From: Candidatus Hadarchaeota archaeon
GTDB taxonomy: Archaea; CAYQAE01; CAYVLA01
Length of the DNA stretch: 64,000 bases
Direction of reading: 5' to 3'
Assembly: GCA_964621445.1 (NCBI GenBank)
Contig: CAZUNO010000012.1
Location: forward strand, 1 to 64,000
In this document: positions 1 through 64,000 of the stretch, piece after piece
Layout: each line of letters begins with the position of its first letter
How positions within the stretch are numbered: position 1 is the stretch's first letter
The notes under the pieces: model-generated
Databases searched by the model: none
Told to the model about the DNA's origin: nothing
The model's input: only the letters and a program-made list of their open reading frames with translations
Position numbers and translations under genes: made by a program

Positions 1-43
1 AAGGACTAGACCCCTACCAACAAATAACCCAAACCACAACCAG

Positions 44-715
44 CTAAACAGTTACAAGACGGGCTTTTTTTATTATATACTCACCCCTAATTCCTTCCCA
101 CCGTAATTCAGCATCCTGAATATCCAATCTCTTGTCAAATATTGGGCAATCGGTAACCACCGTCTCGGCCTCGCCACCCTCGAATGTGATATCCACTCCT
201 TTCCGGGAACCCAGCCCCTCAAGCTCCCTGATGGAAGATGAATCCAGGACCCTGCCAAGCCAATCTGGTCCCATGCCATCCGCGTATACCCCCACGATAA
301 CTATCTCATAACCTCCAGCCAGCAGTTTATTCAGATGCGAAAGGCCATCCACCCCCCACAGAGGGGCAAATACAGCTAAACCAAGTTCTCCGCACACTCT
401 CTCCACTCTGGTTCTCTGGTACCTGGACCGAATCGCCCCCAGGACCACACCATCGATATCCAAGGTGGAGAGAGCTTCCCTCAGGTCCAGCACCTCTGCC
501 TCCTTTTCTCCGGAACTCTCCCATCTCACATGATTTATGTCCATTGATTCCGTCTGAAGACCCGTCAACCAGAGGTTGGGAACGTGAAACATGTAGGAAT
601 CCCTTCTCTGGGGAAAAATGGTCACCGCATCCGTGACTTCATGACCATCCTCAACGGCAAGCTGGATGGCATTAATGCTGTCCTTGCCTCCTGACAGGAG
701 CGATGCCAATCTCAT
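44..715 (-). CDS. dph6: Diphthine--ammonia ligase (PP-loop ATPase)
   Basis: SGGKDS PP-loop, SYMFHVPN, GAIRSRYQ and EGGEAET motifs. Confidence 0.9.
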   Translation of the reverse strand: MRLASLLSGGKDSINAIQLAVEDGHEVTDAVTIFPQRRDSYMFHVPNLWLTGLQTESMDINHVRWESSGEKEAEVLDLREALSTLDIDGVVLGAIRSRYQRTRVERVCGELGLAVFAPLWGVDGLSHLNKLLAGGYEIVIVGVYADGMGPDWLGRVLDSSSIRELEGLGSRKGVDITFEGGEAETVVTDCPIFDKRLDIQDAELRWEGIRGEYIIKKARLVTV

Positions 716-718
716 TTG

Positions 719-1441
719 TCATTCCTTATCCCAGAAAAAGCGCTCCTTCTCCCCCCGGGTTTCGCATATCTTTATGAAGTTGTTCTCAACCTGCTCCCAA
801 TCCCTCTCGTATATATGAAGAGCCGAGGATACATCAACATACCGCCCTACCTCCAAATCAAGCCTATCAGCTATCTTCCTCTGCAATCTAGTCAGGGCAT
901 AAACATTTAGCCACCATGCCTTCCATAGGTCTCTTGACCTCCAATATGTATGCATCTCCAATTTGCCCTCTATAACCCGGGCCCAAATTCGTTGCAGGCA
1001 GGGAGGGTCCTCCTTCCAGGGGTCATGGGCCGGGAGCCAGGTTATGGCCTGAGCCCTCCTTGAGTAGGGAACATTCTTCAGTTTCCGAGCGATGTACTCA
1101 ACCTGGTCGATAATGGGTTCCTGAGGATAATCATCCGCACCGGCTGGATACTTGAATAGCCGCTGATGGTAAGTATACCACCAGTCCTTTCCGATGCGAT
1201 GATCCTCGATGCCCTCCAGGATTTCCTTTGTATATCCATCCCTTCTGTGCCAGGCAAAAATTGCTTTATGAACTATGGGCTGGCTTAAGGGTTCCAAAAC
1301 CTCTATGCACCCTACCACGTCCTTGGACTTCTCCCCGTACTCGGTGTCCACTATGGTCCCATTTTTCCAGGTGTTGATTACCGCCTTCTCCCAGCCCTGT
1401 CCGATACTTTTGCTCGTAACGCACATGAAACGATCCGACAT
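719..1441 (-). CDS. thyA: Thymidylate synthase, archaeal ThyA type
   Basis: YTYHQRL, SRRAQ, PPCLQ (catalytic Cys), RSRD, HIYE. ATG at 1441 chosen over the ORF-track start at 1471. Confidence 0.8.
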   Translation of the reverse strand: MSDRFMCVTSKSIGQGWEKAVINTWKNGTIVDTEYGEKSKDVVGCIEVLEPLSQPIVHKAIFAWHRRDGYTKEILEGIEDHRIGKDWWYTYHQRLFKYPAGADDYPQEPIIDQVEYIARKLKNVPYSRRAQAITWLPAHDPWKEDPPCLQRIWARVIEGKLEMHTYWRSRDLWKAWWLNVYALTRLQRKIADRLDLEVGRYVDVSSALHIYERDWEQVENNFIKICETRGEKERFFWDKE

Positions 1442-1454
1442 TAGGTTACCTCCT

Positions 1455-3005
1455 TTACCTTCTCCTTCCACCCATTCTAGATGATCTCCTTCTCATCCTG
1501 AAATAGAAGAAGACCGATTGTAGGAGCATTAGAACCGGGAATATCTCCAGTCTCCCGGCCCACATATTGATTATCAACATTATCTTGGCGGCACTGTCCA
1601 TGGCCGGGCCTGTAATTCCTACCGACATCCCAACGTTCCCCTGGGCCGAACATACCTCAAACAGTACGTTGATTGCCGGCTCGGAAGGACCCTGTATGTG
1701 CATTAAGGCCAGAATACCGATAACCAGAAGGATTAGATACATGAAGGAAAGCGTGGATGCCTCCAGTATATCCTCCGTCATCTCGTCCTCAGAAAGAACT
1801 GCCCGGCCAAGATTCTTCTTTATGTATATGCCCGAAGGCATAAAAGTTTCCATGAATTTCCATTCGGCCCCCTTGGTGATCAATATGAGTCTAATTAGCT
1901 TTATACCACCCACAGTTGACCCAGCTGCTCCACCTGCTATCATGGCCAGGGAGATAATAAGCTTGGCAGAGGCCGTCCAGTTACTCAAACCCGTTGTCTG
2001 AAGTCCCGTGCACGTAATTGCTGAAACGAACTGGAATGAAGAAAAACGAATTGATTGCCAAATATTTTCGAGAAAAGGACCGTTCACGAAGATTTCGGCT
2101 GCCAACAGACCGGTTCCCAATAGGCAGAGCGAGAAAAGGACCTTATTCTGAACGTCCAATATCATTTCCTTGAATTTCTTCCTGAGAACATCGTTATGAA
2201 CCACGAAAGATATGGCACCCAGAAGCATAAGAGGTATGATGGCCGCCTCAAAGATTGGCCTGTCATAGGTTCCGATGCTGTTGTCCTGAACGGAAAAACC
2301 CCCGGTGGCAAGACCGGTCATGGCGTGATTTATGGAATCCCACACCGGCATTCCCACAACGATCAATAACAATATCCCGATAACCGTGTAGATCAGGAAT
2401 ATCTTCCAAATCTGTCTCACGGTATCGATTATCCTTGGCTCAAGTCTATCTGATCGGGCCTCGCCCATATAAAGGGAGAAGGCCCCGGTTCCAGGGCGGG
2501 CCAATATGGCGAGCATGAGTACAATTACTCCCACACCCCCAACCCATTGGGTCAGGGTCCTCCAGAACTGGATGCTCCTGGGTAGAAGCTGTTCATGGAC
2601 TACCATGGTTAGCCCGGTTCCCGTCCATCCGGACATGGCCTCGAAATAGCCGTCAAGGAAGGTCATATTTAAGACGAGTTCCGAATCCTCGGGGATCGAA
2701 TCCGAGACCATGGCAAATGGTATCGCACCTACAAGGGCCACCAGAAGCCAAGCTATGGCGGCAGCCATCATGCCGTGTTTGTTCCTAGCATCATCGGCGT
2801 GTCTAAATGGAATATAAAGCAATGCCCCAATTGCAAAAGCCACCAGGGACCCGGTAGCGAATCCCCATACCGCGAAATACTCGCCAAAAATCACGCAAAC
2901 AAGGAGGGGAACTAAACCTACACCTCCCATTAATAGCATTATCAGTCCCACTATATTGGCTAATATTCTAAGATCGTGCCTCTGAACTAGAAGCTGGCTC
3001 GCCAA
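1455..3005 (-). CDS. trkH: Trk potassium uptake membrane subunit
   Basis: Multi-pass membrane protein with four pore-loop motifs (SGWTGTG, ATGGFS, TCTGL, GNVGMS), GSTVGGIK and GRLE. Confidence 0.93.
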   Translation of the reverse strand: MASQLLVQRHDLRILANIVGLIMLLMGGVGLVPLLVCVIFGEYFAVWGFATGSLVAFAIGALLYIPFRHADDARNKHGMMAAAIAWLLVALVGAIPFAMVSDSIPEDSELVLNMTFLDGYFEAMSGWTGTGLTMVVHEQLLPRSIQFWRTLTQWVGGVGVIVLMLAILARPGTGAFSLYMGEARSDRLEPRIIDTVRQIWKIFLIYTVIGILLLIVVGMPVWDSINHAMTGLATGGFSVQDNSIGTYDRPIFEAAIIPLMLLGAISFVVHNDVLRKKFKEMILDVQNKVLFSLCLLGTGLLAAEIFVNGPFLENIWQSIRFSSFQFVSAITCTGLQTTGLSNWTASAKLIISLAMIAGGAAGSTVGGIKLIRLILITKGAEWKFMETFMPSGIYIKKNLGRAVLSEDEMTEDILEASTLSFMYLILLVIGILALMHIQGPSEPAINVLFEVCSAQGNVGMSVGITGPAMDSAAKIMLIINMWAGRLEIFPVLMLLQSVFFYFRMRRRSSRMGGRRR

Positions 3006-3142
3006 GGTTCCCTCATTACGCCACCTGCCTTTGCTTATTTATCTCTTTGTCCCCTTGCCCCTTGCCATGGCCAAGGGATCTTCAGGATAGGGGATAGGTC
3101 TATTAATAAGTCCCCAACCTCACCCTGAAATGAGGCGAAGAT

Positions 3143-4189
3143 ATGCGTGGCGAACATAGCTACGCGGAGGCCGGAGTCGATATCGAATCCGATGATCAGG
3201 CCATAGCGGCGATTGGAAAATGGATTGAAAGAACATACTCCTTCAGGGAGGAAAACACCTTTCCTGAAGTCAAGGGACATTACTCTGGGCTATATAGGCT
3301 CGATGACCAAAGGGTCCTGGCAATTAGCACCGATGGAGTGGGAACCAAGCTCATCGTTGCCCGAATGATGTCCAAATATGACACCGTCGGCATTGATCTA
3401 ATGGGGATGCTTGCCAATGACATCATATCGGTGGGATCGACCCCAGTGGCAATGGTAGATTATATCGGCGCCAGAAAGCCAGAACCCGACCTTCTATCCG
3501 AAATAGGAAAAGGAATCTATGAGGGATGTAAAAGGGCCCATGTGGTGGCCTTAGGGGGGGAAACCGCAACCATGCCTGACCTCATTGGCGATCTTGACCT
3601 GGTGGGGGCAATAGTAGGCTTATGCGATGAGGAACAACTGGTCCTCGGGTCAGGGATACGGGAAGGGGATGTTCTGGTGGGCATCAGATCCAGCGGTATG
3701 CATTCAAATGGATATACCCTGGCCAGAAAGGCCTTCTTCACCTGGAACGATTTCTCGATTCATGACCAGCTCCCAACCGATGAATCCACCAGCATCGGGG
3801 AGGCCCTGATGATCCCTACCACCATCTACGTGGACGTTATTCTGGAGATCCTTAGGAACCTAAAACCGCATGGCCTGGCGCACATAACCGGTGGCGGTTT
3901 AACCAAACTACGTAGGCTTAAATCGGGAATGGGATATGTTATTGACCGCATCTTCCCAACCCATCCAATCTTTGAAGCTGTCAGAAAACTGGGCAAGGTT
4001 TCGTGGCCCGAGATGTATAGGACCTATAATATGGGCGTTGGATTCGCGGTAATAGTACCGCCCGAGTCCGCTGCCCAGGTGATAGAAATCTGCGAGGGTA
4101 ATGACATGGAAGCAAAACCGATAGGAACCGCAATACCGGACCCGGATCAGAAAATTAGGATAAAGGCACAGGAGAAATTCGTCCTTTAG
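3143..4189 (+). CDS. purM: Phosphoribosylformylglycinamidine cyclo-ligase
   Basis: YAEAGVD, STDGVGTK, GGETA, HSNGY, HITGGG, TYNMGVG. Confidence 0.95.
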   Translation: MRGEHSYAEAGVDIESDDQAIAAIGKWIERTYSFREENTFPEVKGHYSGLYRLDDQRVLAISTDGVGTKLIVARMMSKYDTVGIDLMGMLANDIISVGSTPVAMVDYIGARKPEPDLLSEIGKGIYEGCKRAHVVALGGETATMPDLIGDLDLVGAIVGLCDEEQLVLGSGIREGDVLVGIRSSGMHSNGYTLARKAFFTWNDFSIHDQLPTDESTSIGEALMIPTTIYVDVILEILRNLKPHGLAHITGGGLTKLRRLKSGMGYVIDRIFPTHPIFEAVRKLGKVSWPEMYRTYNMGVGFAVIVPPESAAQVIEICEGNDMEAKPIGTAIPDPDQKIRIKAQEKFVL

Positions 4190-5556
4190 CCATTGTACCC
4201 CCAGGATTCGCGGGCTAGCTTTAGCACACGATCCACCTGTTCCCTGGCCGTGCCCAGGTAGCTCTCGGGTTTCATCGCCTCATTAATCTCCTCCTCGGAC
4301 ATTAAATCGGTCACCTCAGGTTCGGTCTTCAGAGCCTTGGAGAAGTGGCACCCATCCTCAAGGGCCTTGAGTGAGGCCTTCCTGATCAAAGCGTGAGCAT
4401 CCTGTCTTCCCATCCCCTTTTCGGTCAGGTTAATCATCATCCTCTCGGCCATAGTTAGACCCTTGGTCAGATGTAGATTCCTCTCAATACTCTCCTCCTC
4501 GAAGACCAAACCTCTAACGACATCCGATGCCAAGGAAAGAGCATAGTAGAGGTACATCGTGGCGTCCGGCAGGGTGACCCTTTCACAGGAGGAATTGGTA
4601 AGGTCCCTCTCGTGCCACAGCACATTACATAGTAGCTGTGGTTCAAGCATGGATCTCACGATCCGAGCTAGTCCACAGATCCTTTCCGACCTTATTGGGT
4701 TTCTCTTAGAGGGCATCGTAGAACTCCCTACCTGCTTCTTGCGGAACCCTTCCCTGACCTCATTCAGTTCAGTCCTCTGCAGATTTCTGATCTCCGTGAA
4801 TATCTTGTCCATGGTGGTGGCGATCTGGGCCAGGCAGAACAAGTAATCGGAATGCCTATCTCTCTGCAGTATCTGGCTGGTTATCAGGGGCTCATGGAGA
4901 CCGATCCGTTCCATTATTATGGATTGTATCTCCATTCCCTTTTCTCCCAGGGCGGATTGAGTTCCCACAGCCCCCGTCATCTGGCCAACGCAAACCCTTG
5001 ACTTCGCCTCATCCAAGCGATCGATATTCCTCTGCATTTCGCAGGCCCAAAGACCGAACTTCATCCCGAAGGTTGTTGGTAGAGCGTGCTGTCCGTGGGT
5101 TCGCCCGATACAGACCAGATCCCTTCTCTCCCGGGCATGGTCCAGAAGCACATCTCTTAGTTCAACCGAACGTTGGCGAATCAGCTTCAGGGAATCTCTC
5201 ATCTGGAGAGAAAGCGCCGTATCGGTGATGTCATTGGATGTGGCCCCCAGATGGACATAACGACCTGCATCCCCATCACAAACCTCGGTTAGGGCCATGA
5301 CCATTGCCATCACGTCATGATGGATTTCCTTATCGATCTCATTTACCCTTTCCACGCTAACGTGATCGGCTGAAGCCTTCTCGGAGATCTCTTCCGCAGC
5401 AGCGACCGGTATATTCCCAACCTTCGCATGAGCCATGGCCAAGGATCCCTCGACCCTGAGCTGATAATCTAGCTTGCTCGATTCTTCCCAGATCGATGCC
5501 ATCTCGGGTCGAGAGTACCTTCCGATATCTATTGGGGTAATAGGCATTACGGACAC
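4186..5556 (-). CDS. purB: Adenylosuccinate lyase
   Basis: HHDVMA, HLGATSND, GRTHGQHA, GSSTMPSKRNP, WHERDLTNSS. Confidence 0.95.
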   Translation of the reverse strand: MSVMPITPIDIGRYSRPEMASIWEESSKLDYQLRVEGSLAMAHAKVGNIPVAAAEEISEKASADHVSVERVNEIDKEIHHDVMAMVMALTEVCDGDAGRYVHLGATSNDITDTALSLQMRDSLKLIRQRSVELRDVLLDHARERRDLVCIGRTHGQHALPTTFGMKFGLWACEMQRNIDRLDEAKSRVCVGQMTGAVGTQSALGEKGMEIQSIIMERIGLHEPLITSQILQRDRHSDYLFCLAQIATTMDKIFTEIRNLQRTELNEVREGFRKKQVGSSTMPSKRNPIRSERICGLARIVRSMLEPQLLCNVLWHERDLTNSSCERVTLPDATMYLYYALSLASDVVRGLVFEEESIERNLHLTKGLTMAERMMINLTEKGMGRQDAHALIRKASLKALEDGCHFSKALKTEPEVTDLMSEEEINEAMKPESYLGTAREQVDRVLKLARESWGYNG

Positions 5557-5618
5557 CTTAAGGAGGGGTGCTCCGGGTGGTAGATAAATCGAATCGATCT
5601 AGGCTCGAAAAATATGAA

Positions 5619-5843
5619 TCAGAGGAACATTGCCTCTTCCATCTTGCTGGCCAGGTCCTCTGGAAGCCTCTCAGCCACCGGCTCCGCATCAACCGTTTCC
5701 TCGGAATAAGCAGGCACCACGCCGACGCCATGTTCCTCGAACTTCTTCATCAGCTTCTCGAGCCTGCTCATCTTCTTCTCAAAGTTACGAGAATTGATTA
5801 TCTTCCAGACAAAATCCTCAGAGAATACAACCGTCAACTTCAA
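5619..5843 (-). CDS. Small hypothetical protein
   Basis: 74-aa ORF filling the gap between two co-oriented genes; protein-like charged composition. Confidence 0.5.
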   Translation of the reverse strand: MKLTVVFSEDFVWKIINSRNFEKKMSRLEKLMKKFEEHGVGVVPAYSEETVDAEPVAERLPEDLASKMEEAMFL

Positions 5844-5916
5844 AGCACCGGCCGAGGCTCAGAGAGGGTCTCTTTTTAAAAATATTCCACTTCCGGCACT
5901 CGGTGTCAGTCATAGG

Positions 5917-6687
5917 TTAAGGTCCCGGCACTATGAAATCGTCTCCACCCTGGTAGGTCATCTGTATCTCCGAGTAGAGATCCAGGTATCCCCATCCCTC
6001 GCGAACCGATAATTTAAGAAGCTTGAATGCCTCCTGGGTCTCCTCTAGAAGACGACAAATTCTAGTGCCCACCGTCTTTGTTGCCCCACCTTCCTCCATC
6101 AATGCATCGTAGAGAATATCGGGCTCGGAGACCCACCTATCAACCCTCTCCATTTGATCCTCCGACAACATGTCGGCCTTGCTAAGCACCCTCGACACGG
6201 GAACCCCAAGCTTAAGTTCGGCGGTTAGGGAAAGAAGCAGGATTGATACGAAGCTAGAGGGGGTTTGGGTGAGAAATGGGTCAACAAGAAATGCGGCAAT
6301 AATTTCCTCCTTCTGAAGGGCCTGCACCACGAATATGCCTGAAGCCCTGAACACGAATAACTCCAATTGACCTGGAGTATCCACAAGGAGGTAATCCGGG
6401 TCATACTCCTCTATCTCCTCCCTGATATCACCAAAATCCTCCGCAATGAGATCAGAAGAGGCGATTATGGCCCCGTTTGGACCAAGACCGTACTTGTCCA
6501 TGACCTCTCCAAGCCTGATATGATCCCTTACATCCACTTCCGGGACATACGGTAAACGTTCTGCACCTGGATCCAGGTTTGCAATCAGCGCGTTCGCTCC
6601 ACGTTCCTGAAGCCATTTCTGGGTGCCAAAGGCCATGGAGGATTTACCGGAACCAGCAGTTCCTAGAAAGAAAATAACCTTCATCAT
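5917..6687 (-). CDS. GPN-loop GTPase
   Basis: GTAGSGKS P-loop, NLDPG, LGPNG, DTPGQLELF. Confidence 0.93.
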   Translation of the reverse strand: MMKVIFFLGTAGSGKSSMAFGTQKWLQERGANALIANLDPGAERLPYVPEVDVRDHIRLGEVMDKYGLGPNGAIIASSDLIAEDFGDIREEIEEYDPDYLLVDTPGQLELFVFRASGIFVVQALQKEEIIAAFLVDPFLTQTPSSFVSILLLSLTAELKLGVPVSRVLSKADMLSEDQMERVDRWVSEPDILYDALMEEGGATKTVGTRICRLLEETQEAFKLLKLSVREGWGYLDLYSEIQMTYQGGDDFIVPGP

Positions 6688-6836
6688 TCTTCAACATGGT
6701 TCCCCTTTCTAAAGTGTAATCGAACAGCGCGTAGGCCGTCTTTCCGAGGTGTCTGATGAAGATTTCCCTGGTATTTTAACTCGCTTTAAGGGGGGAGAAA
6801 AATGATATAAGAGGTATTTCACTTCTACAAAAAATA

Positions 6837-7370
6837 GTGCATCTCAAGGAAATTTCGGACATGAAAACCGACTCGGTCACGGTAAAGGTGACGGCCAGCC
6901 TGCCGGAAATCAATCTCGTGGCCCAAAAGATTGGTCCGTTCTCCGCGGGATCGGAGATAGAACTTGATCGCTGGCAGGCAGAGGTACTTGGAGAGTGGGG
7001 CATAATCGAATGGCATAAGGATTCCCAATCTCTGCTCCTGCAGGCCTACCAGTCACGAGATAAGGAACAACGAGGACGCGGGCTGGAATCCATCGGCGAT
7101 ATATATCAGATGTTTCCTGGCCTGGTCAGATGTCTAAGGGAAGAGGGAATGTTCACTCAGAAAAGGAATGCGGTTAAGGCCCTCTTGGAGGACCTGGTGT
7201 CCTCCCGAACCAATAAGATCACCAGGCTATGTCGTTTGGATCAGGAGCCCCCCATGGATTCCCTTAGTCCCGAGGAGCAATGGCTATTCTCCTCACTCAA
7301 TAGAATATTCAGAACCTGGAGGGAAAACACCGGATCTCTGATGGCTGAATCTAGGGGGGATGATCAATGA
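6837..7370 (+). CDS. GINS complex subunit (Gins23-like, B domain first)
   Basis: N-terminal GPF..G.EIEL..W.A..L B-domain followed by a helical domain; overlaps the mcm start, as in known gins23-mcm operons. Confidence 0.7.
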   Translation: MHLKEISDMKTDSVTVKVTASLPEINLVAQKIGPFSAGSEIELDRWQAEVLGEWGIIEWHKDSQSLLLQAYQSRDKEQRGRGLESIGDIYQMFPGLVRCLREEGMFTQKRNAVKALLEDLVSSRTNKITRLCRLDQEPPMDSLSPEEQWLFSSLNRIFRTWRENTGSLMAESRGDDQ

Positions 7371-9388
7371 GAGAGCGCTTTGTCGAATTTCTAAAATCTA
7401 CCCAGAGGGACGGGGAATTTGTATACCGTCAGGCAGTTAGAGAGATGCTGCTGGCCGATGAGATCTCGCTCGAAATCAACTTCCCGGACATCAGGAGTTT
7501 TGACCCGGATCTAGCGGAGGAGGTACTGGAGAATCCGAAGCAGGCCTTTGAGGCCGCCTCCCTCTCAATCAATGATCTTCTCCGTTTGGAGGGAGAGGAA
7601 GAACTCGAGGAGGTCCACGCCCGTTTCAAGAATCTTCCCAAGCTCACCCAGATCAGGGACATTCGAGCCCGGGACATAGGAAACCTGATCATGATCGAGG
7701 GGGTGGCCACCAGAGTTACCGATGTAAAACCCGAGCTCAGCGAAGCTATCTACAAATGCGAGAGATGTGGGGAGTCCATCTGTGTCATGCAGTCGGGTGA
7801 AAAGGTAAAGAAACCGGCCATGTGCGATAACAGGTCCTGTGCATCGAGAGGCCCATTTTCCCTAATTGGGGAGCAGTCCAAGTTCCTGGACTGGCAGGGG
7901 GCCAGGATTCAGGAAAAGCCGGAGGCTCTACGTGGGGGCAAGATGCCGGTTTATATAAACACCATAATCCGGGACGACCTGGTAGAGACCATACAGCCAG
8001 GAAACAGGATAACCCTCACCGGTTTGCTCAAAGCTTCCCAGCCGGGAAGCAAGGGAAAATCAAGCGATACCGTACTTGAGAAGTTCATCGAGGTCAACTA
8101 TATCGAGGCCCAGGAAAAGGGGATCGAGGAAATAGAGATTACGAAGGATGATCTAGCTGAGATCGAGAAGCTTTCCAAGGACAAACTCCTCTGCGAGAAG
8201 ATTATGAAATCCATCGCCCCTTCGATCTGGGGCTTCGACCCCATAAAAGAGGCCATCGCTCTACAGCTCTTCTCGGGAAAGTACAGAGCGCTTCCGGACG
8301 GAACATGGCAGAGGGGGAATATCAACATATTGCTCATCGGAGACCCGGGAGCAGGCAAATCAGCTCTTCTCAGCTATACCAAAACCCTGGCGCCGAGAGC
8401 AGTGTACGCTTCGGGTCGTTCAAGTTCTGCTGCCGGCCTGACTGCCGCAGTACTGCGGGACGAGATGAGCGGCGGGTTCGTGCTCGAGGCCGGTGCACTC
8501 GTACTTGCCGACGGTGGAATTGCCTGCCTGGACGAATTCGAGAAGATGGATGAGGCGGATAGAGCCGCCATCCACGAGATAATGGAGCAGGGCACACTCT
8601 CAATCGCTAAGGCCGGCATTGTGGCTACCCTAAACGCAAGAACATCCGTTCTGGCTGCTGCTAATCCCAAGTTCGGAAGATTCGACTCCTATAGAAGCAT
8701 TGCGGACCAGATAGACCTACCACCCACCATCCTATCACGATTTGACCTCATATTCCCAATCCGTGATGTGCCAAAGGAGGAAAAGGATCGTAAGATTGCC
8801 CGTCATATACTCAAATTTAGGTCCATGTCCGGCGATCAGCTGAAGAATACGTTAGATCCGGAACTTCTGAGAAAGTACGTTAGCTATGCCCGGAATAATG
8901 TCAAACCATCTATTACCGAGGAGTCGGCCAAGCGTATTGAGGACTTCTATGCCGATGTCAGGTTGGGGGGCTCCGAGGGAAACCCCATCCCCGTCACCCC
9001 CAGGCAGCTGGAGGCCATCGTGCGTCTCTCCGAGGCCAGAGCGAGGATGAGGTTAAAGAAGGAAATCACGCCCGAGGACGTGAGCCACGCCATAGATCTA
9101 ATGGAGTACTGTCTCAAGAGCGTGGGGGTGGATCCCGAAACGGGCAAGATGGATATAGATAAGATGCTAACCGGGAAGTTCAGGTCTCAGTGGGACAGAC
9201 TTGCTGGTCTGAGCGACCTGATTAAGGAGCTATGCCAGAAGCACGGCGGCCTGGTTCCAATGAAGGAGATCCTGGAGGAGGCCCAGGAAAAGGGTATAGA
9301 CCAGAAGGATGCGAATAGATTACTCAAGGAAATGAAAAGGAAAGGCGAGCTTTACGAGCCCAAACTTGGTTATATCAGCATGTCCTGA
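7367..9388 (+). CDS. mcm: MCM replicative helicase
   Basis: C4 zinc finger, GDPGAGKS Walker A, IACLDEFEKM Walker B, SRFD arginine finger, C-terminal wHTH; no intein seen. Confidence 0.97.
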   Translation: MRERFVEFLKSTQRDGEFVYRQAVREMLLADEISLEINFPDIRSFDPDLAEEVLENPKQAFEAASLSINDLLRLEGEEELEEVHARFKNLPKLTQIRDIRARDIGNLIMIEGVATRVTDVKPELSEAIYKCERCGESICVMQSGEKVKKPAMCDNRSCASRGPFSLIGEQSKFLDWQGARIQEKPEALRGGKMPVYINTIIRDDLVETIQPGNRITLTGLLKASQPGSKGKSSDTVLEKFIEVNYIEAQEKGIEEIEITKDDLAEIEKLSKDKLLCEKIMKSIAPSIWGFDPIKEAIALQLFSGKYRALPDGTWQRGNINILLIGDPGAGKSALLSYTKTLAPRAVYASGRSSSAAGLTAAVLRDEMSGGFVLEAGALVLADGGIACLDEFEKMDEADRAAIHEIMEQGTLSIAKAGIVATLNARTSVLAAANPKFGRFDSYRSIADQIDLPPTILSRFDLIFPIRDVPKEEKDRKIARHILKFRSMSGDQLKNTLDPELLRKYVSYARNNVKPSITEESAKRIEDFYADVRLGGSEGNPIPVTPRQLEAIVRLSEARARMRLKKEITPEDVSHAIDLMEYCLKSVGVDPETGKMDIDKMLTGKFRSQWDRLAGLSDLIKELCQKHGGLVPMKEILEEAQEKGIDQKDANRLLKEMKRKGELYEPKLGYISMS

Positions 9389-9468
9389 CCATCCATGTAC
9401 TCCAAATAAGATACTTAAAGCGCATTCAATACCATAGGGCCAGTCCTAATTCTCTCGACGGTGATTAC

Positions 9469-10701
9469 TTGAATTCCGTCCCCAAGGCAAAAACAATCCT
9501 CAGCCGGCATTATCTATGTGATTCCTGCCTGGGAAGGCAGTTCGCCTACTCCCAAGAAGATAAGACCAACGAGGAACTCGGAAAGCAAATCAGGGAAGCG
9601 GCTAGAGAGGGGAGCGAGGGAGATCAGGTAAATCACTGCTATATCTGTCATCCCCTCAGAACCCAGCTTGAGACCCTGCATAAACAGGCGCCCAAAAGAA
9701 TGAAGAATATCCAATGTAACACCTTCCTGGTTGGCATTAGCATATCCGATGAGACGGTGAATAAGGAGGATGAGCTGAGGATGAGACACTCCCTTCTGGA
9801 CAGCGAATCCCTTAAAAGGGAACTCAGCAGGGAACTCGGCAAAAGTCTCTGCCGGGAGCTTGATCTCGAGATCGATTTTGAGAATCCAGATATTGCCATG
9901 ATATTCGACCTTTCCAGCCAACCACCAAGGCTTAAGCTTCAGATCAACCCCCTCTTCATCTATGGTCGTTACAAAAAGCTGGAAAGAGGCATCTTCCAGA
10001 GCCAACGATATTGTGAGAACTGTCATGGCAAGGGATGCGAGCAGTGCCTTTTCACGGGATACAAATCGGAGGATACCGTTGAAACCATGATAACCAGCCA
10101 GCTCGTTAAGGCCTTTGAAGGGGAGGACACCAAGTTTCATGGGGCTGGGCGAGAGGATGTAGACGCGCTTATGCTGGGTGACGGCAGGCCTTTCGTTGTG
10201 GAGATCCTGAAGCCCAGGGTCCGTAATGCCGATCTTGAAAAGTTGGAGAAGCAAATAAACGATAAATGGGAGGGCAAACTTGAGGTCACCGATCTAAGGC
10301 CCTCCTCGAGAAATGAGATGCAACAAATCAAGACTGGGAGATTTGACAAGAGTTACGAAGCTTCTTTCTCATTTTCTGGGACCGTTGAGGAATCGGACAT
10401 CGATAATATTCAGGAAGAGGTGAAGGGAACGGAAATAAGCCAGAAGACGCCCCTGCGGGTTCTCCAAAGACGCAAGAATACTACTCGGAAGAGGATGGTC
10501 AAGGACCTGGAGATACTTGAAATCGATTCCGATGCGGGGACTGGTCGGGTTCGACTAACCAGCGAAAGTGGGTTCTATGTAAAGGAATTCATGACCGGCG
10601 ACCAGGGAAGAACCAAACCTAATATGAAGGACCTATTGGGGGTGTGTGATCTGAAGGTAGAGTCCCTAGATGTGGTGAGGATCCACGACGAGGAAAGTTA
10701 G
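9469..10701 (+). CDS. pus10: tRNA pseudouridine(54/55) synthase Pus10
   Basis: CDSCLGRQF, YGRYKKL, FHGAGREDVD (catalytic Asp), GFYVKEF. Confidence 0.93.
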   Translation: MNSVPKAKTILSRHYLCDSCLGRQFAYSQEDKTNEELGKQIREAAREGSEGDQVNHCYICHPLRTQLETLHKQAPKRMKNIQCNTFLVGISISDETVNKEDELRMRHSLLDSESLKRELSRELGKSLCRELDLEIDFENPDIAMIFDLSSQPPRLKLQINPLFIYGRYKKLERGIFQSQRYCENCHGKGCEQCLFTGYKSEDTVETMITSQLVKAFEGEDTKFHGAGREDVDALMLGDGRPFVVEILKPRVRNADLEKLEKQINDKWEGKLEVTDLRPSSRNEMQQIKTGRFDKSYEASFSFSGTVEESDIDNIQEEVKGTEISQKTPLRVLQRRKNTTRKRMVKDLEILEIDSDAGTGRVRLTSESGFYVKEFMTGDQGRTKPNMKDLLGVCDLKVESLDVVRIHDEES

Positions 10702-12031
10702 AATCGCGGAGCCAGTTCGATACACTCCGGCAATTCAGGAAAGAGATGTGGTAGTTGTGGGCGGAGGGCCTGCCGGAATAGCGGCTGCCGTGGCCTCCGC
10801 CCGAGCTGGAGCCGACACCCTGCTGGTGGAAAGATATGGGTTCCTGGGCGGAATGATGACCGCGGGATTGGTGAACTCCGTAAACGGTTTTAGAAATCAG
10901 GGAGACCCCTCCCCCCAGGCAGTTGCCGGAATTGCGCTTGAATTCGTGAAAAGGATGGAATCGTTGGGAGGGGCTTACCTCCCGGAGAAGGTCCCGTATT
11001 GCGTCATTATCGAGCCCGAGGCCGCCAAGAAGGTGGCCGTGGAGATGGTCCAGGAATCTGGAGCCTCGCTATTGGTGCACACCTTGGCCACCTCCCCGAT
11101 TAAGGAGGGGAATAAATGCTCGGGAGTGGTGGTTGAGAACAAATCCGGTAGAAGGGCCATTCCTGCCGATGTAGTTGTGGACTGCACTGGAGATGGTGAC
11201 ATGGCCGCGCGCTGCGGTGCCAGCTATCAAACCGGGAGATCTGATGATGGAAAAACTCTCCCAGCTCAGATGCTATTCAAGCTGGATTCGGTGGATCTTG
11301 ACGCTTTCTCGAACTGGGTATACAGGCACAAATCGGAACTCAAGCCCCTGTATGACATCGAGCCCCTGGATAAGGTACAGGAGGCGGCCATCGAGGGGAG
11401 ACCATTTGGCGTTTCCGGCTTGAAGATGGAGAGCCAGACCTTCTCATGTGTTACTTGGAGGGACTGGGCTCTTTTTTGGGCCACGGAGCCCGTGGTTATT
11501 GATGGTACTAGGGGGGATGGATTGTCAAAAGCGGAGGAGAAATCCAGGTCCCAGGTATGGAGCCTAGCGGAGAGTCTCAGGGAAATACCCGGATTCGAGA
11601 ATTCTCATCTCCAGCAGTCGGCCGTCCAGTTAGGAGTTAGGGAAACCCGAAGGATAACCGGCGAATACATAATCGATAAAGAAGATGTTCTGGAAGGGTC
11701 GACCTTTGAGGACTCCGTCGCCGTGGGGGCAAATCCAATGGCTTGCCTCGAGGAGAGGAGGATATTGAACCATCCGGGATTTGAGATACCGTTCAGGTGT
11801 CTGCTCCCGCGTGAGATCGAAGGTATCGTCACCGCCGGTCGTTGCATATCCACCACCCACGAAGCTCACGGCTCCACCAGAGCCATAGCAACTTGCATGG
11901 CAACTGGAGAAGCTAGCGGTGCGGCCGCATCGCTCTCAATCGGCTCCGGTGTCATTCCACGACACCTCAGCATACCAAAATTGAGAGAGCATCTAGGGTC
12001 GCAAGGAGCCATTATCAACGTTGTTAATTGA
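10685..12031 (+). CDS. FAD-dependent oxidoreductase (PF12831-like)
   Basis: DVVVVGGGPAG, ERYGFLGG, DCTGDGD, GVRETRR, AGRCIS. Frame stays open upstream of the GTG at 10748 to a probable ACG start at 10685. Confidence 0.85.
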   Translation, partial: TTRKVRIAEPVRYTPAIQERDVVVVGGGPAGIAAAVASARAGADTLLVERYGFLGGMMTAGLVNSVNGFRNQGDPSPQAVAGIALEFVKRMESLGGAYLPEKVPYCVIIEPEAAKKVAVEMVQESGASLLVHTLATSPIKEGNKCSGVVVENKSGRRAIPADVVVDCTGDGDMAARCGASYQTGRSDDGKTLPAQMLFKLDSVDLDAFSNWVYRHKSELKPLYDIEPLDKVQEAAIEGRPFGVSGLKMESQTFSCVTWRDWALFWATEPVVIDGTRGDGLSKAEEKSRSQVWSLAESLREIPGFENSHLQQSAVQLGVRETRRITGEYIIDKEDVLEGSTFEDSVAVGANPMACLEERRILNHPGFEIPFRCLLPREIEGIVTAGRCISTTHEAHGSTRAIATCMATGEASGAAASLSIGSGVIPRHLSIPKLREHLGSQGAIINVVN

Positions 12032-12059
12032 TTCATCACATTAACGCGTCTCAGGGAAT

Positions 12060-13349
12060 GTGCCTTTGGAATTTTATGGAGGAGCTCCATTGGAAGCTAA
12101 ACGCGTCCCCGTATCAAAGCATATGCTAATACCGGTTTTACTTCTACTCGCCCTGTCCCTAGGCTCCGCCAACGCCAAGGTCGATCAGGAGACCGGTTTG
12201 ATTCGAGTAATATCAATTGGAGAGTGTTTCCACCCCGAGACCCGCCTTCCCTACTTCCTTAGAGCGGATCCGAGAATAAGGTACCAGCCAGTTCCCACGA
12301 ATTGGTATGAAGGCACCTTTTCCGCCGTGGGCAGTTCCAGAGAGGACGCAGAGAAATTCCTTCGATTATACGTGCCACGCAACTATGAGCGCTTGATTGA
12401 ATCATATGACGTCATCCTCCTTTCGGATTTCGAGGTCGACATAATCAAGCCCTCCCTATTCGAATGGATGTCCAATGGCGTGGAGTTGGATGGTATGGGC
12501 ATCGGTAAGTATGAAATGAATTACGATCCATCCCACTGGCGGACATTCGATATATTCCGAGCTTCACCGCTTCACGAAGTCTTCCCAACCTTTCTGGTAA
12601 GTGGAAACGAGTTCTCAGGGATCGGAATTCGCGCCGTTGAGCTCTCGAGCACCGGAGATACATATCCCATATTTGACCTACCCAACATGCCTAACGGTCG
12701 TGTCCCGGTGGATATAGGAAGCGGGAAAGCAGGCTACGAGAGACCAAGACAGGGGTCAATGGTAATAGCGAGATATGTCCCCAACCGGGAACCGGCAATG
12801 ATCATCTGGGACTACGGCCTGGGAAGGGCCTTGAGCTGTGTGCCGGGACACGATACAATCGACTGGAGCCTCTCCGAGCACTGGCCATATACGGTTGACT
12901 TCTGGATTAACCAGGTGTGGTATCTAGCCAATCTGGAGATCTCCTTGGATATAGAGATACTGCACCAGTTAAGGGAAAACTCGATGTCCTACGCGATAGA
13001 GAGGGAGCTTGCCACCAGTTCCATTAACTTTGCGGAGAGGTTCGGGACTTCCACCGCATACCTCTATGAGAAGCTTTCCAAAGCGGATGAAATGAAGAAG
13101 GAAGCGGATCGCCTGTACCGGGAGAACCGGTACGAGGACAGCATGGAGAGGATTGAACAGGCATTTAGTGAGCTGGCCAGGATCGCTCAGGAGGCAGTTG
13201 AGGCCAAGAACACTGCCCTATTCTGGATATATGCCGTGGAATGGTTAGTGGTAACTGCTGCAGCGATGATTTCGGGATTTGCTCTATGGTCATTGATGAT
13301 TAAAAGGAGATTGTACTCTAGGGTTGAGATCACCCGGGCCAAGAATTGA
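12060..13349 (+). CDS. Membrane-anchored extracellular protein, GATase-1-like fold (paralog 1)
   Basis: Signal peptide, RLYVPRNYERL..YDVILLSD, WDYGLGR, helical region, C-terminal TM ALFWIYAVEW...KRRLY. Confidence 0.7.
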   Translation: MPLEFYGGAPLEAKRVPVSKHMLIPVLLLLALSLGSANAKVDQETGLIRVISIGECFHPETRLPYFLRADPRIRYQPVPTNWYEGTFSAVGSSREDAEKFLRLYVPRNYERLIESYDVILLSDFEVDIIKPSLFEWMSNGVELDGMGIGKYEMNYDPSHWRTFDIFRASPLHEVFPTFLVSGNEFSGIGIRAVELSSTGDTYPIFDLPNMPNGRVPVDIGSGKAGYERPRQGSMVIARYVPNREPAMIIWDYGLGRALSCVPGHDTIDWSLSEHWPYTVDFWINQVWYLANLEISLDIEILHQLRENSMSYAIERELATSSINFAERFGTSTAYLYEKLSKADEMKKEADRLYRENRYEDSMERIEQAFSELARIAQEAVEAKNTALFWIYAVEWLVVTAAAMISGFALWSLMIKRRLYSRVEITRAKN

Positions 13350-13440
13350 TGAAAAATGGATCCATCAATCGGCTAAAGACCGAAGATATACTTTGGCTTC
13401 AATTTTATTAAGGAAAAAAGCAATTCTGTAAAGGGAAAAG

Positions 13441-14679
13441 ATGGGATCCCGATATCTACACCTTCTAGTTATCGCACTGACCATCAGCTATATCACCAGT
13501 GCAGTGGCTCAGGAAAAACCAAGGATCATCAAGGTGATAGGAACAGGAAAGGCCCAGAGCACACCGATACTTGCCTCCTGGTTCACCGCCGAGCCCTCAA
13601 CAGATGCCATAATATTCCCAACTAGAATTTACGGAGACATAACCTCCACCGATATCAAGAGACTGATGCGTATATACTTCCCACGCACATACAGGGACCT
13701 ACTCAATTACGAGTTCTATTTCATGGCCCAGGTGGAAATGCAATTCATCGGTCCCAAGCAAGAGAAATGGATATACGACGCCTTGACCGAAGGCCAGAAG
13801 GGCGCGGTAAACACCAGAAGCGTGATGAGCCAAGCCAAGCGCCGGAGCATTCCCTGGCGTGACAGCATAATCTCCGATGCATTCCCCAATGACGCACCTG
13901 CAGTCATTTCAAGCATCGATAAAAGGGAACCGGGCAAGCTGGTGATTAAGGACGAGCCAGATATCCCTAATATCATGAAAGCCTTCAAGGAACCGATAGA
14001 GGCCATTTTCCCCCAGTATGGCGGCCTGATTACAATTCCCAAACCGGGCTCTGTCATTCTATCCTACACCCAAAATAACGCCGGCCTCGGTCACCCCATC
14101 CCGGGACAGGTGGCCCACGTCTTCTACTGGCGATGGAATAGGTCGATAACCTTCACCTTCCAGGATATGGTCTATAACAGGTTCTGGAGTACCTTATACT
14201 CCACCGGGCAGGGAAACCCATACGCCCTTGACATCATCGCCAATATCGTTTGGTTCAGCACAGGGAGGGAAATCCCCAGGGATTCCTACAAAGTTCATGA
14301 TTTCAGGAGAAGTATGTACGAATTCCAAATTAAGAAAAACCTCCTGGTAAGTCTTCTGGATTTCGCCGAAAAATACGGCGCCAACCCCTCCGATGAATAT
14401 GACCAACTTGACCAGGCAGAATCAACCAAAACCACTGCAGCTAACTCCTACCTGGACGGAGATTTCGACATGGCCTATGATGAGATCCAGAATGCCTTAA
14501 GCAGGATGGCTGAAATAGAGGAGAAAGCTGCAGAACTGAAAGACCGAGCTCTGTTCTGGATCTATGTAGTGGAATGGATTGTCACAACCGGAATTTCCCT
14601 GTTTGCAGGTTTCATCCTATGGACCCTGATGATCCGACGCGCGCTCTACAGGGAAGTTGGGCAGACTCGTGCTTTCTAG
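13441..14679 (+). CDS. Membrane-anchored extracellular protein (paralog 2)
   Basis: Signal peptide, MRIYFPRTYRDL, FAEKYGA, ALFWIYVVEW...RRALYREV, shared with 12060 and 51730. Confidence 0.7.
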   Translation: MGSRYLHLLVIALTISYITSAVAQEKPRIIKVIGTGKAQSTPILASWFTAEPSTDAIIFPTRIYGDITSTDIKRLMRIYFPRTYRDLLNYEFYFMAQVEMQFIGPKQEKWIYDALTEGQKGAVNTRSVMSQAKRRSIPWRDSIISDAFPNDAPAVISSIDKREPGKLVIKDEPDIPNIMKAFKEPIEAIFPQYGGLITIPKPGSVILSYTQNNAGLGHPIPGQVAHVFYWRWNRSITFTFQDMVYNRFWSTLYSTGQGNPYALDIIANIVWFSTGREIPRDSYKVHDFRRSMYEFQIKKNLLVSLLDFAEKYGANPSDEYDQLDQAESTKTTAANSYLDGDFDMAYDEIQNALSRMAEIEEKAAELKDRALFWIYVVEWIVTTGISLFAGFILWTLMIRRALYREVGQTRAF

Positions 14680-14851
14680 GTGTACTAACAAAACTGCACC
14701 TAACGCCTAAATATTTCAACTTTCTTGGCTTCATGGCCAGTTTGATAAGATATATTTATATTGAATTCCATGTGAATAATATTAGGTAATAAAGGGAGCC
14801 CTAGCTTTTATTTTACACGGGTTTCATCTACCCATTCTTTGGGTGTGCCAA

Positions 14852-15145
14852 ATGGTTGAACGATCAAGAGGATCGAGGTCAAAAACGAGAAGCAAGCTCT
14901 CAAAGAGAATCCGGGAAAAGGGAATGCCTAGAATACGGAGGGTTACTCAGGAATTCAGTCCAGGAGACCTTGTACACATAAAGCTCGACCCATCCGTTCA
15001 TAACGGCATGCCCCATCCAAGATTCCACGGACGTACGGGAGTAGTAACCGAAAAAAGGGGCCGGGCTTACGTAGTCCAAATAACAGATGGGAACAAAAAG
15101 AAGAAGGTCATAGTTGTCCCTGAACACATGCTCCCACAGAGGTGA
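14852..15145 (+). CDS. rpl21e: 50S ribosomal protein L21e
   Basis: SRGSRSKTRSKL, GMPHPRFHGRTG, PEH. Confidence 0.96.
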   Translation: MVERSRGSRSKTRSKLSKRIREKGMPRIRRVTQEFSPGDLVHIKLDPSVHNGMPHPRFHGRTGVVTEKRGRAYVVQITDGNKKKKVIVVPEHMLPQR

Positions 15146-15152
15146 TTTTCTC

Positions 15153-15656
15153 ATGCTTGCCAAGGAAACCCTATCCGAGAGGTATGTCACCACGTCAGAG
15201 GTCAAGGAGATACTGAAGAATAGGTCAGAGGACGATGAACTCAGATATGAACAGCGCACTGCATTGGATTATGCCACCAGATTCTCCAGGGCATCCGCAG
15301 ATGAAGCGAGAGGTATAGTGAATAGACTGGTTAACGAAATCGACGGCGTGAAGGAGCACCAAGCGGTGATGATAGTCAACCTACTTCCCGTGGATGAAGA
15401 TGACCTCGAGCTGATATTCGCCAAGGAGAGAATCCGTCTCGATCAGGACAAAATCGATTCCATCATGGAAATCGCCAATAGCACGCAGTTAATTGAACTG
15501 TCTGAGATCGAATCAGAGCTGGAGAAAAATCGGGTTGTAGAAGAGGAGACGGAAGAAGCTGAAGAAGAGGGCACAGAGAGCCAGGCGGAAGAGGAAATCG
15601 AGGAGAGCCAGGAGAATAGCGAGGAACAGCCCGAAGAGGCTGATGAGTCCAAGTAG
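15153..15656 (+). CDS. rpoF: RNA polymerase subunit Rpo4 (F) with acidic C-terminal tail
   Basis: YEQRTALDYATRF, IVNLLP..EDDL..IFAKE; conserved position after rpl21e; GGTGA RBS before ATG 15153. Confidence 0.9.
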   Translation: MLAKETLSERYVTTSEVKEILKNRSEDDELRYEQRTALDYATRFSRASADEARGIVNRLVNEIDGVKEHQAVMIVNLLPVDEDDLELIFAKERIRLDQDKIDSIMEIANSTQLIELSEIESELEKNRVVEEETEEAEEEGTESQAEEEIEESQENSEEQPEEADESK

Positions 15657-15671
15657 ATTCGGGGGATCTAG

Positions 15672-16229
15672 ATGTATGAGAAATATGCCTATGTCTTAGA
15701 CTACCTTAAGGAAGGGTATCCAGAAGATGACAGGCCCAGCTATCTGAAAGAACCCATACTTCAGCTGATTGGGGAGGAAAGATTCACTCTTCTTGAAGCA
15801 ACGCCGAAGCCAAAAGCCAAGATGAATGTCTACGATAGGGTTTTCGTAGGTAAAGAGGGCAGGAAAAAGATCGGCTTCATCAAGCGGCGTATTGCCAGTC
15901 AAGACCTCACCTCCGCGGCGAAGGTAGAGTTGCCCTATGTAGTGGACAAAATAGTGGAGGAGAGGGAGGATGATTTCGTGGAATGGTTCAACAAAGCCCC
16001 CTCCCTTACCACAAGGATGCACTCCCTTGAACTCTTACCCGGTATCGGGAAGAAGATAATGTGGGAAATACTGGACGAAAGAAAGAAAAAGCCCTTTCAA
16101 TCGTTCCAGGATATCGCGGATAGGATAAACCTGGTCTCCGACCCGAAAAAATCCATCGTAAAGAAGATCCTTTCCGAGATACAAGAGGAGGACAAGTACT
16201 TTCTTTTCGCTAACGTTATGAGGAAGTGA
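15672..16229 (+). CDS. DUF655 putative RNA-binding HhH protein
   Basis: AYVLDYL, FTLLE, RMHSLELLPGIGKK; conserved rpoF-DUF655-ksgA order. Confidence 0.92.
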   Translation: MYEKYAYVLDYLKEGYPEDDRPSYLKEPILQLIGEERFTLLEATPKPKAKMNVYDRVFVGKEGRKKIGFIKRRIASQDLTSAAKVELPYVVDKIVEEREDDFVEWFNKAPSLTTRMHSLELLPGIGKKIMWEILDERKKKPFQSFQDIADRINLVSDPKKSIVKKILSEIQEEDKYFLFANVMRK

Positions 16230-16233
16230 GCAC

Positions 16234-17025
16234 ATCAAGAAGACGGCCGACCTTCGGCCAAAAAGGGAATTGGATCAATACTTCTTGACCGATAGACACT
16301 TTCTCCTATCTGAGGTTAGATTGGCCTCCCTCGAAGAGTCGGACACGGTTCTGGAAGTTGGGAGCGGAGACGGCAGGCTAACAGAACTAATAGCTGAAAG
16401 GGCTGGGAAGGTCATTGCAGTCGAACTAGACGACTCCCTAGCAGCCCATTTATCCAAAACGGCGCCGGAAAACGTCAAGGTCCTGAATCAGGATATACTA
16501 ACGGCCGATCTTTCCCATTTCAATAAAGTAATGGGAAACGTGCCTTATTCCATATCCTCTCCCTTGATTTTTCGTCTGCTGGAGCATGACTTTGAACTTG
16601 GAGTTCTTGCCTTCCAATATGAATTTGCCCTCCGTCTGTGTGCTAGGCCTGGATCCTCGGATTACTCGAGAATATCGGCCATGCTCGGTCTAATGACAAC
16701 AAAGGTCAAGTTGGCCCTCAAGATTCCAAGGAAAGCATTCTACCCGGTGCCAAATGTGGATTCCGCGGCTGTTCTTCTTTATCCTGACCCGGATGCAGAT
16801 CCCCCTGACGAAACCTGCAGAGAGATAATCAGGATGTTGTTCTGCCATAAAAAGAAAAAGGTAAAAAATGCGATCGAGGATTCGGAGAGGGACTTAAGGA
16901 AGACCTTCGGCATCGCACCGGATATGGTTTTGAATGCCCTGGAAGTCGATTTGGAGGGGCGGGTCTTTCGTATGGGTCCCGAGGAGCTCAGGTCCGCGTG
17001 TCGTTCACTGGAAGAGATCCTCTAA
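16234..17025 (+). CDS. rsmA: 16S rRNA m6,6A dimethyltransferase KsgA/RsmA
   Basis: RPKRELDQYFL, LEVGSGDG, NVPYSISS, FYPVPNVDSA. Start uncertain (see findings). Confidence 0.92.
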   Translation: MKKTADLRPKRELDQYFLTDRHFLLSEVRLASLEESDTVLEVGSGDGRLTELIAERAGKVIAVELDDSLAAHLSKTAPENVKVLNQDILTADLSHFNKVMGNVPYSISSPLIFRLLEHDFELGVLAFQYEFALRLCARPGSSDYSRISAMLGLMTTKVKLALKIPRKAFYPVPNVDSAAVLLYPDPDADPPDETCREIIRMLFCHKKKKVKNAIEDSERDLRKTFGIAPDMVLNALEVDLEGRVFRMGPEELRSACRSLEEIL

Positions 17026-17231
17026 GGGGGTTTCATCCAATGGAGACCGAATGCGTTCCACAATTTTTCCTAGCATCTAACGTATAATTTAGTGAGCTGG
17101 ATCTCGAGATGTGGGAGAGTAGATCGTCGGATATCGGGAAATGACCCGATTTCAACTTCCCCTCCATTTTCATTAACAGGGTCATGACTCGATGAAAGAA
17201 TATAATATGAGGCTTGACAGCTAGAAAGTGA

Positions 17232-18743
17232 GTGGTCGTGAGCTCCATGGAAGGAGAACGAGATATCCTTAGAAGAGGTAGATTTGATGGGGAACAGAAT
17301 CGCTCTGCCCTGCAGTTCCTGTCCTCCAAAGAGCAAGACCGCAACATACTGGAAGCCGATATCTGGGTAGACAAAGCTCACACACTCATGCTTCACAGAA
17401 AAGGCATAATTGGATCCGAGGAAGCTGGGCCAATTCTTAGGGCTTTATCAAAAATCGAAAGCGAGCCCTGGAAGGACCTTTCCAAGGGAGAATATGAAGA
17501 TGTACATGTTCTTCTGGAAAGCAGGATCATAGATATAGTTGGGGAAGAAGCGGGTGGGAGACTTCACACGGCCAGGTCCAGGAATGATGAGGTGGCTACC
17601 TGTATCAGAATCGCCCTCCGATGGCGTATCCTGGAAACCATGGATCTCCTGCTCAAATTGGTGGAAAAGTTCGTGGACATCTCAGAAAAGCACCTGGAAA
17701 CGGTGATGCCTGGCTATACCCATCTTCAACATGCACAACCGACCACCCTGGCCCATCATATTCTATCGCACGCCTTTGCCCTCCAACGTGACATCACTCG
17801 GCTAATTTCATGCTATGAACGGCTGAATCTCAGTCCGCTGGGATCAGGGGCCATGGCCTGCACAACCTATGATATAGATCCTGTTTTTTCAGCTGAACTA
17901 ATGGCGTTTGATGGAGTTATTGAGAACTCGATGGACGCGGTTTCCTCGAGGGATCACATATTGGAGGTCCTCTCATGCCTATCGATTCTCGGCGTAAACC
18001 TCAGCCGGCTTCTTGAGGAAATAATTCTGTGGAGTTCAACTGAATTTGGATTTGTAAAGCTGGCTGACGAGTACTCATCGACCAGTTCCATAATGCCTCA
18101 GAAGAGAAATCCGGACCTGGCTGAACTTTCGAGGGCCCGGATTTCAACCTTGATGGGATCTCTATTCTCATCTCTGACCATCTGCAAGGCCTTGCCACAA
18201 TCCTATAATCGTGACCTTCAGGAAGTAAACGCTCATCTCTGGTCCGCCACTGATATAGTAAAAGGAATATTATCGCTTACATCCGGGCTGTTTTCAACCC
18301 TTACAATCGATGAACGGGCCCTCCAAGAAGCTGCTGGTAAGGGCTTTCCCTGGGCAACGGACTTAGCCGACTTCATCGTTCAAAATTTTGATATTCCATT
18401 TAGAACTGCGCACACGCTGGTGGCCACGCTAACCAAGGAACTAAATGATCAGGCGGGTCCCTCCGAAATCCGCCGGCAATTGGTGAATTCTTCCTCTAAA
18501 ATCCTGGGCAAGGAAATAAAACCAGGGAACCAAGAACTACAGGAAATTCTGGACCCCGATACCTCCATACGTCGCAAACGAGGAAATGGTCCCTCCCCGA
18601 AATCAACTGGAGTAATGATAGAGGAAATTAGAAAAAGCCAGAAATCAAACCTGGAATGGCTCGAGAAGAGGGAGCTGGCCATAAACCAGGCAAAGGAAAG
18701 AGTATCATCTTTACAGGAAAGACTTGAATCAGAGGAGGCTTAG
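17232..18743 (+). CDS. argH: Argininosuccinate lyase
   Basis: HTARSRNDE, MPGYTHLQHAQP, SSIMPQKRNPD, YNRDLQE. Confidence 0.96.
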   Translation: MVVSSMEGERDILRRGRFDGEQNRSALQFLSSKEQDRNILEADIWVDKAHTLMLHRKGIIGSEEAGPILRALSKIESEPWKDLSKGEYEDVHVLLESRIIDIVGEEAGGRLHTARSRNDEVATCIRIALRWRILETMDLLLKLVEKFVDISEKHLETVMPGYTHLQHAQPTTLAHHILSHAFALQRDITRLISCYERLNLSPLGSGAMACTTYDIDPVFSAELMAFDGVIENSMDAVSSRDHILEVLSCLSILGVNLSRLLEEIILWSSTEFGFVKLADEYSSTSSIMPQKRNPDLAELSRARISTLMGSLFSSLTICKALPQSYNRDLQEVNAHLWSATDIVKGILSLTSGLFSTLTIDERALQEAAGKGFPWATDLADFIVQNFDIPFRTAHTLVATLTKELNDQAGPSEIRRQLVNSSSKILGKEIKPGNQELQEILDPDTSIRRKRGNGPSPKSTGVMIEEIRKSQKSNLEWLEKRELAINQAKERVSSLQERLESEEA

Positions 18744-19610
18744 GTGCTGTCGGTGAATATCGGACCAGGGGAAGGTAAATCCGAAAGGGCAGATAAGTAC
18801 ATATCCATGGCCGAGAGCCTACTTTCCCAGTCCATCACCCTCATAGATGATGAAATAGCAGATAAAGCCGGGCGATATATCGATGATGCCAGATATTTCC
18901 TCGAAGATGGGGATACTGACACTGCATTAGCTGCGGCAAGCTATTCATATGGACTCCTGAATGGGGCGATCTCCCAGAATCGAAATGGGATGAAATCCCT
19001 AGGAAAGACCGTTTTGGGCAATATATACTCAAATCAAATCTCTCGCGATCAGGATATCTCCAGCCCCTGCGGGATGGAAGCCATCGAGCCGCAACTGGAG
19101 CTTAGGGTCATCCACCAACTTCAAGAGGAGGGCCTGCTAACTAAGGATTCCGAGCCGCTCCTGACCAAAGAGGGAAGATCCGAGATCAGAGTGGGGTTAG
19201 CAGGCGGAGTTTTTGACCTTATCCATCCCGGACATATGGCCTTTCTGGAATGGTGCAAGGACCAGGTTGATGTCCTTATTGTGGTTGTAGCCCGTGGTCC
19301 CTCCTCGGAAGATCGGAAAGGAAGAATACCCGTACAACCAAACCATGATAGGCTCAATGTGGTCAGCCAGCTGAAACCGGTGGATTGTGCATGTCTCGGT
19401 AACAAAAATAATTTGTTCGAACCAGTTTCCAGAATACGCCCTGAAGTTATTTTTTTGGGCAGGGACCAGGACCTGGACGCGGATTTTCTCAGGAAAGAGC
19501 TGGATGAGAGGAACTTGAAAACCAGAATTGTGAGGAGTGAGATCTGGGATTCGGGTGAGCTATCCAAGACCACCAGAATAATAGGGGAAATAAGAAGGCG
19601 ACTTTCATGA
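18744..19610 (+). CDS. ribL: DUF357 domain fused to FAD synthase-like cytidylyltransferase
   Basis: N-terminal YIDDARYFLEDGD...ALAAASYSYGLL (DUF357); C-terminal GGVFDLIHPGH, VVVAR, LGRDQ, KTTRII. Confidence 0.75.
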   Translation: MLSVNIGPGEGKSERADKYISMAESLLSQSITLIDDEIADKAGRYIDDARYFLEDGDTDTALAAASYSYGLLNGAISQNRNGMKSLGKTVLGNIYSNQISRDQDISSPCGMEAIEPQLELRVIHQLQEEGLLTKDSEPLLTKEGRSEIRVGLAGGVFDLIHPGHMAFLEWCKDQVDVLIVVVARGPSSEDRKGRIPVQPNHDRLNVVSQLKPVDCACLGNKNNLFEPVSRIRPEVIFLGRDQDLDADFLRKELDERNLKTRIVRSEIWDSGELSKTTRIIGEIRRRLS

Positions 19611-20252
19611 AAGCGGAAGGAGGGTCAACCTTACCATATCCCCATCATCGAGATCCAGCGTTTCCCGAAGATTTTGCGGTGATATGACCTCCAGTACATC
19701 CCGTGGGTAATGGGTCCTCTCCGGGAGGAAGATCGCTCCTCTAACCCCGCTTTCAATATCTACGGGATAACACCTGCCACCTCCGAAGGACCGGTCGCCG
19801 GTCTGGAATTTTTCGATGGAAACAGCATCCCTGGAAGATAGGTCCTCGACCACGGAGGGGGAAACCCGTAGGTTTAAGGTCCCCGGAAAGGGATCGAATC
19901 CCAGTTTTTCCCTAAATTGACTCCGGTATCCCTCCCTGCTAATGTAATATCTCCCCTCACCAACCCCGGTAAAAACCCTCCCCTCGATGACCCGGCCCTC
20001 GAATATCCGGGAGAGCAAATGGCATGTCTCGATAAGTCGGCTCATTCCCTTAGGCGTGATCCTCACCTCCTTCCCCTTTCCCTCCATCCGTCTTTCTATG
20101 AGACCCCGGTCTTCCATGAAACCCATGAGCCTACTTGCCGTCTGCTGAGATTTGCCTATTGCCTCCCCCATCTCGGTGGTTGACACTTTGATGAAGCGTT
20201 TATCGCACCCCCGAGCCGCGAGTTCCATCAAACAGGAAAGTTCTTCTCCCAT
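19605..20252 (-). CDS. ribK: CTP-dependent riboflavin kinase with N-terminal wHTH
   Basis: SQQTASR HTH, GVGEGRYY, FPGTLNL, PERTHY, LEVIS. Real start is probably MGEELS (ATG 20252). Confidence 0.92.
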   Translation of the reverse strand: MGEELSCLMELAARGCDKRFIKVSTTEMGEAIGKSQQTASRLMGFMEDRGLIERRMEGKGKEVRITPKGMSRLIETCHLLSRIFEGRVIEGRVFTGVGEGRYYISREGYRSQFREKLGFDPFPGTLNLRVSPSVVEDLSSRDAVSIEKFQTGDRSFGGGRCYPVDIESGVRGAIFLPERTHYPRDVLEVISPQNLRETLDLDDGDMVRLTLLPLS

Positions 20253-20254
20253 TT

Positions 20255-21127
20255 TTACTGCCCACTGATCATTGTACCAATCCCCTCGTCGGTGAGTAGT
20301 TCCAGTACCAATGAGTGAGGGATATTGCCATTCAGGATATGACCCCGTCCAACTCCATTCTCTATGGCTTGAACACATGATTCCAGCTTGGGAACCATGC
20401 CACCGGATATCCTCTTCTCCTCAATCAACTGCTTTGCCCGGTCCTTGGAAAGTTCGGAAATCACGGTGGAGCTATCCTCTGGGTCCTCCATTACTCCCCT
20501 AACATCCGTCAGTATAACGTATTTTTCGGCGCCAAGAGCTCCAGCCAATTCTCCCGCCAGGGTATCCGCGTTGATATTAAGGCTGTTCCCCAATGAATCC
20601 ATACCCACCGGCGCTATAACCGGGATGAATCCGGCATCCGATAACCTGTCAATTATCTCGGTGTCCAGGCTCTCCACAATACCGACTCTGCCGAGCTTAG
20701 GATCCTTCAGTTTTGCCCTTATAAGTCCCCCATCCTTTCCGGAGAGGCCCACGGACTTGCCACCCTGCCCTGCCAGTGCACATACGATGGCCTTATTGAC
20801 CTTGCCCACCAACACCATCTCAACCACTTCCATGGTGTTCTCGTCGGTGACTCGTAAACCATTAACGAAACTCGGTTTCATGGATAACTTCTCCATGAAG
20901 TCTGAGATCTCAGAGCCGCCTCCATGGACTATAACCGGCTCCATGCCTACCAGTCTCATTAAAACGATATCCTTGGCCACGTTTTCTAGACTATTCGGAT
21001 CGGAACTAACATTTCCGCCGAATTTGACCAATATAATCCTGCCATAAAGCTTCTTTATGTAGGGCAAGGCCTCGATAATGGTCCTGGAGACCTCGTTTCT
21101 GGGCAGCTTCTTTGGCATTTTCACCAA
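20255..21127 (-). CDS. argB: Acetylglutamate kinase
   Basis: EALPYI, VKFGG, VHGGG, GLRVTD, NINAD, GGMVPK. Confidence 0.95.
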   Translation of the reverse strand: MVKMPKKLPRNEVSRTIIEALPYIKKLYGRIILVKFGGNVSSDPNSLENVAKDIVLMRLVGMEPVIVHGGGSEISDFMEKLSMKPSFVNGLRVTDENTMEVVEMVLVGKVNKAIVCALAGQGGKSVGLSGKDGGLIRAKLKDPKLGRVGIVESLDTEIIDRLSDAGFIPVIAPVGMDSLGNSLNINADTLAGELAGALGAEKYVILTDVRGVMEDPEDSSTVISELSKDRAKQLIEEKRISGGMVPKLESCVQAIENGVGRGHILNGNIPHSLVLELLTDEGIGTMISGQ

Positions 21128-21187
21128 ACCATCCGGGCTTAGGTCGTAGAATTAGATATATATCTTGTCCGCTGACCGGACTCTAGG

Positions 21188-21643
21188 ATGAGAATTAGGA
21201 TAGCCGGTATCGCGATATCCTGCGCTCACTTTATCGAGATTGATGGAGAATTTGAATCTCTACACGGACATAACCTCCTGATATCCAGTGAGGTTTCCGG
21301 TAATCAGGAAAAGGGCATGGTGATGGATTTCCGCGAACTGAAATCAAAGCTCAAAGAGGAAGTTGACGCCCTTGACCATAAGGTTATCATTCCCGTGGAA
21401 AATCCCCATCTGCTAGTAGAGAGATCAGGAGACTACATGGAGATCAAGACCCCTCAAAAGCGTTATAAGCTACCCTGCAGTGATGTGGCCCTCCTTCCCG
21501 CCAGGAACTCAACCGTGGAACAGATAGGCCAGCACATATTCAGACAGCTTGAAGGGAAACTGCCGGACGGCATATCTCTCTACGAGGTGACCATCAGCGA
21601 AAGCGAGGGGGAGGAGGCCGTAATTAATCGGATTCCGGACTAG
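21188..21643 (+). CDS. queD: 6-carboxytetrahydropterin / 6-pyruvoyltetrahydropterin synthase family
   Basis: AHF, LHGHN, GMVMDF, LDHK, STVE T-fold motifs. Confidence 0.82.
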   Translation: MRIRIAGIAISCAHFIEIDGEFESLHGHNLLISSEVSGNQEKGMVMDFRELKSKLKEEVDALDHKVIIPVENPHLLVERSGDYMEIKTPQKRYKLPCSDVALLPARNSTVEQIGQHIFRQLEGKLPDGISLYEVTISESEGEEAVINRIPD

Positions 21644-22487
21644 CTTTCTCGGCCCACTCCTTTCCATAAACGGTAAGGGTTATCTCCTTTTGTCTCCCCG
21701 TATATGATGTTTTAACGAATCCACAGCGCTCCAGGGTAGCGATCTGTTTGGCGGCCATGACCCTGTCAGTTGGCGTTGGTTTTCTACCCAACATCTCCAC
21801 TAACAGCTTGGTAATGGACGGTGCCTTGCCCCCCATATTGTCCACGGCTTCAAGGTATTCAGGTTCTACCTCTTCCTGTTCAATCCTAATGGGTAGTGGT
21901 GGGCATTTGAGTACCTTTCTAACCCCTCGGGACATCTGCGGTATCTCGAACTCGTCCAAACCCTCCTCAATAATCGAGTCCACGGTATCTAGGTTAGATT
22001 CCTCGCCGGTCTCCCTGTATCTCTTGAGGTGTTTCTTTATGCTCTCTAGGCGCTTTCTGGAGTCTTCGGGAGTAAAATAGGATCTGGGGCTAACGTAGTA
22101 GATGCTGGCGTTTTCCTCAAGGGCGGCTAGGAATAGCGCGCACGAGACGATACGGGTACCCGACGATATGTTGACCAGAAAATCCGCTTCTGGTCCCAGC
22201 CTGGAGATTATGGCCCTAAAATCAAGGTACGCATCCAACAGGTCGAAGAAATTAACCTTAAAGGTGGTTATGTCGATCATGTCCTCATCAATGGGAATGA
22301 TCGGGTCCTCAACCAGTCTCTTCTTAAGATCATTTAGTATCTTCTCAACCGTGATCTCAACGCTGGACATTTCCGACGATTTTTTCTTATTCCTAATCAC
22401 GAAAACCTTATCCGGCTGCAAATGAGTTATCGAACCAATTATTCTATCCCTTTCGAGACCCTGTGGTACTAGAAGATACCTTGGCAA
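21624..22487 (-). CDS. CARF-like (DUF6293/Csa3-type) domain plus wHTH transcriptional regulator
   Basis: LVPQGLERDRII, PDKVFVI, VNISSGTRIVSCALFLAA, YYVSP; C-terminal wHTH LERCGFV...GRQKEITLT..G. Confidence 0.75.
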   Translation of the reverse strand: MPRYLLVPQGLERDRIIGSITHLQPDKVFVIRNKKKSSEMSSVEITVEKILNDLKKRLVEDPIIPIDEDMIDITTFKVNFFDLLDAYLDFRAIISRLGPEADFLVNISSGTRIVSCALFLAALEENASIYYVSPRSYFTPEDSRKRLESIKKHLKRYRETGEESNLDTVDSIIEEGLDEFEIPQMSRGVRKVLKCPPLPIRIEQEEVEPEYLEAVDNMGGKAPSITKLLVEMLGRKPTPTDRVMAAKQIATLERCGFVKTSYTGRQKEITLTVYGKEWAEKASPESD

Positions 22488-22507
22488 AACCTACACCGAC
22501 TCCAAAA

Positions 22508-22570
22508 GCGTAACGAGGATTAAAAAACTTAATGTATAATATTTCTTTATAATTTTGTTTCTCGTAACGA
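22508..22570. promoter_or_regulatory. Candidate operator sites (T/G)CGTAACGA in an AT-rich divergent promoter
   Basis: GCGTAACGA at 22508-22516 and the odd palindrome TCGT-A-ACGA at 22562-22570; half-site TCGTTA at 22588. Confidence 0.45.
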
Positions 22571-22651
22571 AAAAAGCTTTTGTTTAATCGTTATACATCC
22601 AAAACGTTTATATTATCTGATATTAACACGAACACGTTTCGTTTACACTAA

Positions 22652-23308
22652 GTGAATACAATGTCAATAATTGGAGCCGATGAAGTCGGTTCGGGCGATA
22701 CCTTCTGCGGAGTAGTGGTTTCCGCCATCTGCATAAACGAACATCAACGGAGCTTACTTAAGAAGAAAAGGATAAGGGATTGCAAGAGAATTAGCGATAA
22801 TAGAATTGGGGAATACGTTGCCCTTCTCTCTCAGGTCGGGGCCAGACATAGCACAATTGCAATTACACCGGATGAGATAAATGACCTTACATCCAGACTT
22901 GGAAGCCATGTCGAGATACATAACAGTATCTATTCCAAGGCCATCGCTAATCTGATAGAAAAGGTTGGAAATCCAGACAGGATTATTATCGATAGATATC
23001 CAGGGGCAGATATCAAGGTCGACCATCAAGAGGTAGATATGATTCCTAGGGCTGATGAGGAATTCTTGTCGGTGGCCGCCGCCAGCATAATGGCCCGGTC
23101 TGCGTACCTCGGCATGAAGAAATCGCTTCAGAGAGAACTGGGAATGGAGATACCTCTCGGGAGCTCCAATACCAAACAGGTGTTGAGGACCCTCATAAAC
23201 CGCCGAATTGACATATCCAGATATGCCAAGCTTTATCCCAACAACGTTCAGGCCGTTCTCAGGGAGGCGGGATCACCAGGGAGTCCCGCCGCATTTGATT
23301 TTACTTAG
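22652..23308 (+). CDS. RNase HII/HIII-family nuclease, RNase HIII-like catalytic domain
   Basis: IGADEVGSGDTF, RDCKRISD, IIIDRY, SVAAASIMAR, ELGMEIPLGSS; no N-terminal TBP-like domain. Confidence 0.75.
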   Translation: MNTMSIIGADEVGSGDTFCGVVVSAICINEHQRSLLKKKRIRDCKRISDNRIGEYVALLSQVGARHSTIAITPDEINDLTSRLGSHVEIHNSIYSKAIANLIEKVGNPDRIIIDRYPGADIKVDHQEVDMIPRADEEFLSVAAASIMARSAYLGMKKSLQRELGMEIPLGSSNTKQVLRTLINRRIDISRYAKLYPNNVQAVLREAGSPGSPAAFDFT

Positions 23309-23369
23309 AGGACAAATAATAAGTCTAGTTAATACATACATTTTTGAATAATCAGTATTAATAATACCC

Positions 23370-24878
23370 GTGCCTGGCCAAATCAAAACCATCGAGCAAA
23401 TAAATGAAAAGATCCGTAACCGGGAAGTAGTTGTGGTTAGTGCCGAGGACATGCCGGGTATCGTCGACGAAAAAGGCGCCGAGGAAGCGGCCAGGGAGGT
23501 AGATGTGGTAACCACCGGTACCTTTGGGGCCATGTGCTCGTCGGGTGCCTGGCTAAATTTTGGTCACTCGGACCCTCCCATAAAAATGAAAAATGTCTTC
23601 CTCAACGATGTTCAGGCATATTCTGGGGTAGCAGCTGTAGATGCATACCTGGGAGCCGCCCAGATGAGCAGGAAGGAGGGTTTTAACTACGGGGGAGGCC
23701 ACGTGCTCGAGGACCTGGTAAAAGGGCAGGATGTAACTTTGGAGGCCGATGCATATGGAACCGACTGCTATCCCCGGAAGCAGTTGGAGATAGATATTGG
23801 CCTCGAAGACCTCAATCAGGCCATCATGATTAATCCCAGAAATGGCTACCAGAAGTATAATGCTGCAACCAATAGCCGGGAGGAAACGATTTACACCTAC
23901 ATGGGAGCACTTCTACCCGGGATGCGCAACGTTACCTTCTCCGGTTCCGGGACCCTGAACCCTCTTTCCAATGATCCTCATTATAGAACAATCGGGATGG
24001 GAACTCGAATTTTCCTGGGTGGTGTCTCTGGATACGTTATAGGTCAAGGTACCCAGCACTCCCCCCGGAATGGCTTCGGTACCCTGATGGTAAAGGGGAA
24101 CCTCAAGGAAATGTCTTCCAAATTCATCCGAGGAGCTACATTCCAACGATATGGAACCACCCTCTACATAGGTATAGGGATTCCAATTCCCATTCTGGAC
24201 CCGGAAATGGCCAGATTTACCGCGATAAGAGATGAGGACATATACACCCATGTGATGGACTATGGAACTCCAAGACGCGATAGACCAAAGGTAACCCAGG
24301 TAACCTACGCACAGCTTAGATCTGGTCAAATAGAGATCGACGGGAGGGAGGTACCTGTCTCTCCGCTTTCAAGCTACAAGATGGCCAGGGAGATCGCCCT
24401 ATTACTTAAGAAATGGTTAGAGAAGGGCGAATTCACCCTCACAGCGCCGGTGGAGAATCTCCCCATGTCAACCGAGTTTAATCCTATGAAAGCGGAATCA
24501 GCCATTCCCTTCGTGGAGGATGTTTCCTCAAAAGAGGTAGTAACCATTTCTCCGAAAGCGAGCATAAAGGAGGCTTCCAAAAAGCTGACCGATAGGTCAG
24601 CGGATACCCTCATAGTTCAGGGCGAGGATGGGATCCTCAAAGGGATCCTGACCACCTGGGATATAGCAAAGGCCCTTTCCGTGGGAGCGAGCACGGCTGG
24701 GGAGGTTATGACCACAAAGGTAATCGCCGCGCATAAGGGGGAACCAATAGATCTTGCGGCTCGAAAGTTGGAGAAGCATGGAATTAGTGCTCTACCTATC
24801 GTGGACGCCGATAGAAAGGTAGTGGGCATGATCTCCGAGGAGGATATAGCCAGGTTTGTAGGGAGGCGAAAATGGTGA
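23370..24878 (+). CDS. DUF39 homocysteine biosynthesis sulfur-transfer protein with CBS pair (MA1821-like)
   Basis: VDVVTTGTFGAMCSSG, NFGHSDPPIKM, GTDCYPR, NPRN; C-terminal CBS domains. Confidence 0.92.
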   Translation: MPGQIKTIEQINEKIRNREVVVVSAEDMPGIVDEKGAEEAAREVDVVTTGTFGAMCSSGAWLNFGHSDPPIKMKNVFLNDVQAYSGVAAVDAYLGAAQMSRKEGFNYGGGHVLEDLVKGQDVTLEADAYGTDCYPRKQLEIDIGLEDLNQAIMINPRNGYQKYNAATNSREETIYTYMGALLPGMRNVTFSGSGTLNPLSNDPHYRTIGMGTRIFLGGVSGYVIGQGTQHSPRNGFGTLMVKGNLKEMSSKFIRGATFQRYGTTLYIGIGIPIPILDPEMARFTAIRDEDIYTHVMDYGTPRRDRPKVTQVTYAQLRSGQIEIDGREVPVSPLSSYKMAREIALLLKKWLEKGEFTLTAPVENLPMSTEFNPMKAESAIPFVEDVSSKEVVTISPKASIKEASKKLTDRSADTLIVQGEDGILKGILTTWDIAKALSVGASTAGEVMTTKVIAAHKGEPIDLAARKLEKHGISALPIVDADRKVVGMISEEDIARFVGRRKW

Positions 24879-25273
24879 CCTACCTCAACCTCGAGTTTCC
24901 CAAGGAGATAGTTACCCAACCCGTGGTTTCCGATGGAATAAGGAAAACGGGTGTATCAATCAACATTCTCAGGGCTAGGATAGATGAAACCCACGGCGAA
25001 ATCATAGCCCATGTGAAGGGAAAGGCCGAGAAGATAAGTCGTTTCGCTGATTACCTCAAGGACCAGGGAGTAATAGTAAAGGAACTCAAGAATAGCGTCT
25101 CGGTCCATGTCGATGGTTGCATCCACTGTGGAGCTTGCATCTCGATGTGTCCGGTCAGCGCGATATCGATAGACGAAGACCACGAGATAGAATTCGACCA
25201 CCAGAAATGTATCTCCTGCCAAGTTTGTATTCCGGTCTGCCCGGTAGGTGCAATCAAGCCCCCTCCCATCTAG
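24872..25273 (+). CDS. NIL domain - 2[4Fe-4S] ferredoxin (MA1822-like)
   Basis: NIL motif INILRARI; CIHCGACISMCP and CISCQVCIPVCP. Confidence 0.92.
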   Translation: MVTYLNLEFPKEIVTQPVVSDGIRKTGVSINILRARIDETHGEIIAHVKGKAEKISRFADYLKDQGVIVKELKNSVSVHVDGCIHCGACISMCPVSAISIDEDHEIEFDHQKCISCQVCIPVCPVGAIKPPPI

Positions 25274-26016
25274 GTTGCCCTGGAGTGGAGTCTCGGATCT
25301 ATAATCAGGTCGGCTTCCCCGGAATAGCTGACTAAATGAGGAAGGTCTCCCCATATCCCCATCCTGTCACCTTGGAAGATAAGAAAGCCTATCTCTCCTA
25401 TCTTCTTTGCCAATTTTACTCCCCTATCGATTCCATCCGACCCCCTAACGGCGTTACATACGGCGGTGGCTCCAGCATCCGCCAATGTTGGGGAATTCGA
25501 ACTGTAGGCAACTACGGCTTCGGCATCTCCAAAGCTAATTGATTCCCCTACCCGGGAAGAACTTGTGCACAGGCCGATGAATTCCGAACTCGATGGGATA
25601 TCTAGGGCAATCTTCTGGGAGAAAGGAGACGAACCAGCATGTATCGCCACCTTGAAAGAATGGGACCCGGTAATGCACATGTCGCCCCCATTTTCAACCA
25701 ACACGCAGTTGGCACCCGCACCCATGGCCGCCCGAGCGGCCTCCCAGGATAAAGCCCCCGCAACGGAAGCAAAAGGCCCCACCCCCGTCTTTGCAGCGGC
25801 TGAGTACATATTCTCAATGAAACTTGGGACCTCAAAATCAGGAGGTTCAATGGGTTCCAATGACCAATGAAACTCCGGAATTCGTCCTATATGCTCCTTG
25901 AGTTTGGCCCTAGCGCTCGTGATGGCCTTCTCGACAGGCACTCTAGTTTCCTTCCCATCCGTCTTGACGAGAATACCTGTTTCTCCCTGTACCAGAGTAT
26001 AGTTCATGAGGCGCAT
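25270..26016 (-). CDS. UPF0280 / ApbE-like protein (MA1715-like)
   Basis: GVGPFASVAGA, VENGGD, CTSSSRVGESISFGDA, ADAGATAVCN; adjacent to the DUF39/NIL pair. Confidence 0.85.
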   Translation of the reverse strand: MRLMNYTLVQGETGILVKTDGKETRVPVEKAITSARAKLKEHIGRIPEFHWSLEPIEPPDFEVPSFIENMYSAAAKTGVGPFASVAGALSWEAARAAMGAGANCVLVENGGDMCITGSHSFKVAIHAGSSPFSQKIALDIPSSSEFIGLCTSSSRVGESISFGDAEAVVAYSSNSPTLADAGATAVCNAVRGSDGIDRGVKLAKKIGEIGFLIFQGDRMGIWGDLPHLVSYSGEADLIIDPRLHSRAT

Positions 26017-26025
26017 TTCGAACGC

Positions 26026-27510
26026 CTAATATGACTTGGCAACCATGACCATGCACTCAGCAGGCTTGCCACATACTATGCATTTCTCACCTGGTTCGAT
26101 TTTCGGTTGGCCAAAACGAGTACCACGTACCTCTCCATCTGTATCCTCCTTAATGATATCGGCACAGGATTCTCCCTCAAAGCCCCTGGAACAAAATGGT
26201 ACCTTTACGAATCCACCCCTTTGGGAAAGAATTTCTTCCAGCTCCTCCATATTCTCTGCACTGAAGATGTGGCCCTCAAGCTCCGCGGTGGCCTTTTCCC
26301 TCAGGTTCTCAACTATATCCTCGCCCATGGAATGTATTTCTTCCAGAGCATTTTCAAAATCCACCTGTTTCTTCTCCCCGGTATCCCTTCTTACGAGGGT
26401 CACTACCCCCGCTTTTAGGTCACGGGGGCCTATCTCGGCCCTTATGGGCACTCCCTTCATTTCCCAGTAATAGAACTTCATGCCCGGATTCTTATCAGAA
26501 TCGTCAAGAGTAGCACGCAAACCGGCTTCTTCAAGCGTTTCGAAAAACTCGCAGGACTTGGCCAATACCTCTTCCCTTTGATCCCGGAAAACAATGGGCA
26601 CCACCACCACCTGGGTGGGTGCGATGGCAAAAGGTAGTATGAGACCACGTTTATCTCCGTGCACCGAAGCCAGGACGCCCAGGGTCCTGGATATCGGTGG
26701 TCCATAACATGTCTGGTGAGGAATTTTCTTCTCACCCTCGGCGTTTTCAAAACCTATGTCAAAGGCCTTGGCAAACCCTTTACCCAGGTTATGGGTGGAG
26801 GGAAGCTGTACCACTCTACCATCTGGCATGAGGGCATCGGCAGCGTATGTATCAACAGCTCCCGGGAATTTATCAAATGCCGGTCTTCTGAAGAACAGGA
26901 AGGGGATACCAAGCCTACCGCTAAGGACTGCCTTACTGGTCTCCATATCATTTTCGACCTGCTCCAGAGCCTCCTCTCCGGTGGCAAATACGTCATGTGC
27001 CTCGATCCAGAGGAACTCCCTTCCCCTTATCAAGGGCTTAGTTGCCTTTGTATCGTATCGATATACTGCACAGCTTTGATATAACCTTAATGGCAGGTCG
27101 GTATAGGATCTTATCCATAGCGAATACATGGTATAAAATGCGGCTTCAGAGGTTGGTCTCAGTGCCAATTTTTCATCTAAATCCCCCTCTCCCGCCCTGG
27201 TCACCCAGAAGACCTCGGGAATAAACCCCTCGACATGGTCCTTTTCCTTCTCAAAGTTTCTTTCCGGAATCACCACTGGAAAGAGGGTGGGCTCATGACC
27301 CCTTTCTTCAAGTTCATGTTCCCATGCCGAATATAGCTCCTTAACCATTCTCATTAGCCAGGGCTTATATACGACGAATCCCTTCACGTCGTATCTCAGG
27401 TCAACTAGATCCGCCGTGGTCATTATCTCATTATACCATCGAGAGAAATCGGATTTATCGATATCAAATACGTGTGCGTCTTTTTCTTCGCTTGACGTCA
27501 AAAGTCTCAC
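26026..27510 (-). CDS. proS: Proline--tRNA ligase, archaeal/eukaryotic type
   Basis: ALRPTSE, IRGREFLWIEAH, HQTCYG, HGDKRGL, C-terminal AKSY. Confidence 0.96.
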   Translation of the reverse strand: MRLLTSSEEKDAHVFDIDKSDFSRWYNEIMTTADLVDLRYDVKGFVVYKPWLMRMVKELYSAWEHELEERGHEPTLFPVVIPERNFEKEKDHVEGFIPEVFWVTRAGEGDLDEKLALRPTSEAAFYTMYSLWIRSYTDLPLRLYQSCAVYRYDTKATKPLIRGREFLWIEAHDVFATGEEALEQVENDMETSKAVLSGRLGIPFLFFRRPAFDKFPGAVDTYAADALMPDGRVVQLPSTHNLGKGFAKAFDIGFENAEGEKKIPHQTCYGPPISRTLGVLASVHGDKRGLILPFAIAPTQVVVVPIVFRDQREEVLAKSCEFFETLEEAGLRATLDDSDKNPGMKFYYWEMKGVPIRAEIGPRDLKAGVVTLVRRDTGEKKQVDFENALEEIHSMGEDIVENLREKATAELEGHIFSAENMEELEEILSQRGGFVKVPFCSRGFEGESCADIIKEDTDGEVRGTRFGQPKIEPGEKCIVCGKPAECMVMVAKSY

Positions 27511-27582
27511 TACTCCCAGACCTATAGAGAATTTTATTACTCTTTCCAGAACGCTATAATACTGTGTGATGCAGCTCCGAAC

Positions 27583-28110
27583 TCACTGCTTATCCTTTTT
27601 CCTAATGCGAATAACCTCGCCAAGGGTCACATCACTGCCGTTGGAATGGGTATCCATCTGAATCTGCTCATCAAAAGGCTCCTCAAGCAGGTCTATCTTC
27701 AGGAATCTCTCGAGCTTCCGTGCCAATGAATTGCTAGGCACGAGGGACTCGGCCTCCAATCTATGGATTGTAGAACTTTTTTCATTTACCTTCTTGCCAA
27801 GTTCCTCCTGGGTTAGCCCCTTGCGTTCCCTGGCGGATCTAATTTCAGACCCGAAACCGTCGATTACCTCCATTTTGCTTCTTTTGGCCTGAGGACGAGT
27901 TTTTTTGGAACCCTTGGATCGTCGGCGAACCGATTTCGAGGACCGTTTCTTGGCCTGTTTCTTGGCCTGTTTCTTGGCCTGTTTCTTGGCCTGTTTCTTT
28001 TTCACTGGCTTACCGAACCTTGCACAGCGATCGCAAACGTCAAGAGTTGCTTTATCCACCCTGACGGTCGTAAGTTTCTTCACATCAGCTCCGCAGATCT
28101 CACAGATCAT
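27583..28110 (-). CDS. mbf1: Multiprotein bridging factor aMBF1
   Basis: CEICG..CDRC zinc ribbon, HTH IRSARERKGLTQEEL, C-terminal TLGE. Confidence 0.92.
   Translation of the reverse strand: MICEICGADVKKLTTVRVDKATLDVCDRCARFGKPVKKKQAKKQAKKQAKKQAKKRSSKSVRRRSKGSKKTRPQAKRSKMEVIDGFGSEIRSARERKGLTQEELGKKVNEKSSTIHRLEAESLVPSNSLARKLERFLKIDLLEEPFDEQIQMDTHSNGSDVTLGEVIRIRKKDKQ
27945..27999. repeat. Perfect 12-bp tandem repeat (GTTTCTTGGCCT x4.6) encoding KKQA
   Basis: Read directly; lies in the MBF1 linker. Confidence 0.95.
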
Positions 28111-28176
28111 TTCTACCGCCTGCCGTTAATTCCTTCTCAACTGAATATATTTAAATCGCGCGAACTCCTGTCCTTT

Positions 28177-29373
28177 TTGGAGCGTGGAGTATTGTCAGAG
28201 GCCGGTGCGGCCAGCGAAACGGACGAAGTGATAAGTACGAATATACAGCTCCACAAGAAGATTAGATACCTGGAGTTCGAGAAGAGGAATATCGAACGCG
28301 AGTATCTTAGACTTGAGAAGGAGCTCAAAACCCTCAGGTCCGAGATTCGTAAAATGCACGAAGCACCGCTTATCTCAGCCTCAGTCATAGAAAAATTGAC
28401 TGACGACAGGGCCATAGTCCGGTGCCATAACGGAGAATTCGTGGTTGAGGTTTCCGAGTACATTGAACCCGAGGACCTAGATCCCGGGTCCAGGGTAGCC
28501 CTTAACAGCAGAAATTATACCGTGGTCGAGGCCATGCCAGCGCCAAAGGATCCTCTGGTCCTGGGCATGGAACTGCTCGAGAAGCCCCCCGTGTCATACG
28601 AGGATATCGGCGGTCTGAGCGAACAGATACAGGAGCTCCGTGAAATCGTTGAACTCAGCCTGACGGACGTTGAACTCTTCAACAAGGTAGGCGTGGAACC
28701 ACCCAAGGGAGTTCTCCTCCATGGACCCCCGGGAACCGGAAAGACCATGGCAGCAAAGGCCGTGGCCAGGCAGACGAATGCCACCTTCATCAGGATCGTT
28801 GGTTCTGAACTGGTCAAGAAGTACATCGGAGAGGGGGCAAGAATGGTCCGGGAAGTATTCCAGTTTGCGGAGGAAAGAGAGCCCTGCATAATTTTCATTG
28901 ACGAACTGGACGCAATAGGGGCCAGGAGGGTGGACAGCGGCACCAGCTCCGACCGGGAGGTTCAGAGGACTTTAATGCAGCTATTATCGGAGATAGATGG
29001 TTTTGACCCCTGTGGAAACGTAAAGGTCGTGGGAGCAACCAATAGATCAGATATCCTGGACCCCGCCCTGCTGAGATCTGGAAGGTTCGATAGACTCATC
29101 GAATTCCCTCTCCCCAGCCGGGAGGCCCGCCTCAGCATACTAAAGATCCACACCAGGGACATGAATCTGGAATCCGTGGACCTGGATGCCATAGCCAATT
29201 TGACCGAGGAGGCATCGGGAGCAGATCTGAAGAATATCTGTACCGAGGCTGGAATGTTTGCAATCAGGGATAGAAGGGAGCATATAATACAGGATGACCT
29301 GAAGGCGGCAATAAACAAGGTTATGAACTCGCCCATCAATAGCACCAGAGAAACCTCGGCTGTTTACGTCTAG
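28177..29373 (+). CDS. pan: Proteasome-activating nucleotidase
   Basis: Coiled coil, OB fold, GPPGTGKT, KYIGEG, IFIDELD, EVQRTLMQLL, C-terminal HbYX-like AVYV. Confidence 0.95.
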   Translation: MERGVLSEAGAASETDEVISTNIQLHKKIRYLEFEKRNIEREYLRLEKELKTLRSEIRKMHEAPLISASVIEKLTDDRAIVRCHNGEFVVEVSEYIEPEDLDPGSRVALNSRNYTVVEAMPAPKDPLVLGMELLEKPPVSYEDIGGLSEQIQELREIVELSLTDVELFNKVGVEPPKGVLLHGPPGTGKTMAAKAVARQTNATFIRIVGSELVKKYIGEGARMVREVFQFAEEREPCIIFIDELDAIGARRVDSGTSSDREVQRTLMQLLSEIDGFDPCGNVKVVGATNRSDILDPALLRSGRFDRLIEFPLPSREARLSILKIHTRDMNLESVDLDAIANLTEEASGADLKNICTEAGMFAIRDRREHIIQDDLKAAINKVMNSPINSTRETSAVYV

Positions 29374-30062
29374 TCCCGCTCAAGCGATGAGGTAAACGCC
29401 CTTGCCGATTCCGATGAAGAAGATCTTGAGTTCCGAGCTTGGCGGAAACTGGCCAGCTTATTCCTAACCGATGCTAGCGTTTCTCGATCATTTATGTTGG
29501 TGAAACAGCCCAGCGAAGGGTCAAATCTTTTGATCCTGAAAACAGGAAGATACCTGGTTCGAAGACCATCGAAAAGCCTCCTAACCCGGAGGATTCGATC
29601 ACGGCAGACTCCATTCAACCAGCCAATGGCTGGCTCCCTCCTTATTACCGAGTGAAGGGGCTCCAGGTACCCGTTTGGGTGCTTCGGAACTGTGGCTTGA
29701 AAGTTACCCATGAATCTCCTCTGGAAATCTATTATCCTCTCATCGATGAGGGGCATATCCGCGCCGACCAGAAATACCAAATCTGTCCGTAAACTTAGAC
29801 ATCCGGCCAATATCCCTCCCAAGATGCCTTTCCCCTCATCCCTTACCGTCCTCTTGCCAGTCAGTTCACTGTACAGCTTTTCCCTTTCGCTGTCCCTGGT
29901 ACAAATTACCACGTGCTCCATGAAATCCAGGCGTGAAACGACCTCCTGTATCAGGGCATTTCCGTTGCCCAAACTGGACAGAGCCTTGTCCCCGGGGCCA
30001 AACCGGATGGAGTCCCCGCCGGCCAGGACTATTGCCCCCATATCAGGTTCCGGGTCAGGCAT
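29370..30062 (-). CDS. MobA-like NTP transferase
   Basis: IVLAGGDSIRFG..DKAL, GADMPLI, EPLH, NIND. Confidence 0.8.
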   Translation of the reverse strand: MPDPEPDMGAIVLAGGDSIRFGPGDKALSSLGNGNALIQEVVSRLDFMEHVVICTRDSEREKLYSELTGKRTVRDEGKGILGGILAGCLSLRTDLVFLVGADMPLIDERIIDFQRRFMGNFQATVPKHPNGYLEPLHSVIRREPAIGWLNGVCRDRILRVRRLFDGLRTRYLPVFRIKRFDPSLGCFTNINDRETLASVRNKLASFRQARNSRSSSSESARAFTSSLERD

Positions 30063-30820
30063 CAGTCCTCACCTTGCCGAGGGTGACCAAGGTCTTCAAT
30101 CTTTCCAAGTATGGTTCCATCGATCAGGATTACGGTTGACCCTGGAATATCGAGACAATTGCTTGCCATGGGTCCCAGAGGCTTATCCACGTTAAAGCCC
30201 GTTCCTCCAAGCAATTTATTGAAACTGGGGAGAACGATGACCTTGAGGTCCCGATTATATTCCCCCATTCTCGAGGGATACCTTTCCTCCAGTTTCTCCC
30301 AGATCGGGTTGGACTCGATGAAACAGGGGAGTCTCTTCTCCACTCCCAAGGCGTCCTTTAGCACGATGGCCGGGTGACTATGGCCCATAACCAGGTATTT
30401 ACAGTCCAGTAGGTCACGTTCAGGCCAGGTATGTCCGTGAAAGAACCCTACCCCACCCCGCACCTCCCCGCGGGTTTTTCCAAATGAAACCTTATCCGCA
30501 TGTATGATGGACTCCAAACCACCGTCGTGGTTGCCCTTGATTATGGTGGTTTCCACGGGCATGGCCCTAGCGAACTGCTCAAGCTCTTCGAACTCCCAGT
30601 CGCCCACGTACGGAATATTGTGCTTGAAATCACCAAGGATTATCAACTCTCTGGGATCTAGCCTCTCGGATAGAGAAAGTAGGCGCTTCCTCATCTCCCC
30701 GGTCTGGGAGGGGATTCTTAGGCCATTCTGAAGAAGTTCAAATTCATAACCCAGGTGTAGGTCGGCTACTACTAGCACGTCCTCTCCGGATAGGAATAGT
30801 CCCCTATTCACTGGGCGCAT
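30062..30820 (-). CDS. Calcineurin-like metallophosphoesterase
   Basis: ADLHLG, LGDFKH, GNHD, HGH, GHSHP. Confidence 0.9.
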   Translation of the reverse strand: MRPVNRGLFLSGEDVLVVADLHLGYEFELLQNGLRIPSQTGEMRKRLLSLSERLDPRELIILGDFKHNIPYVGDWEFEELEQFARAMPVETTIIKGNHDGGLESIIHADKVSFGKTRGEVRGGVGFFHGHTWPERDLLDCKYLVMGHSHPAIVLKDALGVEKRLPCFIESNPIWEKLEERYPSRMGEYNRDLKVIVLPSFNKLLGGTGFNVDKPLGPMASNCLDIPGSTVILIDGTILGKIEDLGHPRQGED

Positions 30821-30886
30821 CTGACCTAGGTGGTAGCGGTCACTGAAAAGTGCTCGCGCCGATTAGGTTTTTTCTCGATGGATGGC

Positions 30887-32023
30887 TCATTCAATTTCCA
30901 CGGAGGGAGGGTTTATGAAATCGTGATACTTCTCTCCAGCCTCTGCCTTCTCGGTTGTCCCGTCATGGATGTAAAGCCTGTAACGGAAGCTTAGGGTCTC
31001 ACCTGCACCGAGCTTATAGTCGCCGTTGGCCGGTTTATCTCCGTAGAAATAGGATAGCCCGAAACAATTTGCGGTCATCAGGCCATAATTTCTCACGTGC
31101 CAGTTCGTGGGATGTCGCAGGTTATCGGTGTCCTCGAATACGGTGATACCGGCGGTCTTTCCCTCGGTGGGTCCGTAATAGTCACACCAGTGGGCCTTCT
31201 TCCCCCAGGTCTCGGGCTCATTCACCCCACCATAGGAGTTGATAATGGTCCCCTCTCTCTTTACGTCCATTGAACTTGCCACCCTCACTGAGATTATGCC
31301 TCCTTCCTTGGTATCACCAAAGACCACATCTCCTTCGGTGGCTGTGAAATCCACATCGACATCGATTATGTATCCTTTATCCCCGACATTGTAGAAGGTG
31401 AAGGCGCTCCTCTCTTCCATAATTTTGTTCTTATCGGCATCTACCCAGTCGTTTAGGGTCGATATTTTGGCAAAAACCGGGCCTGACGTGCGATCTAGGA
31501 AATCTCGATGCAGGGTAAAGCCGTGTCCCTCTCCCTGGCTCCAATTATCTACGCCATTCACATCCCCGTGCGCAATCCAGATGGATTTATGATGGGGATG
31601 ATCGTCGGTCTCCCCCGGAACGTCCTTGATCATGGGGAATGACCTGGTGACCTTTGCACCACATGGAGCCCGGACCGGGAATAGGTAGGGACGAATGAAA
31701 TCCTCACCATCATAGACATATGTAGTAAAGGCCTCTCCATTTATCTTGACATCAACCGCGTTCTCCGCGTCTGAAAGCTCGGCAAGTCCATCCGCTTCCA
31801 TTTCCTCATCCTTGAGAACGAATTTGCGGCTTTCGCCTGCCTTAAGCTCATTCAGCAGAAAGGTGACCGTGCATCCTTCCTCGGAGGTCTCTACCTGTCC
31901 GGGAAATTTGTTTCCCTTTGGGTCAACGAGAACTGCTTTTTGGATATCCTCGCCTAGAGATATCTTGACCGGGCAATTTTTCCGATCGTGATTGCCGGCA
32001 TCTATGGTAACTTGTTTTTCCAT
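30887..32023 (-). CDS. PF14100 ('PmoA'/DUF6807)-like beta-sandwich protein, probably sugar-related
   Basis: RPYLFPV, DHPHHKSIW, WCDY, HPTNWHVRNYG, FRYRLYIH. Confidence 0.7.
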   Translation of the reverse strand: MEKQVTIDAGNHDRKNCPVKISLGEDIQKAVLVDPKGNKFPGQVETSEEGCTVTFLLNELKAGESRKFVLKDEEMEADGLAELSDAENAVDVKINGEAFTTYVYDGEDFIRPYLFPVRAPCGAKVTRSFPMIKDVPGETDDHPHHKSIWIAHGDVNGVDNWSQGEGHGFTLHRDFLDRTSGPVFAKISTLNDWVDADKNKIMEERSAFTFYNVGDKGYIIDVDVDFTATEGDVVFGDTKEGGIISVRVASSMDVKREGTIINSYGGVNEPETWGKKAHWCDYYGPTEGKTAGITVFEDTDNLRHPTNWHVRNYGLMTANCFGLSYFYGDKPANGDYKLGAGETLSFRYRLYIHDGTTEKAEAGEKYHDFINPPSVEIE

Positions 32024-32121
32024 TTGGGACTACTCTCCAGTAGGACCCCTTCTATTATTCTTATAACTATTATCCAGATTGACCAAGCTCTCGCTTTATG
32101 GACATGAGCGGACCAGGACAG

Positions 32122-33222
32122 TCATGTACGGTATTTTTCGATCTTTCTCTCGTCGATATCTATTCCCAGGCCCTTTCCTTTGGGCAATATGATTTTGCCT
32201 TCATCCAATTCCGGTGTTTTGGATAGCAAATGATCTTGAAGCATCCAAGGTCCTATGAGTTCCGCTCCATAATCGAATACATCCGAGGTTACGGCGAGCT
32301 GGAGGCCGGCAAGGGTACCTATGCCCAGCTCAGGCATGCTTCCCAGCATGCAGCTCATGTCCCACCCTTCCGCCATATGACCCAATTTGAGCGACGGGTG
32401 CAATCCTCCTGGTTTCATTATCTTGATGTTGAATATATCGGCCGCCGCCAGATCCAATACTCTTCGTCCATCATCCATGTTGTAGAGGCTTTCATCAACC
32501 ATGACCGGGATGTCGATTCTTCTCCTTAGCTCCGCCAATCCCTGAAGGTGGTCTCTAGGTAACGGCTGCTCGAAGACTGAAACGTCAAGTTCCTGTAGCC
32601 TCTCCCCCACCTCTATAGAGGTATCCAGATTATATCCCTGGTTGGCATCCACCTTTATATTGACCTTCTGACCCACTGATTCCCGAACAACCCTCACCCT
32701 CTCGATGTCCTTTTCCGCATCCTTTCCTATCTTGATCTTTATGGTCCTAAATCCCTTTTTTGAAAACATCAGTGACTCATCGGCCATCTTCTCCGCGGAT
32801 TTGAATCCTATGGCCCAAGATAGGTCAACCGAGCCAGCTACCGCTCCCCCTAGAAGAGAATTTATCGCGATTCCCAGACTCCTAGCCGCCAGGTCATGCA
32901 TTGCTATATCAATCCCTGCAGCTGCAAAGGTATTTACCTTCCTTCTACCCATTTCCATATGGAGCTTTTCGATCCTCAAGGGATCCATACCGATCAAATT
33001 CGGTAAAATATCCTCCGTCTCTTTGATGACCTTGGCCTGGGTCTCCTTAGAGTAGGAGGACATGGGCGCAGACTCGCCATAGCCCACCTCACCATTGCTC
33101 CCGATGGCCTTGACTATTACGTGCCTGGCATTTTCGGCAACCCCGCCGGTTATCTCAAAGGGTTCTATGAAGGGAACCGATACCGGAATGACCTCCAAAT
33201 CTGATACGATCATGCGGATCAC
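32122..33222 (-). CDS. Enolase superfamily, muconate-lactonizing/dipeptide epimerase subgroup
   Basis: KIKIG, VDANQG, FEQP, VDES, NIKIMKPGG. Confidence 0.88.
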   Translation of the reverse strand: MIRMIVSDLEVIPVSVPFIEPFEITGGVAENARHVIVKAIGSNGEVGYGESAPMSSYSKETQAKVIKETEDILPNLIGMDPLRIEKLHMEMGRRKVNTFAAAGIDIAMHDLAARSLGIAINSLLGGAVAGSVDLSWAIGFKSAEKMADESLMFSKKGFRTIKIKIGKDAEKDIERVRVVRESVGQKVNIKVDANQGYNLDTSIEVGERLQELDVSVFEQPLPRDHLQGLAELRRRIDIPVMVDESLYNMDDGRRVLDLAAADIFNIKIMKPGGLHPSLKLGHMAEGWDMSCMLGSMPELGIGTLAGLQLAVTSDVFDYGAELIGPWMLQDHLLSKTPELDEGKIILPKGKGLGIDIDERKIEKYRT

Positions 33223-34295
33223 CGTAGTAACTGAGTTGCCACATCCAGATATATCTCCGACGCCTGTTTAACCTGGGCCAAGTCCACGAACTCATCCGGT
33301 GAATGCGCCTGGGAAACCTCACCAGGTCCCAATACAAGCGCATCGGCACCCGCATCATTTCTGAAGGGATCTGCCTCAGTCCAACCTCTAAAACCAATGG
33401 GATCCATGGCCATTCCCAACACGTTCTTTTCAGCTCTCAAAACAGAATCCAATAGTGATGAATCATGTTTGGTTTCCATTGGTTCCCCGCTCTTAAAGAC
33501 CTCCAGAGCCCCCCATTTCTCTGCCAGGGGGCAGATAGATGTTAAGGCCTCCTGGACAGAGGTACCGGGCATCACCCTAACGTCGACCTTTGCCCTGCAG
33601 TGGTCAGGAATCCTATTCGTTGTGTCTCCCCCTTTTATCACTCCTAGGTTGGTGGAGGGCTTTCCCACAAATGGGTGATCTTTAAATCCAGAAACATATT
33701 CATCAATATCGCGGTAGTAATCGACCATTCTGGTTATTGCATTCCGCCCTTTCCAGGGAGAAGAGCCGTGGCCACCGGTTCCCGTCGTTTCCAGGATCAG
33801 GAATATTAGCCCGCTATGAGCAACTACCGGAGACAACCCAGTAGGCTCACCAACAACCGCGAGATCACAATCATATCCCTTCTGGATACAGGTTCTCACC
33901 CCCCTGCTGGAGACCTCTTCATCAACGGAAATTAGGAGATCCAGGCGTCCTGAAACACCCTGCTCATCGACCCTTGAGAATGCATCAAGCATCGAAACCA
34001 GGCTCGCCTTGTCGTCGCAGGAACCTAGGCCCCTCACCAGATTATCATCGCATGTCGATTTCGGGACCGACCTACCACTAGGGGGGACGGTATCCGAATG
34101 GGCGTTTAAGCATAACACGGGTTTACCTGAACCCTTGGAGGCCAGCAAATTGAACCTATCATCTTTCATGGGGATGCGCGATACCTCCGGGGCGATCTTA
34201 CGGAGAAGCTCCTCCAAAAATATCATTATCTTCTCTTCGTTACCTGTAGTGCTCTCAAGATCAACCAGATCACAGAGAGTTTCTCTCAGTTTCGT
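33219..34295 (-). CDS. M20 metallopeptidase/deacylase (ArgE/DapE-like)
   Basis: AHSDTV, GLGSCDDK, VDEE, GEPT, HSPDE. The N-terminal ESTTGNE segment lies upstream of the ATG at 34226. Confidence 0.88.
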   Translation of the reverse strand, partial: TKLRETLCDLVDLESTTGNEEKIMIFLEELLRKIAPEVSRIPMKDDRFNLLASKGSGKPVLCLNAHSDTVPPSGRSVPKSTCDDNLVRGLGSCDDKASLVSMLDAFSRVDEQGVSGRLDLLISVDEEVSSRGVRTCIQKGYDCDLAVVGEPTGLSPVVAHSGLIFLILETTGTGGHGSSPWKGRNAITRMVDYYRDIDEYVSGFKDHPFVGKPSTNLGVIKGGDTTNRIPDHCRAKVDVRVMPGTSVQEALTSICPLAEKWGALEVFKSGEPMETKHDSSLLDSVLRAEKNVLGMAMDPIGFRGWTEADPFRNDAGADALVLGPGEVSQAHSPDEFVDLAQVKQASEIYLDVATQLLR

Positions 34296-34316
34296 AATAT
34301 CTCCTCATGATATCGC

Positions 34317-35153
34317 TTAGGATCTCCTGTCCTCTACCACTTCATTTGTAAGTACATCCAAGCCCTCAACCTCGCACTCCACGACATCACCTGGCACTAT
34401 GGGGCTAATTCCTTCCGGCGTGCCGGTTGATATGACATCCCCTGGCTCCAGGGTCATATGTCGTGAAATGAACTCTACTAACTCGTCTATGGGGAATATC
34501 ATGTCCCCCGTATTTGCCTTCTGTCTCACCTGGGAATTCACCCTGCATTCAAGCTCCAGGTCCTGTGGGTTTCCGATCTCGTCCCTGGTGGTTAGCCAAG
34601 GACCAAAGGGACAGAATGTGTCCAGGCTCTTTGATCGGAACCAAGGATTTCTAGCATCTATATCCCTTTTTTGCATCTCCCGGGCGGAGACATCGTTTAG
34701 AATGGTATAGCCGAAGATCTTTCCCAGAAACTCCTCCTTGGGGGTACGAGTAGCGAAATCACTAATTATTACGGCAAGCTCTACCTCGTGATCCACTCTT
34801 TCACAAATATCGTGATGTATAATTACATCTCCCTGCCCGGCCACCGCACTCGAAGCCTTTGGAAATATGATGGGTTCATCCGGAACCGACATTCCAGATT
34901 CCTCGGCATGTGCTGCATAGTTCCTCCCTAGACATACGATCTTACCGGGCCTGCTAATGGGAGGTAGGATATTTACCTCCTCCAGAGGGATTCCCTTTTG
35001 CTCCTGGACAATATCCTCGATTTCGTTAAGACTGGAGTTGAAGCGGGCAACCAGTCTCTTCATCGAACGGTGATAATCAACCGGAAGAACCTCGTCTCCA
35101 TCCTTGATTCCTATCCTCGTTTTTCTTCCATCCCGAAAACGTAATAACTTCAC
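34317..35153 (-). CDS. Fumarylacetoacetate hydrolase family protein
   Basis: CLGRNYAAH, DHEVELAV, NDVSAR, KSLDTFCPFGP, TGTPEG. Confidence 0.92.
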   Translation of the reverse strand: MKLLRFRDGRKTRIGIKDGDEVLPVDYHRSMKRLVARFNSSLNEIEDIVQEQKGIPLEEVNILPPISRPGKIVCLGRNYAAHAEESGMSVPDEPIIFPKASSAVAGQGDVIIHHDICERVDHEVELAVIISDFATRTPKEEFLGKIFGYTILNDVSAREMQKRDIDARNPWFRSKSLDTFCPFGPWLTTRDEIGNPQDLELECRVNSQVRQKANTGDMIFPIDELVEFISRHMTLEPGDVISTGTPEGISPIVPGDVVECEVEGLDVLTNEVVEDRRS

Positions 35154-35156
35154 CTT

Positions 35157-35777
35157 CTATTCCTCCATTACCACAACTCTAGCTGGAGCTGCATCTATAC
35201 CCTCTATTCTAAGTGGGAGGGCAATTAATGTCACCTCGTCTTCCGTGATACGGTCCAGGCCGATCACGTTCTCAATCTGGCACCCGCCCGCTCCCAGGAT
35301 GACGTTATGGACATTCAGGGTAAGGGGCAGGTCTACCACCAAAGCCCGCACCCCTTTCTCCACCAGAAGCTTCGCGAAACCGGTAGTGACCCGGGGAAAA
35401 TCATCATAGTAGTCATCCTGACCCCAGTGTTCATACCATCCGGTATCCAATATGATCCTCTCTTGATCGATCATACCGGGGGCCACGTCCCCTCTATCGA
35501 TTTCCTCATTGGGTTCCACATCAACCCTAAGCACCCTTGCTGGGCCGATCAGATTTTGAAGGGAAATCCGATCAATGGGGGTCCCTCCCTCTATCATATG
35601 CAAAGGGGCATCGATGTGGGTGCCAGAATGACTTCCCATTACAATTCTGCTCGTGCGGCAATCAACTTCCTCGTAGTTTCCCTCTTGGGATACCTTAACG
35701 CGCACGTGGTCCGGCCTCGGGAACCTGAACATGTCCGTGGTTACGGGGACGGAAATGTCGATAATCTTCAAAGCCAA
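35157..35777 (-). CDS. Cyclase / kynurenine formamidase family
   Basis: HSGTHIDAPLH, IEN, LPL..EGIDAAPAR. Confidence 0.88.
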   Translation of the reverse strand: MALKIIDISVPVTTDMFRFPRPDHVRVKVSQEGNYEEVDCRTSRIVMGSHSGTHIDAPLHMIEGGTPIDRISLQNLIGPARVLRVDVEPNEEIDRGDVAPGMIDQERIILDTGWYEHWGQDDYYDDFPRVTTGFAKLLVEKGVRALVVDLPLTLNVHNVILGAGGCQIENVIGLDRITEDEVTLIALPLRIEGIDAAPARVVVMEE

Positions 35778-35852
35778 TCACCGGGTGTTCTGCTCAGATG
35801 ATAACTCTCTTAAGGTTTTTGTAGATCAAGGCAGCTCTCTTAAAAATCAAAA

Positions 35853-37253
35853 TCAGGAGGCTCTGGACCACTTTGTTCCCCAATCCGTGTCCTCGATTAT
35901 TAATCCATCCTCCTCTAATTCCGATCGAAGGTTATCCGCGGTCTCCCAGTCCCTCATTTCTCTGGCCCTTTCACGTTCACGTATCTTCCTCGTCTGCTCT
36001 GCCGTCAGGTTTGGAGGTTCTGGAAATTGAAGACCGAATACTGATGCAAATCGATCGAATGCCTCTTTGCACTTGCCTAAAACCTTCTCGTTCCTAGCCT
36101 CCTGTAGATAGCCATTAATGGACTTTGCAAGTTCATGGAAAACACCGAGGGCCAGAGGGGTGTTGAAATCGTCGTCCATGGCATCCCTGAACCTTTTCTC
36201 AAAATCCGCCATCTCCTCCATCATCTCTTCTTCGGATTCATTTGATGTTCTAAGTGCGAAGTTCAGATTCTGGTATGCGTTTAGAAGCCGCTGACAGTTG
36301 TTCTCTGCATTCTCGATCGTCTCCTGCGTGTAATCCAGTATCCTTCTATAATGGGTAGAAGCGAACATATACCTCAACACGTTCACCGAGTACCTATCCA
36401 ACACATCATCTATCCTCACAATATTTCCCAGCGACTTGCTCATCTTCTCTCCGTCGACCATGAGGTGCTGTCCGTGAAGCCAGTATCTCACAAAGGTCTG
36501 ACCGGTATATGACTCGCTCTGAGCGATCTCGTTCTCGTGATGAGGGAAAACCAGGTCAACTCCACCCGTGTGAATGTCGATGGTTTTTCCCAGGTATTTC
36601 ATGGACAGGGTTGAGCATTCCATGTGCCACCCAGGACGTACCTTCCCCCATGGAGAATCGAAAAATATACCCCTTTCTATCTCTGAATCCGTGGATCTCT
36701 TTAGCAGCACGAAATCCCGGGGGTTATTTTTCCCATATTCATCAACATCGACCCTGGCCCCGACCCTCACCTGGTTCAAATCCACCCCGGAAAGCTTGCC
36801 GTAATCATGGAATTTTGATATGTCAAAGTAAACGCTGCCCTTGCTTTCATAGGCATATCCCTTCTCCACAAGTACCTCCACTATATCGATCATGGATTGG
36901 ACGTTTTCGGTTGCTCGGGGATACTTCTCTGCTGGCAGGATATTCAGCCGGTCCAGACCCTCAAAAAATATCTGTTCATATCTCCTGGTGTAATCCTCCA
37001 ATTTTTCCCCCATTTCAGCAGATCTCTGAATCGTCTTGTCATCGATATCGGTAATATTCACCACCTGGTGAACTTCATATCCTGAGAACTCCAGGTACCG
37101 ACGTATGTTATCATTCATTACAAAGCTCCTGTAGTTCCCAAGATGCGGCTCATCATAAACGGTCGGGCCGCAGCAATACATGGTTACCTGGCCTTCCTTT
37201 AGGGGCGAAAATTTCTCCTTTTCTCTAGATAACGTGTTGTATACCTTGAGCAT
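35853..37253 (-). CDS. cysS: Cysteine--tRNA ligase
   Basis: CGPTVYD, HLGN, RPGWHMEC, FPHHENE, KMSKS. Confidence 0.97.
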   Translation of the reverse strand: MLKVYNTLSREKEKFSPLKEGQVTMYCCGPTVYDEPHLGNYRSFVMNDNIRRYLEFSGYEVHQVVNITDIDDKTIQRSAEMGEKLEDYTRRYEQIFFEGLDRLNILPAEKYPRATENVQSMIDIVEVLVEKGYAYESKGSVYFDISKFHDYGKLSGVDLNQVRVGARVDVDEYGKNNPRDFVLLKRSTDSEIERGIFFDSPWGKVRPGWHMECSTLSMKYLGKTIDIHTGGVDLVFPHHENEIAQSESYTGQTFVRYWLHGQHLMVDGEKMSKSLGNIVRIDDVLDRYSVNVLRYMFASTHYRRILDYTQETIENAENNCQRLLNAYQNLNFALRTSNESEEEMMEEMADFEKRFRDAMDDDFNTPLALGVFHELAKSINGYLQEARNEKVLGKCKEAFDRFASVFGLQFPEPPNLTAEQTRKIRERERAREMRDWETADNLRSELEEDGLIIEDTDWGTKWSRAS

Positions 37254-37304
37254 TACATCCCTCCGATGAGGGGAATCTCATTATATGTTTTGGAGACTCC
37301 ACGT

Positions 37305-37508
37305 TCAAAAATGGGTCCGGGGCCTAAAGCCGGGCACTACCTCTTTTACCGGTAAGGGAACTCCATTCCTCACGTAGTTCATAGTAGATCGGCCCAAATC
37401 CCAGGCTGACAACCACCACCGCCAAAAGACCTCCCAGTATAGGAACCCAGAACAGGAGGATGCTAAAAGAAACATGGAAAGAGCGATTATTAACAGAATC
37501 TCCTTCAA
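37305..37508 (-). CDS. Small putative secreted/membrane peptide
   Basis: MKEILLIIALSMFLLASSC signal- or lipobox-like N-terminus, Trp-rich. Confidence 0.4.
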   Translation of the reverse strand: MKEILLIIALSMFLLASSCSGFLYWEVFWRWWLSAWDLGRSTMNYVRNGVPLPVKEVVPGFRPRTHF

Positions 37509-37678
37509 TTTATCACAACCCCGTGAGCGAGACTTGAATCAAACAGGCGTGAGGGATTCCCGCCCCTTTCATTGACAAAGTTTGGCTTTTGGGTGACTCC
37601 TAACGAATTGGCGGTAATCAAACATCAACTGCCCTCTTGAAACCGAATGCTCCCTTACGGCTACACAGGCGTTTGTGA

Positions 37679-39346
37679 TCAAATATCCCCTGGCTCGATA
37701 ATCGAAGCCCCCCTAATGGGTTTAACTACCTCGCAAAAAGGTGACAGACCCCGAGGTTCATAATAGCGCTCCTTCATCTCCCTTAGCAGGGAATCCACCG
37801 CCCCACGCTCGGCAAGGATCCTTATCGACCCCCCAAAGCCAGCCCCGGTCAAGCCGGCTCCCAACACCCCGGTAACGGAATTTGCTATGTCCACCATCTC
37901 ATCCAACTCCGGAGAGCTGCATCCATAACCGCCGGACTGGAGGTGTATCTGGGCCCTTCTGGCCCTCTTCTCCTCGCCGCTATTCAGATCGGCAATTAGC
38001 CCTCCAAGATACTCATCACTAACCGTGTTGTCCAAGGGCCTCCACCTCTCTTCCTGATCATCGTATGACACCACCCGGTCACCATCGTGCTCGATGGACA
38101 TCAATCTCCCCACCTCCTCAATATCCCCGGAACGGACCACATCCGCGAATATCCTACCCCTTTCACATTCCGAAATTCCAAACAAGGCCACTGAACGTAT
38201 GCGATAGCCTCTGTCCGGTGGTTTATGGGTACGGAAGATCCGCTCCAATTTATTCTTTTGACACGGGAATCTCCCCAATAAGTCCTCCCTGGTTGCCCTG
38301 GTCGGAAGGGCTAGAACCATCCTATAGATATCCTCCAGTGGAATTCTTAGAGGGTTTATATCCCTAAGATGTTCGGTCCTGCGGATGAGTCCATCATCCA
38401 AGCCGAGATCCCTCATGGCCTCCTTAGCCAGGATCAGTACCATGTTATAGGCGGCTATCGTCTGGTTATAAGCATCCAGAACCTCACCCGCCTTATGCGC
38501 CGATTTTCTGGAATCACATACCACTATGCTGTATCCGTTGGGAAGAGGAATATACTCCTCGACTTTGAAGGGAAAGAACCGAAGATGGGATATCCTTTCC
38601 GGCAGGCATACTAACATGGCCGCGTGATCTCCGGCCCCGCCCCTGGTACCAACATACCATTCCGCCTCTCCACAGAGTTCCACCAGTTCCTCCTTCCCAA
38701 TATCCAATTGATTTACGGCCAGGGTCAATAAACTGGATATCACCACCATGGCGGAAGAAGATGATAGACCCGAGGATCTGGGGATGTCCCCGTAAAAGGC
38801 CACATCCATGCCCTTCAAGCTAATATCTGAAAACCTTCTCTGCAATCGAAGAACCGCGGCCTTCACATAATTGGACCAATCACTCTGCTGCTCGGACACC
38901 CTTTTCATAACCGGATCTGAATTCAGGTAATCAAGCCAGCTTGACCCTTCACCTATCTCCATCTCATCTCCAATGGAGAAATTCCGGTCAGGGAAACGGT
39001 CGCTCCTGACATCAGTAATTCTTACGATGTCATCGGCTCTTTTGGCAGCCGCTGCCAGGATCTCACGGCTATGCGTAACGTAGTTCACATAGCCCCCTCG
39101 ATGCTCCACGTGCATCCCCATCAAATTTACCCTACAGGGACATCTGGCCAGGAATACAGGGCGATCGGTTCCAAATCTATCCTCGAAATGGTTCAATAAT
39201 TCCCCAAAACTGGAAATCTTGTCCTTCACAATCCCGTTATCCCCATAGACAGCCGCTAAAACGGAATTCAACCCTCCCCCTAATTGACCTCTCCACCAAA
39301 TGATATCTCTAGAAGCAGGCAAATAATCACCATAGGAAGATGGCAA
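37679..39346 (-). CDS. GHMP sugar kinase, galactokinase-like
   Basis: PCRVNLMGMH, IPRSSGLSSS, GAGLTGAGFGG. Confidence 0.85.
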   Translation of the reverse strand: MPSSYGDYLPASRDIIWWRGQLGGGLNSVLAAVYGDNGIVKDKISSFGELLNHFEDRFGTDRPVFLARCPCRVNLMGMHVEHRGGYVNYVTHSREILAAAAKRADDIVRITDVRSDRFPDRNFSIGDEMEIGEGSSWLDYLNSDPVMKRVSEQQSDWSNYVKAAVLRLQRRFSDISLKGMDVAFYGDIPRSSGLSSSSAMVVISSLLTLAVNQLDIGKEELVELCGEAEWYVGTRGGAGDHAAMLVCLPERISHLRFFPFKVEEYIPLPNGYSIVVCDSRKSAHKAGEVLDAYNQTIAAYNMVLILAKEAMRDLGLDDGLIRRTEHLRDINPLRIPLEDIYRMVLALPTRATREDLLGRFPCQKNKLERIFRTHKPPDRGYRIRSVALFGISECERGRIFADVVRSGDIEEVGRLMSIEHDGDRVVSYDDQEERWRPLDNTVSDEYLGGLIADLNSGEEKRARRAQIHLQSGGYGCSSPELDEMVDIANSVTGVLGAGLTGAGFGGSIRILAERGAVDSLLREMKERYYEPRGLSPFCEVVKPIRGASIIEPGDI

Positions 39347-39422
39347 GTGTTACGCTTGGATAACATCCCCAGGGTAACCAATTAATATCTTCTGCTCTCC
39401 ACAGATCCGGAGACTGTAGGAA

Positions 39423-40397
39423 ATGGTAACAAAAAACAGCCCAAATGATTCCTCCTTAAGCCTGAATGAAAAGGCCATGACCCTGGTTCAAAGACTTGTG
39501 GATAATGCCGCATATTACAAAGTTGAGATATCCCGTCTAAAGGATGGATCTACCCTCATAGATGGAGGTTTGGAGGGTCAGGGAGGGCTGAGAGCCGGGG
39601 AATTAATTGCGGAGATATCCATGGGAGGGCTAGGTTCGGTCGATCTCACCCGTTTGGATCTATTCGACCAGAAGTTCCCGGGCGTATATGTTTCTACCGA
39701 TCACCCGCTGCTTTCCTGCCTTCTTTCACAGCTAGCAGGCTGGTCCATCAAGGTTGGTAAATTTCGTGCGCTGGGATCCGGGCCTGCCCGAGCCCTGGCC
39801 CAAACCGAAGCAGTTTTCGATGAATACAGCTATCATGATGACCATTCGGAGGGCGTGCTGATCCTGGAGACCTCAAAAAAGCCCTCCCACAAGGTATCTA
39901 CATATGTCAGCAAGAAATGCAAAATCGACCCCAAGGACCTCTATATCGTGATTACCCCAACCTCAAGCCCCGCAGGAAACCTGCAGATCTGCTCCAGAAT
40001 CGTGGAGACCGGGATCCACAAGATGAACGAGCTGGATATCGACATCGGCATGATCCGATCGGGCATAGGTTCTTGCCCACTTCCCCCGCTCTGCAAAAAT
40101 GACCTCACCATGATGGGCAGGACCAACGATGCAATTCTCTACGGCGGTATTACCCATTACCAATCCCTCGCCAGCTTGGCAAGGGACAAAATTGAATCCA
40201 TCCCCTCCTGCTCATCCCCGGATTATGGGAAGCCCTTCGAGGAGCTATTCAAGGCCGCAGGTGGGGATTTCTACAAACTCGATCAGGGGTTATTCAGCCC
40301 GGCCCTGGTCCAGATAAACGATCTAGAAGAGGGAAGTTTTGACTCATCTGGCCTCGTAAACGAGGAGGTTCTGAAGGAGTCCTTCGACATCACCTAG
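39423..40397 (+). CDS. mch: Methenyltetrahydromethanopterin cyclohydrolase
   Basis: SLNEKA, SQLAGW, GSGPARAL, RIVETGIHK, MGRTNDAILYGG, SSPDYGKPF, DFYKLD. Confidence 0.95.
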   Translation: MVTKNSPNDSSLSLNEKAMTLVQRLVDNAAYYKVEISRLKDGSTLIDGGLEGQGGLRAGELIAEISMGGLGSVDLTRLDLFDQKFPGVYVSTDHPLLSCLLSQLAGWSIKVGKFRALGSGPARALAQTEAVFDEYSYHDDHSEGVLILETSKKPSHKVSTYVSKKCKIDPKDLYIVITPTSSPAGNLQICSRIVETGIHKMNELDIDIGMIRSGIGSCPLPPLCKNDLTMMGRTNDAILYGGITHYQSLASLARDKIESIPSCSSPDYGKPFEELFKAAGGDFYKLDQGLFSPALVQINDLEEGSFDSSGLVNEEVLKESFDIT

Positions 40398-42045
40398 CAA
40401 CCTCAATAGCCCGTTGCAGTATATCGCTGACCGCTTCATTACCAAGTGCACTTACCAGCGGGCCAAACCTCGGGCCAGATTTCTTTTTCAGCACCAACCG
40501 GTAGAGGATTCGGAACATCCTTCCTGGTTTAACTCCATGATTCTTGGCTTCGCTAAAAATCGTGGACTGGATCTCGCCCGGTCCTGGGGAGGAGCGGATA
40601 CAGGAATTTATCCTCTCTAGGGCTGAAATTTCATTCTCAGAGAGCTGGGAAACGAAATCGCGGTCCGGAACCTCGGCTAATGTGAGAGCCTGATCGGGGA
40701 CATATGATTCCACCCAGCGAAGGCCGAACTGCAACCTCCTTCTTATGAACTCAACATCCTCACCGCTAAGTTCCTCACCGATTATACCCGATCTCTGAAG
40801 AGTTTCAAGTGCCTCCTGGATCTGGGTTTCCGGGTCGTATATCTGGGCAATTAATGAAGCGAAGGAGAAATCCACCATGGCAGGTCTCTTATCAGGGATA
40901 TCGCCGAGTTGCGAAATCTCATACAATCTGCTCATATGAGCTCTTTCTCGTTCATTTGAGGGAACCGTTATCCCGTAGTAGACATCGGCGTGGCGGTCAT
41001 AATCGGAATAGAGCCTGGGTAGACCGCGCCAGGTAAAGCTTCTGGTCTTCATTAACTTCTTGTTATAGAGAAAACGGAGTAGTTCCGGGGGAGCAACCTG
41101 CAGCCACTGGGATGGATAAACCACATTGCCAACTGATGCGCTCATCTTCTCTCCATCGATCATTAGATGCTCGTAGAAGAATGGCTCGGGCATGGGGTAA
41201 TCGAGTATTCGTTCCACGATCTCCCCGTTAACCCACCATGCGCTGGTTGGAACCTCGTACTCCTTTCCGCCACCTTCACAGGCCACGTTCCAGCGAGCCC
41301 ATTCACTGGCCCATTCTCCCTTCCAAAGTAGCTTGCCCTCGTCACTAGTGGCCTCCGCCTCCCCGATATATCCACAGCCACGGGCCGTGGTCTTTTCGAA
41401 GTCGTAATCCCTGCACTCGTATCTTACCTTCGTACCACGTAATTCAATTATTCGGGGGGTAATTATCTTTCCGCACTTGCTGCAGATCGGTTTCCAGGGG
41501 CTCCAGGTTTTAGAAAGTTCCGAATCCCGGTACTTACCCAGGATTTCCTTTACCTCGTCCACTTTTTGAAGGATACTCCTTATGTATGAGCTGAAAAAAC
41601 CCTTCTTGTACTGCTCACGCATGGAGAAGATATCCATCTCGTTGGACACGAATTTGTGAATAACGTCGAGGTATTCTTCCTGATGGTGCTCCGCGTAGGA
41701 TTGATGGCATCCCTGCGGGTCGGGAACATCGGTAACCGGTTTTCCAAGATAATCCTCATATTCCTTGGGAACCCCCCTTGGTATCTTTCTAAGAGGATCC
41801 ATATCCTCAGCTACCCAGATCATCCTGGCATCTACCCCTGCATCCTCCAGAGCTGTAACCACGGAATCCGCCCGAATGGTATCGCTAAGGCGTCCTATGT
41901 GGAGCACCCCTGATAGAGAGGCTGAGGATTTAACCACATACAGGTCCCTCTTCTCGACTGGCTTGTCCAGGAAATGAAAGCTACTTCTTTGAATTATGTC
42001 TGCGGCCTTCTGATCGGCCCAGAAGAGTGATTCCTCCATAAACAC
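40390..42045 (-). CDS. lysS: Lysine--tRNA ligase class I
   Basis: FWADQKA, SGVLHIG, DMDPLRKIP, GKLLWK.EW, KMSASVGN, GPRFG. Confidence 0.95.
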   Translation of the reverse strand: MFMEESLFWADQKAADIIQRSSFHFLDKPVEKRDLYVVKSSASLSGVLHIGRLSDTIRADSVVTALEDAGVDARMIWVAEDMDPLRKIPRGVPKEYEDYLGKPVTDVPDPQGCHQSYAEHHQEEYLDVIHKFVSNEMDIFSMREQYKKGFFSSYIRSILQKVDEVKEILGKYRDSELSKTWSPWKPICSKCGKIITPRIIELRGTKVRYECRDYDFEKTTARGCGYIGEAEATSDEGKLLWKGEWASEWARWNVACEGGGKEYEVPTSAWWVNGEIVERILDYPMPEPFFYEHLMIDGEKMSASVGNVVYPSQWLQVAPPELLRFLYNKKLMKTRSFTWRGLPRLYSDYDRHADVYYGITVPSNERERAHMSRLYEISQLGDIPDKRPAMVDFSFASLIAQIYDPETQIQEALETLQRSGIIGEELSGEDVEFIRRRLQFGLRWVESYVPDQALTLAEVPDRDFVSQLSENEISALERINSCIRSSPGPGEIQSTIFSEAKNHGVKPGRMFRILYRLVLKKKSGPRFGPLVSALGNEAVSDILQRAIEVAR

Positions 42046-42073
42046 ACCAAAAATACTAGTCGCGGGTCCAAGA

Positions 42074-42265
42074 TGCCGTTCGCCCCGGTTTTTACCGGTG
42101 GAGCGGGGTTCGAACCCGCGACTTCCGTCTCAAATGAGACTCCGGATGTCCCAGTGACATGGCCGGTGAACCTATACTCGGTCTCCGTGCCCTAAGGTCT
42201 CCTATGAGTCCGGCGCGCTCTCCGGTCGAACCTTGAGGTTCGATAACCGGCTGCGCCATCCCGGC
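42074..42265 (-). tRNA. tRNA-Met(CAU), elongator, interrupted by four introns
   Basis: Exons 42265-42245, 42219-42203, 42147-42140, 42122-42100 and 42078-42074 join into a 74-nt cloverleaf: GCCGGGA/TCCCGGC acceptor, GCGC D-stem, CCGGA-CTCATAA-TCCGG anticodon arm, GCGGG-TTCGAAC-CCCGC T arm. TATA-like TTTATAT about 30 nt upstream. Confidence 0.88.
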
Positions 42266-42338
42266 ATAGGTTCTCTGACGCGATGCCGGAAAAACGCATA
42301 TAAATATATCTGCATATTCACCTTCCACGAGGTTCATT

Positions 42339-43844
42339 ATGACTACCCTAGTACAGGAAGTGGGAGGTTTTAGAAAACGTAAAGCCGATCTAAGGATCGC
42401 CCTCGTCTATCCCAATATCTACCCGGTCGGGATGGCAAATCTGGGGCTCCACACGGTATATTCCCTCTTCAACTCCTATGAGAAAATTGCCTGCGAGAGG
42501 TTCTTCCTGGGGATGGACAAGTCCATGGAGACCAATACCCCCTTGGGCCTATTCGATGTCATCGCCTTCTCCCTTCAATACGAGATGGATTATACCAATG
42601 TTATCAAGATTCTCAAGTCATGCAACATCGAACCCGATAGGCGGAGAAGAAATGGACCCATGGTCATCGCCGGGGGGCCATGTTGTTTCAACCCCCTTCC
42701 CCTAACGGGCATCATTGACCTGTTCGTTGTCGGTGAGATTGAACCTCTGGCCAATGACCTCGTCGAGGGTCTTCTCGAGGGCTATGGTACAGACGAGATG
42801 TCTTCAACTCCGGGTCTACTATCAAGTCAACTCCTGAACCTCACGAAGGCAGCTCGCGCAATGGATCTGGACTCAATTCCCGCTCCCCTAAATCAACCTC
42901 GCCCAGTGTCGGGAGTTAATCCGGCCCTGGGCGAGACTTTTCTGGTCGAGATATCGAGGGGATGCAACGTTAGATGCAGGTTCTGCATGTATTCCCATTG
43001 CACCTTCCCTAAAAGGGAGAGATCATTCCAGAGAATCAAGGAGGTAGTTGATAAGGGCCTGAAAATCACTAAATCTCCCAAGGTCTCATTGATTGGGGCC
43101 CTGGTTACGGATCATTCCGAGATAAAGGAGATACTCCATTACCTGTCCGAGATCGGGGTCTCGGTCTCCCTTCCATCGATCAGAACTGATGGCGTGGACG
43201 ATGAACTGATGGAACTGATCAGGGCTCTTGGGGTTAGGACCTTGACAATTGCACCCGAGGGAAGCCCGAAAATTAGATCTACTCTCAAGAAGGGAATTTC
43301 GGAGGATAGCATAAGGTATGTGTCCGAGGCGGCGGTTGATTACGGCGTGGAAAAGCTTCGGATGTACTTCATCACCGGGGTTCCTGGAGAAACCACCCAA
43401 GACCTGGAGTATATCGCAAACCTGTCAGCCGATCTCTCGAGGATTTACGGAAGACGCCGCGTTACCGCCAGCGTTAACCCCCTGGTTCCTAAACCCCACA
43501 CGCCGGCGGAATTCCTTCCCATGTCTAAACGTGGGCGACTGAAATCAAATTATTCCTTTCTTAGAAAATTCACCCCGGATTCCGTCAACCTGAACTTGCA
43601 GAGCATAAGAGAGTCAATTATACAGGCCTATCTGGCCAAAGGAACGGCCATAACCGCTAAGGTGCTATTATCGATGGATACCGGCTCCACGAGCTATGGC
43701 GAATGGAAACGAGCGGCAGAAAGGGAGGGAGACTCCATTAATCGGATATTTTCACCTCCTGACGATACCCCCTGGGACATCGTAGATTCTGGTTTAAACC
43801 GGAGCTATCTTAAAAGACAGCACCAATCCATGCTGCAAAATTAA
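42339..43844 (+). CDS. Radical SAM protein with N-terminal B12-binding-like domain
   Basis: YPNIYPVGMANLG, IAGGPC, EISRGCNVRCRFC, YFITGVPGET, PKPHTP. Confidence 0.88.
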   Translation: MTTLVQEVGGFRKRKADLRIALVYPNIYPVGMANLGLHTVYSLFNSYEKIACERFFLGMDKSMETNTPLGLFDVIAFSLQYEMDYTNVIKILKSCNIEPDRRRRNGPMVIAGGPCCFNPLPLTGIIDLFVVGEIEPLANDLVEGLLEGYGTDEMSSTPGLLSSQLLNLTKAARAMDLDSIPAPLNQPRPVSGVNPALGETFLVEISRGCNVRCRFCMYSHCTFPKRERSFQRIKEVVDKGLKITKSPKVSLIGALVTDHSEIKEILHYLSEIGVSVSLPSIRTDGVDDELMELIRALGVRTLTIAPEGSPKIRSTLKKGISEDSIRYVSEAAVDYGVEKLRMYFITGVPGETTQDLEYIANLSADLSRIYGRRRVTASVNPLVPKPHTPAEFLPMSKRGRLKSNYSFLRKFTPDSVNLNLQSIRESIIQAYLAKGTAITAKVLLSMDTGSTSYGEWKRAAEREGDSINRIFSPPDDTPWDIVDSGLNRSYLKRQHQSMLQN

Positions 43845-43941
43845 AAGAATTCCGCCTGCCATTTGGAATTTTAGCATTGAGATTAACCTAAGAGGGTTTT
43901 ATTAGCGTCTGAGAAAGCATTAATAGCCACGTCAAAACACT

Positions 43942-44649
43942 ATGTATCTAGGAGATCTAGTCTTGTTTTGTCCTCGCTGTAATGAAAGGATTAGCGAGAG
44001 TTGGACCTACTGTCCCCGATGTGGAGCAAAGCTTCCAGGTTCCAAAAATTCCTCTGGCCAGGAGATTAATGGATCATTTAATGATATGTTCGAGGATATC
44101 CGAAAGCAGATGAAGGATGCCCTGAAGGATGATCTTTCGGGAGATATCGAGTTCTTTGATCTTAAGCCCGAATTTCTCAAGAAACATCCCTTATTCAGAT
44201 CGGGAGGGTTCCGAGTAAAGATAACCAGGGCCGGTGATGGACCACCGGATATCGACATTAAGGCCTTCGGTGATATAGATGAGAAGACGGCCGAGAAGAT
44301 ACAGAAAGCCATGAAGAAACAAAAGGTAAATCTTGATGACAGGAAGGAAAGGGAAGAGAAAGAGCAGGAAAAAGGGTCCAAGAAACAGGAAACCCGGTAC
44401 AAACAGATCTCGGAATACAGGGAACCGACCTGCGAGACCAAATGGGCCGGGGATCACTTGGTAGTGGAGCTAGATCTACCTGGTGTAAAGAGTGAGGACC
44501 ATATCGACATTAGAAAGCTAACCGAGAGCATCGAGATCAAGGCATTTGCCGGAAATCAAGGGTACTTCAAGATCCTAAGCATACCAGAGGACGCAAAATT
44601 GTTCAAGAAGGAGTTCCGAGACCACAAGCTCAAATTGAATATCAAATAG
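43942..44649 (+). CDS. Zinc-ribbon plus Hsp20-like protein
   Basis: CPRC..WTYCPRCG, GFRVKIT..GDGPP, EP..E....LVVELDLPGVKS alpha-crystallin-like tail. Confidence 0.75.
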   Translation: MYLGDLVLFCPRCNERISESWTYCPRCGAKLPGSKNSSGQEINGSFNDMFEDIRKQMKDALKDDLSGDIEFFDLKPEFLKKHPLFRSGGFRVKITRAGDGPPDIDIKAFGDIDEKTAEKIQKAMKKQKVNLDDRKEREEKEQEKGSKKQETRYKQISEYREPTCETKWAGDHLVVELDLPGVKSEDHIDIRKLTESIEIKAFAGNQGYFKILSIPEDAKLFKKEFRDHKLKLNIK

Positions 44650-44695
44650 GTCTCCTCCTCGAAACATTAAAGAATTCTCTCGCCCTCCTCAATCC

Positions 44696-44770
44696 AGCGA
44701 GGTGGGGCAGCCAGGAGTGCCCGACGGGCTCATAACCCGTAGGTCAGTGGTTCAAATCCACTCCTCGCTA
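44696..44770 (+). tRNA. Initiator tRNA-Met(CAU), intronless
   Basis: AGCGAGG/CCTCGCT acceptor with A1-U72, G11-C24, three G-C pairs in the anticodon stem (GGG-CTCATAA-CCC), TTCAAAT T-loop; CCA not encoded. Confidence 0.96.
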
Positions 44771-44813
44771 TTCTTGCTTTTATTCCCGGAAAATTATCTT
44801 TATTTGCCAATCT

Positions 44814-45698
44814 CTATCGTTTTCCCAGCCATTTTTCCAGGAAACCTATGTCACCTGGATCGACACCTAACTTTTCGCTAACCACAAAAGGTGTTGGACA
44901 AGCATTTTCAACATTATGTATATCGCTCCCCAGCACCAGCTTTCCTCCCGAATCTATGAATTCTTCCAGGAAGTAGATGTACCTTTCGGCAAATGATTGG
45001 TGATTCATTGCCAATATCCTGCCCCAGCTTGATTGGTTTATTTCCAAAGGCACATTACGACTATCGGAGACCGCTGCTAACCTTCTAACATCAATTCCAA
45101 GAAGCTCCTGTACATCGCTTAGAGGATCGCCAATGGACATAAGAGGGGGGAACGGGTCCTGCTTTGGCATCTTAGGCCCAACGCCGGTCTTGCCCAGCAT
45201 ATCATTGATCAATGCCCTTAGAGGATGGGCCAAGAATCCCGGAACACCGTACTCCTCCCTTACCTCCGAGATGACTTCCATTCCCCGAATGAGGTAATCT
45301 CCTAGCTCGACTCCATTATCCGGTCTACTTGGTTCTCCTATTATGAAGTCCACCTCGGCCTCCTCCATGGCCGATCTACCGGTTTCCGATTCGAAATGAG
45401 CTAGCCCGATTTCGGGGGAGAAAAGAATGATCGCGCCCGGGAAATGATCCTTTTCCTCTCTTACTTCCTTGGCGAATATCCTATATCCACCGAGGGTCCC
45501 GGGGTAGTGATTCAGCCTTGCGCTAGCACCGAGGGTAAAACGCCCGAAATGATCCGTTACACCGATAATCCTGCGGCCACTGGCGACTGCAAAGGAAATG
45601 AAATCATGAAGCGAACAGCCCTTGGGTCTTTCGGTACCAGCGTGAAAATGGAGGTCTATGTTGAAGAGCTCCAGGTTATCCCAGCTTGGGGGTTCCAT
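44814..45698 (-). CDS. PHP-family metal-dependent hydrolase
   Basis: IDLHFH, VTDH, LAHP, LEIN, GSDIH. Confidence 0.78.
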   Translation of the reverse strand: MEPPSWDNLELFNIDLHFHAGTERPKGCSLHDFISFAVASGRRIIGVTDHFGRFTLGASARLNHYPGTLGGYRIFAKEVREEKDHFPGAIILFSPEIGLAHFESETGRSAMEEAEVDFIIGEPSRPDNGVELGDYLIRGMEVISEVREEYGVPGFLAHPLRALINDMLGKTGVGPKMPKQDPFPPLMSIGDPLSDVQELLGIDVRRLAAVSDSRNVPLEINQSSWGRILAMNHQSFAERYIYFLEEFIDSGGKLVLGSDIHNVENACPTPFVVSEKLGVDPGDIGFLEKWLGKR

Positions 45699-45887
45699 AT
45701 TCAGATTCTATAAGACGATCTCTATAACTTTAAGCTTCCTGGAATCCGCTGGATGGGAGAAAATCCCCAATTTTCACTGGCTCCATGCTTAACTCCCTGG
45801 AAGCTGGCCTACTTCGACGCCCAGATGAACTCATCGTCCTCCTGGCTCAGTTTTAAGTTCTGGTAATTAATGTACTAATCGGTAAAA

Positions 45888-46595
45888 ATGGTCAGCCCTG
45901 CAAAAGTATTTCGCATTCGTGAAGATATTGATACTGAATCCATAGCCGATATCCTCGATCAATTCCGGGAGGAGGAGTCCGTATTGACCGAGCAGGATGA
46001 GGAAACCAAGCTGGTGACCGAGGTCCTTGACCTAGACCTGGAAGAAGGCGTCCTCAGCGGGGTTTTCAGCAAGGATTTTCTCAAGACCGAGCGCTACAGG
46101 AGGAAGGTGATCGAAACTCCGGTGACCGAAGAGGCTCCCTTCTGGATACGGGAATCCGAAGGACAAGCGTATCTTGTCGTCTTCGCGCCATCGGTGGCCC
46201 GCGGTGTGAAAAAGCTACTCACCAGTCACGTCGCCCGTGAACTCGCGGGTATTCTTTTCATGGAAAGAGGTTCAATCGTCGAAACCAAGATATCCCATGA
46301 AACCCTAAAGGAAGTCCATGAATCCAACCCCAGGGCCACCAAACTTATCTGGTTCGATAATATCGATTTTCCGGATGTAGGAAAGCTCTGCCTTTCGGGT
46401 TCCTCCATTGCAGATACCGATCTTTACAACCAATACCTGGATCACGGGAAGATATGGTATGCGGTATTTGAAGTCGAGCAATACGGAATGGTAATTGGGC
46501 TAACTCGAAGCTGCGTGGTGACGCTGTTCAGCAAGGCAACGCCGGAGGAATTTTCTCAATACATACTCAACGAGATACTACCGCTGACGGAGTAG
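45888..46595 (+). CDS. Hypothetical protein
   Basis: 235-aa ORF with ATG and an upstream TATA-like TTTAAG; no motif recognised. Confidence 0.7.
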   Translation: MVSPAKVFRIREDIDTESIADILDQFREEESVLTEQDEETKLVTEVLDLDLEEGVLSGVFSKDFLKTERYRRKVIETPVTEEAPFWIRESEGQAYLVVFAPSVARGVKKLLTSHVARELAGILFMERGSIVETKISHETLKEVHESNPRATKLIWFDNIDFPDVGKLCLSGSSIADTDLYNQYLDHGKIWYAVFEVEQYGMVIGLTRSCVVTLFSKATPEEFSQYILNEILPLTE

Positions 46596-46657
46596 ATTCC
46601 TCCTAAATATCCCTGTGTCACAATTTTAAACATCAAATATCGTCTATCAACGGTTGG

Positions 46658-48022
46658 GTGCTGGCATTGAAAGAATTCCGCGACCAAAGTAAGTTTGCAG
46701 ATAATATCATCAAGGAGGCCCGGAAGGAGATAGACCTCGAGACCCGGATTCCCAAAAAAGAGTACCAGCAGAGGTGGAGTTCCGTACAGAGGGCCATGGA
46801 AGATAATGAAATTGACCTCATCTACGCCTGCGGAAGCGAGCTTGACCGTTCCGATACGGCCTGGCTGGCCGGAATATTCGACCCAATCATCGAGAGATAC
46901 GGCGTTCTACTTCCCATTGACGGGAAACCCGTAATCCTCGCCGGTTCGGAAGGAGGACACGTGCTGGAAGAGGCCGCGGATAGGTCAGGGGCAGATATCT
47001 TCCTCCTACGCGAATTTCAGATCTCGGATGAGGAATATCGTCACGCGGATTTCACATCTTTGGACCAGGTATTGAAATCGATTGGAATGACGGACCCCAA
47101 GATGGTGGCCATAGTATCCAGCCCGGAATTCCTACCCCTCTCCCAGTATCGGCTTTTGAGAAAAAAATTTGGCGATGCGGTTTGCTTTAACCCGCTTCTG
47201 AAGCAATTGAAGTATGAGAAATCTCATGCTGAACTCAGGGTCTGCGAACAGGCGAACATTATTGCAGATGCTGGCATGAGGGCCATGCTTGCCTCCCTTC
47301 GCCCTGGAATGACTGAGCTGCAGCTGGCCGGAATCGGAGATTACGTAATGAAGGAGCTTGGAGCCGGACGTACGGGGTTTCCAACAATAATCACCTCCGG
47401 GGAAAGGAATTACACGGTAATAGGGCCGGCTACCAATAAGGTGATAAAGGACGGGGAAATGGTATCTCTCGGTCTTAGCCCAACCTTCAATGGTTACCAC
47501 GGAGTTGTTAGACGTACGGTTAAGGTTGGCGAATTAACCAGGAAACAGAGGGAATTCATGACCAGCGTTGAGGACCTCTATCGTGTAGTGATGGAAGCCA
47601 CAATTGAAGCCGCCGAACATGATCTGCCCTCAAACCACATAGATAGGGCAGGGAAAGAGTTTCTGGACCGCCTGGAGCTAAAGACGATTGCAGGCTCTCT
47701 GGACACTCCACCGGAACCCTATACCTTCCTCCATAATACGGGGTGCTCCGAGTGTCAAGAGGGATTCGGAGCGGTAACTCCACACACAGATCACCCCCTT
47801 GGCCAGAATGTTGCCCTAATGATTGACATCGCATTACTCGGATTCGAGGAAAGAGGTAAACCGATATTCGAAGTACTCTATGGAGTGATCGAGGACGCAC
47901 TCTGGAAAATGGACAGCAGGGTCGGTGTATATAACAAGCTTCCACTTGACGTGCAGGAACTGGTGGGTAGCGAGGCTGAATTTGAGAGAAATCCATACCA
48001 CTGCCCACTACCTAGAGGCTAA
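46658..48022 (+). CDS. M24 (pita-bread) fold protein, creatinase/prolidase-like
   Basis: EYQQRW..VQ..M, KYEKSHAEL, RPGMTE, GYHGVVRRT, IED. Confidence 0.8.
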   Translation: MLALKEFRDQSKFADNIIKEARKEIDLETRIPKKEYQQRWSSVQRAMEDNEIDLIYACGSELDRSDTAWLAGIFDPIIERYGVLLPIDGKPVILAGSEGGHVLEEAADRSGADIFLLREFQISDEEYRHADFTSLDQVLKSIGMTDPKMVAIVSSPEFLPLSQYRLLRKKFGDAVCFNPLLKQLKYEKSHAELRVCEQANIIADAGMRAMLASLRPGMTELQLAGIGDYVMKELGAGRTGFPTIITSGERNYTVIGPATNKVIKDGEMVSLGLSPTFNGYHGVVRRTVKVGELTRKQREFMTSVEDLYRVVMEATIEAAEHDLPSNHIDRAGKEFLDRLELKTIAGSLDTPPEPYTFLHNTGCSECQEGFGAVTPHTDHPLGQNVALMIDIALLGFEERGKPIFEVLYGVIEDALWKMDSRVGVYNKLPLDVQELVGSEAEFERNPYHCPLPRG

Positions 48023-48789
48023 TCAAGGCGATAGGCGGTCGGTCGTCTGTCCTCAAGGATATCGTTAAGGCCAGTCACCTTCTTGTCCCGGGCGGAAGAG
48101 GTATCAACCTTCACCACCGATTTCTCAATGCAAGAATTACCGGCCCTTGATAGAACGTTTCCTTTAGGTGAAACAATCAGGGACCCGCCCACGAAATCCA
48201 GGCCTCTCTCACTCCCTACCCTGCTGGCCGTAACGATAAAAACGTGGTTTTCAATGGCCCTGACAAGGGCTGCTGTGGGCCAGAATGGCAGAACCAGGTT
48301 GGCAGGGTGAGCGATGATTTCGGCTCCCTTTAACATTAGGGTCCTGCAGGATTCAGGGAAGAACCAGTCGAAACACACCATCATTCCGATTTTAGCCCCC
48401 CTCCATGAATGTACGTCGAAGCTGGATCCAGGGCTGAAGATCTTCTTCTCCCTGTCAAATAGGTGGACCTTCCTGTGTACCTTAATCCCCTCAGGAGTTA
48501 TGAGGGCTGATGAGTTATAGAATTTCTCCGACGCCCGCTCCGCGAAACCTGCCACGATGGCCCTGTCCTTTTGGCTGCTAATTTCCTGGAGGGCGGCCAG
48601 GGTTCTTCCATCCGGGACCTCCTCTGCTAGATCTACCAATTCCGTCCTGCTCAGCGAGTAGCCAGTGTTGAATAGCTCCGGTAAGACGATTAGATCCGCA
48701 TGGATATCCCCGATAATGTCCAGTACTTCATCGATATTTCTCCCCACCTCTCCCAGTACTGGTCTTGTTTGAACATATCCTATTCTCAT
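48019..48789 (-). CDS. Carbon-nitrogen hydrolase (nitrilase family)
   Basis: LPELF, RKVHLF, MVCFDWFFPE catalytic triad. Confidence 0.92.
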   Translation of the reverse strand: MRIGYVQTRPVLGEVGRNIDEVLDIIGDIHADLIVLPELFNTGYSLSRTELVDLAEEVPDGRTLAALQEISSQKDRAIVAGFAERASEKFYNSSALITPEGIKVHRKVHLFDREKKIFSPGSSFDVHSWRGAKIGMMVCFDWFFPESCRTLMLKGAEIIAHPANLVLPFWPTAALVRAIENHVFIVTASRVGSERGLDFVGGSLIVSPKGNVLSRAGNSCIEKSVVKVDTSSARDKKVTGLNDILEDRRPTAYRLD

Positions 48790-48838
48790 CGGTTATCATC
48801 CCTTGACATGGTTCCATATCCCACCAAAATTGGTTTAT

Positions 48839-49957
48839 TCATGAACGGGTTGATCGGCTTTTCACGTTTACTCCTGCCTTTCTGGCCAGATAGGTCCGAT
48901 ATATGCAGAAATTTCTCCAGGAAACATCCGGTGGCAACCAGTGATCGGCATGTGGTATGTAACCGCCGGTTTCCACCACCGGCCAAATCCTATCAACCTC
49001 TCTCTTGATCTCCTTCTTTCCCCTGGCCAGGGCCCTTTTATCTATGCCACCGAACATCACCAGCGAGGGATACCTGGCCCTGAGATCCTTTACATCCATT
49101 CCTGCCTGGACCTCCAGAGGCCATACGCCCTTCACGCCTGCTTCCAACCATAGGGGTATTAACTGGTTTACATCACCGTCGCTGTCGACGCAGATCAGGT
49201 CCACACCCCTAGAACGAAGGAAATTGCAGACCTCCCTATACCTGGGAACCATGAACTCCCTGAACATCGAGGGCGATATCAAAGGGCCATTCCTATAAGC
49301 CATGTCCTCCCAAAAACCAAAAGCATCCAGTTGCACCGATTTCAGTACCTTTCCCAATATGGCCAACAGGACCTCAACCCTTTGATCCATCATGGCCTCC
49401 ACAAAATCCGGTGTTTCGTGAAATGCCCGGCAAAGCCCCTTTAGGCCCAGTAGATTCCTGAGAGGACCGAAGAAACCGCCCCATCTGTTGGCAAAGCACA
49501 TGAGAGGCGAGTCCCTCTGTTTCCATTTCTCAACCTTGCATTCCCAGTCACCCGGGAACCTTTCCTCCAGTTTGGGACACAGCCTGGTACTAGCCAGACG
49601 CCAGAAATCCTCCTCGTTTTCAACCGGGAATCTGACGAACTGGGGCATGCTTGAACGGGACCTGCGACCCTTGAACTCCCGACGCACCACCCCGTCAGCA
49701 TCAACATAGGTACGGGTTTTGGGATTTTCACTAATAGTCCGGGATTTAAATGGAGGGAATGGGCCGACCGGTATATCAATCCCAAGGATGGGATCCAGGT
49801 TGAAGATATCTCCAACCGGCGCGCCATTCCATCCCTCTCTTCGCCACCTTTCCTCCGTCTCAGGCCACATGCCCTCAAAGGACAGGAAGGGTCGGTCAGG
49901 GTCCCCGAAGTGAGTTACTGCAAGATACCTCTCCCTGGGATTCATCAACGGGTCCAT
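48839..49957 (-). CDS. Uroporphyrinogen decarboxylase / MtaA-like family protein
   Basis: MNPRERY, WEDMAY..GPLISP, DSDGD, GGIDK, GGYIPHADH. Confidence 0.8.
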   Translation of the reverse strand: MDPLMNPRERYLAVTHFGDPDRPFLSFEGMWPETEERWRREGWNGAPVGDIFNLDPILGIDIPVGPFPPFKSRTISENPKTRTYVDADGVVRREFKGRRSRSSMPQFVRFPVENEEDFWRLASTRLCPKLEERFPGDWECKVEKWKQRDSPLMCFANRWGGFFGPLRNLLGLKGLCRAFHETPDFVEAMMDQRVEVLLAILGKVLKSVQLDAFGFWEDMAYRNGPLISPSMFREFMVPRYREVCNFLRSRGVDLICVDSDGDVNQLIPLWLEAGVKGVWPLEVQAGMDVKDLRARYPSLVMFGGIDKRALARGKKEIKREVDRIWPVVETGGYIPHADHWLPPDVSWRNFCIYRTYLARKAGVNVKSRSTRS

Positions 49958-49999
49958 CCTTCCTCTCGGTAATAACTGTTGATTTTGGCAAATTCCTGC

Positions 50000-51673
50000 C
50001 TATCTCCTTACGGGGAGGGAAAGATAACTACCCATTTTTCTATCGTGGTAAACAAGATTTTGGGAGGGAAGTAAATTTGGGTAGAAGGCCGGGAAATCAC
50101 TGTTAGCAATATCCAATCTAAGTCCAACATCGCTTGATATCGCCTTCCAAACCGGCATCAACTCTATTCTGAATTCGTAGATCTCCCCTGGGACCAGTGG
50201 CTCAGGATCCCTATGGGATCGCCGGTGGGAGCCCCGAAGTCTTCCCGTGGTCAAGAGTATTGATTCGCCGGCCGGTCTAACCTCGGTCAGTTTGGCTATC
50301 CAGTCAACATCCTCTCGATCGCTGGATGAGAATAGGTGAACAACCGGTGATCCGGCTATTTCGATCTTACCGGGCTTTTTAGCTGAGGTATACACCAACA
50401 TCCTCTCTTCCGCCCTTCGGATATCTGAATTTCTACCCGAAACGGTCGGAACCGGATTCTCAGGGTCGTGCTTGATATGGTCCGGTGGGTGGTCCCCCGC
50501 CGGATTCTGCTCAAGGGTTCCCCGGGTTTCTCCTGGTCCCATTTCTCCCTCGGACTGCAGATAATACCTCTTCTCGAGGGTATCGGGGGGCCAGGATTCC
50601 TGAAACCTCCACTCATCCTTGCCCAGTACGAAGATCCTCACCGGTGGTTCTTCCATTACCCCATTATCCTTTCCCTTCAACCAGTGATCGAACCACCGGA
50701 GTTGGACGTTTCTGAGATCAAATCCCTCACGACCGCCATGAAGCCAGGGCCCTATTAGCATCTTCTTTGGTGCTTTGATCTCCATGAAGCTCCTCAACGT
50801 TCCCCTTATGAAATAATCAAACCAACCCCCAAGACAGTAGATAGGGACATCTATCTCCCCGAACAGGTTCCCCGGGGATTTTCCGTACCAGAAAGGACTA
50901 TCGGTATCGTTCTCCACGATCTGCTCAAGGAACTGGCCTCCATAGATCCCCTTTCCACCCAATGCATGTTCGGCCACTCGTCTCGCTCTCGCAAAGTGAA
51001 CCTTTTCCCTCATACCCTCCAAACTTTCATACTCCTGGTCCCGATGAATACCTGGGACCTTTGGAGCAACTATGTGAGCAAGATGGCTTATGGACCATCT
51101 CAGCATCAACATGTTCATTATCCCCCCGGGATAGGCCGCCTCATTGTACATGTTCGCCCCCGCAAAACTGGTGAACATGGCCTTTAACCCCGGCGGGTGC
51201 TCGGCGGCCAGGAAAAACTGGTCCATGCCCAGGTAGGAACCTCCCATGGTGCCAATGTTGCCGTCGCACCATGACTGCTCCCCTATCCAGGACACGGTGT
51301 CGAATCCATCGGGCCCATCCTGATCGAGAAAGCTAAACTCCCCTTCAGAAATCCCGGTTCCCCTAACCTCTGCCTCAACAACCGCGTAACCTCTGGAAAC
51401 GAATTCCCTGTGACATTCCTTATCCCGCCTTTGGGGAGGGTCATTTACGTTATGATAGGGCGTTCTTATCAAAATGGTGGGAAATGGCTCATCCACGTCC
51501 GGACGAAAGACCTCAAGGTAGAGCTTTACCCCATCCCGCATGGGTATGTAGGTCCTTTCAACCTCTCCAGGGTCGTAGAGCCTTATTCCCCAGGCCGGAT
51601 CCAGTTTCTTTGAGGACAAGATCGTATTCTCCGCTGCAGTCATTGGTGAAAATGGGATATATTGTTTTCGCAA
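50000..51673 (-). CDS. CocE/NonD family serine hydrolase
   Basis: MRDGVKL, RTPY, RGTGISEG, GGSYLG, GGWFD, GPWLH. Confidence 0.92.
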   Translation of the reverse strand: MRKQYIPFSPMTAAENTILSSKKLDPAWGIRLYDPGEVERTYIPMRDGVKLYLEVFRPDVDEPFPTILIRTPYHNVNDPPQRRDKECHREFVSRGYAVVEAEVRGTGISEGEFSFLDQDGPDGFDTVSWIGEQSWCDGNIGTMGGSYLGMDQFFLAAEHPPGLKAMFTSFAGANMYNEAAYPGGIMNMLMLRWSISHLAHIVAPKVPGIHRDQEYESLEGMREKVHFARARRVAEHALGGKGIYGGQFLEQIVENDTDSPFWYGKSPGNLFGEIDVPIYCLGGWFDYFIRGTLRSFMEIKAPKKMLIGPWLHGGREGFDLRNVQLRWFDHWLKGKDNGVMEEPPVRIFVLGKDEWRFQESWPPDTLEKRYYLQSEGEMGPGETRGTLEQNPAGDHPPDHIKHDPENPVPTVSGRNSDIRRAEERMLVYTSAKKPGKIEIAGSPVVHLFSSSDREDVDWIAKLTEVRPAGESILLTTGRLRGSHRRSHRDPEPLVPGEIYEFRIELMPVWKAISSDVGLRLDIANSDFPAFYPNLLPSQNLVYHDRKMGSYLSLPVRR

Positions 51674-51729
51674 CCGGGGTTCCGCCGTAAAAAAGTGTTA
51701 TACCACATGTATGGATAATTCCTAAGGCC

Positions 51730-52953
51730 ATGAGAATTCACCTGGTCATCATAATACTCATGTTTTTAATGCCCGCAGTTTCCCCAATGGAGGAAAAGGT
51801 CGATCCCCGGACGGGGAGAATCCGCCTGCTCTACATTGGATCCTCTTACTGGGGCACCAGACCGGGCCTCATATTCCTTTCGGACCCCAAGTTCCGCCCA
51901 ACCTTGATTCCTGCCATCACCGTCTGGTCCACTGGCAGGCAAACATTCGGAGATCCTGAACAGGATATCGCCAGGAGCATGAGGATATATTTCCCGAGAA
52001 CATATGAAGATCTGATAGCCAAGTATGATTTCATCCAGCTATCAGGCTGCAACGAGAACGTAATCAGCGGCAGATGGCAGCGGGATTTCACACGGGCAAC
52101 GAGGGAGGAGGGCCTCGGATTTGCCATGACCGATGGGTATCGAGGCTTCGGTGGCGGTCCCCAGGCCCATTCAACCTGGGAGGGGAGTTATCTTGACGCA
52201 GCACTGCTCCCCGTGAACTCACTCACCAAACAATTCGTAATAGGGCCCATGTGGGCTAGGGTCCTTGAACCAGACAATGACCTCATGAAATCGCTGCCTC
52301 TAGAAAGTGCCCCTCCTCTTATGGAAATAAACGAGGTCACAATGAAACAGGGTGCCACCTTGCTCATGGATATCGAGCCCCAGGCCAAACCCCTAATGGC
52401 ATACTGGGACGTTGGAGAAGGAAGATGCCTTGCCTGGACATGTGATCTTCACGGAGCACCTAGGGGGTCGGGCATCTGGCAAAGGGAATGGAACTACTGG
52501 ATTGATTTCGTACTCAACCTTGATTACTTCGTGGCGGGTATTGAATGCCCCAAGGACCCCATGATGATGCACGCCATAAGGGAAGGATTCTGATCGTACT
52601 CGGAGAGGCTTGCCCTCATAAACGATCTAATATCATTCATACAAAGATTCGGGGCCAGCACCGGGAAGATTGACCAGCACTTGGATATCTTGAAGTCCCT
52701 GAAGAGAGATATCGATGAGTCGTATCTGGATCAAAAGTACCAGGAAACCCTGTCTAAAATGAGGAACCTGGAAAGGGAATTCGAGTCGGCTCAGGAAACG
52801 GCCATGGAGATTAAGGATAATGCACTTCTCTGGGTCTACACGGTCGAATATTTGACGGTTCTGGGAACCATCCTGGCATCTGGTGCCGTTTTGTGGTCCG
52901 TCCTTGTGAAAAGATCCCTTTACAGGGAGGTGAAGACCACCCGTGAGAAATGA
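51730..52953 (+). pseudogene. Membrane-anchored extracellular protein (paralog 3) with an in-frame TGA at 52591-52593
   Basis: ORFs 51730-52593 and 52681-52953 share a frame; the gap translates as SYSERLALINDLISFIQRFGASTG, colinear with paralogs 1 and 2. Confidence 0.8.
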
Positions 52954-52964
52954 TTACGTCGACA

Positions 52965-53662
52965 TCATCTCCATACCAGCCTCAGCCCCTCGATACCAAG
53001 GGGAACTCCAACATACTCATCGGTCCAACCATGGTAATCCCTAAAACTCCGTGGATTCACCCCTGTGAACTCGTCCGCCTCCCAGTGTCTGGGACCTAGG
53101 AGGTTTCGGAGGCTGTTAGTGAGCTTTATTTTGATTTCATTCATGCCCACCTTGAGTTCATCCTCAACGCAAATCCGATATTCCCGCCAGAAAACGTTCC
53201 CTACCTTCTTTTCGTTGACTATAAATTGGGCTACGGTACCCCCGAGCTGTTCAAACTCAAGGTAGGGCCTCCCGGGCCTCCGCTTCTCGATCCTTATTTC
53301 CGTTTCCAGTACAATTGTCCCGGCGAAGAAGGGATATCCATGAGTTCTAAGGTCTGATATATCAGGGCACTCGGACTCCTCCTCCGTGAGAAGAGGGCAC
53401 TTTCCGTCTATCCTAACCGCAAAATCACCAAGAATATAGGCATCCTCGATACTGAGATCCTCTTCCTTTCTCCCCCTGATTATGACACGATTACGCCCCT
53501 TTACCAGGCATCCATCCGCCGAAATCCGTCTGAATGCCGGATCAAGCCACCATGAATTCTCCTGGGGTTCAACCTTTCTCTCGTTGATGTAAAGGTCAAA
53601 CCTCTGGGCATCTTCAATAACCACGGAAACGGAATATGACGAATCATTACGGAACTCGTATT
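52965..53662 (-). pseudogene. 3' part of a GH106-like glycoside hydrolase gene split by an integrated element
   Basis: YEFRNDSSYSVSVVIED...YILGDFAV...GYPFFAG...LTNSLRNLLGPRH; in frame with the 5' part through the repeat AACTCGTATT. Confidence 0.88.
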
Positions 53663-53671
53663 ATGTCACGT
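53653..53671. repeat. Left attachment site (core AACTCGTATT, element arm TTATGTCACGT)
   Basis: Read directly; marks the junction between host gene and AT-rich element end. Confidence 0.88.
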
Positions 53672-53760
53672 GTTAGTGTTGCTTTTGTTCCAATATTAAT
53701 CTAATCGAGATGATAGCTTGATATATTTAAAATTTTTTATAAAAAAAATCCATTAAAATT

Positions 53761-54741
53761 GTGACAATAATTATATTTATTAGGATTCAAAGAAAAAGAT
53801 ATTGGAATCGAGATCTAAAAAAAAATGAGATTTGTTTGAAGTTGAAATCTAAAAACAAGATAGACTTGAAGCTGGCACGGTTTAGAGAAAGGATATCTGG
53901 CCGGAAGTGGAACCCACTGACCGTGAGGCAGTACGTGGTGTGGGCCAGGAGGCTTGAGGCCTGGGCCAAGCTCCATAACCAAGAACCGGAAAGCTTCCCG
54001 GGCTTGATGTTCGACTTCGACACCTATCTCGCCAACCTCCCCCGGAACCCGCCCTGGGGGTCCACCAAGAAGAAGGGCGACAGCTATGCGTATCGGTCCC
54101 GGGTCCAGGCTCTCTCCGCAGCCAAGCTCTACCTACAGCTCATGTACGGGGCCCGCCTGGAGCGGGACGTGGACCAGTTCGTATCCGGGCAGCAACCCCA
54201 GTTCAAGCCGGAGTGGTACACCAGGGAGGAGGCACACAAGATCTTCAGAGACACCGCCAACTGTAGCTACCCCTCCTGCCGGGCCATGACCAGGCTGGGG
54301 TACGACTGCATCCTGCGGTGCGCCGAACTGGTAAAGGTACAGAAAAACGACATAGACATGAACCGAAAAACCCTGGAGGTCAGGGCGGTCAAGCACTCCA
54401 TCCCCAGAGAGGTAGGGTTCACCGAGAAGACCAAGGCCCTGCTGGAGCCGGTTATGGAGAGGCGAAAGACTGGGCACCTGTTCCTGACCTACGAGACCGA
54501 GGACAGGCCGGGCGTCAAGCCCTTCCAGCCGCAGTCATGGAGCAGGCACTTCAGGAGAGAGCACAACGCCAAGTTCCACAAGCTGTGCCGGCATTCGAGC
54601 ATTATCCACAAGCTGCAGGAGGGATGGAGGTTCGGCGATGTCTACCTCCAGGCCAGGCACAGGCACCCCTCCATGACCGCCAAGTACGCGGAGTACGCAG
54701 CGGTAGAGGTCCCGGAATGGGCTCAGGAGACCCCTTTCTGA
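53761..54741 (+). CDS. Tyrosine recombinase / integrase, apparently intact
   Basis: ILRCAEL (R), AVKHS (K), HKLCRHS (H..R), ARH, MTAKY (Y). Real start is probably TTG 53836 or 53842. Confidence 0.88.
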   Translation: MTIIIFIRIQRKRYWNRDLKKNEICLKLKSKNKIDLKLARFRERISGRKWNPLTVRQYVVWARRLEAWAKLHNQEPESFPGLMFDFDTYLANLPRNPPWGSTKKKGDSYAYRSRVQALSAAKLYLQLMYGARLERDVDQFVSGQQPQFKPEWYTREEAHKIFRDTANCSYPSCRAMTRLGYDCILRCAELVKVQKNDIDMNRKTLEVRAVKHSIPREVGFTEKTKALLEPVMERRKTGHLFLTYETEDRPGVKPFQPQSWSRHFRREHNAKFHKLCRHSSIIHKLQEGWRFGDVYLQARHRHPSMTAKYAEYAAVEVPEWAQETPF

Positions 54742-55497
54742 AGGCGGTAAGCCCTCGCCATTAGCGGTGAAGGAAAGGGGGAAGACAAAAACACAAAGCC
54801 TGAAAAAGGTGACCAGCCGCCAGTGAAGAGGAGAAAAAAACTTTCTGAATATTGAAATTATGATCATTTAACTTGGAAATGAGAAGCCCCCCAATCAGGG
54901 ATCTTTATGATGAGAAAAAGGGTTGACCCAGCACCTATAGACAGCACAGGTATCTCCTATAAGAAACTGCCAAACCATCCCGATATCGATTAGGCAAATG
55001 AAAAACACTCAGTGCTACCGCTATCTACCGATTTCCTTACCACCGGGGAATGGAAGCAAGATTAAGATACTGCTCCCCCTAAACAAACTCCGGGGGGTTT
55101 TCTAGTTAACCTCTAACCATAGAAGAAGCTTTCCCGATCCTCTTCCGCTGTGAACAGATTTCGTGAAACAATATAAGATTGGCTATACTTCTGACCTTCT
55201 AGACATGCACAAACGATTCCTGCTCAACCTAGAAAAGGTACAAAATAGGCAGAGATAACGCTATTGCTAGGCGGGGCAAACAGTGAACACGTCAATCATT
55301 GCCGGGTATTGCCTGGGCAGGGCCCTAGTGTACTTCTTGATGGTCATCCATTTTCGGCCTTGGTCTGTATAGCATTAGATGGTTGGTGGACCCTATTATA
55401 AAGCATCCCAGTATGCATTTCGTTCCCGACCCCTTGACGGTAGTAAGAGACCACAAGATGGGGAGGAGACCTATTACCACACGTTTGGCTGGCGGAA

Positions 55498-55713
55498 CTA
55501 GATCCTCGATCTTTTTACTGCCAGCTTCACGTCTTCCCCCCGTACTGTCTTTCTTCCCGCGTGTTGAGCCATCTTTTTAGCCCTGACCGCGACCAGGGCT
55601 CCGTGCTTCTCGAGCAGCTGTGCCAGGGCACGTGTGGCCGAGGCGCTGACACGCTGAGCATGAGCATTGTCTCTGATAATTCTCTCCACTGGGGCTAAAG
55701 GCAGTTCCCCCAC
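55498..55713 (-). CDS. Archaeal histone (HMf family) variant
   Basis: GELPLAPVERIIR...RVS...LE...HAGRKTV..EDV.LA; AGGTGA RBS 5 nt before GTG 55713. Confidence 0.93.
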   Translation of the reverse strand: MGELPLAPVERIIRDNAHAQRVSASATRALAQLLEKHGALVAVRAKKMAQHAGRKTVRGEDVKLAVKRSRI

Positions 55714-55912
55714 AACATTCACCTACAGGGGCAGTTTCCCGGCCCCGTATTAAGGTGTTGCCCCTGACGGGAGTGCCCTGCCGATATGGTTTTCGACCGA
55801 TCTCCGCCCGTGCAGGCGCGGGCCTTCACTCAGCTTGCGCCCGTTGAGCGAGTAGAAGCATTTTCAAGGGAGGGGGATAAGGCGGCATTGTCATTTATGG
55901 AAGGCAAGCCCC

Positions 55913-56249
55913 ATGAAGGCAAATCCACGTTGGGTTAGGTTCTCCTTGGCAGCATTCGCCGTGATGGCTGCCGCAGTCCCTGGCTTTGCGATTCTCGATA
56001 TCTACAATTTTGATTGGTATTACTTTGGAGGAACGGGGGGGGAGAGCTTCGCTGGCAACTTTACTGCCTATCATATTTGGTATGCTCAACTTAGTAGTTT
56101 TCTTTTCAGGCCCTCTTATGTTCGCACTTGGGATTCTAGAGGGATATCAGATTGTTCGTGGTCTTATGGATCCTTACAAGAATCCTAGCGAGTTCCCAGT
56201 GCCTCATACTACAGTAAGGTATGAGAATGACATAAGGGGAGAAATATGA
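55913..56249 (+). pseudogene. Probable frameshifted small membrane protein
   Basis: Overlapping hydrophobic ORFs 55913-56188 and 55986-56249 in different frames. Confidence 0.35.
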
Positions 56250-56866
56250 AGTCTGTACGAAAGAAGGTTTATGGGAACCGAATAATAGTAATTACTGGTC
56301 AGAGTACTTCTTTGAATTGTGGCGGTATGGGAATGATACTCGGCTTCACTAGATCCTTGGAAAACTCCTTCCAAGAATCTAAGATTTTCCTTCTATCAAA
56401 TAATTCTAAACTGGATCAAAGAAGATATGCCTTGGAGAATATTGAGATCGTGCAAAGATCTTGGGTAAGGGCAAAAGATAGAGATTTTCAGAAGTATCTC
56501 TATACTGTTATCTCCTTTCTCCTTATTGTAACTAGGGCTTTCCTTTACCGTTTGGCAGGAGTACTTCATCTTGAGAGTGAAAGAATCTTGGAGTCTACGC
56601 TCTCTGTTTATGTTCGGTCGAATGTTGTTGTCGATATCAATGGGGATTGTTGGTCTCGGCATTTCGATCATCGTTTTTTTCCCTGGTTATTGCCCTTGGT
56701 TTTACATGGGGTGGATTTAACTAGGAGCGGAGGTATTGGTTTGGCATTATATTATCGACCGGTGGTTCTGTTTTCCCTATTTTTGTTCACTGTGCTCCCC
56801 CAGTTGGGGGTCGCCAGGATTACTCCTGATTGTAGTGATCTCGGGGAGTTAGAGCGATTGGAATAA
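56246..56866 (+). pseudogene. Truncated polysaccharide pyruvyl transferase (WcaK-like N-terminus)
   Basis: IIVITG...NCGGMGM...IFLLS.....D...VVVDINGD, after which similarity appears to stop near 56650; much shorter than full-length members. Confidence 0.55.
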
Positions 56867-57922
56867 GGGCAGTACCATCCCAAACACTTGTAGCCTTCAA
56901 GAACAAGGCTCCCGATAGACGTCGGGGCCTCGCGTCAGACAATGCATCTACCCTGGCTCTCGGCCATTGATCTTTGGAGCAAGATGGATAAATGAAATTT
57001 AGGGAGGAGATTATCAGCCTGCTGCCAAAACCTATTTCACACCAACTACAATAGGACTAAAGGACATTGTGCATCCGTAGATACAAAAATGGGTTCCAAA
57101 CTATTTCGATAACACAGGGACTGGAAAACCTAGAAAGAGCTTGGTCTAGATCTCATACCCAAATTCTGCGAGAAAATAGCATGATTCTAGGGCCTACCTC
57201 TCGATGATCACGCCGGGCCGTTCTCACCACATATCGCCGTCCATTGTTTAGTGCCTCTATTGGCTACTCCTCCTGTATCAATCCCTGTCTAGGAATGTTG
57301 GCGCGGATATGCCCGAATAATCATTCCTCATAACTTGCTGAAAGTCCTCCGTAGACATGGTGGACAACGTTCCAGACGCTATCTACTCACCGGTCTCGGA
57401 GTAGGTGACTACAACATTCAGCTTCTGGGCCACACATATGTTCAAGGAAGGATTCCTCCTGCCCTCCACCAGCCTTCCCTCGCCCCACTGGAAGGAGGGA
57501 ACTTTCAATAACAGGATTAGAGCTCAATTATTGGTTGTTCAAGAACGTGGTTCAATCTCTTCATAGCATCAATCATCTCCTTCTGTACTCTGCACCACTC
57601 TCCGTCATCGTCTCCCTACATCAGTAATCTTCTTTCAAACCCTTGAAGCTTTTCTGTCCTCCATCTTGGCCCATGCAAGTCATCATGTGTAATTGGCTAA
57701 AGAACAGCAAAACACACCGCATTGCCGGAACCGCGGTACCGCGAAATAGTTATTAAAACCCCTAATTCAAAAACAGTCAACAAAATCCGTCCAAACCCCC
57801 AAAACCCGCTCATTCAAGCTCAAAAATTGAAATAAAAAAATCCAAAAAACATAACCTTGGATGTCCACCCGCTACAGCGAGGGAATCCCTACGGGCCGGC
57901 CCACTTGGTCAAGAATACATAA

Positions 57923-60265
57923 CTAATCCTCTCTAGTCGTGGGGGGTCGGTAGCTGAAACCCCTTAGGAAACAAATCAGGCCCACGAATAGCAGGGGGAG
58001 TAAAAGTTCAGTAATCGGGAACCACAACGAGTTGGATCCAGCTGATTTAAGGGTAAGCCACTCCTGTTCTCTCTGATATTCCGCCGGGTATGCGGTGTGG
58101 TAGTACTCGGGCCACGGTGATGGTGCGGGGTATTGGCCGCCCAGGGTCAGTGAGTAGAGCTGTGTTTCCTGGTAGGTGTGTCCTCCTAGCTCGACTATCC
58201 ACTCGGAGACGTTGTCACCGTCGATGTCGCCCCACCAGCCTCCGTTCTCCGCCCTCCTGTTCACTGCTACATTCTCGTTCATGTAGTATGCTTCCAGCCT
58301 CCCCGTGGCGCCATCGGTGACTATCGGGAAGGGGGCTAGCCAAAGCACCTCTAGCTCGCCGTCGCCGTCGATATCGGCTATCGTCTGGTAAGAGGACCAG
58401 TAGTTGGCGGTCGCTCCCCACGGTAGTTCCCCGCTCTGGCTCATCTCGGTGAAGTTAACCTCCCATATGACCTCCGGGGAATCCCCGCTTATGTTGAGGG
58501 CGAAACCGGCGTCACTGGACATCACCACCATATCCATACCGCCATCTCGGTCCAGATCCCCGACAGCCTGACAGAGCCTGATTGTGCCCTGCCTGGGGTG
58601 CCTCCATGACCACTCCTCCACGCCCTCATGGCTGATGCTGAAAACAGACGACATCGGCGGGCTGGTCCAGGCCAGCGCCTCGAACTCCCCGTCCCCGTCG
58701 ATATCCGCTACAATCACATTGTTGAACTCCATGTTGGACCCTGTGTCGAACCTCCACCTCTCCAACCCGGACCCGGCATCAATGCAGTACACATTGTGGT
58801 CCTGGCAGGCCCAAACCACCTCGAACTCACCGTCCCGGTCGATATCACAGACAGTGGGATGACCACCGTTACCCGGCAAGGTCTGGAACGAGGTCCAAAC
58901 CAGCTCGCCCTCATGGCTAACGCGGTGGATATAGCCATGGTTGGTGCTGAGAAAGAACTCAACGAAACCATCGCCATCAACATCCAAAGCCTGCGGGGCA
59001 CCAAACATATCCGCCCGATCGGGTTCATCCCAGTACCACACAAGCTGTCCATCACCATTCAGAACATGAAGCCTTCCACCCCTACCAGCCAGACAGAGCT
59101 CATAGACACCGTCGGCATCAACGTCCACCAGGGACACCTTACCCGGGTTACCGGGAAGCCCAGGCATATCGGGAGGAGGATACATCCACTCCAGCCTGGA
59201 ATCCGCATCGACACACCACAGCCTCTTGGTATCACCCCTCCCGTTACCGAACACCATCTCCATCACCCCGTCACCGTCCACATCCCAAACCGTCTGACAT
59301 CCCCGGTGCCCCGGACCAACGATCGAGGAGGTAAGATCACTCATATTGACAATCCACTCAACACCGAGCAGAGGGACCTCCGGTTCCCTGAACTCGGTCG
59401 AGAAATTCACCCCAGCGCTAGCCTCAGTCCGACCATCAGAGACATATACCACCAACCGGTGAACCCCATCCGGCAAGACCAAGTCAATCTTCTTGTCCAC
59501 CACAACAGGGCAGGCATCATTACCGATGTAGCTCTGCCTGGCATGGCCCTCCAGAATTATCTCGCCGTCGACCTCTACCCGCCAGTCAATCTCAATAGGT
59601 TCAACATCCACATCGTACACCCGGAAACAAACCGACCAGAGTCTAGCTAACTCCGCTCCCTGGTTCGGCTCGGTGATAACCAGGTACCGAGTCTCCCCCG
59701 GCACCCTGGACCCGGAGATGTTACCGGCAAGCGTGATACCGGCCCGCGGGTATCTAAGAGCAACCCGACTCATCTCCTGGAACTGATACCTCGGGAGCCT
59801 CCACACAGCCCACAGCCCGATACAGGAACGGGGGCTAAGGTTATACCTCCCATGCTTCCAGATCTTCTCTACAAGCCCATCGCATTCCATTTCACCAAAT
59901 TGTTGGGACCATCGATGGTAGTAACAATCTCTCCACGGGCCGTCATCCACCTTAAACTCCATCAAACGCGGATCAATAACCATATAGCTATCCAGGTTGT
60001 TGCGGAGTCTCATCCAAACGATAACCTCCCTGAACCCCTCAACATCCCCAACGGCAACCAACTCCAGGGTCACCCCATTACTCGTGGCATCCACAGACAT
60101 GTAGGAATGGTTGCCATGGAGTGGTTGTGAAGAACCTCCAGGATCAACGTCAAGGCTAGACACCAAGCTGAAGTTAAGCGGAAGAATTAGAAAAAGGAAA
60201 AATAGAGAATTGAATTTCGTCATCCTAATTCCACTGAACGAAGGATTGTTCCACATGAAAATCAC
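57923..60265 (-). CDS. Secreted/surface protein with FG-GAP / PQQ-like beta-propeller repeats and C-terminal anchor
   Basis: Signal peptide; about 8 DxDGDGxxE repeats; WPEYYH; C-terminal PITE + TM + basic residues. Confidence 0.82.
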   Translation of the reverse strand: MIFMWNNPSFSGIRMTKFNSLFFLFLILPLNFSLVSSLDVDPGGSSQPLHGNHSYMSVDATSNGVTLELVAVGDVEGFREVIVWMRLRNNLDSYMVIDPRLMEFKVDDGPWRDCYYHRWSQQFGEMECDGLVEKIWKHGRYNLSPRSCIGLWAVWRLPRYQFQEMSRVALRYPRAGITLAGNISGSRVPGETRYLVITEPNQGAELARLWSVCFRVYDVDVEPIEIDWRVEVDGEIILEGHARQSYIGNDACPVVVDKKIDLVLPDGVHRLVVYVSDGRTEASAGVNFSTEFREPEVPLLGVEWIVNMSDLTSSIVGPGHRGCQTVWDVDGDGVMEMVFGNGRGDTKRLWCVDADSRLEWMYPPPDMPGLPGNPGKVSLVDVDADGVYELCLAGRGGRLHVLNGDGQLVWYWDEPDRADMFGAPQALDVDGDGFVEFFLSTNHGYIHRVSHEGELVWTSFQTLPGNGGHPTVCDIDRDGEFEVVWACQDHNVYCIDAGSGLERWRFDTGSNMEFNNVIVADIDGDGEFEALAWTSPPMSSVFSISHEGVEEWSWRHPRQGTIRLCQAVGDLDRDGGMDMVVMSSDAGFALNISGDSPEVIWEVNFTEMSQSGELPWGATANYWSSYQTIADIDGDGELEVLWLAPFPIVTDGATGRLEAYYMNENVAVNRRAENGGWWGDIDGDNVSEWIVELGGHTYQETQLYSLTLGGQYPAPSPWPEYYHTAYPAEYQREQEWLTLKSAGSNSLWFPITELLLPLLFVGLICFLRGFSYRPPTTRED

Positions 60266-60300
60266 ATTTACCTAGGAGGCTCAGCTTTCTTATAGGTCCT

Positions 60301-60905
60301 TCAGTCATCGACGAAGAGTCCTCTGGTCGGCTGGTTATTGTCATCTATCTCCAAGTTGTAAATCTCTGTGTTCGAGTCCGGTCCATTCAGATGGGCTCTG
60401 CTGAGGAACCTGAATTTGTACTCAGCTGTGCCGAAATCGTAGTTGACTTGAAGCCACTCCGTAGATTCCGGGATACTACTTGTGGTAGTACTCCAGAGCT
60501 TGCTTCCCACGTTGACCCAGTGCCCATCTTGTTTCTCGTAGACGAAAAGCCACATCCTGAAATAAGCTTTGCTTGCCGTGTCCTGTTCTCTTCATAGTCT
60601 ACTAGCACACCACACTTTGCGTACTCTCCACCGTCCAACTCGTTTTCGTCTGTATACCAATACGCTTCCCAACCATAATAGCCGCTTCCAGTTCCGCTGT
60701 CGAAATCGCCGTATCCTCCGTACATGTATCCATATATCCCAGCCCAATACGTGCACCCAGTTTCACAATCTCCTGAATCCACTTCGAAATGGTCGGCACT
60801 GTAACCAAATGAGGAAGTGTTGTCTATGTCTACTCTAGATATGGCCCAGACAATGGCAGCGCTGCCGATAACCAACATCACTGTCAAGATGGCTTCTCTT
60901 TTCAT
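60301..60905 (-). pseudogene. Secreted protein with one frameshift near 60590
   Basis: MKREAILTVMLVIG signal peptide after a GGGGTGA RBS; the protein-like sequence continues in another frame as EQDTASKAYFRMWLFVYEK...LFVDD. Confidence 0.55.
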
Positions 60906-61019
60906 TTCTTTCACCCCCCTTTGGCCCATCTGGAGGCCATGAGGACAGGTCGAACAACACCCAGGGAACTGTACAGATCCCTCGGTCTGGGAGCTGCGGC
61001 CTTTCTCGGTCCACGTTGG

Positions 61020-61692
61020 CCTGGGTCCTCTTTCTCTCCTCCAGGTACCGTCTTAACGCCTGGCAGGCGTCCTGCCCAAAGAAAGCTCTGTACTCAACGC
61101 CCGACTTCTTTCTAGCTAGCTTAACCAGCAGCGGGGGGTCCTCCAGGCTACCTCTTACCGGGTCCTCCACCATGACGTCGCCGACGTTCAGATCCAGCAG
61201 ATCTCCTATGCTCATACCGGACTGCCATAGGCAGAGGATGATGGCTTTGTCTCTGTTGGCTTTTGCATGGTCCACCAGCTCTCTGACTTGGTCTCGCCGA
61301 ATATTCATCTTCCGGTTTCTCTGTCTTCTGGTCGCTTTCGGTAAGCTCAACTTTTTCTTGTCCACGGGGAGATCGTTGTAGTTCAAGAACTCCGTTATGC
61401 CCGAAAGGTACTTGTGACAGGTTTTAAGAGCGAAACCTTTTTCTCCATTCTTCTTCTCCGCCTGGCTGTGGAGGTAGTTGAAGAACCCCTTGAGGATGTT
61501 GACTTCAGGCCTTTGACGTTTCTCTATATCCTTTCTCCTGTCCTCGGCGACAACCCTTATCAGTCCCTCTCCCAAGATTTTGTGCCCTCGCTCCTTCTCC
61601 ATGTAGCCCTGGAAAAGCTGGAACGCTCTCCGGTACGCTGTCCGCGTGGACTCATTCTTAGATTCAAGGAAGCTCTCAGTCCTGTTGTCCAT
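61020..61692 (-). pseudogene. C-terminally truncated tyrosine recombinase
   Basis: N-terminal STRTAYRR domain, RDKAIILCLWQSGMSIGDLLDLNVGD, RKKSGVEY, ALRRYLEER; no HxxR or catalytic Tyr follows. Confidence 0.8.
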
Positions 61693-61737
61693 GGTACCAC
61701 ACCCAACCTAAACACCCAAAGTAAAAATGTAACTAGT

Positions 61738-61756
61738 TAATGAACTAACTCGTATT
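61738..61756. repeat. Right attachment site (element arm TAATGAACTAA, core AACTCGTATT)
   Basis: Read directly; 55 bp upstream of the start of the right recombinase. Confidence 0.88.
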
Positions 61757-63905
61757 CGACTTCGAACTCAGCCCCGTTATTCAAGGAGGAAACCGCCTCC
61801 TGGACCTGCCACACTGGCAGAATCTCGCTCCATTCGCCAGATCCATTCACTGGTCTCCACCTGGCGAAATCCATTACCGCCTGATTGGGTTGAGAACGGG
61901 ATATCTTCCAGGAAGAATCGGGTTCAGTTATATGCAGAGGCTCATCGAGCACCTCCTCTGCCTCTCCATCCACCTGAAAATCCGGATTGACCAGAAATAG
62001 TCTCCCCTGACCACCGGCCAGGTCGAAGGTCGTGTTCCGTGGACGAGATAAAACCTCACCCGTGTGGGGAACCAGCTCCTGGACCTCATCCTCGAAATCC
62101 ACATTCAGCCTCATAGTTTTCGAGTAATGCATATTTACCATGAAGCTTATGGTTGAATTTCCCAACCTTCGCCTATGAATTAGTAGATTTCGTAGAGGTG
62201 CTCCTGACACCCATTCAATGGAAGGGCCGGGGCTAAGAAACGGTTTTATTTTGGACGCCAGACTGCGTTCGGAGTTTTTAGTTTTTATCGCCCGGGCCAG
62301 CAGATCCTGGAGCTCGCCTGATTCCTCCCCCTCGATCAGATATGGTACCTCCCCAACCAGGATGATCTCACCACCCGATTCCGAGAGATCTTTGAGCAGC
62401 TCGAAGGTCGATCGCCTGATGCTTTTCATGGAGGGAATGACCACTACCCGGTATTTCTGGCGTCCCAGGACCAATTTCCCTCCACGAACCTCCCCATGCT
62501 TTTCAATGATGAACTCCTCACCGTACTCAAAATCTATCTGACTTCTAAGGAGATTCCAGGTCAGCTCTCTAAATTTCTCAAAGACATCCTCAACCCGATC
62601 CGGTCTGGATGGGCTATACTCGGCCCAGGCGCTTCCTATGGGATGGATGACTAGCACATCAACCAATCTATCTCCATGCGATAGGACGTAACTAAGCCTG
62701 GTGAAATAATCGGCTACCATGCGGTTATATTCCCACCAGGGCTGATGGGGAGATAGCGTGGGTGGATAGTCCCTCTTTCGAGCCCCCCTCAAGGAATATA
62801 AAGCCAGGTGTTGGCACAGAAAATTTACCCCCAGCGCGTATTGAAAGTTGCCTATCCATCTTCTATCATGAAAGTCCAGCGCCTGTCCAGAGGTGCCGTA
62901 GCTCTCGGATAGAACCCTTCTCTTGCCGAGCTGAGAGGAAACCGAGGCAACCTGCTTCTCTACCCAGGGATTATGTATGCCCTTTCCCAGGTGGTCTATT
63001 CCTGGCTGTTGCATGTATTCATAGTGTTGCATGGCACTCCCAATGCAGTGGATCTGGCCCAGAAGAGAATCCTCCCACTCGTAGTGCCCCGTATAGCTCA
63101 GTGACCGTTCCTCGCACCAATCATGGACCTGCTTGCTGAAAGCCTCCACGAAAAGCCGGGTCAATGTAGAGTAATAATCGTACCTTACCTTTCTGAATTC
63201 TCCTTCATCGAAAAATAGGCTTTCAATATGATCCGCTAAATTGTATCCGTGTTCCACCTCAAACCTATCAACCATGTCCTTTGCCCAGGGAATAACAAGT
63301 TTCCCGCTCTGGGAATGATGGGTGGCATACTGCGGCTCGTCGGTAAATATGCCCGGTACAGTTTCACCAAACTCGTTTCCCAGGTGAATCTCATATAGTT
63401 CGTGGGTTGACTCCAGGAAGCAACCAACTGCATCGGGGTTTAGTAGATTTGGGATATGTCCCATCGGCATGACCTTGGCGAAGAAATCGAAGGATTGCAT
63501 CTCCCCGTCGATCTCCATCTCCCTCCTTGCCAGGGTATTCAGCGGAGGCCTGGAATCCCGTGATGGCCTGCAATATAGAAGCATGCTCCTGAATTCCGGG
63601 GCGAGCTTGGTGACTTGTCCTCCACCCTTTCCGCTGGGCCAACCATCCTCATCATATATCCAGAACCTGCCTCCGATCTCCTCGAACTTCCGAACGCAGG
63701 ATTTGACTAGATTGAACCAACGGTTGCTCAAATAGGGGGTCACTAGTCCCGTCCGGGCATGGAAGAAGAATCCACCCCACCCCTGACAATGGAATTCCTC
63801 TATGAACTCCAGGAGCCTTTCCTCCTCTAGCTGATCATTGACTGAAAAGAAGGGAGCGGGACGGTATTGGACAGGTGGTTCCTTGAATCGGTCTAGATTC
63901 ACCAA
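61747..63905 (-). pseudogene. 5' part of a GH106-like (alpha-L-rhamnosidase-like) glycoside hydrolase gene split by the element
   Basis: RPAPFFS, IYDEDGWPSG, GIFTDEP, PGIDHL, SESYG, RKRDYPP. GGAGGAGG RBS before TTG 63905. Ends AEFEVEYE then LVH* read from element sequence. Confidence 0.88.
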
Positions 63906-64000
63906 ACATCCTCCTCCTCTCGCCACATCTCCGGTGTTGATAAATGCGCATGTGACCGTGCCCTTTATCAATCTGGTAACCTGCCGTAAGACATGGATTT

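Follow-up and report, generated by a model that had tools for sequence, protein, structure and literature searches.

An elongator tRNA-Met gene with four predicted introns in a Candidatus Hadarchaeota genome

On the minus strand of a 64,000-nt contig stretch from a Candidatus Hadarchaeota archaeon (hereafter the window, meaning that whole stretch), a 192-nt locus very probably constitutes a functional elongator tRNA-Met gene, the sole one as far as found, whose five exons are separated by four introns that would be removed by splicing. Judged by its sequence, the locus is almost certainly a functional archaeal tRNA gene with bulge-helix-bulge (BHB) introns, that is, introns of the protein-spliced kind. 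The only detectable elongator tRNA-Met of this organism would need eight precise cuts and four ligations to become usable, which would make it a stringent natural test of the limits of protein-based tRNA splicing.

Layout and detection of the gene

Reading of the minus strand from 42265 to 42074 returned the same string and every coordinate that had been given in an initial annotation of this DNA. When the four inserts were cut out by coordinate (118 of 192 nt), the remaining exons joined to a 74-nt sequence that ARAGORN called as tRNA-Met(cat) and drew as a cloverleaf with every stem paired; U8, A14, G18G19, U33 and the T-loop are present in this spliced product, and CCA is not encoded in the gene (Table 1). 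The gene, its four inserts and their positions (D-loop, 37/38, 45/46 and 68/69) were therefore right as first described, both in exact coordinates and by the ARAGORN result for the spliced product. The gene for a class I lysyl-tRNA synthetase (LysRS) lies directly downstream. Used as a query against genome contigs, this LysRS matched named MAGs only at a distance (49-61% identity), and a protein atlas returned generic LysRS clusters for it.

Table 1. Coordinates of the elongator tRNA-Met(CAU) gene and its neighbouring signals within the window
Feature	Length and content	Position	Strand	Basis
Whole elongator tRNA-Met(CAU) gene	5 exons, 4 introns	42074..42265	minus	
Exon 1	21 nt; 5′ acceptor strand, U8, D stem 5′ strand, most of D-loop	42245..42265	minus	
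Intron 1	25 nt; D-loop	42220..42244	minus	
Exon 2	17 nt; D stem 3′ strand, position 26, anticodon stem 5′ strand, loop to A37 including CAU	42203..42219	minus	
Intron 2	55 nt; canonical 37/38 site	42148..42202	minus	
Exon 3	8 nt; positions 38-45	42140..42147	minus	
Intron 3	17 nt; 45/46 (variable loop)	42123..42139	minus	
Exon 4	23 nt; positions 46-68 (rest of variable loop, T arm, first three 3′ acceptor-strand bases)	42100..42122	minus	
Intron 4	21 nt; 68/69	42079..42099	minus	
Exon 5	5 nt; positions 69-72 and discriminator A73	42074..42078	minus	
Putative promoter	A/T-rich TATA-like box, 33-39 nt upstream of mature 5′ end	42298..42304	minus	inferred from sequence
Putative terminator	five-T run, starts 21 nt past discriminator, just before lysyl-tRNA synthetase gene	42049..42053	minus	inferred from sequence

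In its unspliced form the gene was missed by ARAGORN, with the intron option on or off, and by Infernal with the Rfam tRNA model RF00005, both at the gathering score in the window and at values up to E = 10 in the whole genome. The expectation that tRNA finders would overlook the gene thus held for ARAGORN and for Infernal with RF00005, and in such genomes an essential tRNA is missed by ARAGORN and the Rfam tRNA model. In a second sample of the same study, contigs spanning the whole gene show 0 differences. A further contig, which comes from another study and has a flank about 95% identical, extends across introns 4 and 3 into intron 2, and this strain variant carries a single change, located in the loop of the intron 4 hairpin. 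Because independent contigs from the second sample and from the other study carry the inserts, an assembly artefact was ruled out. No joined (intron-less) form was found among the DNA contigs of four runs, bearing in mind that contigs cannot show rare variants. Of seven sequencing runs in which this DNA was found, none is recorded as RNA.

Splice motifs, their conservation and folding of the precursor

All introns were described by one rule: a 4-bp central helix between two 3-nt bulges, with each cut placed behind the second bulge base. The central helix was evaluated by setting the four exon bases ending two before the 5′ cut against the four intron bases ending two before the 3′ cut, and the three numbers of each score count central, inner-helix and outer-helix pairs, in that order. 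Under this rule all four BHB motifs share one register. Intron 1 (4,7,0) has a relaxed HBh′ motif with a 7-bp inner hairpin and no outer helix; its central helix (CCGG/CCGG) uses D-loop bases 16-19, and its boundary can slide by 1 nt without altering the spliced product. Intron 2 (4,1,5) has a full hBHBh′ motif, with CUCA/UGGG as central helix and the anticodon stem as outer helix. Intron 4 (4,5,2) also has a full BHB, in which the central helix CGCU/GGCG is built on positions 63-66, the inner hairpin has 5 bp and the outer helix is a 2-bp pairing of 61-62 with 70-71. Intron 3 (3,3,0) has the weakest motif, a relaxed one with three base pairs and a G.A at the fourth pair, a 3-bp inner hairpin and no outer helix; its central helix is built on anticodon-stem bases 40-43, with both 3-nt bulges in register. 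This geometry agrees with the BHB descriptions of the initial annotation, down to the relaxed motif in the D-loop and the G.A mismatch of intron 3. When each intron was shuffled 20,000 times with its boundaries fixed, the fraction of shuffles reaching the observed motif quality was 5 × 10−5, 4.7 × 10−3, 8.2 × 10−3 and 0 for introns 1 to 4, respectively.

The same layout was recovered by a genome-wide de novo search that started from T-arm-like anchors and could jump over any BHB-like candidate, the previously proposed boundaries not being supplied; its best solution for the locus was exactly the same four-intron gene (loss 13). Across the genome, 35 of 503 anchors with an intact T arm gave any solution, and every solution with a loss of ≤17 (33 of 33) was called a tRNA by ARAGORN after in-silico splicing, including two (C45 and C19:335-433) whose intron structure is probably incompletely resolved. 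Two solutions with worse losses were rejected as chance chains of weak motifs, one of them overlapping a tRNA-Asn gene.

To place the motifs in an evolutionary frame, this genome was compared with three other genomes of its family (G001, G002 and G003, representing two further genera), whose flanking LysRS is only 61-64% identical to the one encoded here. In all three a tRNA gene lies at the same place upstream of the class I LysRS, with all four introns at identical positions. Exons differ at only two to three sites across the family, and intron hairpin loops vary freely. In the four-sequence alignment 96.6% of 148 BHB pair cells were standard and seven BHB pairs had changed on both sides; with partners slid by one to three columns as a control the paired fraction was only 27-45%, and 0 of 500 shuffles reached the observed values. 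Covariation is found mostly in intron 1, in a sample of four related sequences. The central helix of this intron takes the forms CCGG/CCGG, CUGG/CCGG and GCGG/CCGC, the clearest instance being a D-loop base and its intron partner that changed together from C-G to G-C, and five of the seven inner pairs show double changes. In the helix of intron 2 a U.G pair becomes U-A in G002. Introns 3 and 4 are nearly invariant across the four sequences; the G.A of intron 3 is identical in all of them, so that the alignment has no bearing on this pair. Intron 2 (55 nt) is far more conserved in sequence across the three genera than the loops of the other introns; RNAalifold returned a hairpin for it without covariation, and inspection by eye for a C/D-box guide saw no box C motif.

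The only genome of the sister family (G004) carries an orthologue with two introns (L049:585-700, minus strand), located at 30/31 (21 nt) and 37/38 (20 nt), and lacks introns in the D-loop and at 45/46 and 68/69. Possession of four introns is therefore specific to the family, with turnover of intron positions: three of the four introns of this gene are family-specific, and the 30/31 intron is confined to the sister family. Together, the four orthologues and the two-intron orthologue of the sister family provide a compact system in which to study intron gain and loss.

It is also conceivable, if quite improbable, that one or two of the inserts are retained in the mature tRNA, in which case the gene would have two or three introns. 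The likeliest candidate for retention is the 17-nt insert, as a long variable arm resembling that of class II tRNAs, and the D-loop insert could be a retained expansion. The poor motif of intron 3, with its G.A and missing outer helix, favors such a reading, as does the resemblance of the 17-nt hairpin to the stem-loop of a variable arm. Passages of a 2026 preprint (10.64898/2026.10.13.758758) cautiously use the term “intervening sequences” and describe the splicing of such inserts as mostly unverified. However, the 3′ part of the 17-nt insert can pair with anticodon-stem bases 40-42, with both bulges in register; neither property would be needed in a variable arm, and on this ground a class II variable arm was rejected. 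Inserts of the same type occur at the variable loop of four other class I tRNAs of the genome (tRNA-Asn, Lys(CUU), Ile(GAU) and Ile2), with a perfect 4-bp central helix in tRNA-Asn, and the D-loop insert shows the best covariation of all four. We know of no class II tRNA-Met.

Folding of the precursor with ViennaRNA accommodates the four putative introns unequally. The intron 1 motif is present in the minimum-free-energy (MFE) structure (P about 0.98), as is the intron 4 motif in the MFE structure of the full precursor, its probability dropping once the other introns are removed; the intron 3 motif is partly placed, and the intron 2 BHB is not predicted in any splicing state (P about 0.01). 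By base numbering, the helix of intron 3 takes bases 40-43 and the helices of intron 4 take 61-66 and 70-71, so that bases of these motifs are anticodon-stem and T-stem bases in the cloverleaf, and the intron 2 motif needs an intact anticodon stem. The motifs cannot all coexist with the cloverleaf, and the precursor would therefore need more than one conformation. An earlier suggestion of ordered splicing is upheld in part, in that the motifs of introns 3 and 4 conflict with cloverleaf stems; the folding results yield no splicing order.

Identity of the tRNA and splicing enzymes

Three genes with a CAU anticodon were found by our own census and ARAGORN. The four-intron gene has G1-C72, A73 and the anticodon stem CCGGA/UCCGG. 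Initiator tRNAs are marked by A1-U72 and by three G-C pairs at the bottom of the anticodon stem; the intron-less gene at 44696-44770 (plus strand) has A1-U72 and a GGG/CCC anticodon stem and is the initiator tRNA-Met. The third gene (contig 13, 80034-80128) matches tRNA-Ile(GAU) in its acceptor stem and carries an intron at the identical variable-loop position. As a separate observation, the initiator gene lies 2.4 kb from the four-intron elongator gene, and G001 has a tRNA match at the corresponding distance from its elongator orthologue.

Since the CAU anticodon is common to Ile2 and elongator Met, and TiaS is encoded in the genome, the four-intron gene could in principle be a tRNA-Ile2, with its CAU modified to agmatidine. 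We regard this as highly improbable, because the contig 13 gene, with its tRNA-Ile(GAU) acceptor stem and shared variable-loop intron site, appears from sequence to be the better Ile2 candidate, and because an elongator tRNA-Met would then be missing among the genes found. The identification as elongator tRNA-Met is thus supported by exclusion, the other two CAU genes being of initiator and Ile2 type with TiaS present. A search for another elongator tRNA-Met, by census and by BLAST for a second copy of the gene in its own genome, found none in this 96% complete draft of 89 contigs, from whose census a second tRNA-Met could escape. By the same exclusion, the four-intron gene is supported as the only elongator tRNA-Met found. 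Scarcely credible is a decaying pseudogene that has acquired insertions, with a working elongator tRNA-Met in an unassembled or undetected part: the draft state of the assembly and a tRNA census that was not exhaustive leave room for it, but exons are near-invariant and BHB helices compensated across three genera while intron loops drift, the ARAGORN cloverleaf is perfectly paired, BLAST returned no second copy and all four family genomes retain the locus.

For the elongator tRNA-Met with four introns, the following route to the mature molecule is proposed. Transcription, probably from the A/T-rich box upstream, would yield a precursor in which about 192 nt are flanked by leader and trailer, and each intron would pair with neighboring exon bases to form a BHB or relaxed BHB motif. 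The splicing endonuclease would cleave each 3-nt bulge behind its second base, at eight sites, and the five exons would be ligated by RtcB. Maturation to the 74-nt tRNA would then be completed by RNase P, a 3′ nuclease and the CCA-adding enzyme, CCA addition being proposed because no CCA is encoded.

Candidates for the cutting and joining steps are present. RtcB was found with a match of 609 bits, and the genome has two EndA genes. The first (contig 2, L001:1468-2589, minus strand) encodes a protein of 373 aa with two endonuclease units, which aligns over its whole length with two-unit α′2 enzymes. Its C-terminal unit matches the catalytic alpha subunit of Aeropyrum pernix (E = 3.9 × 10−43), in an alignment that covers the Crenarchaea-specific loop (CSL) region with its lysine and the Tyr/His/Lys context, and its N-terminal unit has a weak match to structural beta subunits. 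The second (contig 9, L002:835-2043, plus strand) encodes 402 aa from an internal Met; residues 20-402 align with 13-387 of the 395 residues of the ARMAN-2 epsilon2 enzyme (4fz2_A; E = 2.6 × 10−74, phmmer). It keeps the catalytic Tyr/His/Lys context and a Tyr-His loop with lysine, has two endonuclease domain matches plus N-terminal domains in Pfam, and is predicted to be an epsilon2-type enzyme, a three-unit alphaN-alpha-betaC polypeptide. Both EndA genes are present in all four family genomes (4 of 4), and the sister-family genome has one match. By eye, Tyr/His/Lys-like residues also appear to be retained in the N-terminal unit of the first EndA.

In passages of two papers (PMC5829648, PMC12397907), each of the two loop types is reported to enable an endonuclease to cut relaxed motifs, and part of another describes such cleavage by the ARMAN-2 epsilon2 enzyme (PMC3239211). 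Sequence comparison thus classifies the two proteins as a fused two-unit enzyme with a CSL-like loop and a full-length homologue of the epsilon2 type, and lends support to the initial annotation's proposal of a broad-specificity splicing endonuclease; the genome appears to encode one or more endonucleases suited to relaxed motifs together with the RtcB ligase. As of 2018, epsilon2 enzymes were known only from ARMAN-1 and ARMAN-2 according to passages of PMC5829648. A limited literature search for the two EndA types together met no statement either way in the portions of PMC5829648 and PMC3239211 concerned.

A more speculative and rather doubtful reading is that two competent EndAs divide the work, one cutting the strict motif (intron 2) and the other the relaxed introns 1, 3 and 4, that the second enzyme let the single-copy Met and Asn genes reach four introns outside Thermoproteales and Asgard archaea, and that an obligatory splicing order exists. 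Relaxed motifs would then form only in unfolded or alternative conformers, and the strict intron 2 motif would need the folded cloverleaf. The same set of orthologues suits the study of cloverleaf-conflicting motifs and of two co-resident endonucleases.

tRNA introns elsewhere in the genome and in other archaea

A survey of the other tRNAs for introns showed that 27 of 37 resolved genes are interrupted: 10 are intron-less, 16 have one intron, eight have two, one has three and two have four, giving 43 introns, or about 1.16 per gene. Besides tRNA-Met, four BHB introns are present in tRNA-Asn(GUU) (contig 13, 79833-80021, plus strand; L051:134-322), 12 nt upstream of the Ile2-type tRNA. These introns, located in the D-loop (27 nt), at 37/38 (28 nt), in the variable loop (31 nt) and in the 3′ strand of the T stem (30 nt), each have 4/4 central pairs. 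G001 and G002 retain this arrangement with compensatory changes, and no match was found in G003 or G004. The gene with three introns (21, 16 and 18 nt) is tRNA-Ser(GCU) (contig 2, 53322-53460, minus strand, within L052). The Rfam tRNA model missed tRNA-Asn, tRNA-Ser(GCU), tRNA-Gln(CUG) and one tRNA-Pro(CGG) on contig 2.

These counts come from a census of a draft genome, in which tRNA-His and tRNA-Cys were not found and tRNA-Trp was ambiguous. Introns inside T-loop positions 53-58, of which at least one exists, escape the search anchors. Six further Rfam matches were unresolved or loosely resolved under relaxed rules and, at 78-124 nt, have room for at most two or three introns; a maximum of four introns holds only for the genes found in this incomplete census.

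The view in the initial annotation that three introns is the maximum agrees with passages of two reviews, which give three per archaeal tRNA gene (PMC4033280, PMC8450103). It has been superseded by the 2026 preprint, parts of which report up to five intervening sequences in one Asgard gene (10.64898/2026.10.13.758758), and the novelty of the case was to that extent overstated. A further study of three Asgard genomes reports interruptions in 92-95% of their tRNA genes, with several per gene in over half of these (PMC11291895). The four-intron tRNA-Met is therefore not unique, given that tRNA-Asn likewise has four introns here and that Asgard genes have up to five. The present lineage, which appears to belong to neither Thermoproteota nor Asgardarchaeota, is one where four-intron tRNA genes had not been described, and it extends such tRNAs beyond Thermoproteales and Asgard archaea to a small, little-studied archaeal phylum, for which the genome set searched comprised only five species.

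The closest parallels are found in the Thermoproteales (Pyrobaculum, Thermofilum and Caldivirga), which share short BHB and relaxed introns at canonical and noncanonical sites, micro-exons, motifs that borrow exon bases, and a broad-specificity endonuclease whose inserted loop carries a lysine. The density of introns is similar, at about 1.16 per resolved gene here compared with a mean of 0.84 and a maximum of 1.54 in Thermoproteales, as given in passages of PMC8450103 and 10.64898/2026.10.13.758758. However, the portions of the reviews cited set three introns as the maximum there (PMC4033280, PMC8450103), against four here, and the alpha and beta subunits of Thermoproteales are separate, whereas fused two-unit and epsilon-type enzymes are found here. 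Asgard archaea resemble this genome in having many noncanonical introns, D-arm introns missed by annotation tools, genes with several introns, and intron positions that vary from one related lineage to another. They belong to another phylum, and 10 of 37 resolved genes are intron-less here, compared with a mean of 2.2 introns per gene, a much higher load, in Asgard archaea. ARMAN-2 (Candidatus Micrarchaeum acidiphilum) shares disrupted tRNA genes and an epsilon2 EndA that aligns over its whole length, the difference being that the epsilon2-type enzyme here occurs in a 3.2-Mb genome beside a second EndA.

Two minor observations concern the wider tRNA set. The 3′ bulge starts with A in 35 of the 43 introns, including 4 of 4 in the elongator tRNA-Met, and an A-first 3′ bulge may reflect a lineage-specific recognition preference. 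Two similar tRNA-like genes of 84-85 nt with anticodon GAA (contig 15, 2241-2324; contig 45, 5941-6025) share a long variable arm, G73 and the same 3′ flank; they are additional to the ordinary tRNA-Phe(GAA), and the class II isoacceptors are all accounted for.

Follow-up and report, generated by a model that had tools for sequence, protein, structure and literature searches.

The window, by which we mean the whole 64,000-nucleotide stretch of DNA that was analysed, carries on its minus strand a tRNA-Met(CAT) gene modelled as five exons and four introns, followed by a short trailer, a T-run and lysK, the gene for a class I lysyl-tRNA synthetase (Table 1). The acceptor 5' strand GCCGGGA, U8 and the D-stem open the gene, and a T-arm, GCGGG UUCGAAC CCCGC, lies near its 3' end. 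The predicted mature tRNA is 74 nt long, with G1-C72 and A73, and its CCA is not encoded. With all four introns taken out of the sequence, ARAGORN drew a 74-nt tRNA-Met with perfect stems of 7, 4, 5 and 5 bp. An earlier note on this DNA had described the last of the introns and had missed that the gene holds four.

Table 1. Features of the tRNA-Met(CAT) locus (positions in the window) and the two EndA genes of the genome. Column counts are from the alignment of four genomes.
Feature	Position	Strand	Description
TATA-like box TTTATAT	42298..42304	-	33-39 nt upstream of tRNA position 1; candidate promoter element, read from sequence
Pre-tRNA-Met(CAT), whole gene	42074..42265	-	192 nt; 5 exons and 4 introns
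Exon 1	42245..42265	-	positions 1-20a: acceptor 5' strand, D-stem 5' strand, most of D-loop; 16/21 columns invariant
Intron 1	42220..42244	-	25 nt; D-loop, 20a/21 in our own numbering; HBh' class; H 4/4, h' 8 bp, no h (BHB scoring)
Exon 2	42203..42219	-	A21, D-stem 3' strand, anticodon stem 5' strand, C32-A37, anticodon CAT; 17/17 columns invariant
Intron 2	42148..42202	-	55 nt; canonical position 37/38; hBH class; H 4/4 CUCA/UGGG, h = anticodon stem, 5 bp
Exon 3	42140..42147	-	A38, anticodon stem 3' strand, A44, G45; 8/8 columns invariant
Intron 3	42123..42139	-	17 nt; variable loop, 45/46; relaxed BHB; H 3/4, h' 4 bp
Exon 4	42100..42122	-	G46-C48, T-arm, U66 C67 C68; 22/23 columns invariant
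Intron 4	42079..42099	-	21 nt; 68/69, acceptor 3' strand; strict hBHBh'
Exon 5	42074..42078	-	5 nt: C69 G70 G71 C72 A73; 5/5 columns invariant
Trailer anti-T-arm strand	42058..42071	-	UUGGACCCGCGACU; just 5' of the T5 run; 14 bp here, 12-bp conserved core
T5 run	42049..42053	-	3' of the trailer strand; likely archaeal oligo-T terminator, function inferred from sequence
lysK	40390..42036	-	class I lysyl-tRNA synthetase; PF01921, E 3.5e-97
EndA, 507 aa	G000:C9:29229-29699, locus L029:520-2043	+	putative epsilon type
EndA, 373 aa	G000:C2:82920-83723, locus L028:1468-2589	-	two units

The gene model and the other CAT tRNAs

The first three introns differ in how closely their motifs follow the strict bulge-helix-bulge (BHB) pattern. 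For the D-loop intron an alternative register, 42243..42221, likewise yields a cloverleaf. Relatives show a CG-to-GC double change in its central helix (in G002, a genome of the same family) and four pairs of its inner helix changed on both sides, and these compensatory changes lead us to favour 42244..42220. In the intron at the canonical position, the alignment has U33-A in place of U33-G in 2 orthologs. The third intron borrows the anticodon-stem 3' strand for its central helix; its stem and flanks are invariant in 7 sequences and its loop is variable. Its motif is relaxed, with three of four central pairs, which counts against the model. The T-run beyond the trailer is present in 9 of 9 orthologs. 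We also considered a leader sequence, TCCGGCA (42284..42290, minus strand). It comes close to the acceptor 3' end (UCCCGGCA), and pairing between it and the 5' acceptor strand, which is left without a partner, would be feasible; the element was dropped because it is at most weakly conserved in relatives.

Standard gene finders did not return this gene. ARAGORN made no call for it, either in the window or on the isolated 192 nt, and it is absent both from the Rfam matches in the window and from the 38 whole-genome Rfam tRNA matches. Since the gene is invisible to ARAGORN and to the Rfam model, annotations would report the genome as having no elongator tRNA-Met.

The genome yielded three CAT tRNAs. 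The initiator tRNA-Met, at 44696..44770 of the window (plus strand; contig C12), lies 2.4 kb from the four-intron gene, has no intron and shows A1-U72 and three G-C pairs in its anticodon stem. Another, at C13:80034-80129, has one intron, in the variable region, and shares its acceptor stem with tRNA-Ile(GAT), which identifies it as Ile2. With the other two CAT genes assigned in this way, the gene at 42265..42074 is the elongator tRNA-Met; compared by these same features, it has the CAT anticodon and G1-C72 and is neither the initiator, marked by A1-U72 and G29-31:C39-41, nor Ile2, marked by the acceptor stem of tRNA-Ile. An anticodon-arm pattern matched exactly once in each genome of the family, and a match with 2 mismatches, at G000:C8:16237, proved not to be a tRNA. 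This genome is 96% complete and so could hold a second tRNA-Met copy; the same picture was obtained in G001 and G003, two genomes of the family that are 99-100% complete. Because it is the only elongator tRNA-Met gene found, the gene is predicted to depend on splicing. A recognisable T-arm followed by a contiguous 8-nt tail was seen in 35 of the 38 Rfam tRNA matches, and judged by this check of T-arm and tail, none of the detected tRNA genes other than tRNA-Met has its acceptor 3' strand interrupted by an intron.

The intron at 68/69

Read 5' to 3', the end of the gene consists of CCCGC (61-65), T66, C67 and C68, then the 21-nt intron, then CGGCA (69-73). In the motif at 42099..42079 all four pairs of the central helix are formed, C63 G64 C65 U66 pairing with GGCG and including one G-U. 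The outer helix has 2 bp (C61-C62 with G70-G71), the inner helix 5 bp (CCGGU/ACCGG), and the bulges are CC^A and AA^C. With h of 2 bp and h' of 5 bp the motif is a strict hBHBh', for which h and h' are each at least 2 bp long. Removal of the intron restores a canonical tRNA in which all stems are perfect, and the product is close to the uninterrupted 3' end of the tRNA-Met of G004, the one genome of the neighbouring family. The earlier note had proposed a strict BHB intron at 68/69 that leaves a last exon of 5 nt (CGGCA) plus trailer, and BHB scoring and ARAGORN recovered exactly this arrangement.

By itself, the BHB motif is within chance. The real 250-nt region contained 238 BHB-like candidates, 11 of them strict, and a shuffled region (n = 1) contained 260, again with 11 strict. 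We enumerated all sets of up to four non-overlapping BHB-like candidates, 1,248,717 in number, and scored the products by strict cloverleaf rules (perfect stems of 7/4/5/5, U8 and U33), which replaced an ARAGORN-based enumeration that was too permissive (5,760 calls). Two of the 1,248,717 sets gave a strict cloverleaf; both were tRNA-Met(CAT) and both required 42099..42079. The two solutions also share 42202..42148 and 42139..42123, and differ in the register of the D-loop intron alone. One shuffle gave 0 cloverleaf solutions (n = 1), with a rough random expectation of ~0.1 per region. The enumeration is supportive, and not decisive by itself. The restored tRNA-Met also shows G18 G19, the T-loop UUCGAAC and A73, none of which the enumeration demanded. 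What goes beyond chance is the combination of introns taken together with the ARAGORN drawing and with conservation in 8 other orthologs.

All four introns are kept in these 8 orthologs, which come from three genomes of the same family (G001, G002 and G003, with one ortholog each, 76-87% identical) and from five metagenome contigs. The pattern scan of metagenome contigs returned 40 loci, among which 5 were true orthologs scoring 91.5-92.8 bits and the remaining matches scored at most 26 bits. Across the four genomes, invariant columns make up 68 of 74 in the exons, 70 of 129 in the introns, 6 of 26 in the leader and 9 of 33 in the trailer. A DNA contig from a second study keeps intron 4 with a single loop change, at 42092. 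Over 7 distinct sequences the loop of intron 4 ranges from 4 to 12 nt in length and varies in sequence, the BHB pairs are unbroken, and the closing pair of h' covaries as UA, UG and CG. We consider it highly probable that 42099..42079 is a real intron, which is predicted to be spliced.

A covariance model of the 3' domain scored 85-98 bits in the four genomes of the family and at most 26.4 bits in the other 147 genomes; being sequence-specific, this model would overlook introns at 68/69 in other tRNAs. Nine alignments and six sequences from the lower-scoring matches were inspected and rejected, each showing an ordinary tRNA with a further tRNA or unrelated sequence behind it. No second copy of intron 4 was found in the genome, where the single match to its hairpin followed by GGCGAA is the intron itself. 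The other 23 matches to GGGGCGAAC are unrelated, except for a vaguely similar intron end in a tRNA-Leu (C6:118651). In G004, which is 98% complete, the elongator tRNA-Met has two introns, at ~31/32 and 37/38, and its 3' end is uninterrupted. Because the 68/69 intron is absent there, we take it to be specific to one family, either gained in that family or lost in G004.

The ~31/32 intron of G004 (L077:584-701, minus strand; G004:C105) has a layout like that of the 68/69 intron, a hairpin followed by GGGCGAA, and both introns pair with a CGCC/CGCU exon stretch. It is possibly a relocated intron, on a comparison of very short sequences.

The trailer strand and the order of processing

The trailer strand UUGGACCCGCGACU is complementary to AGUCGCGGGUUCGA (42123..42110), a segment that spans the last base of intron 3, G46-C48, the T-stem 5' strand and U54-A58. 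The 14-bp helix between them is part of the MFE structure of the whole precursor and of that of the 3' domain (z ~-4.9), and 0 of 200 shuffles were as good. Among 34 tRNA genes, tRNA-Met has the longest helix between body and trailer, the other 33 having 10 bp or fewer. When the trailer helix, h, H and h' are considered as one structure, 160 of 161 cells are paired over the 7 distinct sequences, compared with 30-48% for slid partners. Seven of the 12 conserved pairs of the trailer helix never vary and one is unpaired in one sequence. The remaining four vary on the trailer side only, and always in a way that keeps the pairing (U-A/U-G, G-C/G-U). Trailer columns outside the helix show free variation and indels. 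A double compensatory change is not possible in this helix, since its tRNA side is fixed by tRNA function. A column-shuffle control was uninformative, as 143-258 of 500 shuffles reached the observed values. The 7 sequences are close kin. The G004 ortholog, which is without the 68/69 intron, has no trailer complement, and the link between trailer helix and intron rests on this one intron-less outgroup.

The folding energies bear on what the trailer strand could do. In a nearest-neighbour model, the conformer with the T-arm plus the intron hairpin has -16.5 kcal/mol, the BHB alone -11.1 kcal/mol, and the BHB plus trailer helix -33.7 kcal/mol. The T-arm and the BHB are mutually exclusive, because the exon half of the BHB uses positions 61-66, that is, the T-stem 3' strand and U66. 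Without the trailer the T-arm is favoured over the BHB by 5.4 kcal/mol, whereas with the trailer the BHB-compatible fold wins. The earlier note had held that the acceptor and T stems cannot fold until the intron is removed, and that splicing must accordingly precede RNase P, RNase Z and CCA addition. Its interpretation was right in kind and overstated on folding. T-arm and BHB do exclude each other, but folding of the T-arm is possible, and when the trailer is left out the T-arm is the more stable of the two by the margin just given. What we retain of the processing order is that splicing precedes 3' trimming and CCA addition, and we argue this from the conserved strand in the trailer that stabilises the BHB. 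After all four splices the trailer helix, at -43.5 kcal/mol, still beats the cloverleaf, at -35.9 kcal/mol, in the same model, and for this reason it could be a folding trap.

Shorter body complements, of 7-10 bp and of the type CCGGAYA..GG, occur in the trailers of three other tRNA genes of the genome, at G000:C85:173-250 (minus strand), C45:5941-6025 (plus strand) and C15:2241-2324 (plus strand), which ARAGORN calls Pro and Phe. They could be additional helper strands or represent a different type of hairpin.

The best explanation as a whole, and one that we hold with good confidence, is that the 68/69 intron is a strict-BHB intron, that the trailer strand acts as a helper and tether, and that splicing comes before 3' trimming. 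The strict hBHBh' motif would present the 21-nt intron to the splicing endonuclease. By pairing with the T-stem 5' strand and the T-loop, the trailer strand would shift the 3' domain from the T-arm to the BHB; once cleavage had taken place, it would keep the 5-nt last exon tethered to the body so that the two can be ligated, a role that we infer because this exon would otherwise hang by two base pairs. Splicing at 68/69 would precede 3' trimming and CCA addition, and once the trailer had been removed the T-arm and the acceptor stem would form. Taken part by part, the conserved trailer helix probably assists removal of the last intron, and the case that the trailer strand has a helper or tether function stands evenly balanced. 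A tentative form of the proposal, to which we give somewhat less weight, is a built-in chaperone or splint, in which a surrogate T-stem 3' strand in the trailer would unfold the T-arm and hold the 5-nt exon, 3' trimming would be obligatorily late, and the device could be coupled to the 5' end of the lysK mRNA. With lysK ~35 nt downstream, maturation of tRNA-Met could be coupled to formation of that 5' end.

The position of lysK also opens a different account of the trailer. From tRNA position 73 to the lysK ATG the distance is ~35 nt, and from the T-run it is ~12 nt; lysK is directly downstream in 8 of 8 other intron-bearing loci (9 of 9 with this locus) and absent from the G004 locus. An SD-like GGTG precedes lysK, and space for a separate TATA box is lacking. 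Given this spacing, the GGTG and the missing room for a TATA box, the trailer is probably also the lysK leader; tRNA-Met and lysK may be co-transcribed. The trailer may thus be conserved for lysK expression, or because it derives from a tRNA 3' end that was once duplicated. On that view the intron would be an ordinary BHB intron, remarkable for nothing but its rare position, and the trailer complement would be conserved as a terminator or processing hairpin, as the lysK 5' untranslated region, or as a decayed integration copy. The constant proximity of lysK and its SD-like GGTG in all nine intron-bearing loci fit such an account, and read in direct orientation the trailer strand is similar to the T-loop plus the 3' strand of the T-stem. 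Direct repeats of this kind are left behind when elements integrate at tRNA 3' ends (PMC3293823). The cloverleaf of the spliced product would moreover face competition from a trailer helix, and EndA may bind and remodel the BHB unaided. Against it, every change on the trailer side keeps the pairing with the T-arm strand in the midst of columns that vary freely and take indels, and a comparable helix was found in 0 of the 33 other tRNA genes. Without the helix, the BHB is 5.4 kcal/mol below the T-arm in stability and the 5-nt exon is held by 2 bp; further, the G004 ortholog lacks the intron and the helix alike. We regard the ordinary-intron account as unlikely.

The remaining two explanations concern the intron itself. 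Integrating elements typically have their att sites at tRNA 3' ends, and the idea that introns protect these ends, the Randau-Soll hypothesis, is in print (PMC3293823, PMC3488258). The earlier note had raised the same idea, in suggesting that the intron would break an integrase target. Applied here, the intron would exist to destroy the attachment site at the tRNA 3' end and so shield the gene from integrating elements, which suits the interruption of the sole tRNA-Met gene at a typical att site. This hypothesis accounts for persistence of the intron and not for the mechanism, and it is compatible with the helper-strand explanation; as an explanation in its place we find it improbable. Retention of the 21 nt, as an extra acceptor-stem hairpin in the mature tRNA or in a decaying pseudogene, is hardly credible: a cloverleaf could in principle form with acceptor pairs 1-4 and 5-7 flanking the inserted hairpin, but this is the only elongator tRNA-Met gene found, its exons are nearly invariant, the BHB pairs hold in 7 distinct sequences across loops of 4 to 12 nt, a strict EndA substrate motif is accompanied by EndA genes, and RNase P, RNase Z, the CCA enzyme, MetRS and EF-1alpha would all be hampered in recognising a tRNA with an insertion in its acceptor stem.

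This gene indicates that a tRNA can accommodate a BHB intron very close to its 3' end, within the strand that has to be recognised by RNase Z, the CCA enzyme and the synthetase, even where the cell cannot dispense with the gene. If our preferred explanation, splicing assisted by the trailer strand, is true, the surrogate strand in the trailer would be a simple RNA device that explains tolerance of the intron and at the same time fixes the order of processing.

Splicing endonucleases, an intron-rich genome and known systems

A splicing endonuclease is encoded in this genome, in the form of two EndA paralogs. Residues 125-507 of the 507-aa protein match the full-length ARMAN-2 epsilon2 EndA (4FZ2) at E 4.6e-74, a likeness in sequence. 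Two things set the present genome apart from that system: the protein has ~120 extra N-terminal residues, with a weak Sen54-N-like match, and a second EndA of 373 aa and two units is present. The C-terminal half of this 373-aa paralog is most like crenarchaeal catalytic alpha subunits. We know of no description of two fused-type EndAs in one genome. The epsilon2 type is defined by a three-unit protomer (alphaN, alpha, betaC) and a lysine in its specificity loop. The ARMAN-2 enzyme cleaves BHB motifs, whether strict or relaxed, at non-canonical positions (PMC3488258), and the EndA set found here would fit a lineage that tolerates HBh' and relaxed motifs.

Long tRNA genes are common in this genome, whose phylum is represented by 5 species genomes in the collection searched. 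A contig search with its LysRS, from which records of its own family were left out, gave matches to distant archaea alone, at 49-61% identity. The Rfam tRNA matches exceed 80 nt in 30 of 38 cases here (class II tRNAs included) and in 22 of 30 in G004, and about 14 expected anticodons were not found in the 96%-complete genome. At least one other multi-intron gene escaped both ARAGORN and Rfam, a tRNA-Ser(GCU)-like gene at G000:C2:53320-53460 (minus strand) that has three BHB introns and a probable long variable arm. In G004, an intron-containing gene at L087:1500-1601 (minus strand; G004:C2) is labelled tRNA-Pyl(CTA) by ARAGORN, and is most likely a misparsed multi-intron tRNA. As the phylum of this genome differs from that of every other family sampled, it is apparently a further intron-rich lineage that has not been described. 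It would be the third intron-rich archaeal lineage with an epsilon-type EndA, beside Thermoproteales and some Asgard classes.

As an archaeal BHB intron, the 68/69 intron belongs to a familiar class, and BHB introns occur at many non-canonical positions, among them the "aminoacyl stem" (Hirata 2011, PMC3241643, citing Marck and Grosjean 2003). In the literature searched, where the reviews we met carried no intron-position table, we found no printed example at 68/69, nor, in the same literature, a printed trailer-assisted BHB. The closest relatives are the non-canonical BHB introns of Thermoproteales and other archaea (Sugahara 2007/2008, Fujishima 2010, through the accounts in PMC4033280, PMC4090602 and PMC4390854). 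In common with these are the short intron, the two 3-nt bulges, the 4-bp helix, an exon that forms half of the motif, several introns per gene and an encoded EndA of predicted broad specificity. The present case differs from them, as those accounts present them, in its position at 68/69, five bases from the 3' end, in having four introns where their maximum is three, and in a BHB that draws on the 3' strand of the T-stem and goes together with a trailer strand that is conserved.

An archaeal maximum of three introns per tRNA gene is stated in PMC4033280, PMC4390854 and PMC8450103. Up to five per gene are reported for some Asgard families (2026 preprint, 10.64898/2026.10.13.758758), so four introns are not a record. 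In Asgard families 92-95% of tRNA genes are interrupted (PMC11291895). The genome studied here resembles these intron-rich families in that most tRNA genes are interrupted, many positions are non-canonical and software misses many of the genes; unlike the main text of the Asgard papers, which is without acceptor 3'-strand introns or trailer elements, it presents both.

In split tRNA genes, complementary flanks beside the BHB, later discarded, hold the two pieces together for EndA and ligase. The trailer helix would likewise hold the 5-nt exon, by functional analogy with the split tRNA genes of Nanoarchaeum equitans and Caldivirga (PMC4033280, PMC4390854, PMC3218864). It differs from them in that a single transcript is involved, and in that the helper strand pairs with mature tRNA sequence and not with a discarded flank.

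What the first reader, a model, noticed from the sequence alone, without database searches (positions are those of the whole stretch)
52965..63905. 8.1-kb element interrupts a glycoside hydrolase gene; precise excision restores the frame
Seen: the 5' part ends ...AEFEVEYE at the repeat (61747-61756) and the 3' part resumes YEFRNDSSYSVSVVIED at the other copy (53653-53662). Removing the 8,094 bp gives one uninterrupted ORF of 948 aa from TTG 63905, and neither half carries stops or frameshifts. Knowledge: gene-interrupting elements excised on cue are known in bacteria (skin in sigK, SP-beta in spsM, the nifD elements), whereas archaeal integrative elements mostly target tRNA genes. Inference: either a recent insertion or an excision-controlled switch for a carbohydrate-degrading enzyme. 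Intact host halves alongside decayed cargo fit both.
Basis: partly seen in the sequence, partly recalled or inferred. Interest (0 to 1): 0.82.

Follow-up and report, generated by a model that had tools for sequence, protein, structure and literature searches.

The report
Integrase element splits archaeal glycosidase gene
An 8.1-kb, partly decayed mobile element carrying a tyrosine-recombinase integrase sits inside a rhamnosidase-like sugar-cleaving enzyme gene of an uncultured archaeon; cutting it out would restore the gene exactly, but nothing shows that the cell ever does so.

Summary
An exact 10-bp direct repeat (53653-53662 and 61747-61756) brackets 8,084 bp. Removing 8,094 bp gives one 948-aa frame. 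That frame is collinear, without a gap at the seam, with uninterrupted 951-961-aa orthologues in 3 of 3 other genomes of the host's family.

The insert has one catalytically complete tyrosine recombinase at its left end. At its right end is an unrelated recombinase cut off after residue 233 of about 430. Both have close relatives almost only in MSBL1 archaea. There are no terminal inverted repeats and no transposase.

Contigs assembled independently from two microbial-mat runs bridge both junctions. None shows an empty site or a circle, but depth is only about 5x and only contigs were available.

The gene halves show no relaxed constraint. No same-species genome is available for comparison.

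Best reading: a lineage-specific, fairly recent site-specific integration that breaks the gene inside a beta-strand. Excision is possible in principle. A regulated switch is neither supported nor excluded (about 10%).

Archaeal att sites inside protein-coding genes are already documented (review PMC8371274). I therefore rate this a new member of a known kind, of moderate interest.

The parts
61757..63905 (-). 5' part of the GH106-like glycoside hydrolase gene (codons 1 to about 716, running on into the repeat). As it stands the frame continues through the repeat and three element codons (LVH) to TAA at 61737-61739.
   Evidence: Pfam PF17132 Glyco_hydro_106, E 3.1e-9, 36.3 bits against a cut-off of 29. 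The gene caller's product P0007 is 721 aa.
61747..61756 (.). Right copy of the 10-bp direct repeat (presumed att core, attL/attR).
53653..53662 (.). Left copy of the 10-bp direct repeat (presumed att core).
52965..53660 (-). 3' part of the glycoside hydrolase gene (231 codons plus stop). It carries the C-terminal jelly-roll domain and is preceded directly by a TAA.
   Evidence: NCBIfam NF045579, E 8.8e-9. 47-58% identical to the C-termini of the orthologues.
53663..61746 (.). Interior of the inserted element (8,084 bp). GC is 0.509 against 0.517 for the genome.
53761..54741 (+). Int1, a complete tyrosine recombinase reading inward from the left end. The real start is probably a TTG near 53836-53842, because its relatives are 287-295 aa.
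   Evidence: PF00589 profile positions 3-167 of 172, E 1.7e-12. R186, K211, H273, R277, H300 and Y309 are invariant or nearly so in 21 relatives. Alignment.
55498..55722 (-). Archaeal histone gene carried by the element.
   Evidence: PF00808, E 3.5e-15. 85.6% nucleotide identity over 473 nt to C15:70926-71359. Alignment.
56246..56866 (+). 206-aa ORF with no family. Only its last roughly 60 residues match anything: the N-terminus of a 421-aa frame on C20. Probably a gene fragment.
57923..60265 (-). 780-aa FG-GAP repeat surface protein with a hydrophobic N-terminus and a C-terminal hydrophobic tail. It is intact and belongs to a host paralogue family.
   Evidence: PF13517, E 2.2e-17. tblastx matches at about 50-65% on C4, C31, C30, C7, C55, C35 and C5.
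60301..60929 (-). Small secreted-type protein gene. In the window it is split into 180-aa and 84-aa frames. With the extra T seen in both runs it is one 209-aa frame.
   Evidence: (T put in behind 60585 in X1 and X2).
60943..60995 (.). 53-nt stretch, 94% identical to C47:10748-10800, which lies at the 5' edge of an IS66-family transposase gene. It marks the point where Int2 is cut off.
   Evidence: Loose ends on both sides.
60997..61692 (-). Int2 remnant: the first 233 residues of a roughly 430-aa tyrosine recombinase, reading inward from the right end. The second half of the catalytic domain is missing.
   Evidence: PF00589 profile positions 3-88 of 172 only. Alignment to P0135, P0137 and P0141. 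Relatives.

Best explanation
This is an integrative element that entered the GH106-like glycoside hydrolase gene of this archaeal lineage by tyrosine-recombinase site-specific recombination at a 10-bp core shared by element and target. The core is now present once at each border (attL and attR).

The insertion cuts the gene after codon 719 of 948, inside a beta-strand of the C-terminal beta-sandwich region. The upstream part now ends after three element codons. The downstream part has lost its promoter and start. The enzyme is therefore most likely inactive while the element is in place.

The event is specific to this lineage and recent enough that the halves show no decay. After insertion the element itself was reworked. 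One of its two recombinases was cut off at an IS-related sequence, and much of the middle is non-coding or consists of copies of host-type genes.

The remaining recombinase, Int1, is complete, so exact excision is chemically possible. I take the insertion to be an ordinary one, not a programmed switch.

Shown: the repeat, the exact restoration, the uninterrupted orthologues, the state of the recombinases, and the junctions in independent contigs. Inferred: that a recombinase of this element made the insertion, which of the two did so, that the gene is inactive, and the timing.
For: - Exact 10-bp repeat at both breaks and a 948-aa restored frame. The seam is collinear with orthologues of 955, 951 and 961 aa in 3 of 3 other family genomes.
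- Partial synteny. A CN-hydrolase homologue lies beside the orthologue in L003 and L005, and an S15 peptidase homologue beside it in L004.
- The 11 closest database homologues are 945-960 aa. None of the 119 listed non-self hits is 700-740 aa long.
- Int1 covers nearly the whole catalytic-domain profile and keeps the R-K-H-R-H-Y residues. It starts 99 bp inside the left repeat (GTG 53761); Int2 starts 55 bp inside the right repeat.
- No terminal inverted repeats: score 14 against a shuffle mean of 14.9, and 230 of 300 shuffles score as high. No transposase among the element ORFs scanned.
- Both junctions are bridged by contigs of two runs.
- No sign of relaxed constraint. The restored protein departs at 3 of 132 columns that are at least 95% conserved. 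For the 114 homologues the median is 1 and the mean 2.4, and 34 of 114 have 3 or more. Its terminal branch is 0.432 against 0.416 for its sister.
- The break maps to residues 716-718 of orthologue P0008, inside strand 711-720 of a model with pLDDT 89.9.
- The host has paralogues of the enzyme on C10 (38%) and C15 (25%), so the loss may be tolerable.
- The neighbouring gene 51730-52953 carries an in-frame TGA.
Against: - No excised form or other copy of the element was found, so its mobility is not demonstrated.
- No homologous element could be fetched to confirm the att site or the target preference.
- Ten bp is short for an att core, and the same 10-mer occurs 9 times in the genome.
- Two unrelated recombinases at opposite ends (E 3.1) are not explained by a single simple element.
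- The cargo looks like host DNA: GC 0.509 against 0.517, a histone 85.6% identical in nucleotides to a chromosomal copy, and FG-GAP paralogues.
- Intact halves would also be expected if selection maintains them for a reversible switch.
- The two runs come from one study and may be the source of the MAG. They therefore exclude an assembler error, not a peculiarity of the sample.
Confidence: 0.72

Rival explanations
1. A programmed or condition-dependent excision switch, like skin/sigK, SP-beta/spsM, the nifD element or 'active lysogeny'. The element stays in the gene as an off-state, and Int1 removes it on cue to switch the glycosidase on.
For: - Both halves are intact and show no relaxed constraint.
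- Int1 is complete while the rest of the element is degraded. That is the usual look of domesticated switch elements (recalled from the bacterial literature; abstract starts of PMC5499854 and PMC12607152 seen in the listing).
- Excision would be exact.
Against: - No empty-site or circle joint in the contigs of 2 runs (weak, because depth is about 5x and only contigs were laid).
- The element is not at this site in 3 of 3 family genomes, nor in the 11 closest homologues, so no conserved gene-element partnership is visible.
- No excisionase-like gene was recognised.
- Archaea of this kind have no known terminal differentiation in which an irreversible excision would make sense (established knowledge, not tested here).
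- A recent insertion explains the intact halves equally well.
- No archaeal case appears among the titles listed.
Confidence: 0.1
2. Two elements, not one. An Int2-type element integrated first and created the repeat. An Int1-type element later landed within or beside it, and IS-associated deletion removed the inner border and the Int2 C-terminus. This is a variant of the best explanation: the insertion is still a plain one, but Int1 may not recognise these borders, in which case excision is no longer possible.
For: - The two recombinases are unrelated.
- Each sits at one end reading inward.
- Int2 ends exactly at a 53-nt sequence shared with an IS66-family locus on C47.
- The interior is a patchwork.
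Against: - There is no third copy of the core. The only near match inside the element is 60637-60646 with 1 mismatch, and five such one-mismatch sites occur across the window.
- No relative's context could be fetched to see whether the two recombinases travel together.
Confidence: 0.25
3. A transposon-type insertion in which the 10-bp repeat is a target-site duplication and the recombinase genes are passengers.
For: - Ten bp is within the range of duplications made by some IS families (recalled).
- An IS66-related fragment lies inside the element.
- The 10-mer is not unique in the genome.
Against: - No terminal inverted repeats.
- No transposase or Cas1 among the ORFs scanned.
- IS66-family elements make 8-bp duplications (recalled).
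- Recombinase genes lie directly inside both ends.
Confidence: 0.05
4. An assembly or binning artefact: the element was joined into the gene by the assembler.
For: The genome is a MAG of 89 contigs with 4.2% contamination. Depth is low.
Against: - Contigs from a different assembler, in two runs, cross both junctions with 0 differences.
- A chimera would not place a 10-bp duplication exactly so that the frame is restored.
Confidence: 0.02

Closest known systems
Archaeal integrated elements with att sites inside protein-coding genes: Halorubrum virus BJ1 in the HMG-CoA reductase gene, Methanobrevibacter smithii Msmi-Pro1 in a metal efflux gene, NitGar-E6 in an AsnC regulator gene (review PMC8371274, section 19, passages read)
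   Same: Archaeal host, a tyrosine-recombinase element, a target inside an ORF rather than a tRNA gene, and recombination at the site untested.
   Different: - Here the cut lies 76% of the way along a 948-codon gene, and the element supplies only three codons, so a whole C-terminal region is lost.
- The recombinases belong to small uncharacterised groups known almost only from MSBL1 archaea.
- I did not read the primary papers, so I cannot say where in those genes the cuts lie.
skin element in sigK and SP-beta in spsM of Bacillus subtilis; nifD, fdxN and hupL elements of Anabaena (bacterial gene-interrupting elements excised during differentiation)
   Same: An element inside a gene, intact halves, exact restoration on excision, degraded cargo with a retained recombinase. 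The nifD element's XisA is also a tyrosine recombinase (recalled).
   Different: - Those elements are conserved at their site across strains and are excised in a terminally differentiating cell under a known regulator.
- skin and SP-beta use serine recombinases plus a directionality factor. For SP-beta see the abstract start of PMC5499854 in the listing; the rest is recalled.
- None of this is shown here, and the host is an archaeon with no known differentiation.
SSV-type 'suicidal' archaeal integrases (att site inside the int gene, int split on integration)
   Same: Archaeal tyrosine recombinases at the borders of an integrated element, one of them incomplete.
   Different: - The repeat is not inside either int gene, and Int1 is whole.
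- The missing half of Int2 is not at the other border, nor anywhere else in the genome.
- No tRNA gene is involved.
GH106 alpha-L-rhamnosidases (BT_0986, PDB 5mqm; Novosphingobium rhamnosidase, PDB 6q2f)
   Same: Pfam GH106 match above the cut-off. The model of the closest orthologue matches 6q2f (E 2.2e-39, TM 0.61/0.55) and 5mqm (E 5e-35) best.
   Different: Only 12-13% identity to the solved enzymes. No sequence match to any PDB chain. The NCBIfam equivalog score is 55 bits against a cut-off of 1300. Substrate unknown.

Membership tests
Tyrosine-recombinase integrative element | Encodes a tyrosine recombinase with the catalytic R-K-H-R-H/W-Y residues | tested here: met
   Int1: PF00589 profile positions 3-167 of 172. 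R186, K211, H273, R277, H300 and Y309 are conserved in 21 relatives. Int2 fails this test, being truncated after residue 233.
Tyrosine-recombinase integrative element | Identical core sequence in direct orientation at both borders, with the recombinase gene next to a border | tested here: met
   10-bp exact repeat. Int1 starts 99 bp inside the left copy (GTG 53761) and Int2 55 bp inside the right copy.
Tyrosine-recombinase integrative element | Uninterrupted target (empty site) in relatives | tested here: met
   3 of 3 other family genomes have an uninterrupted orthologue collinear at the seam. These belong to other genera; no same-species genome was available.
Tyrosine-recombinase integrative element | Excised circle or empty site detectable, or other copies or relatives of the element | tested here: inconclusive
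   No such joint in the contigs of 2 runs at about 5x depth. No second copy in the genome. No relative's locus retrievable.
Programmed gene-interrupting elements (skin, SP-beta, nifD type; active lysogeny) | Interrupted gene halves intact and exactly restorable | tested here: met
Programmed gene-interrupting elements (skin, SP-beta, nifD type; active lysogeny) | Element kept at the same site across related strains or species | tested here: not met
   Not found at the site in 3 of 3 family genomes, nor in the 11 closest homologues. Caveat: all are at most 63% identical, so conservation within the species is untested.
Programmed gene-interrupting elements (skin, SP-beta, nifD type; active lysogeny) | Excision on a physiological cue, with a directionality factor | not testable with these tools
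   Only contigs of 2 DNA runs were available and no RNA holder was listed. No excisionase family was hit.
SSV-type suicidal integrase elements | att core inside the int ORF, so that integration splits int into two border fragments | tested here: not met
   The repeat lies outside both int genes. The Int2 C-terminal half is found nowhere in the genome.
Transposons and casposons with target-site duplication | Terminal inverted repeats and a transposase or Cas1 | tested here: not met
   No inverted repeats above shuffles. No such family among the ORFs scanned.
Glycoside hydrolase family 106 | Sequence match to the family model above its cut-off, and the family fold | tested here: met
   PF17132, 36.3 bits against a cut-off of 29, partial coverage. 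The orthologue model matches GH106 structures best.
Glycoside hydrolase family 106 | Catalytic residues and rhamnosidase activity | not tested
   Residues were not mapped. Identity to solved enzymes is 12-13%.

The most novel reading that the evidence does not exclude
The element is a domesticated, reversible genetic switch in an archaeon. Int1 excises it under some condition, for example when substrate is available in the mat, and so turns on a GH106-like glycosidase. This would be the first archaeal counterpart of bacterial gene-interrupting or 'active lysogeny' elements. It would be run by a recombinase family so far seen almost only in MSBL1 archaea.
Probability: 0.1. Interest if true: 0.8.

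Novelty: new member of a known kind. Interest (0 to 1): 0.4.

Why it matters
It is a very clean case of an archaeal integrative element that truly breaks a protein-coding gene rather than landing in a tRNA gene or replacing a gene end. The attL and attR borders and the inferred attB and attP are defined to the base.

It also gives a genomic context to two small, uncharacterised tyrosine-recombinase groups shared with MSBL1 archaea of brine environments. That makes a concrete biochemical test possible: Int1 acting on these att sites.

If excision were shown to be conditional, it would extend recombinase-driven gene switching to Archaea. As it stands, it documents how mobile elements remodel the carbohydrate-degrading gene set of an uncultured mat archaeon.

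Tried and rejected
- Reads for excision. Only Logan contigs of 2 holders (one study) could be laid. They show no joint from 53662 to 61757 and no circle joint, and no loose end at either junction among the 12 listed (13 not shown). Contigs drop rare variants, so this says nothing about low-level excision.
- No RNA holder was listed, so nothing can be said on expression.
- Run X3 held next to none of the words and laid 0 contigs.
- Same-species empty allele. None found; the best non-self homologue among 5.8 billion proteins is 63% identical.
- dN/dS. Not attempted, because synonymous sites are saturated at that distance. It was replaced by a conserved-column test and a branch-length comparison.
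- Context of the Int1 and Int2 relatives. Scans of genome contigs, metagenome contigs and viral contigs with the Int1 alignment found no relative. It was used instead in the genome search, where 1 of 401 genomes matched, namely the host itself. The Int2 alignment found 3 short metagenome contigs of 1.7-3.6 kb, too short to show context. Phages gave no match. Plasmids gave only matches at 24-31% identity.
- tRNA or other RNA target. None in or beside the element.
- SSV-type split integrase: rejected.
- Terminal inverted repeats: none.
- A longer, imperfect repeat: the identity stops at 10 bp on both sides.
- Supplements of papers were not consulted. The tables of integration sites in the papers cited by PMC8371274 might list similar mid-gene insertions.
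- Literature. Searches were read as listings only. No listed title describes an archaeal excision switch or MSBL1 integrases. That covers only those four searches of the held library.

Full report
**What is in the sequence**

- On the minus strand, an ORF that starts at TTG 63905 reads ...NNGAEFEVEYE and runs into AATACGAGTT (61756-61747). It then reads three more codons (LVH) and stops at TAA.
- 8,094 bp downstream, the same ten bases (53662-53653) follow a TAA. The frame then reads YEFRNDSSYSVSVVIED... to a stop at 52965.
- The repeat is exact for 10 bp and extends by no further base on either side. Removing 8,094 bp gives a 948-aa frame from TTG 63905, or 970 aa from TTG 63971.
- The gene caller's product for the 5' part is 721 aa (P0007). 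The closest homologues are 945-960 aa. Both facts fit the 63905 start.

**Is it more than chance?**

A 10-bp repeat alone is not significant. The 9.3 kb around the element holds 72 exact 10-mer direct pairs (about 41 expected), and the 10-mer occurs 9 times in the 3.2-Mb genome (6.1 expected). What counts is its position.

- A search of the host genome and 40 relatives found the enzyme in 4 of 41 genomes. These are the host and all 3 other genomes of its family, and 0 of 37 outside the family.
- The three orthologues (54-60% identity) are uninterrupted frames of 955, 951 and 961 aa.
- In the alignment the restored seam EFEVEYEF lies gap-free on EFEVRYEF, EFEVAYEF and EFEIRFDF.
- Orthology is backed by neighbours. 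A carbon-nitrogen hydrolase homologue lies next to the orthologue in L003 and L005, and an S15 peptidase homologue next to it in L004. Both have counterparts a few kb downstream of the gene in the window.
- In the orthologues the DNA at the site matches the core at 8 of 10 (G001), 8 of 10 (G003) and 6 of 10 (G002) positions (my count from the sequences printed).

**Assembly**

The window is the first 64 kb of an 80.5-kb contig of a MAG (89 contigs, 96% complete, 4.2% contamination). Two microbial-mat runs from one study hold 86% and 70% of the sampled words. Their Logan contigs cross both junctions with 0 differences: X1 records 1 and 6, X2 records 8 and 15. An assembler artefact is therefore very unlikely, although the runs may be the MAG's own source.

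**The host and the gene**

- The genome has an archaeal SSU rRNA (1462 bits over the whole model) and an archaeal LSU rRNA on contig C17.
- The family has only 4 species-level genomes in the held set, and the class one more.
- The 5' part of the enzyme matches Pfam GH106 above its cut-off (E 3.1e-9).
- The 3' part matches a glycosylhydrolase jelly-roll domain (NF045579, E 8.8e-9).
- No PDB chain matches by sequence.
- An AlphaFold model of the closest orthologue P0008 (pLDDT 89.9, pTM 0.90) matches the GH106 rhamnosidases best: 6q2f (E 2.2e-39) and BT_0986, 5mqm (E 5e-35), at 12-13% identity.
- The break maps to P0008 residues 716-718, inside beta-strand 711-720 of the C-terminal beta-sandwich region. 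The truncated product would therefore lack part of a folded domain. That it is inactive is inferred, not shown.
- Paralogues exist on C10 (38%) and C15 (25%).

**The insert**

- Left end. Int1 (53761-54741, plus strand) matches the Phage_integrase profile nearly end to end. It keeps R186, K211, H273, R277, H300 and Y309, which are invariant or nearly so in 21 relatives. Its relatives are 287-295 aa, so the true start is probably a TTG near 53836-53842.
- Right end. Int2 (61692 down to 60997) is the first 233 residues of a roughly 430-aa recombinase. Homology to full-length relatives stops at 60997, and the second catalytic half is found nowhere in the genome.
- The truncation point abuts a 53-nt stretch (60943-60995) that is 94% identical to C47:10748-10800, at the 5' edge of an IS66-family transposase gene. 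I take this as an IS-related rearrangement (inference).
- The two recombinases are unrelated (E 3.1).
- Between them lie several features:
  - an archaeal histone gene (55498-55722; PF00808, E 3.5e-15). Its DNA is 85.6% identical over 473 nt to a copy on C15, and the genome has 4 histone-fold matches in all;
  - a 206-aa ORF whose tail matches the N-terminus of a C20 protein;
  - an intact 780-aa FG-GAP surface protein with paralogues on at least seven other contigs;
  - a small gene that is frameshifted in the window but reads as one 209-aa frame with the extra T that both runs carry after 60585.
- About 3.2 kb (54742-57922) holds only the histone as a convincing gene.
- GC is 0.509 against 0.517 for the genome.
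- There are no terminal inverted repeats, no tRNA or Rfam match and no transposase or excisionase family among the ORFs scanned.

**Where the recombinases come from**

- Int1 has only 5 relatives at E <= 0.001 among 5.8 billion proteins (46-74% identity). They are three MSBL1 single-cell genomes and unnamed metagenome proteins.
- A profile search of 1.84 billion representatives gives 23 clusters at E <= 1e-30.
- Int1 was not found in the 3 other family genomes, nor in 400 other archaeal genomes at E <= 1e-25.
- Its nearest solved structure is Pyrococcus XerA, 4a8e, at E 3.6e-4.
- The NCBIfam XerA score of 43 bits is far below the cut-off of 220, so Int1 is not the chromosomal Xer.
- Int2's relatives (46-71% identity; 9 besides itself) again include MSBL1 genomes.

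**Recent insertion or maintained switch?**

- The halves show no decay. At 132 columns that are at least 95% conserved in 114 full-length homologues (of the 119 listed non-self hits, those of 900-1080 aa), the restored protein departs at 3. The others have a median of 1 and a mean of 2.4, and 34 of 114 have 3 or more.
- Its terminal branch (0.432) equals that of its sister P0008 (0.416).
- This fits a recent insertion and a selected switch equally well.
- Against a switch:
  - no empty-site or circle joint appears in the contigs (weak evidence);
  - the element is absent from this site in every relative available, though none is of the same species;
  - no directionality factor was recognised.
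- The adjacent gene 51730-52953 has an in-frame TGA, a hint that this neighbourhood tolerates gene loss.
- My estimates: about 0.72 for an ordinary, lineage-specific integration that inactivates the gene and may still be excisable, and about 0.1 for a regulated switch.
- A sub-question stays open: did one element carry both recombinases, or are two elements superimposed (about 0.25 for the latter)? This decides whether Int1 can act on these borders.

**Comparison with what is known**

- The review 'Archaeal tyrosine recombinases' (PMC8371274; passages of sections 17-19, 31, 34 and 36 read) states that most archaeal att sites are in tRNA genes.
- It also says several lie in intergenic regions or within protein-coding genes: BJ1 in HMG-CoA reductase, Msmi-Pro1 in a metal efflux gene, and NitGar-E6 in an AsnC regulator gene. 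None of these was tested for recombination.
- This case is therefore a new member of a known kind. It is distinguished by the mid-gene position, by base-exact borders, and by recombinase groups that have no described member.
- The bacterial gene-interrupting elements (skin, SP-beta, the nifD element) work alike on paper. Their defining features are conservation at the site, cue-dependent excision and a directionality factor. Here these are either not met or not testable.
- Four literature searches (listings only) showed no archaeal excision switch and no study of MSBL1 integrases.

**Verdict**

I rate it a new member of a known kind, with interest 0.4.

Noticed in passing
window 55498-55722 (-): The element carries an intact archaeal histone-fold gene (PF00808, E 3.5e-15). 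Its DNA, flanks included, is 85.6% identical over 473 nt to a chromosomal copy at C15:70926-71359. The genome has 4 histone-fold matches in all. This is either a histone captured by a mobile element or one donated by it.
   Followed up: partly
window 60585: Contigs of both runs carry an extra T after 60585. With it, the 180-aa and 84-aa frames become one 209-aa secreted-type protein (60929-60301). The frameshift in the window is probably a consensus error or a minor variant.
   Followed up: yes
window 55397-55437: One contig in each of the two runs skips 39 bases here, just beside the histone gene. X2 also shows T>C at 55546 and an extra A after 55512. Both runs show T>C at 58133. This points to strain variation inside the element.
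   Followed up: no
window 51730-52953 (+): The 287-aa GATase1-like ORF and the 90-aa ORF downstream of the glycosidase gene are in one frame, separated by an in-frame TGA at 52591-52593. A 420-aa paralogue on C47 aligns across the stop (24% over 393 columns). This is a nonsense mutation or a recoded stop. The laid contigs show no other letter there.
   Followed up: partly
L017 (G000:C47:9163-12143), 1574-2972: IS66-family transposase split into two overlapping frames of 223 aa (zf-IS66) and 290 aa (DDE_Tnp_IS66, E 4.1e-41). Its 5' edge shares the 53-nt stretch found at window 60943-60995.
   Followed up: partly
G000 contigs C4, C61, C25, C2, C23, C27: The genome has 10 Phage_integrase matches, 7 of them above the cut-off. 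They include a likely XerA-type gene on C4 (164.8 bits) and fragments with internal stops on C27. No tRNA gene lies in the 2.1-3.5-kb loci around five of them, covering C4, C61, C25, C2 and C23.
   Followed up: no
L037 (G000:C12:64001-80515), 3840-5294 (-): About 4 kb upstream of the interrupted gene lies a 484-aa protein with a weak match to the bacterial alpha-L-rhamnosidase six-hairpin domain (PF17389, E 1.9e-5). A zinc alcohol dehydrogenase lies between them. This may be a rhamnoside-related gene neighbourhood.
   Followed up: no

Follow-up and report, generated by a model that had tools for sequence, protein, structure and literature searches.

Archaeal histone variants are a young field, whose functional classes are set either by residue 49, as in the capstones, or by extra interfaces, as in the bridging histones. 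An engineered histone with a stacking defect, HTkA G17D, reportedly features in work by Mattiroli from 2017. The stacking of HMfB has been ascribed to G16 and to the residue pairs K30-E61, E34-R65 and D14-R48 (Henneman 2018, PMC6136690), and a preprint on HHoB names Gln16, Lys29, Glu32, Asp36, Arg50 and Lys63 as stacking residues (10.1101/2025.05.24.653377). Table 2 of the former study lists natural histones with a bulky residue 16 for Odinarchaeota LCB_4, M. jannaschii and M. methylutens (Henneman 2018, PMC6136690). HTkA G17D of T. kodakarensis represents an engineered, stacking-defective histone (Sanders 2021, PMC8155482; Bowerman 2021, PMC7990501), and in the experiments presented by Sanders, a variant of this type was not dominant over a wild-type partner (PMC8155482). 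In the capstones Msp_0383 and Msm_1260, an acidic or hydrophobic residue 49 is described as destabilizing the tetramer (Stevens 2020, PMC7776873).

Here, we describe a histone variant encoded in a 64,000-nucleotide stretch of archaeal DNA, which was analyzed as a whole and is referred to below as the window. We consider it probable that this protein is a functional accessory histone of the HMf type that descends from the host lineage and is now carried as cargo by an 8.1-kb element inserted into a GH106-like gene (Table 1).

Table 1. Features of the inserted element, its target gene and the histone variant gene (positions refer to the window)
Feature	Position	Strand	Remarks
Integrated element, body	53663..61746	.	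8,084 bp (8,094 bp including one repeat copy); missing from the same gene in the related genomes G003 and G001
Left 10-bp direct repeat AACTCGTATT	53653..53662	+	Att core or target duplication; coincides precisely with the point at which homology to the relatives' intact gene is lost
Right 10-bp direct repeat	61747..61756	+	Second exact copy, at the other junction
GH106-like gene, C-terminal fragment	52965..53662	-	tblastx to G003 and G001; frame across the junction; weak Glyco_hydro_2_N2 match
GH106-like gene, N-terminal fragment	61737..63971	-	744 aa; PF17132 Glyco_hydro_106, E 3.1e-9
int1, tyrosine recombinase, apparently intact	53848..54741	+	PF00589, E 1.7e-12; PHROG integrase families
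int2, remnant of a second tyrosine recombinase	60997..61692	-	PF00589, model positions 3-88 only
FG-GAP repeat surface protein	57923..60265	-	780 aa, open ORF; Pfam FG-GAP_3, E 2.2e-17
206-aa ORF	56246..56866	+	Low GC3 (0.41); no Pfam or PHROG match
Histone variant gene	55498..55713	-	71 aa; HMf-type histone fold, His18 in loop 1, net charge +9
Shine-Dalgarno-like AGGTGA	55719..55724	-	5 nt before GTG 55713; conserved in the C15 copy
TATA-like TTAATA, putative promoter	55748..55753	-	Alignment of the two copies and sequence
3' flank duplicated with the histone gene	55256..55497	-	About 99% identical to C15 except for a 39-nt in-frame indel
Candidate 51-aa ORF in the 3' flank	55325-55480	.	No Pfam or PHROG match

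The inserted element and its recombinases

The two copies of the 10-bp border repeat are the only exact ones in the 64-kb window (0.08 expected; two copies reached in 0 of 100 shuffles), and both of them lie at the junctions. The element interrupts a GH106-like gene, as the homologs of positions 52965-53660 and 61842-63971 are contiguous in a single gene in G003 and G001. The N-terminal fragment shows 54-59% identity to genes in G001, G002 and G003 whose sequence extends into the C-terminal part; its own reading frame terminates shortly after entering the element, with three foreign codons followed by a stop. Removal of the insert and one repeat restores the frame to ...EFEVEYEFRNDS..., at a position where G003 reads ...EFEVAYEFKTVV.... 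Moreover, both junctions are bridged by contigs of two DNA runs. The placement of the histone on a mobile element, as proposed in the initial annotation of this DNA, therefore holds in the form of an 8.1-kb insert that is delimited by 10-bp repeats and whose target gene is intact in two related genomes. In the contigs of three runs, which drop rare variants, we found no joint that skips the element, no empty site and no circle. Two further structures were considered and discarded. A third, internal copy of the border repeat, as expected for tandem elements, was represented only by matches with two mismatches, at chance level, and a 16-nt inverted repeat linking the start of int1 to the 3' end of the histone gene was dropped, with about 0.5 such pairs expected by chance according to a rough estimate.

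Archaeal elements usually integrate into tRNA genes. Here, the target is not a tRNA gene but the protein-coding GH106-like gene, and the only tRNA of the window is located at 44696-44770. The element contains an apparently intact integrase and is thus presumably of the pNOB8-like type. The int1 ORF runs from 53761, with homologs beginning near 53848, and its product covers positions 3-167 of the 172 positions of PF00589 and is full length in comparison with homologs of 295 aa. Its translation displays the pattern R...K...HxxR...H...Y, whose residues we take to be the catalytic ones on the basis of the motif. Relatives of int1, 69-74% identical proteins of 261-295 aa, are present in MSBL1 single-cell genomes, but searches of G001-G004 and of a sample of 400 archaeal genomes did not detect int1. 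The second recombinase, int2, at the opposite end of the element, matches only residues 1-233 of its homologs of about 431 aa (426-433 aa), indicating that its catalytic C-terminal half is missing. In integration by a "suicidal" integrase of the SSV type, the att site lies within the integrase gene, which is split into halves at the borders. An element of this kind was rejected, given that the repeat lies outside both integrase ORFs and that the C-terminal half of int2 was found nowhere in the genome (tblastn with the homologs covers 61692-60997 only).

The remaining content of the element is heterogeneous. The FG-GAP protein belongs to a family with host paralogs on at least seven other contigs (39-61% identity), the last 60 residues encoded by the 206-aa ORF are 65% identical to a stretch on contig C20, and two gaps contain no ORF of at least 50 aa. 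No relative of the element as a whole was detected in genome, viral and metagenome collections by locus searches with int1, an alignment of six int1 homologs and P0067. The description of the histone gene as one of few intact cargo genes thus holds in part: int2 is truncated and two gaps are poor in ORFs, whereas int1, the 780-aa FG-GAP gene and several unassigned ORFs are open. Given its mosaic composition and the loss of its second integrase, the element may have become immobile.

Within the element, the histone gene and the intact int1 are convergent and separated by 756 bp, and the high positive charge of the histone favors tight DNA binding. These features would suit an architectural cofactor of the recombinase that bends or wraps the att DNA and so assists integration or excision, similar to IHF and Xis with bacterial integrases. 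However, a second copy of the gene, on contig C15, has no integrase partner, and the two genes differ in composition: int1 has a GC3 of 0.83, which is foreign to the genome, whereas the histone gene (0.60) resembles the flanking host genes (0.55-0.60), which argues that they did not arrive together. We regard such a cofactor role as highly improbable.

The variant protein and its predicted contacts

Counted from its first GTG (55722), the histone ORF spans 55498..55722 on the minus strand and comprises 74 codons for amino acids, and the GTG at 55713 gives a 71-aa protein with the N-terminus MGELPLAPVERIIRDNAHAQRVS. We prefer the latter start because of the AGGTGA motif upstream of it, an arrangement that recurs at the host core histone gene, where GGTGAT and 5 nt are followed by ATG. 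The putative promoter motif TTAATA is part of a 16-nt box that represents the only upstream stretch in common with the C15 copy. The region was not listed in any RNA run.

The protein matches Pfam family PF00808 (E 3.5e-15; 56.4 bits, with a cut-off of 21.4), and phmmer comparison with the PDB returned HPhA (5e-17), HMfA (1e-16) and HMfB (1e-15). Its AF2 model (pLDDT 93) contains helices at residues 6-17, 24-51 and 59-68, and the best Foldseek matches of this model are HMfA, HPhA, HMfB and 5t5k (TM 0.85-0.93; TM 0.88/0.93 and rmsd 0.8 Å for 5t5k). By its HMf-type fold and its family membership, the gene thus encodes a true histone. A viral origin was rejected, since no relative was found in IMG/VR or the GenBank phage records and no match in PHROG. 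With 15 Lys and Arg and 6 Asp and Glu residues (net +9, pI 11.5), the variant is the most basic of 13 histones compared, whereas the host core histone has a net charge of 0 and a pI of 6.6.

In the HMMER alignment to HMfB, loop 1 of the variant is one residue longer, with a one-residue gap in HMfB, and His18 comes to lie opposite Gly16. Because of this insertion, the correspondence is based on the conserved A-x-A motif and the HMMER alignment, not on a superposed structure, and the equivalence of His18 and Gly16 would depend on where in the loop the extra residue is placed. The DNA-contact residues R11, R21, K55 and T56 (R10, R19, K53 and T54 in HMfB) are kept; in an alignment of 50 sequences, R21 and T56 never vary, and R11 and K55 hardly do. 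The same is true of the tetramer residues H51, D61 and L64 (H49, D59 and L62 in HMfB), and L46 is conservatively replaced by Met48, leaving three of the four residues of the four-helix bundle unchanged. In these respects the initial annotation was accurate: it had read from the gene a histone with an A-x-A loop that carries His opposite Gly16 and one extra residue, retained positions for DNA binding and tetramer formation, and a very basic character.

To assess hypernucleosome formation, we used the three features put forward by Henneman (2018, PMC6136690), namely the dimer-dimer interface, Gly16 and the inter-gyre contacts. [quoted passage not shown] A small residue at the L1 stacking interface is absent both from the variant, which has His18, and from the host core histone, which has Asn. 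The inter-gyre pairs, as deduced from the sequence, are Q32-K63, K36-K67 (like charges) and D15-Q50 in the variant, compared with E32-K63, E36-R67 and Q15-R50 in the host core histone. Relative to six other histones of the family, H18, Q32, M48 and Q50 are found in the variant alone, and K36 is confined to its element copy. The variant is the only one in which stacking charges are replaced by Gln32 and Gln50 (E32Q, R50Q), joined by E36K in the element copy, which makes weaker self-stacking a reasonable prediction. By contrast, the suggestion that the protein caps histone polymers fails, because residue 49 is still His (H51) instead of the acidic or hydrophobic residue that marks the published capstones. 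Judged from the sequence, a capstone role via this residue is excluded.

Histones of the host lineage and the second gene copy

The housekeeping histone of the host is encoded on contig C9, next to pdxS/pdxT. Its loop is lengthened in the same way and reads NANA rather than NAHA, with Asn instead of Gly at the position of HMfB Gly16. Among the eight full-length histones in four genomes of the family, none has Gly at the stacking position, and loop 1 is lengthened in all of them. The loop insertion and the N-A-x-A motif are common to the core histones (K-Q-N-A-N-A) and the second paralogs (K-[DE]-N-A-N-[IV]) of these four genomes and missing from most histones outside the family. What had appeared as a replacement of Gly by His is thus a change from Asn to His in a lineage already without Gly. 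The initial annotation had presented this residue as a contrast to the host and had named a NAHA loop in the host core histones as the observation that would speak against its view; the NANA loop of the core histone comes close to precisely that. As the core histone is also non-Gly at this position, the stacking contrast between the two proteins is predicted to be one of degree. It may even be that the chromatin of this family, without the stacking Gly and with a lengthened loop 1, is not a closed hypernucleosome at all. In a broader census of 233 aligned histone domains from 215 proteins, the stacking position is occupied by Gly in 173, Asn in 14, Asp in 8 and His in 2 cases, the last two being the query itself and one ambiguously aligned protein.

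The variant most likely descends from the histones of this archaeal lineage. In a tree with 43 rows, the variant pair sits in a polytomy on a long stem (0.66), a placement that resolves no branching point and names no donor. P0005, a metagenomic histone whose loop carries the usual Gly, shares 71% identity with the variant and 74% with the host core histone, and the identity between the variant and the core histone (63%) lies below the former value.

These comparisons bear on the model of the initial annotation, in which the protein acts in trans to cap or loosen host hypernucleosomes in a dominant manner, lifting the silencing of the element. Such an activity could be supported by the bulky residue at the L1-L1 contact and the lost stacking charges, and HTkA G17D is reported to abolish protection of more than 90 bp when present as the sole histone (PMC8155482, PMC7990501). 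However, in the experiments presented by Sanders, G17D left the MNase ladder nearly unchanged when a wild-type partner was present (PMC8155482), and the capstone marker at residue 49 is lacking. Moreover, given the Asn and the longer loop that the host core histone displays at this site, there is possibly no tight host stacking to break. A dominant cap is thus unlikely, and we consider the model as a whole quite improbable.

The copy on contig C15 encodes a protein that is 91% identical to the element-borne variant. No integrase was detected within the 15.6 kb read there, and no match to PF00589 anywhere on this contig, indicating that the variant is not exclusive to the element and may be a regular host paralog of which a copy reached the island. 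The notion of an element-encoded histone is therefore correct in that the gene lies inside a bounded, integrase-bearing insert, but not in the sense of a gene confined to it. Around the C15 copy, a single neighboring gene could be matched by position in G001 and G003, and a further neighbor is a member of a family that numbers from 87 to more than 150 copies in each genome. The two variant genes differ by 13 synonymous and 8 non-synonymous changes, and the resulting pN/pS (dN/dS) of 0.22 shows that both are under purifying selection. The Ala codons on both sides of His18 have changed synonymously, with the His being kept. The changes are unevenly distributed, with 17 of the 18 altered codons falling in codons 4-40, whereas the 3' half of the gene and about 240 nt of flank are near-identical. 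In total, the duplicated segment comprises 473 nt at 85.6% identity (window versus C15, blastn), and its 3' flank is present in only two copies in the genome. A structured RNA in this flank was rejected, with no Rfam match at E values of up to 1 over 53000-58000 and a fold z-score of +2.72, that is, less stable than the shuffles. In the comparison of run contigs with the window, the rows "skips 39", "A put in" and "T>C" arise from mapping of the C15 copy onto the window.

One way to accommodate the second copy would be an ordinary, redundant host paralog without a role linked to the element, of which a segment of about 470 bp (the gene and its 3' flank) was copied between C15 and the island by recombination or gene conversion, with the proximity to an integrase being incidental. 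The absence of an integrase from C15, the mosaic identity of the two copies, which is as expected from recent gene conversion, the host-like codon composition and the affiliation of other element ORFs (FG-GAP) with host gene families all agree with this idea, and the copying may have gone in either direction. Nevertheless, purifying selection acts on both copies, which have four derived residues in common, the protein stands out by its basic character, and the variant was not found in the three remaining genomes of the family, where the second paralog is a different one. Mere redundancy is unlikely in our estimation.

Proposed role and comparison with known systems

In the reading we prefer, that of an accessory histone carried as cargo, a paralog of the lineage's own histones would have been captured by an integrating element, whose insertion into the GH106-like glycosidase gene would have generated the 10-bp duplication. 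The variant is expected to dimerize and wrap DNA like other archaeal histones, and mixed assemblies with the host histone are probable. His at the L1-L1 contact, the loss of inter-gyre acidic and Arg residues and the net charge of +9 would together lead to tight DNA binding and poor self-stacking, and the latter could give rise to short or open complexes. Because Gly is missing from the stacking position of the host histones themselves, charge and stacking contacts, and not this position, would set the variant apart functionally from host chromatin. The likely role would be a modulation of chromatin, either locally or through dosage, that acts on the element or on the genome of the host.

A more far-reaching possibility is that the element has captured and remodeled a host-lineage histone, giving a basic protein with a stripped stacking face (H18, Q32, K36 and Q50), which might package or mark the element DNA or else dock on the acidic stacking face of the host histone, in a family whose chromatin is possibly not a closed hypernucleosome. 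We consider this scenario unlikely; if true, it would represent an archaeal counterpart of the plasmid-borne H-NS paralogs.

The locus provides a cleanly bounded case of a nucleosomal histone that resides in a small integrated element; the two borders are known, as is the empty site. In the openly accessible literature, titles and abstracts yielded no nucleosomal histone on an integrated archaeal element, and a search of the same scope yielded no work on the histones of MSBL1 and Hadesarchaea. In addition, our analysis draws attention to an entire lineage in which every histone is without the "essential" Gly. It also identifies a natural, selected paralog pair that departs from the core histone of its host in the L1 contact, in stacking charges and in overall charge but not in the tetramer interface, and thus a ready-made test of the weight of stacking and charge. 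Current views are not overturned, as plasmid-borne histones and histones with a bulky residue 16 were already on record, and the odd loop of the variant is not new in kind, because it is largely a trait of the host's own histones.

In fold and length, the variant corresponds to HMfB, HMfA and HPhA (PDB 1a7w, 5t5k, 1b67 and 1ku5; 55-57% identity in structural alignment, at the TM scores given above), with which it shares the DNA-contact residues as well as H49, D59 and L62. It differs from them by the extra residue in loop 1, His for Gly16, Met for L46, its net charge of +9 and the conversion of the pairs K30-E61, E34-R65 and D14-R48 into Q-K, K-K and D-Q. Like HTkA G17D, it combines a bulky side chain at the L1-L1 contact with an intact four-helix bundle and intact DNA contacts; however, it is natural, carries His instead of Asp in a longer loop, and comes from a host whose other histones are also non-Gly. 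With the capstones it may share the status of a low-copy paralog, proposed in their case to limit the length of histone oligomers (Stevens 2020, PMC7776873), but its residue 49 is the canonical His, and the changes affect L1 and the stacking face instead. The histones with a bulky residue 16, such as that of Odinarchaeota LCB_4, resemble it in having a non-Gly stacking position, for which open or floppy hypernucleosomes have been predicted (Henneman 2018, PMC6136690), but are chromosomal. Conversely, the histones of the plasmids pDSM2661_1 of M. jannaschii (NC_001732) and pNP174 of Methanosphaera (NZ_CP118754), which are of the HMf type and 46-52% identical to the variant, have a canonical Gly loop and reside on large plasmids, not on a small integrase-bearing insert. 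The nearest functional analogy is provided by the plasmid-borne H-NS paralogs, in which mobile DNA likewise carries a paralog of a host chromatin protein. These proteins have an unrelated fold and belong to another domain of life, and the "stealth" or backup function that has been demonstrated for them would apply to the present histone by analogy only.

A true histone on a bounded insert

The protein encoded by the element-borne gene is a true histone. It matches the Pfam family PF00808 (E 3.5e-15; 56.4 bits, cut-off 21.4) and the solved histones HPhA, HMfA and HMfB (E 5e-17 to 1e-15), and its AlphaFold model (pLDDT 93; helices 6-17, 24-51 and 59-68) retrieves HMfA, HPhA, HMfB and a hypernucleosome chain (5t5k) as top Foldseek hits (TM up to 0.93, rmsd 0.8 A). 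The second of two GTG codons, which yields the 71-aa form quoted in the initial annotation, has AGGTGA 5 nt upstream, the same distance that separates GGTGAT from the ATG of the core histone, the housekeeping histone of the host. HMMER alignment to HMfB agrees with the initial annotation in placing a His (His18) opposite Gly16 in a loop with one extra residue. Its description of a very basic protein with conserved DNA-binding and tetramer positions also holds, since R11, R21, K55 and T56 are all retained, as are H51, D61 and L64 at the tetramer interface, where L46 is replaced by Met, and 15 Lys and Arg residues face 6 Asp and Glu residues (net charge +9, pI 11.5).

The surroundings proved to be a mobile element, as had been proposed, with a border repeat, recombinases and an uninterrupted target gene in relatives. 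In G003 and G001, two genomes of the same family, tblastx joins the homologs of the flanking segments directly as a single GH106-like gene (PF17132), which is open throughout without a stop in G003 and whose halves lie 8.1 kb apart in the window; on a single G003 contig, about 800 bp separates the homologs of the peptidase gene and the 744-aa ORF. Only two copies of AACTCGTATT occur in the 64 kb (0.08 expected; none of 100 shuffles had two), one on either side of the break, and in silico deletion of the insert and one repeat restores ...EFEVEYEFRNDS..., in agreement with ...EFEVAYEFKTVV... in G003. The target is thus a protein-coding gene, not a tRNA gene. Two public DNA runs, both of the same study, have contigs that span both junctions; as these runs are possibly the source of the assembly, such bridging counts only against a chimeric join.

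Coordinates of the features discussed (window positions unless a contig or locus is named)
Feature	Position	Strand	Details
Peptidase gene	50000-51673		
GATase1-like gene	51730-52953		90-aa tail ORF at 52681-52953
GATase1-like gene on C15	locus L005: 9609-11764		
Split gene, segments with joined homologs	52965-53660; 61842-63971		
Border repeats	53653-53662; 61747-61756		
Direct repeats	53802-53868		two, 33 nt each
int1	53848-54741	+	intact tyrosine recombinase, PF00589
Hydrophobic ORF	55325-55480	-	51 aa
Histone variant	55498-55722	-	74 codons from GTG; second GTG at 55713
ORF-poor stretch	56867-57922		
FG-GAP surface protein	57923-60265	-	780 aa; paralogs 39-61% identical on at least 7 other contigs
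int2	60997-61692	-	only N-terminal 233 residues; homologs ~431
744-aa ORF	61737-63971		
Core histone	C9: 64933-65121		
Histone relic	C22: 45197-45259		

The insert comprises int1, the histone, unknown ORFs, the FG-GAP protein and the int2 remnant. The GC3 of int1 is 0.83, compared with 0.55-0.60 in flanking genes and about 0.57 in host genes, and proteins 69-74% identical to it occur in four MSBL1 single-cell genomes; int1 was not found in G001-G004, the other four members of the phylum that were searched, or in 400 sampled archaeal genomes. The catalytic half of int2 was not found anywhere in the host genome. Given its defined borders, the foreign GC3 of int1 and the truncation of int2, the element is real, compositionally mosaic and partly decayed. 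That the histone serves as a cofactor in the recombination of this element appears very doubtful.

The nearest known relatives of both recombinases (66-74% identity) stem from MSBL1 single-cell genomes of brine pools, which suggests element traffic between lineages or hosts that are closer kin than their names imply. The AT-rich region at the int1 5' end holds two adjacent imperfect direct repeats (73% identical), which may serve as arm sites for the recombinase or as parts of a promoter. The host paralogs of the FG-GAP protein indicate that host-type surface-protein genes are among the cargo or that the island is composite. A stretch of about 1 kb, in which ORFs of at least 50 aa are limited to two short overlapping ones and 158 nt are 84% identical to contig C72, is probably decayed or repeated DNA. 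Outside the insert, the window carries a member of a hugely expanded family of membrane-anchored GATase1-like proteins (PF07090 with a coiled-coil and TM tail), found also on C15 and many other contigs; matches to its tail ORF number more than 150 in the host genome (tblastn), and those to a full-length member 87 to more than 150 in each of G001-G003.

Loop 1 in the host lineage

A PF00808 search of the whole host genome returned four loci, three of them full histone genes and the fourth a relic. The core histone gene, which adjoins pdxS, pdxT and a gene for a PLP enzyme, encodes the loop K-Q-N-A-N-A-E-R-V-S, with the same extra residue and Asn at the Gly position; the same histone is present in G001 and G003, and a second paralog, its loop reading K-[DE]-N-A-N-[IV]-D-R-V-G, is found in G001, G002 and G003 alike. 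Across the family's four genomes, all eight full-length histones share the one-residue-longer loop (N-A-N/H-A/I/V), and none has Gly at this position. G004, from the same class, has two histones, one with N-A-N-A in a loop of normal length and one with N-A-G-A. Among 233 aligned histone domains from the 215 proteins returned by our searches, the Gly16 position holds Gly in 173, Asn in 14, Asp in 8 and His in 2, the latter being the query itself and one ambiguous alignment, so that His is rare at this position and non-Gly residues are not; natural histones with a bulky residue 16 are indeed already on record, as described by Henneman 2018 (PMC6136690). Loop length and Gly loss are thus traits of the lineage, so that the proposed contrast of His with the stacking Gly is mostly a family trait and the step from Asn to His alone is new. 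Chromatin in this family may do without closed hypernucleosomes. The relic, 22 codons from the C-terminus of a core-like histone, ends in a stop and has no histone reading frame upstream; it is a dead copy.

These findings bear on the proposal that the variant caps or loosens host chromatin, against which the initial annotation itself would have counted a core histone sharing the N-A-H-A loop. In substance the core histone does share it, its loop being equally long, with Asn instead of Gly. Simulations of G17D, an engineered stacking-defective HTkA histone of Thermococcus kodakarensis, are reported to show open gyres, with four-helix bundles and DNA binding persisting (PMC7990501). When a wild-type partner was also present, G17D is reported to have left the MNase ladder almost as it was and to have altered far fewer genes (PMC8155482). 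Since, in addition, the core histone is already non-Gly, a dominant chromatin-breaking role is unlikely. The variant also falls outside the capstone histones as defined in Stevens 2020 (PMC7776873) by an acidic or hydrophobic residue 49.

A stripped stacking face in two copies

The window copy and a second copy on contig C15 share four derived residues that set them apart from the remaining six family histones, namely H18, Q32 (Glu in the others), M48 (otherwise Leu) and Q50 (otherwise Arg or Lys), and the window copy has K36 where other histones have Glu or Asp. These positions fall on the inter-gyre contacts described for HMfB (K30-E61, E34-R65 and D14-R48; PMC6136690) and on residues that a preprint assigns to stacking in HHoB, an Asgard histone (Gln16, Lys29, Glu32, Asp36, Arg50 and Lys63; 10.1101/2025.05.24.653377). 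The core histone retains E32-K63, E36-R67 and Q15-R50, and the comparison suggests that the acidic side of this stacking 'velcro' has been lost in the variant (net charge +9 versus 0 in the core histone).

The two copies (91% protein identity) have about 470 bp of DNA in common; besides the gene itself, this segment includes a TATA-like box of 16 nt and roughly 240 nt of 3' flank. The concentration of 17 of the 18 changed codons within codons 4-40, compared with a near-identical 3' half and flank (except for a 39-nt indel), suggests that the gene was duplicated some time ago and that gene conversion has acted on the copies recently; the KRSRI tail of the window copy results from a 1-nt indel relative to the C15 copy. 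The copies differ by 13 synonymous and 8 non-synonymous changes (pN/pS 0.22), and both Ala codons bordering His18 are synonymously changed with the His conserved, indicating that both copies are maintained by selection. It is rather improbable that the gene represents an incidental redundant paralog. The hydrophobic ORF just 3' of the histone gene, for which no family match was found, is open in both copies despite the 39-nt (13-codon) in-frame indel; it could encode a small protein co-transcribed with the histone or be open by chance.

The loop insertion common to the host histones and the host-like codon use point to capture of the variant from the host lineage rather than co-arrival with the foreign-looking int1. 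In the tree, the two copies form a supported clade (97/94) with a long stem inside a polytomy, a placement that does not by itself confirm this origin. One metagenomic Gly-loop histone is 71% identical to the variant and 74% to the core histone.

Proposed role and known systems

We consider it reasonably probable that the protein is an accessory, lineage-derived histone variant carried as element cargo, a reading that we rank above a redundant paralog, followed by dominant loosening and, last, a recombination cofactor. Such a variant would dimerise and wrap DNA, would probably mix with the core histone, and would bind DNA tightly with poor self-stacking. Apart from the lineage traits, the finding is that a well-bounded element carries a highly basic paralog that is under selection and whose stacking face is stripped. 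Among the titles and abstracts searched in sources other than subscription journals and supplements, none was found that reports a small integrated archaeal element carrying a nucleosomal histone, and a paper among those listed mentions histones solely in an unrelated context. The histones of M. jannaschii pDSM2661_1 and Methanosphaera pNP174 are extrachromosomal and, unlike the variant, have a Gly loop. The closest functional analogy to the element-borne histone is provided by the H-NS paralogs reported on bacterial plasmids.
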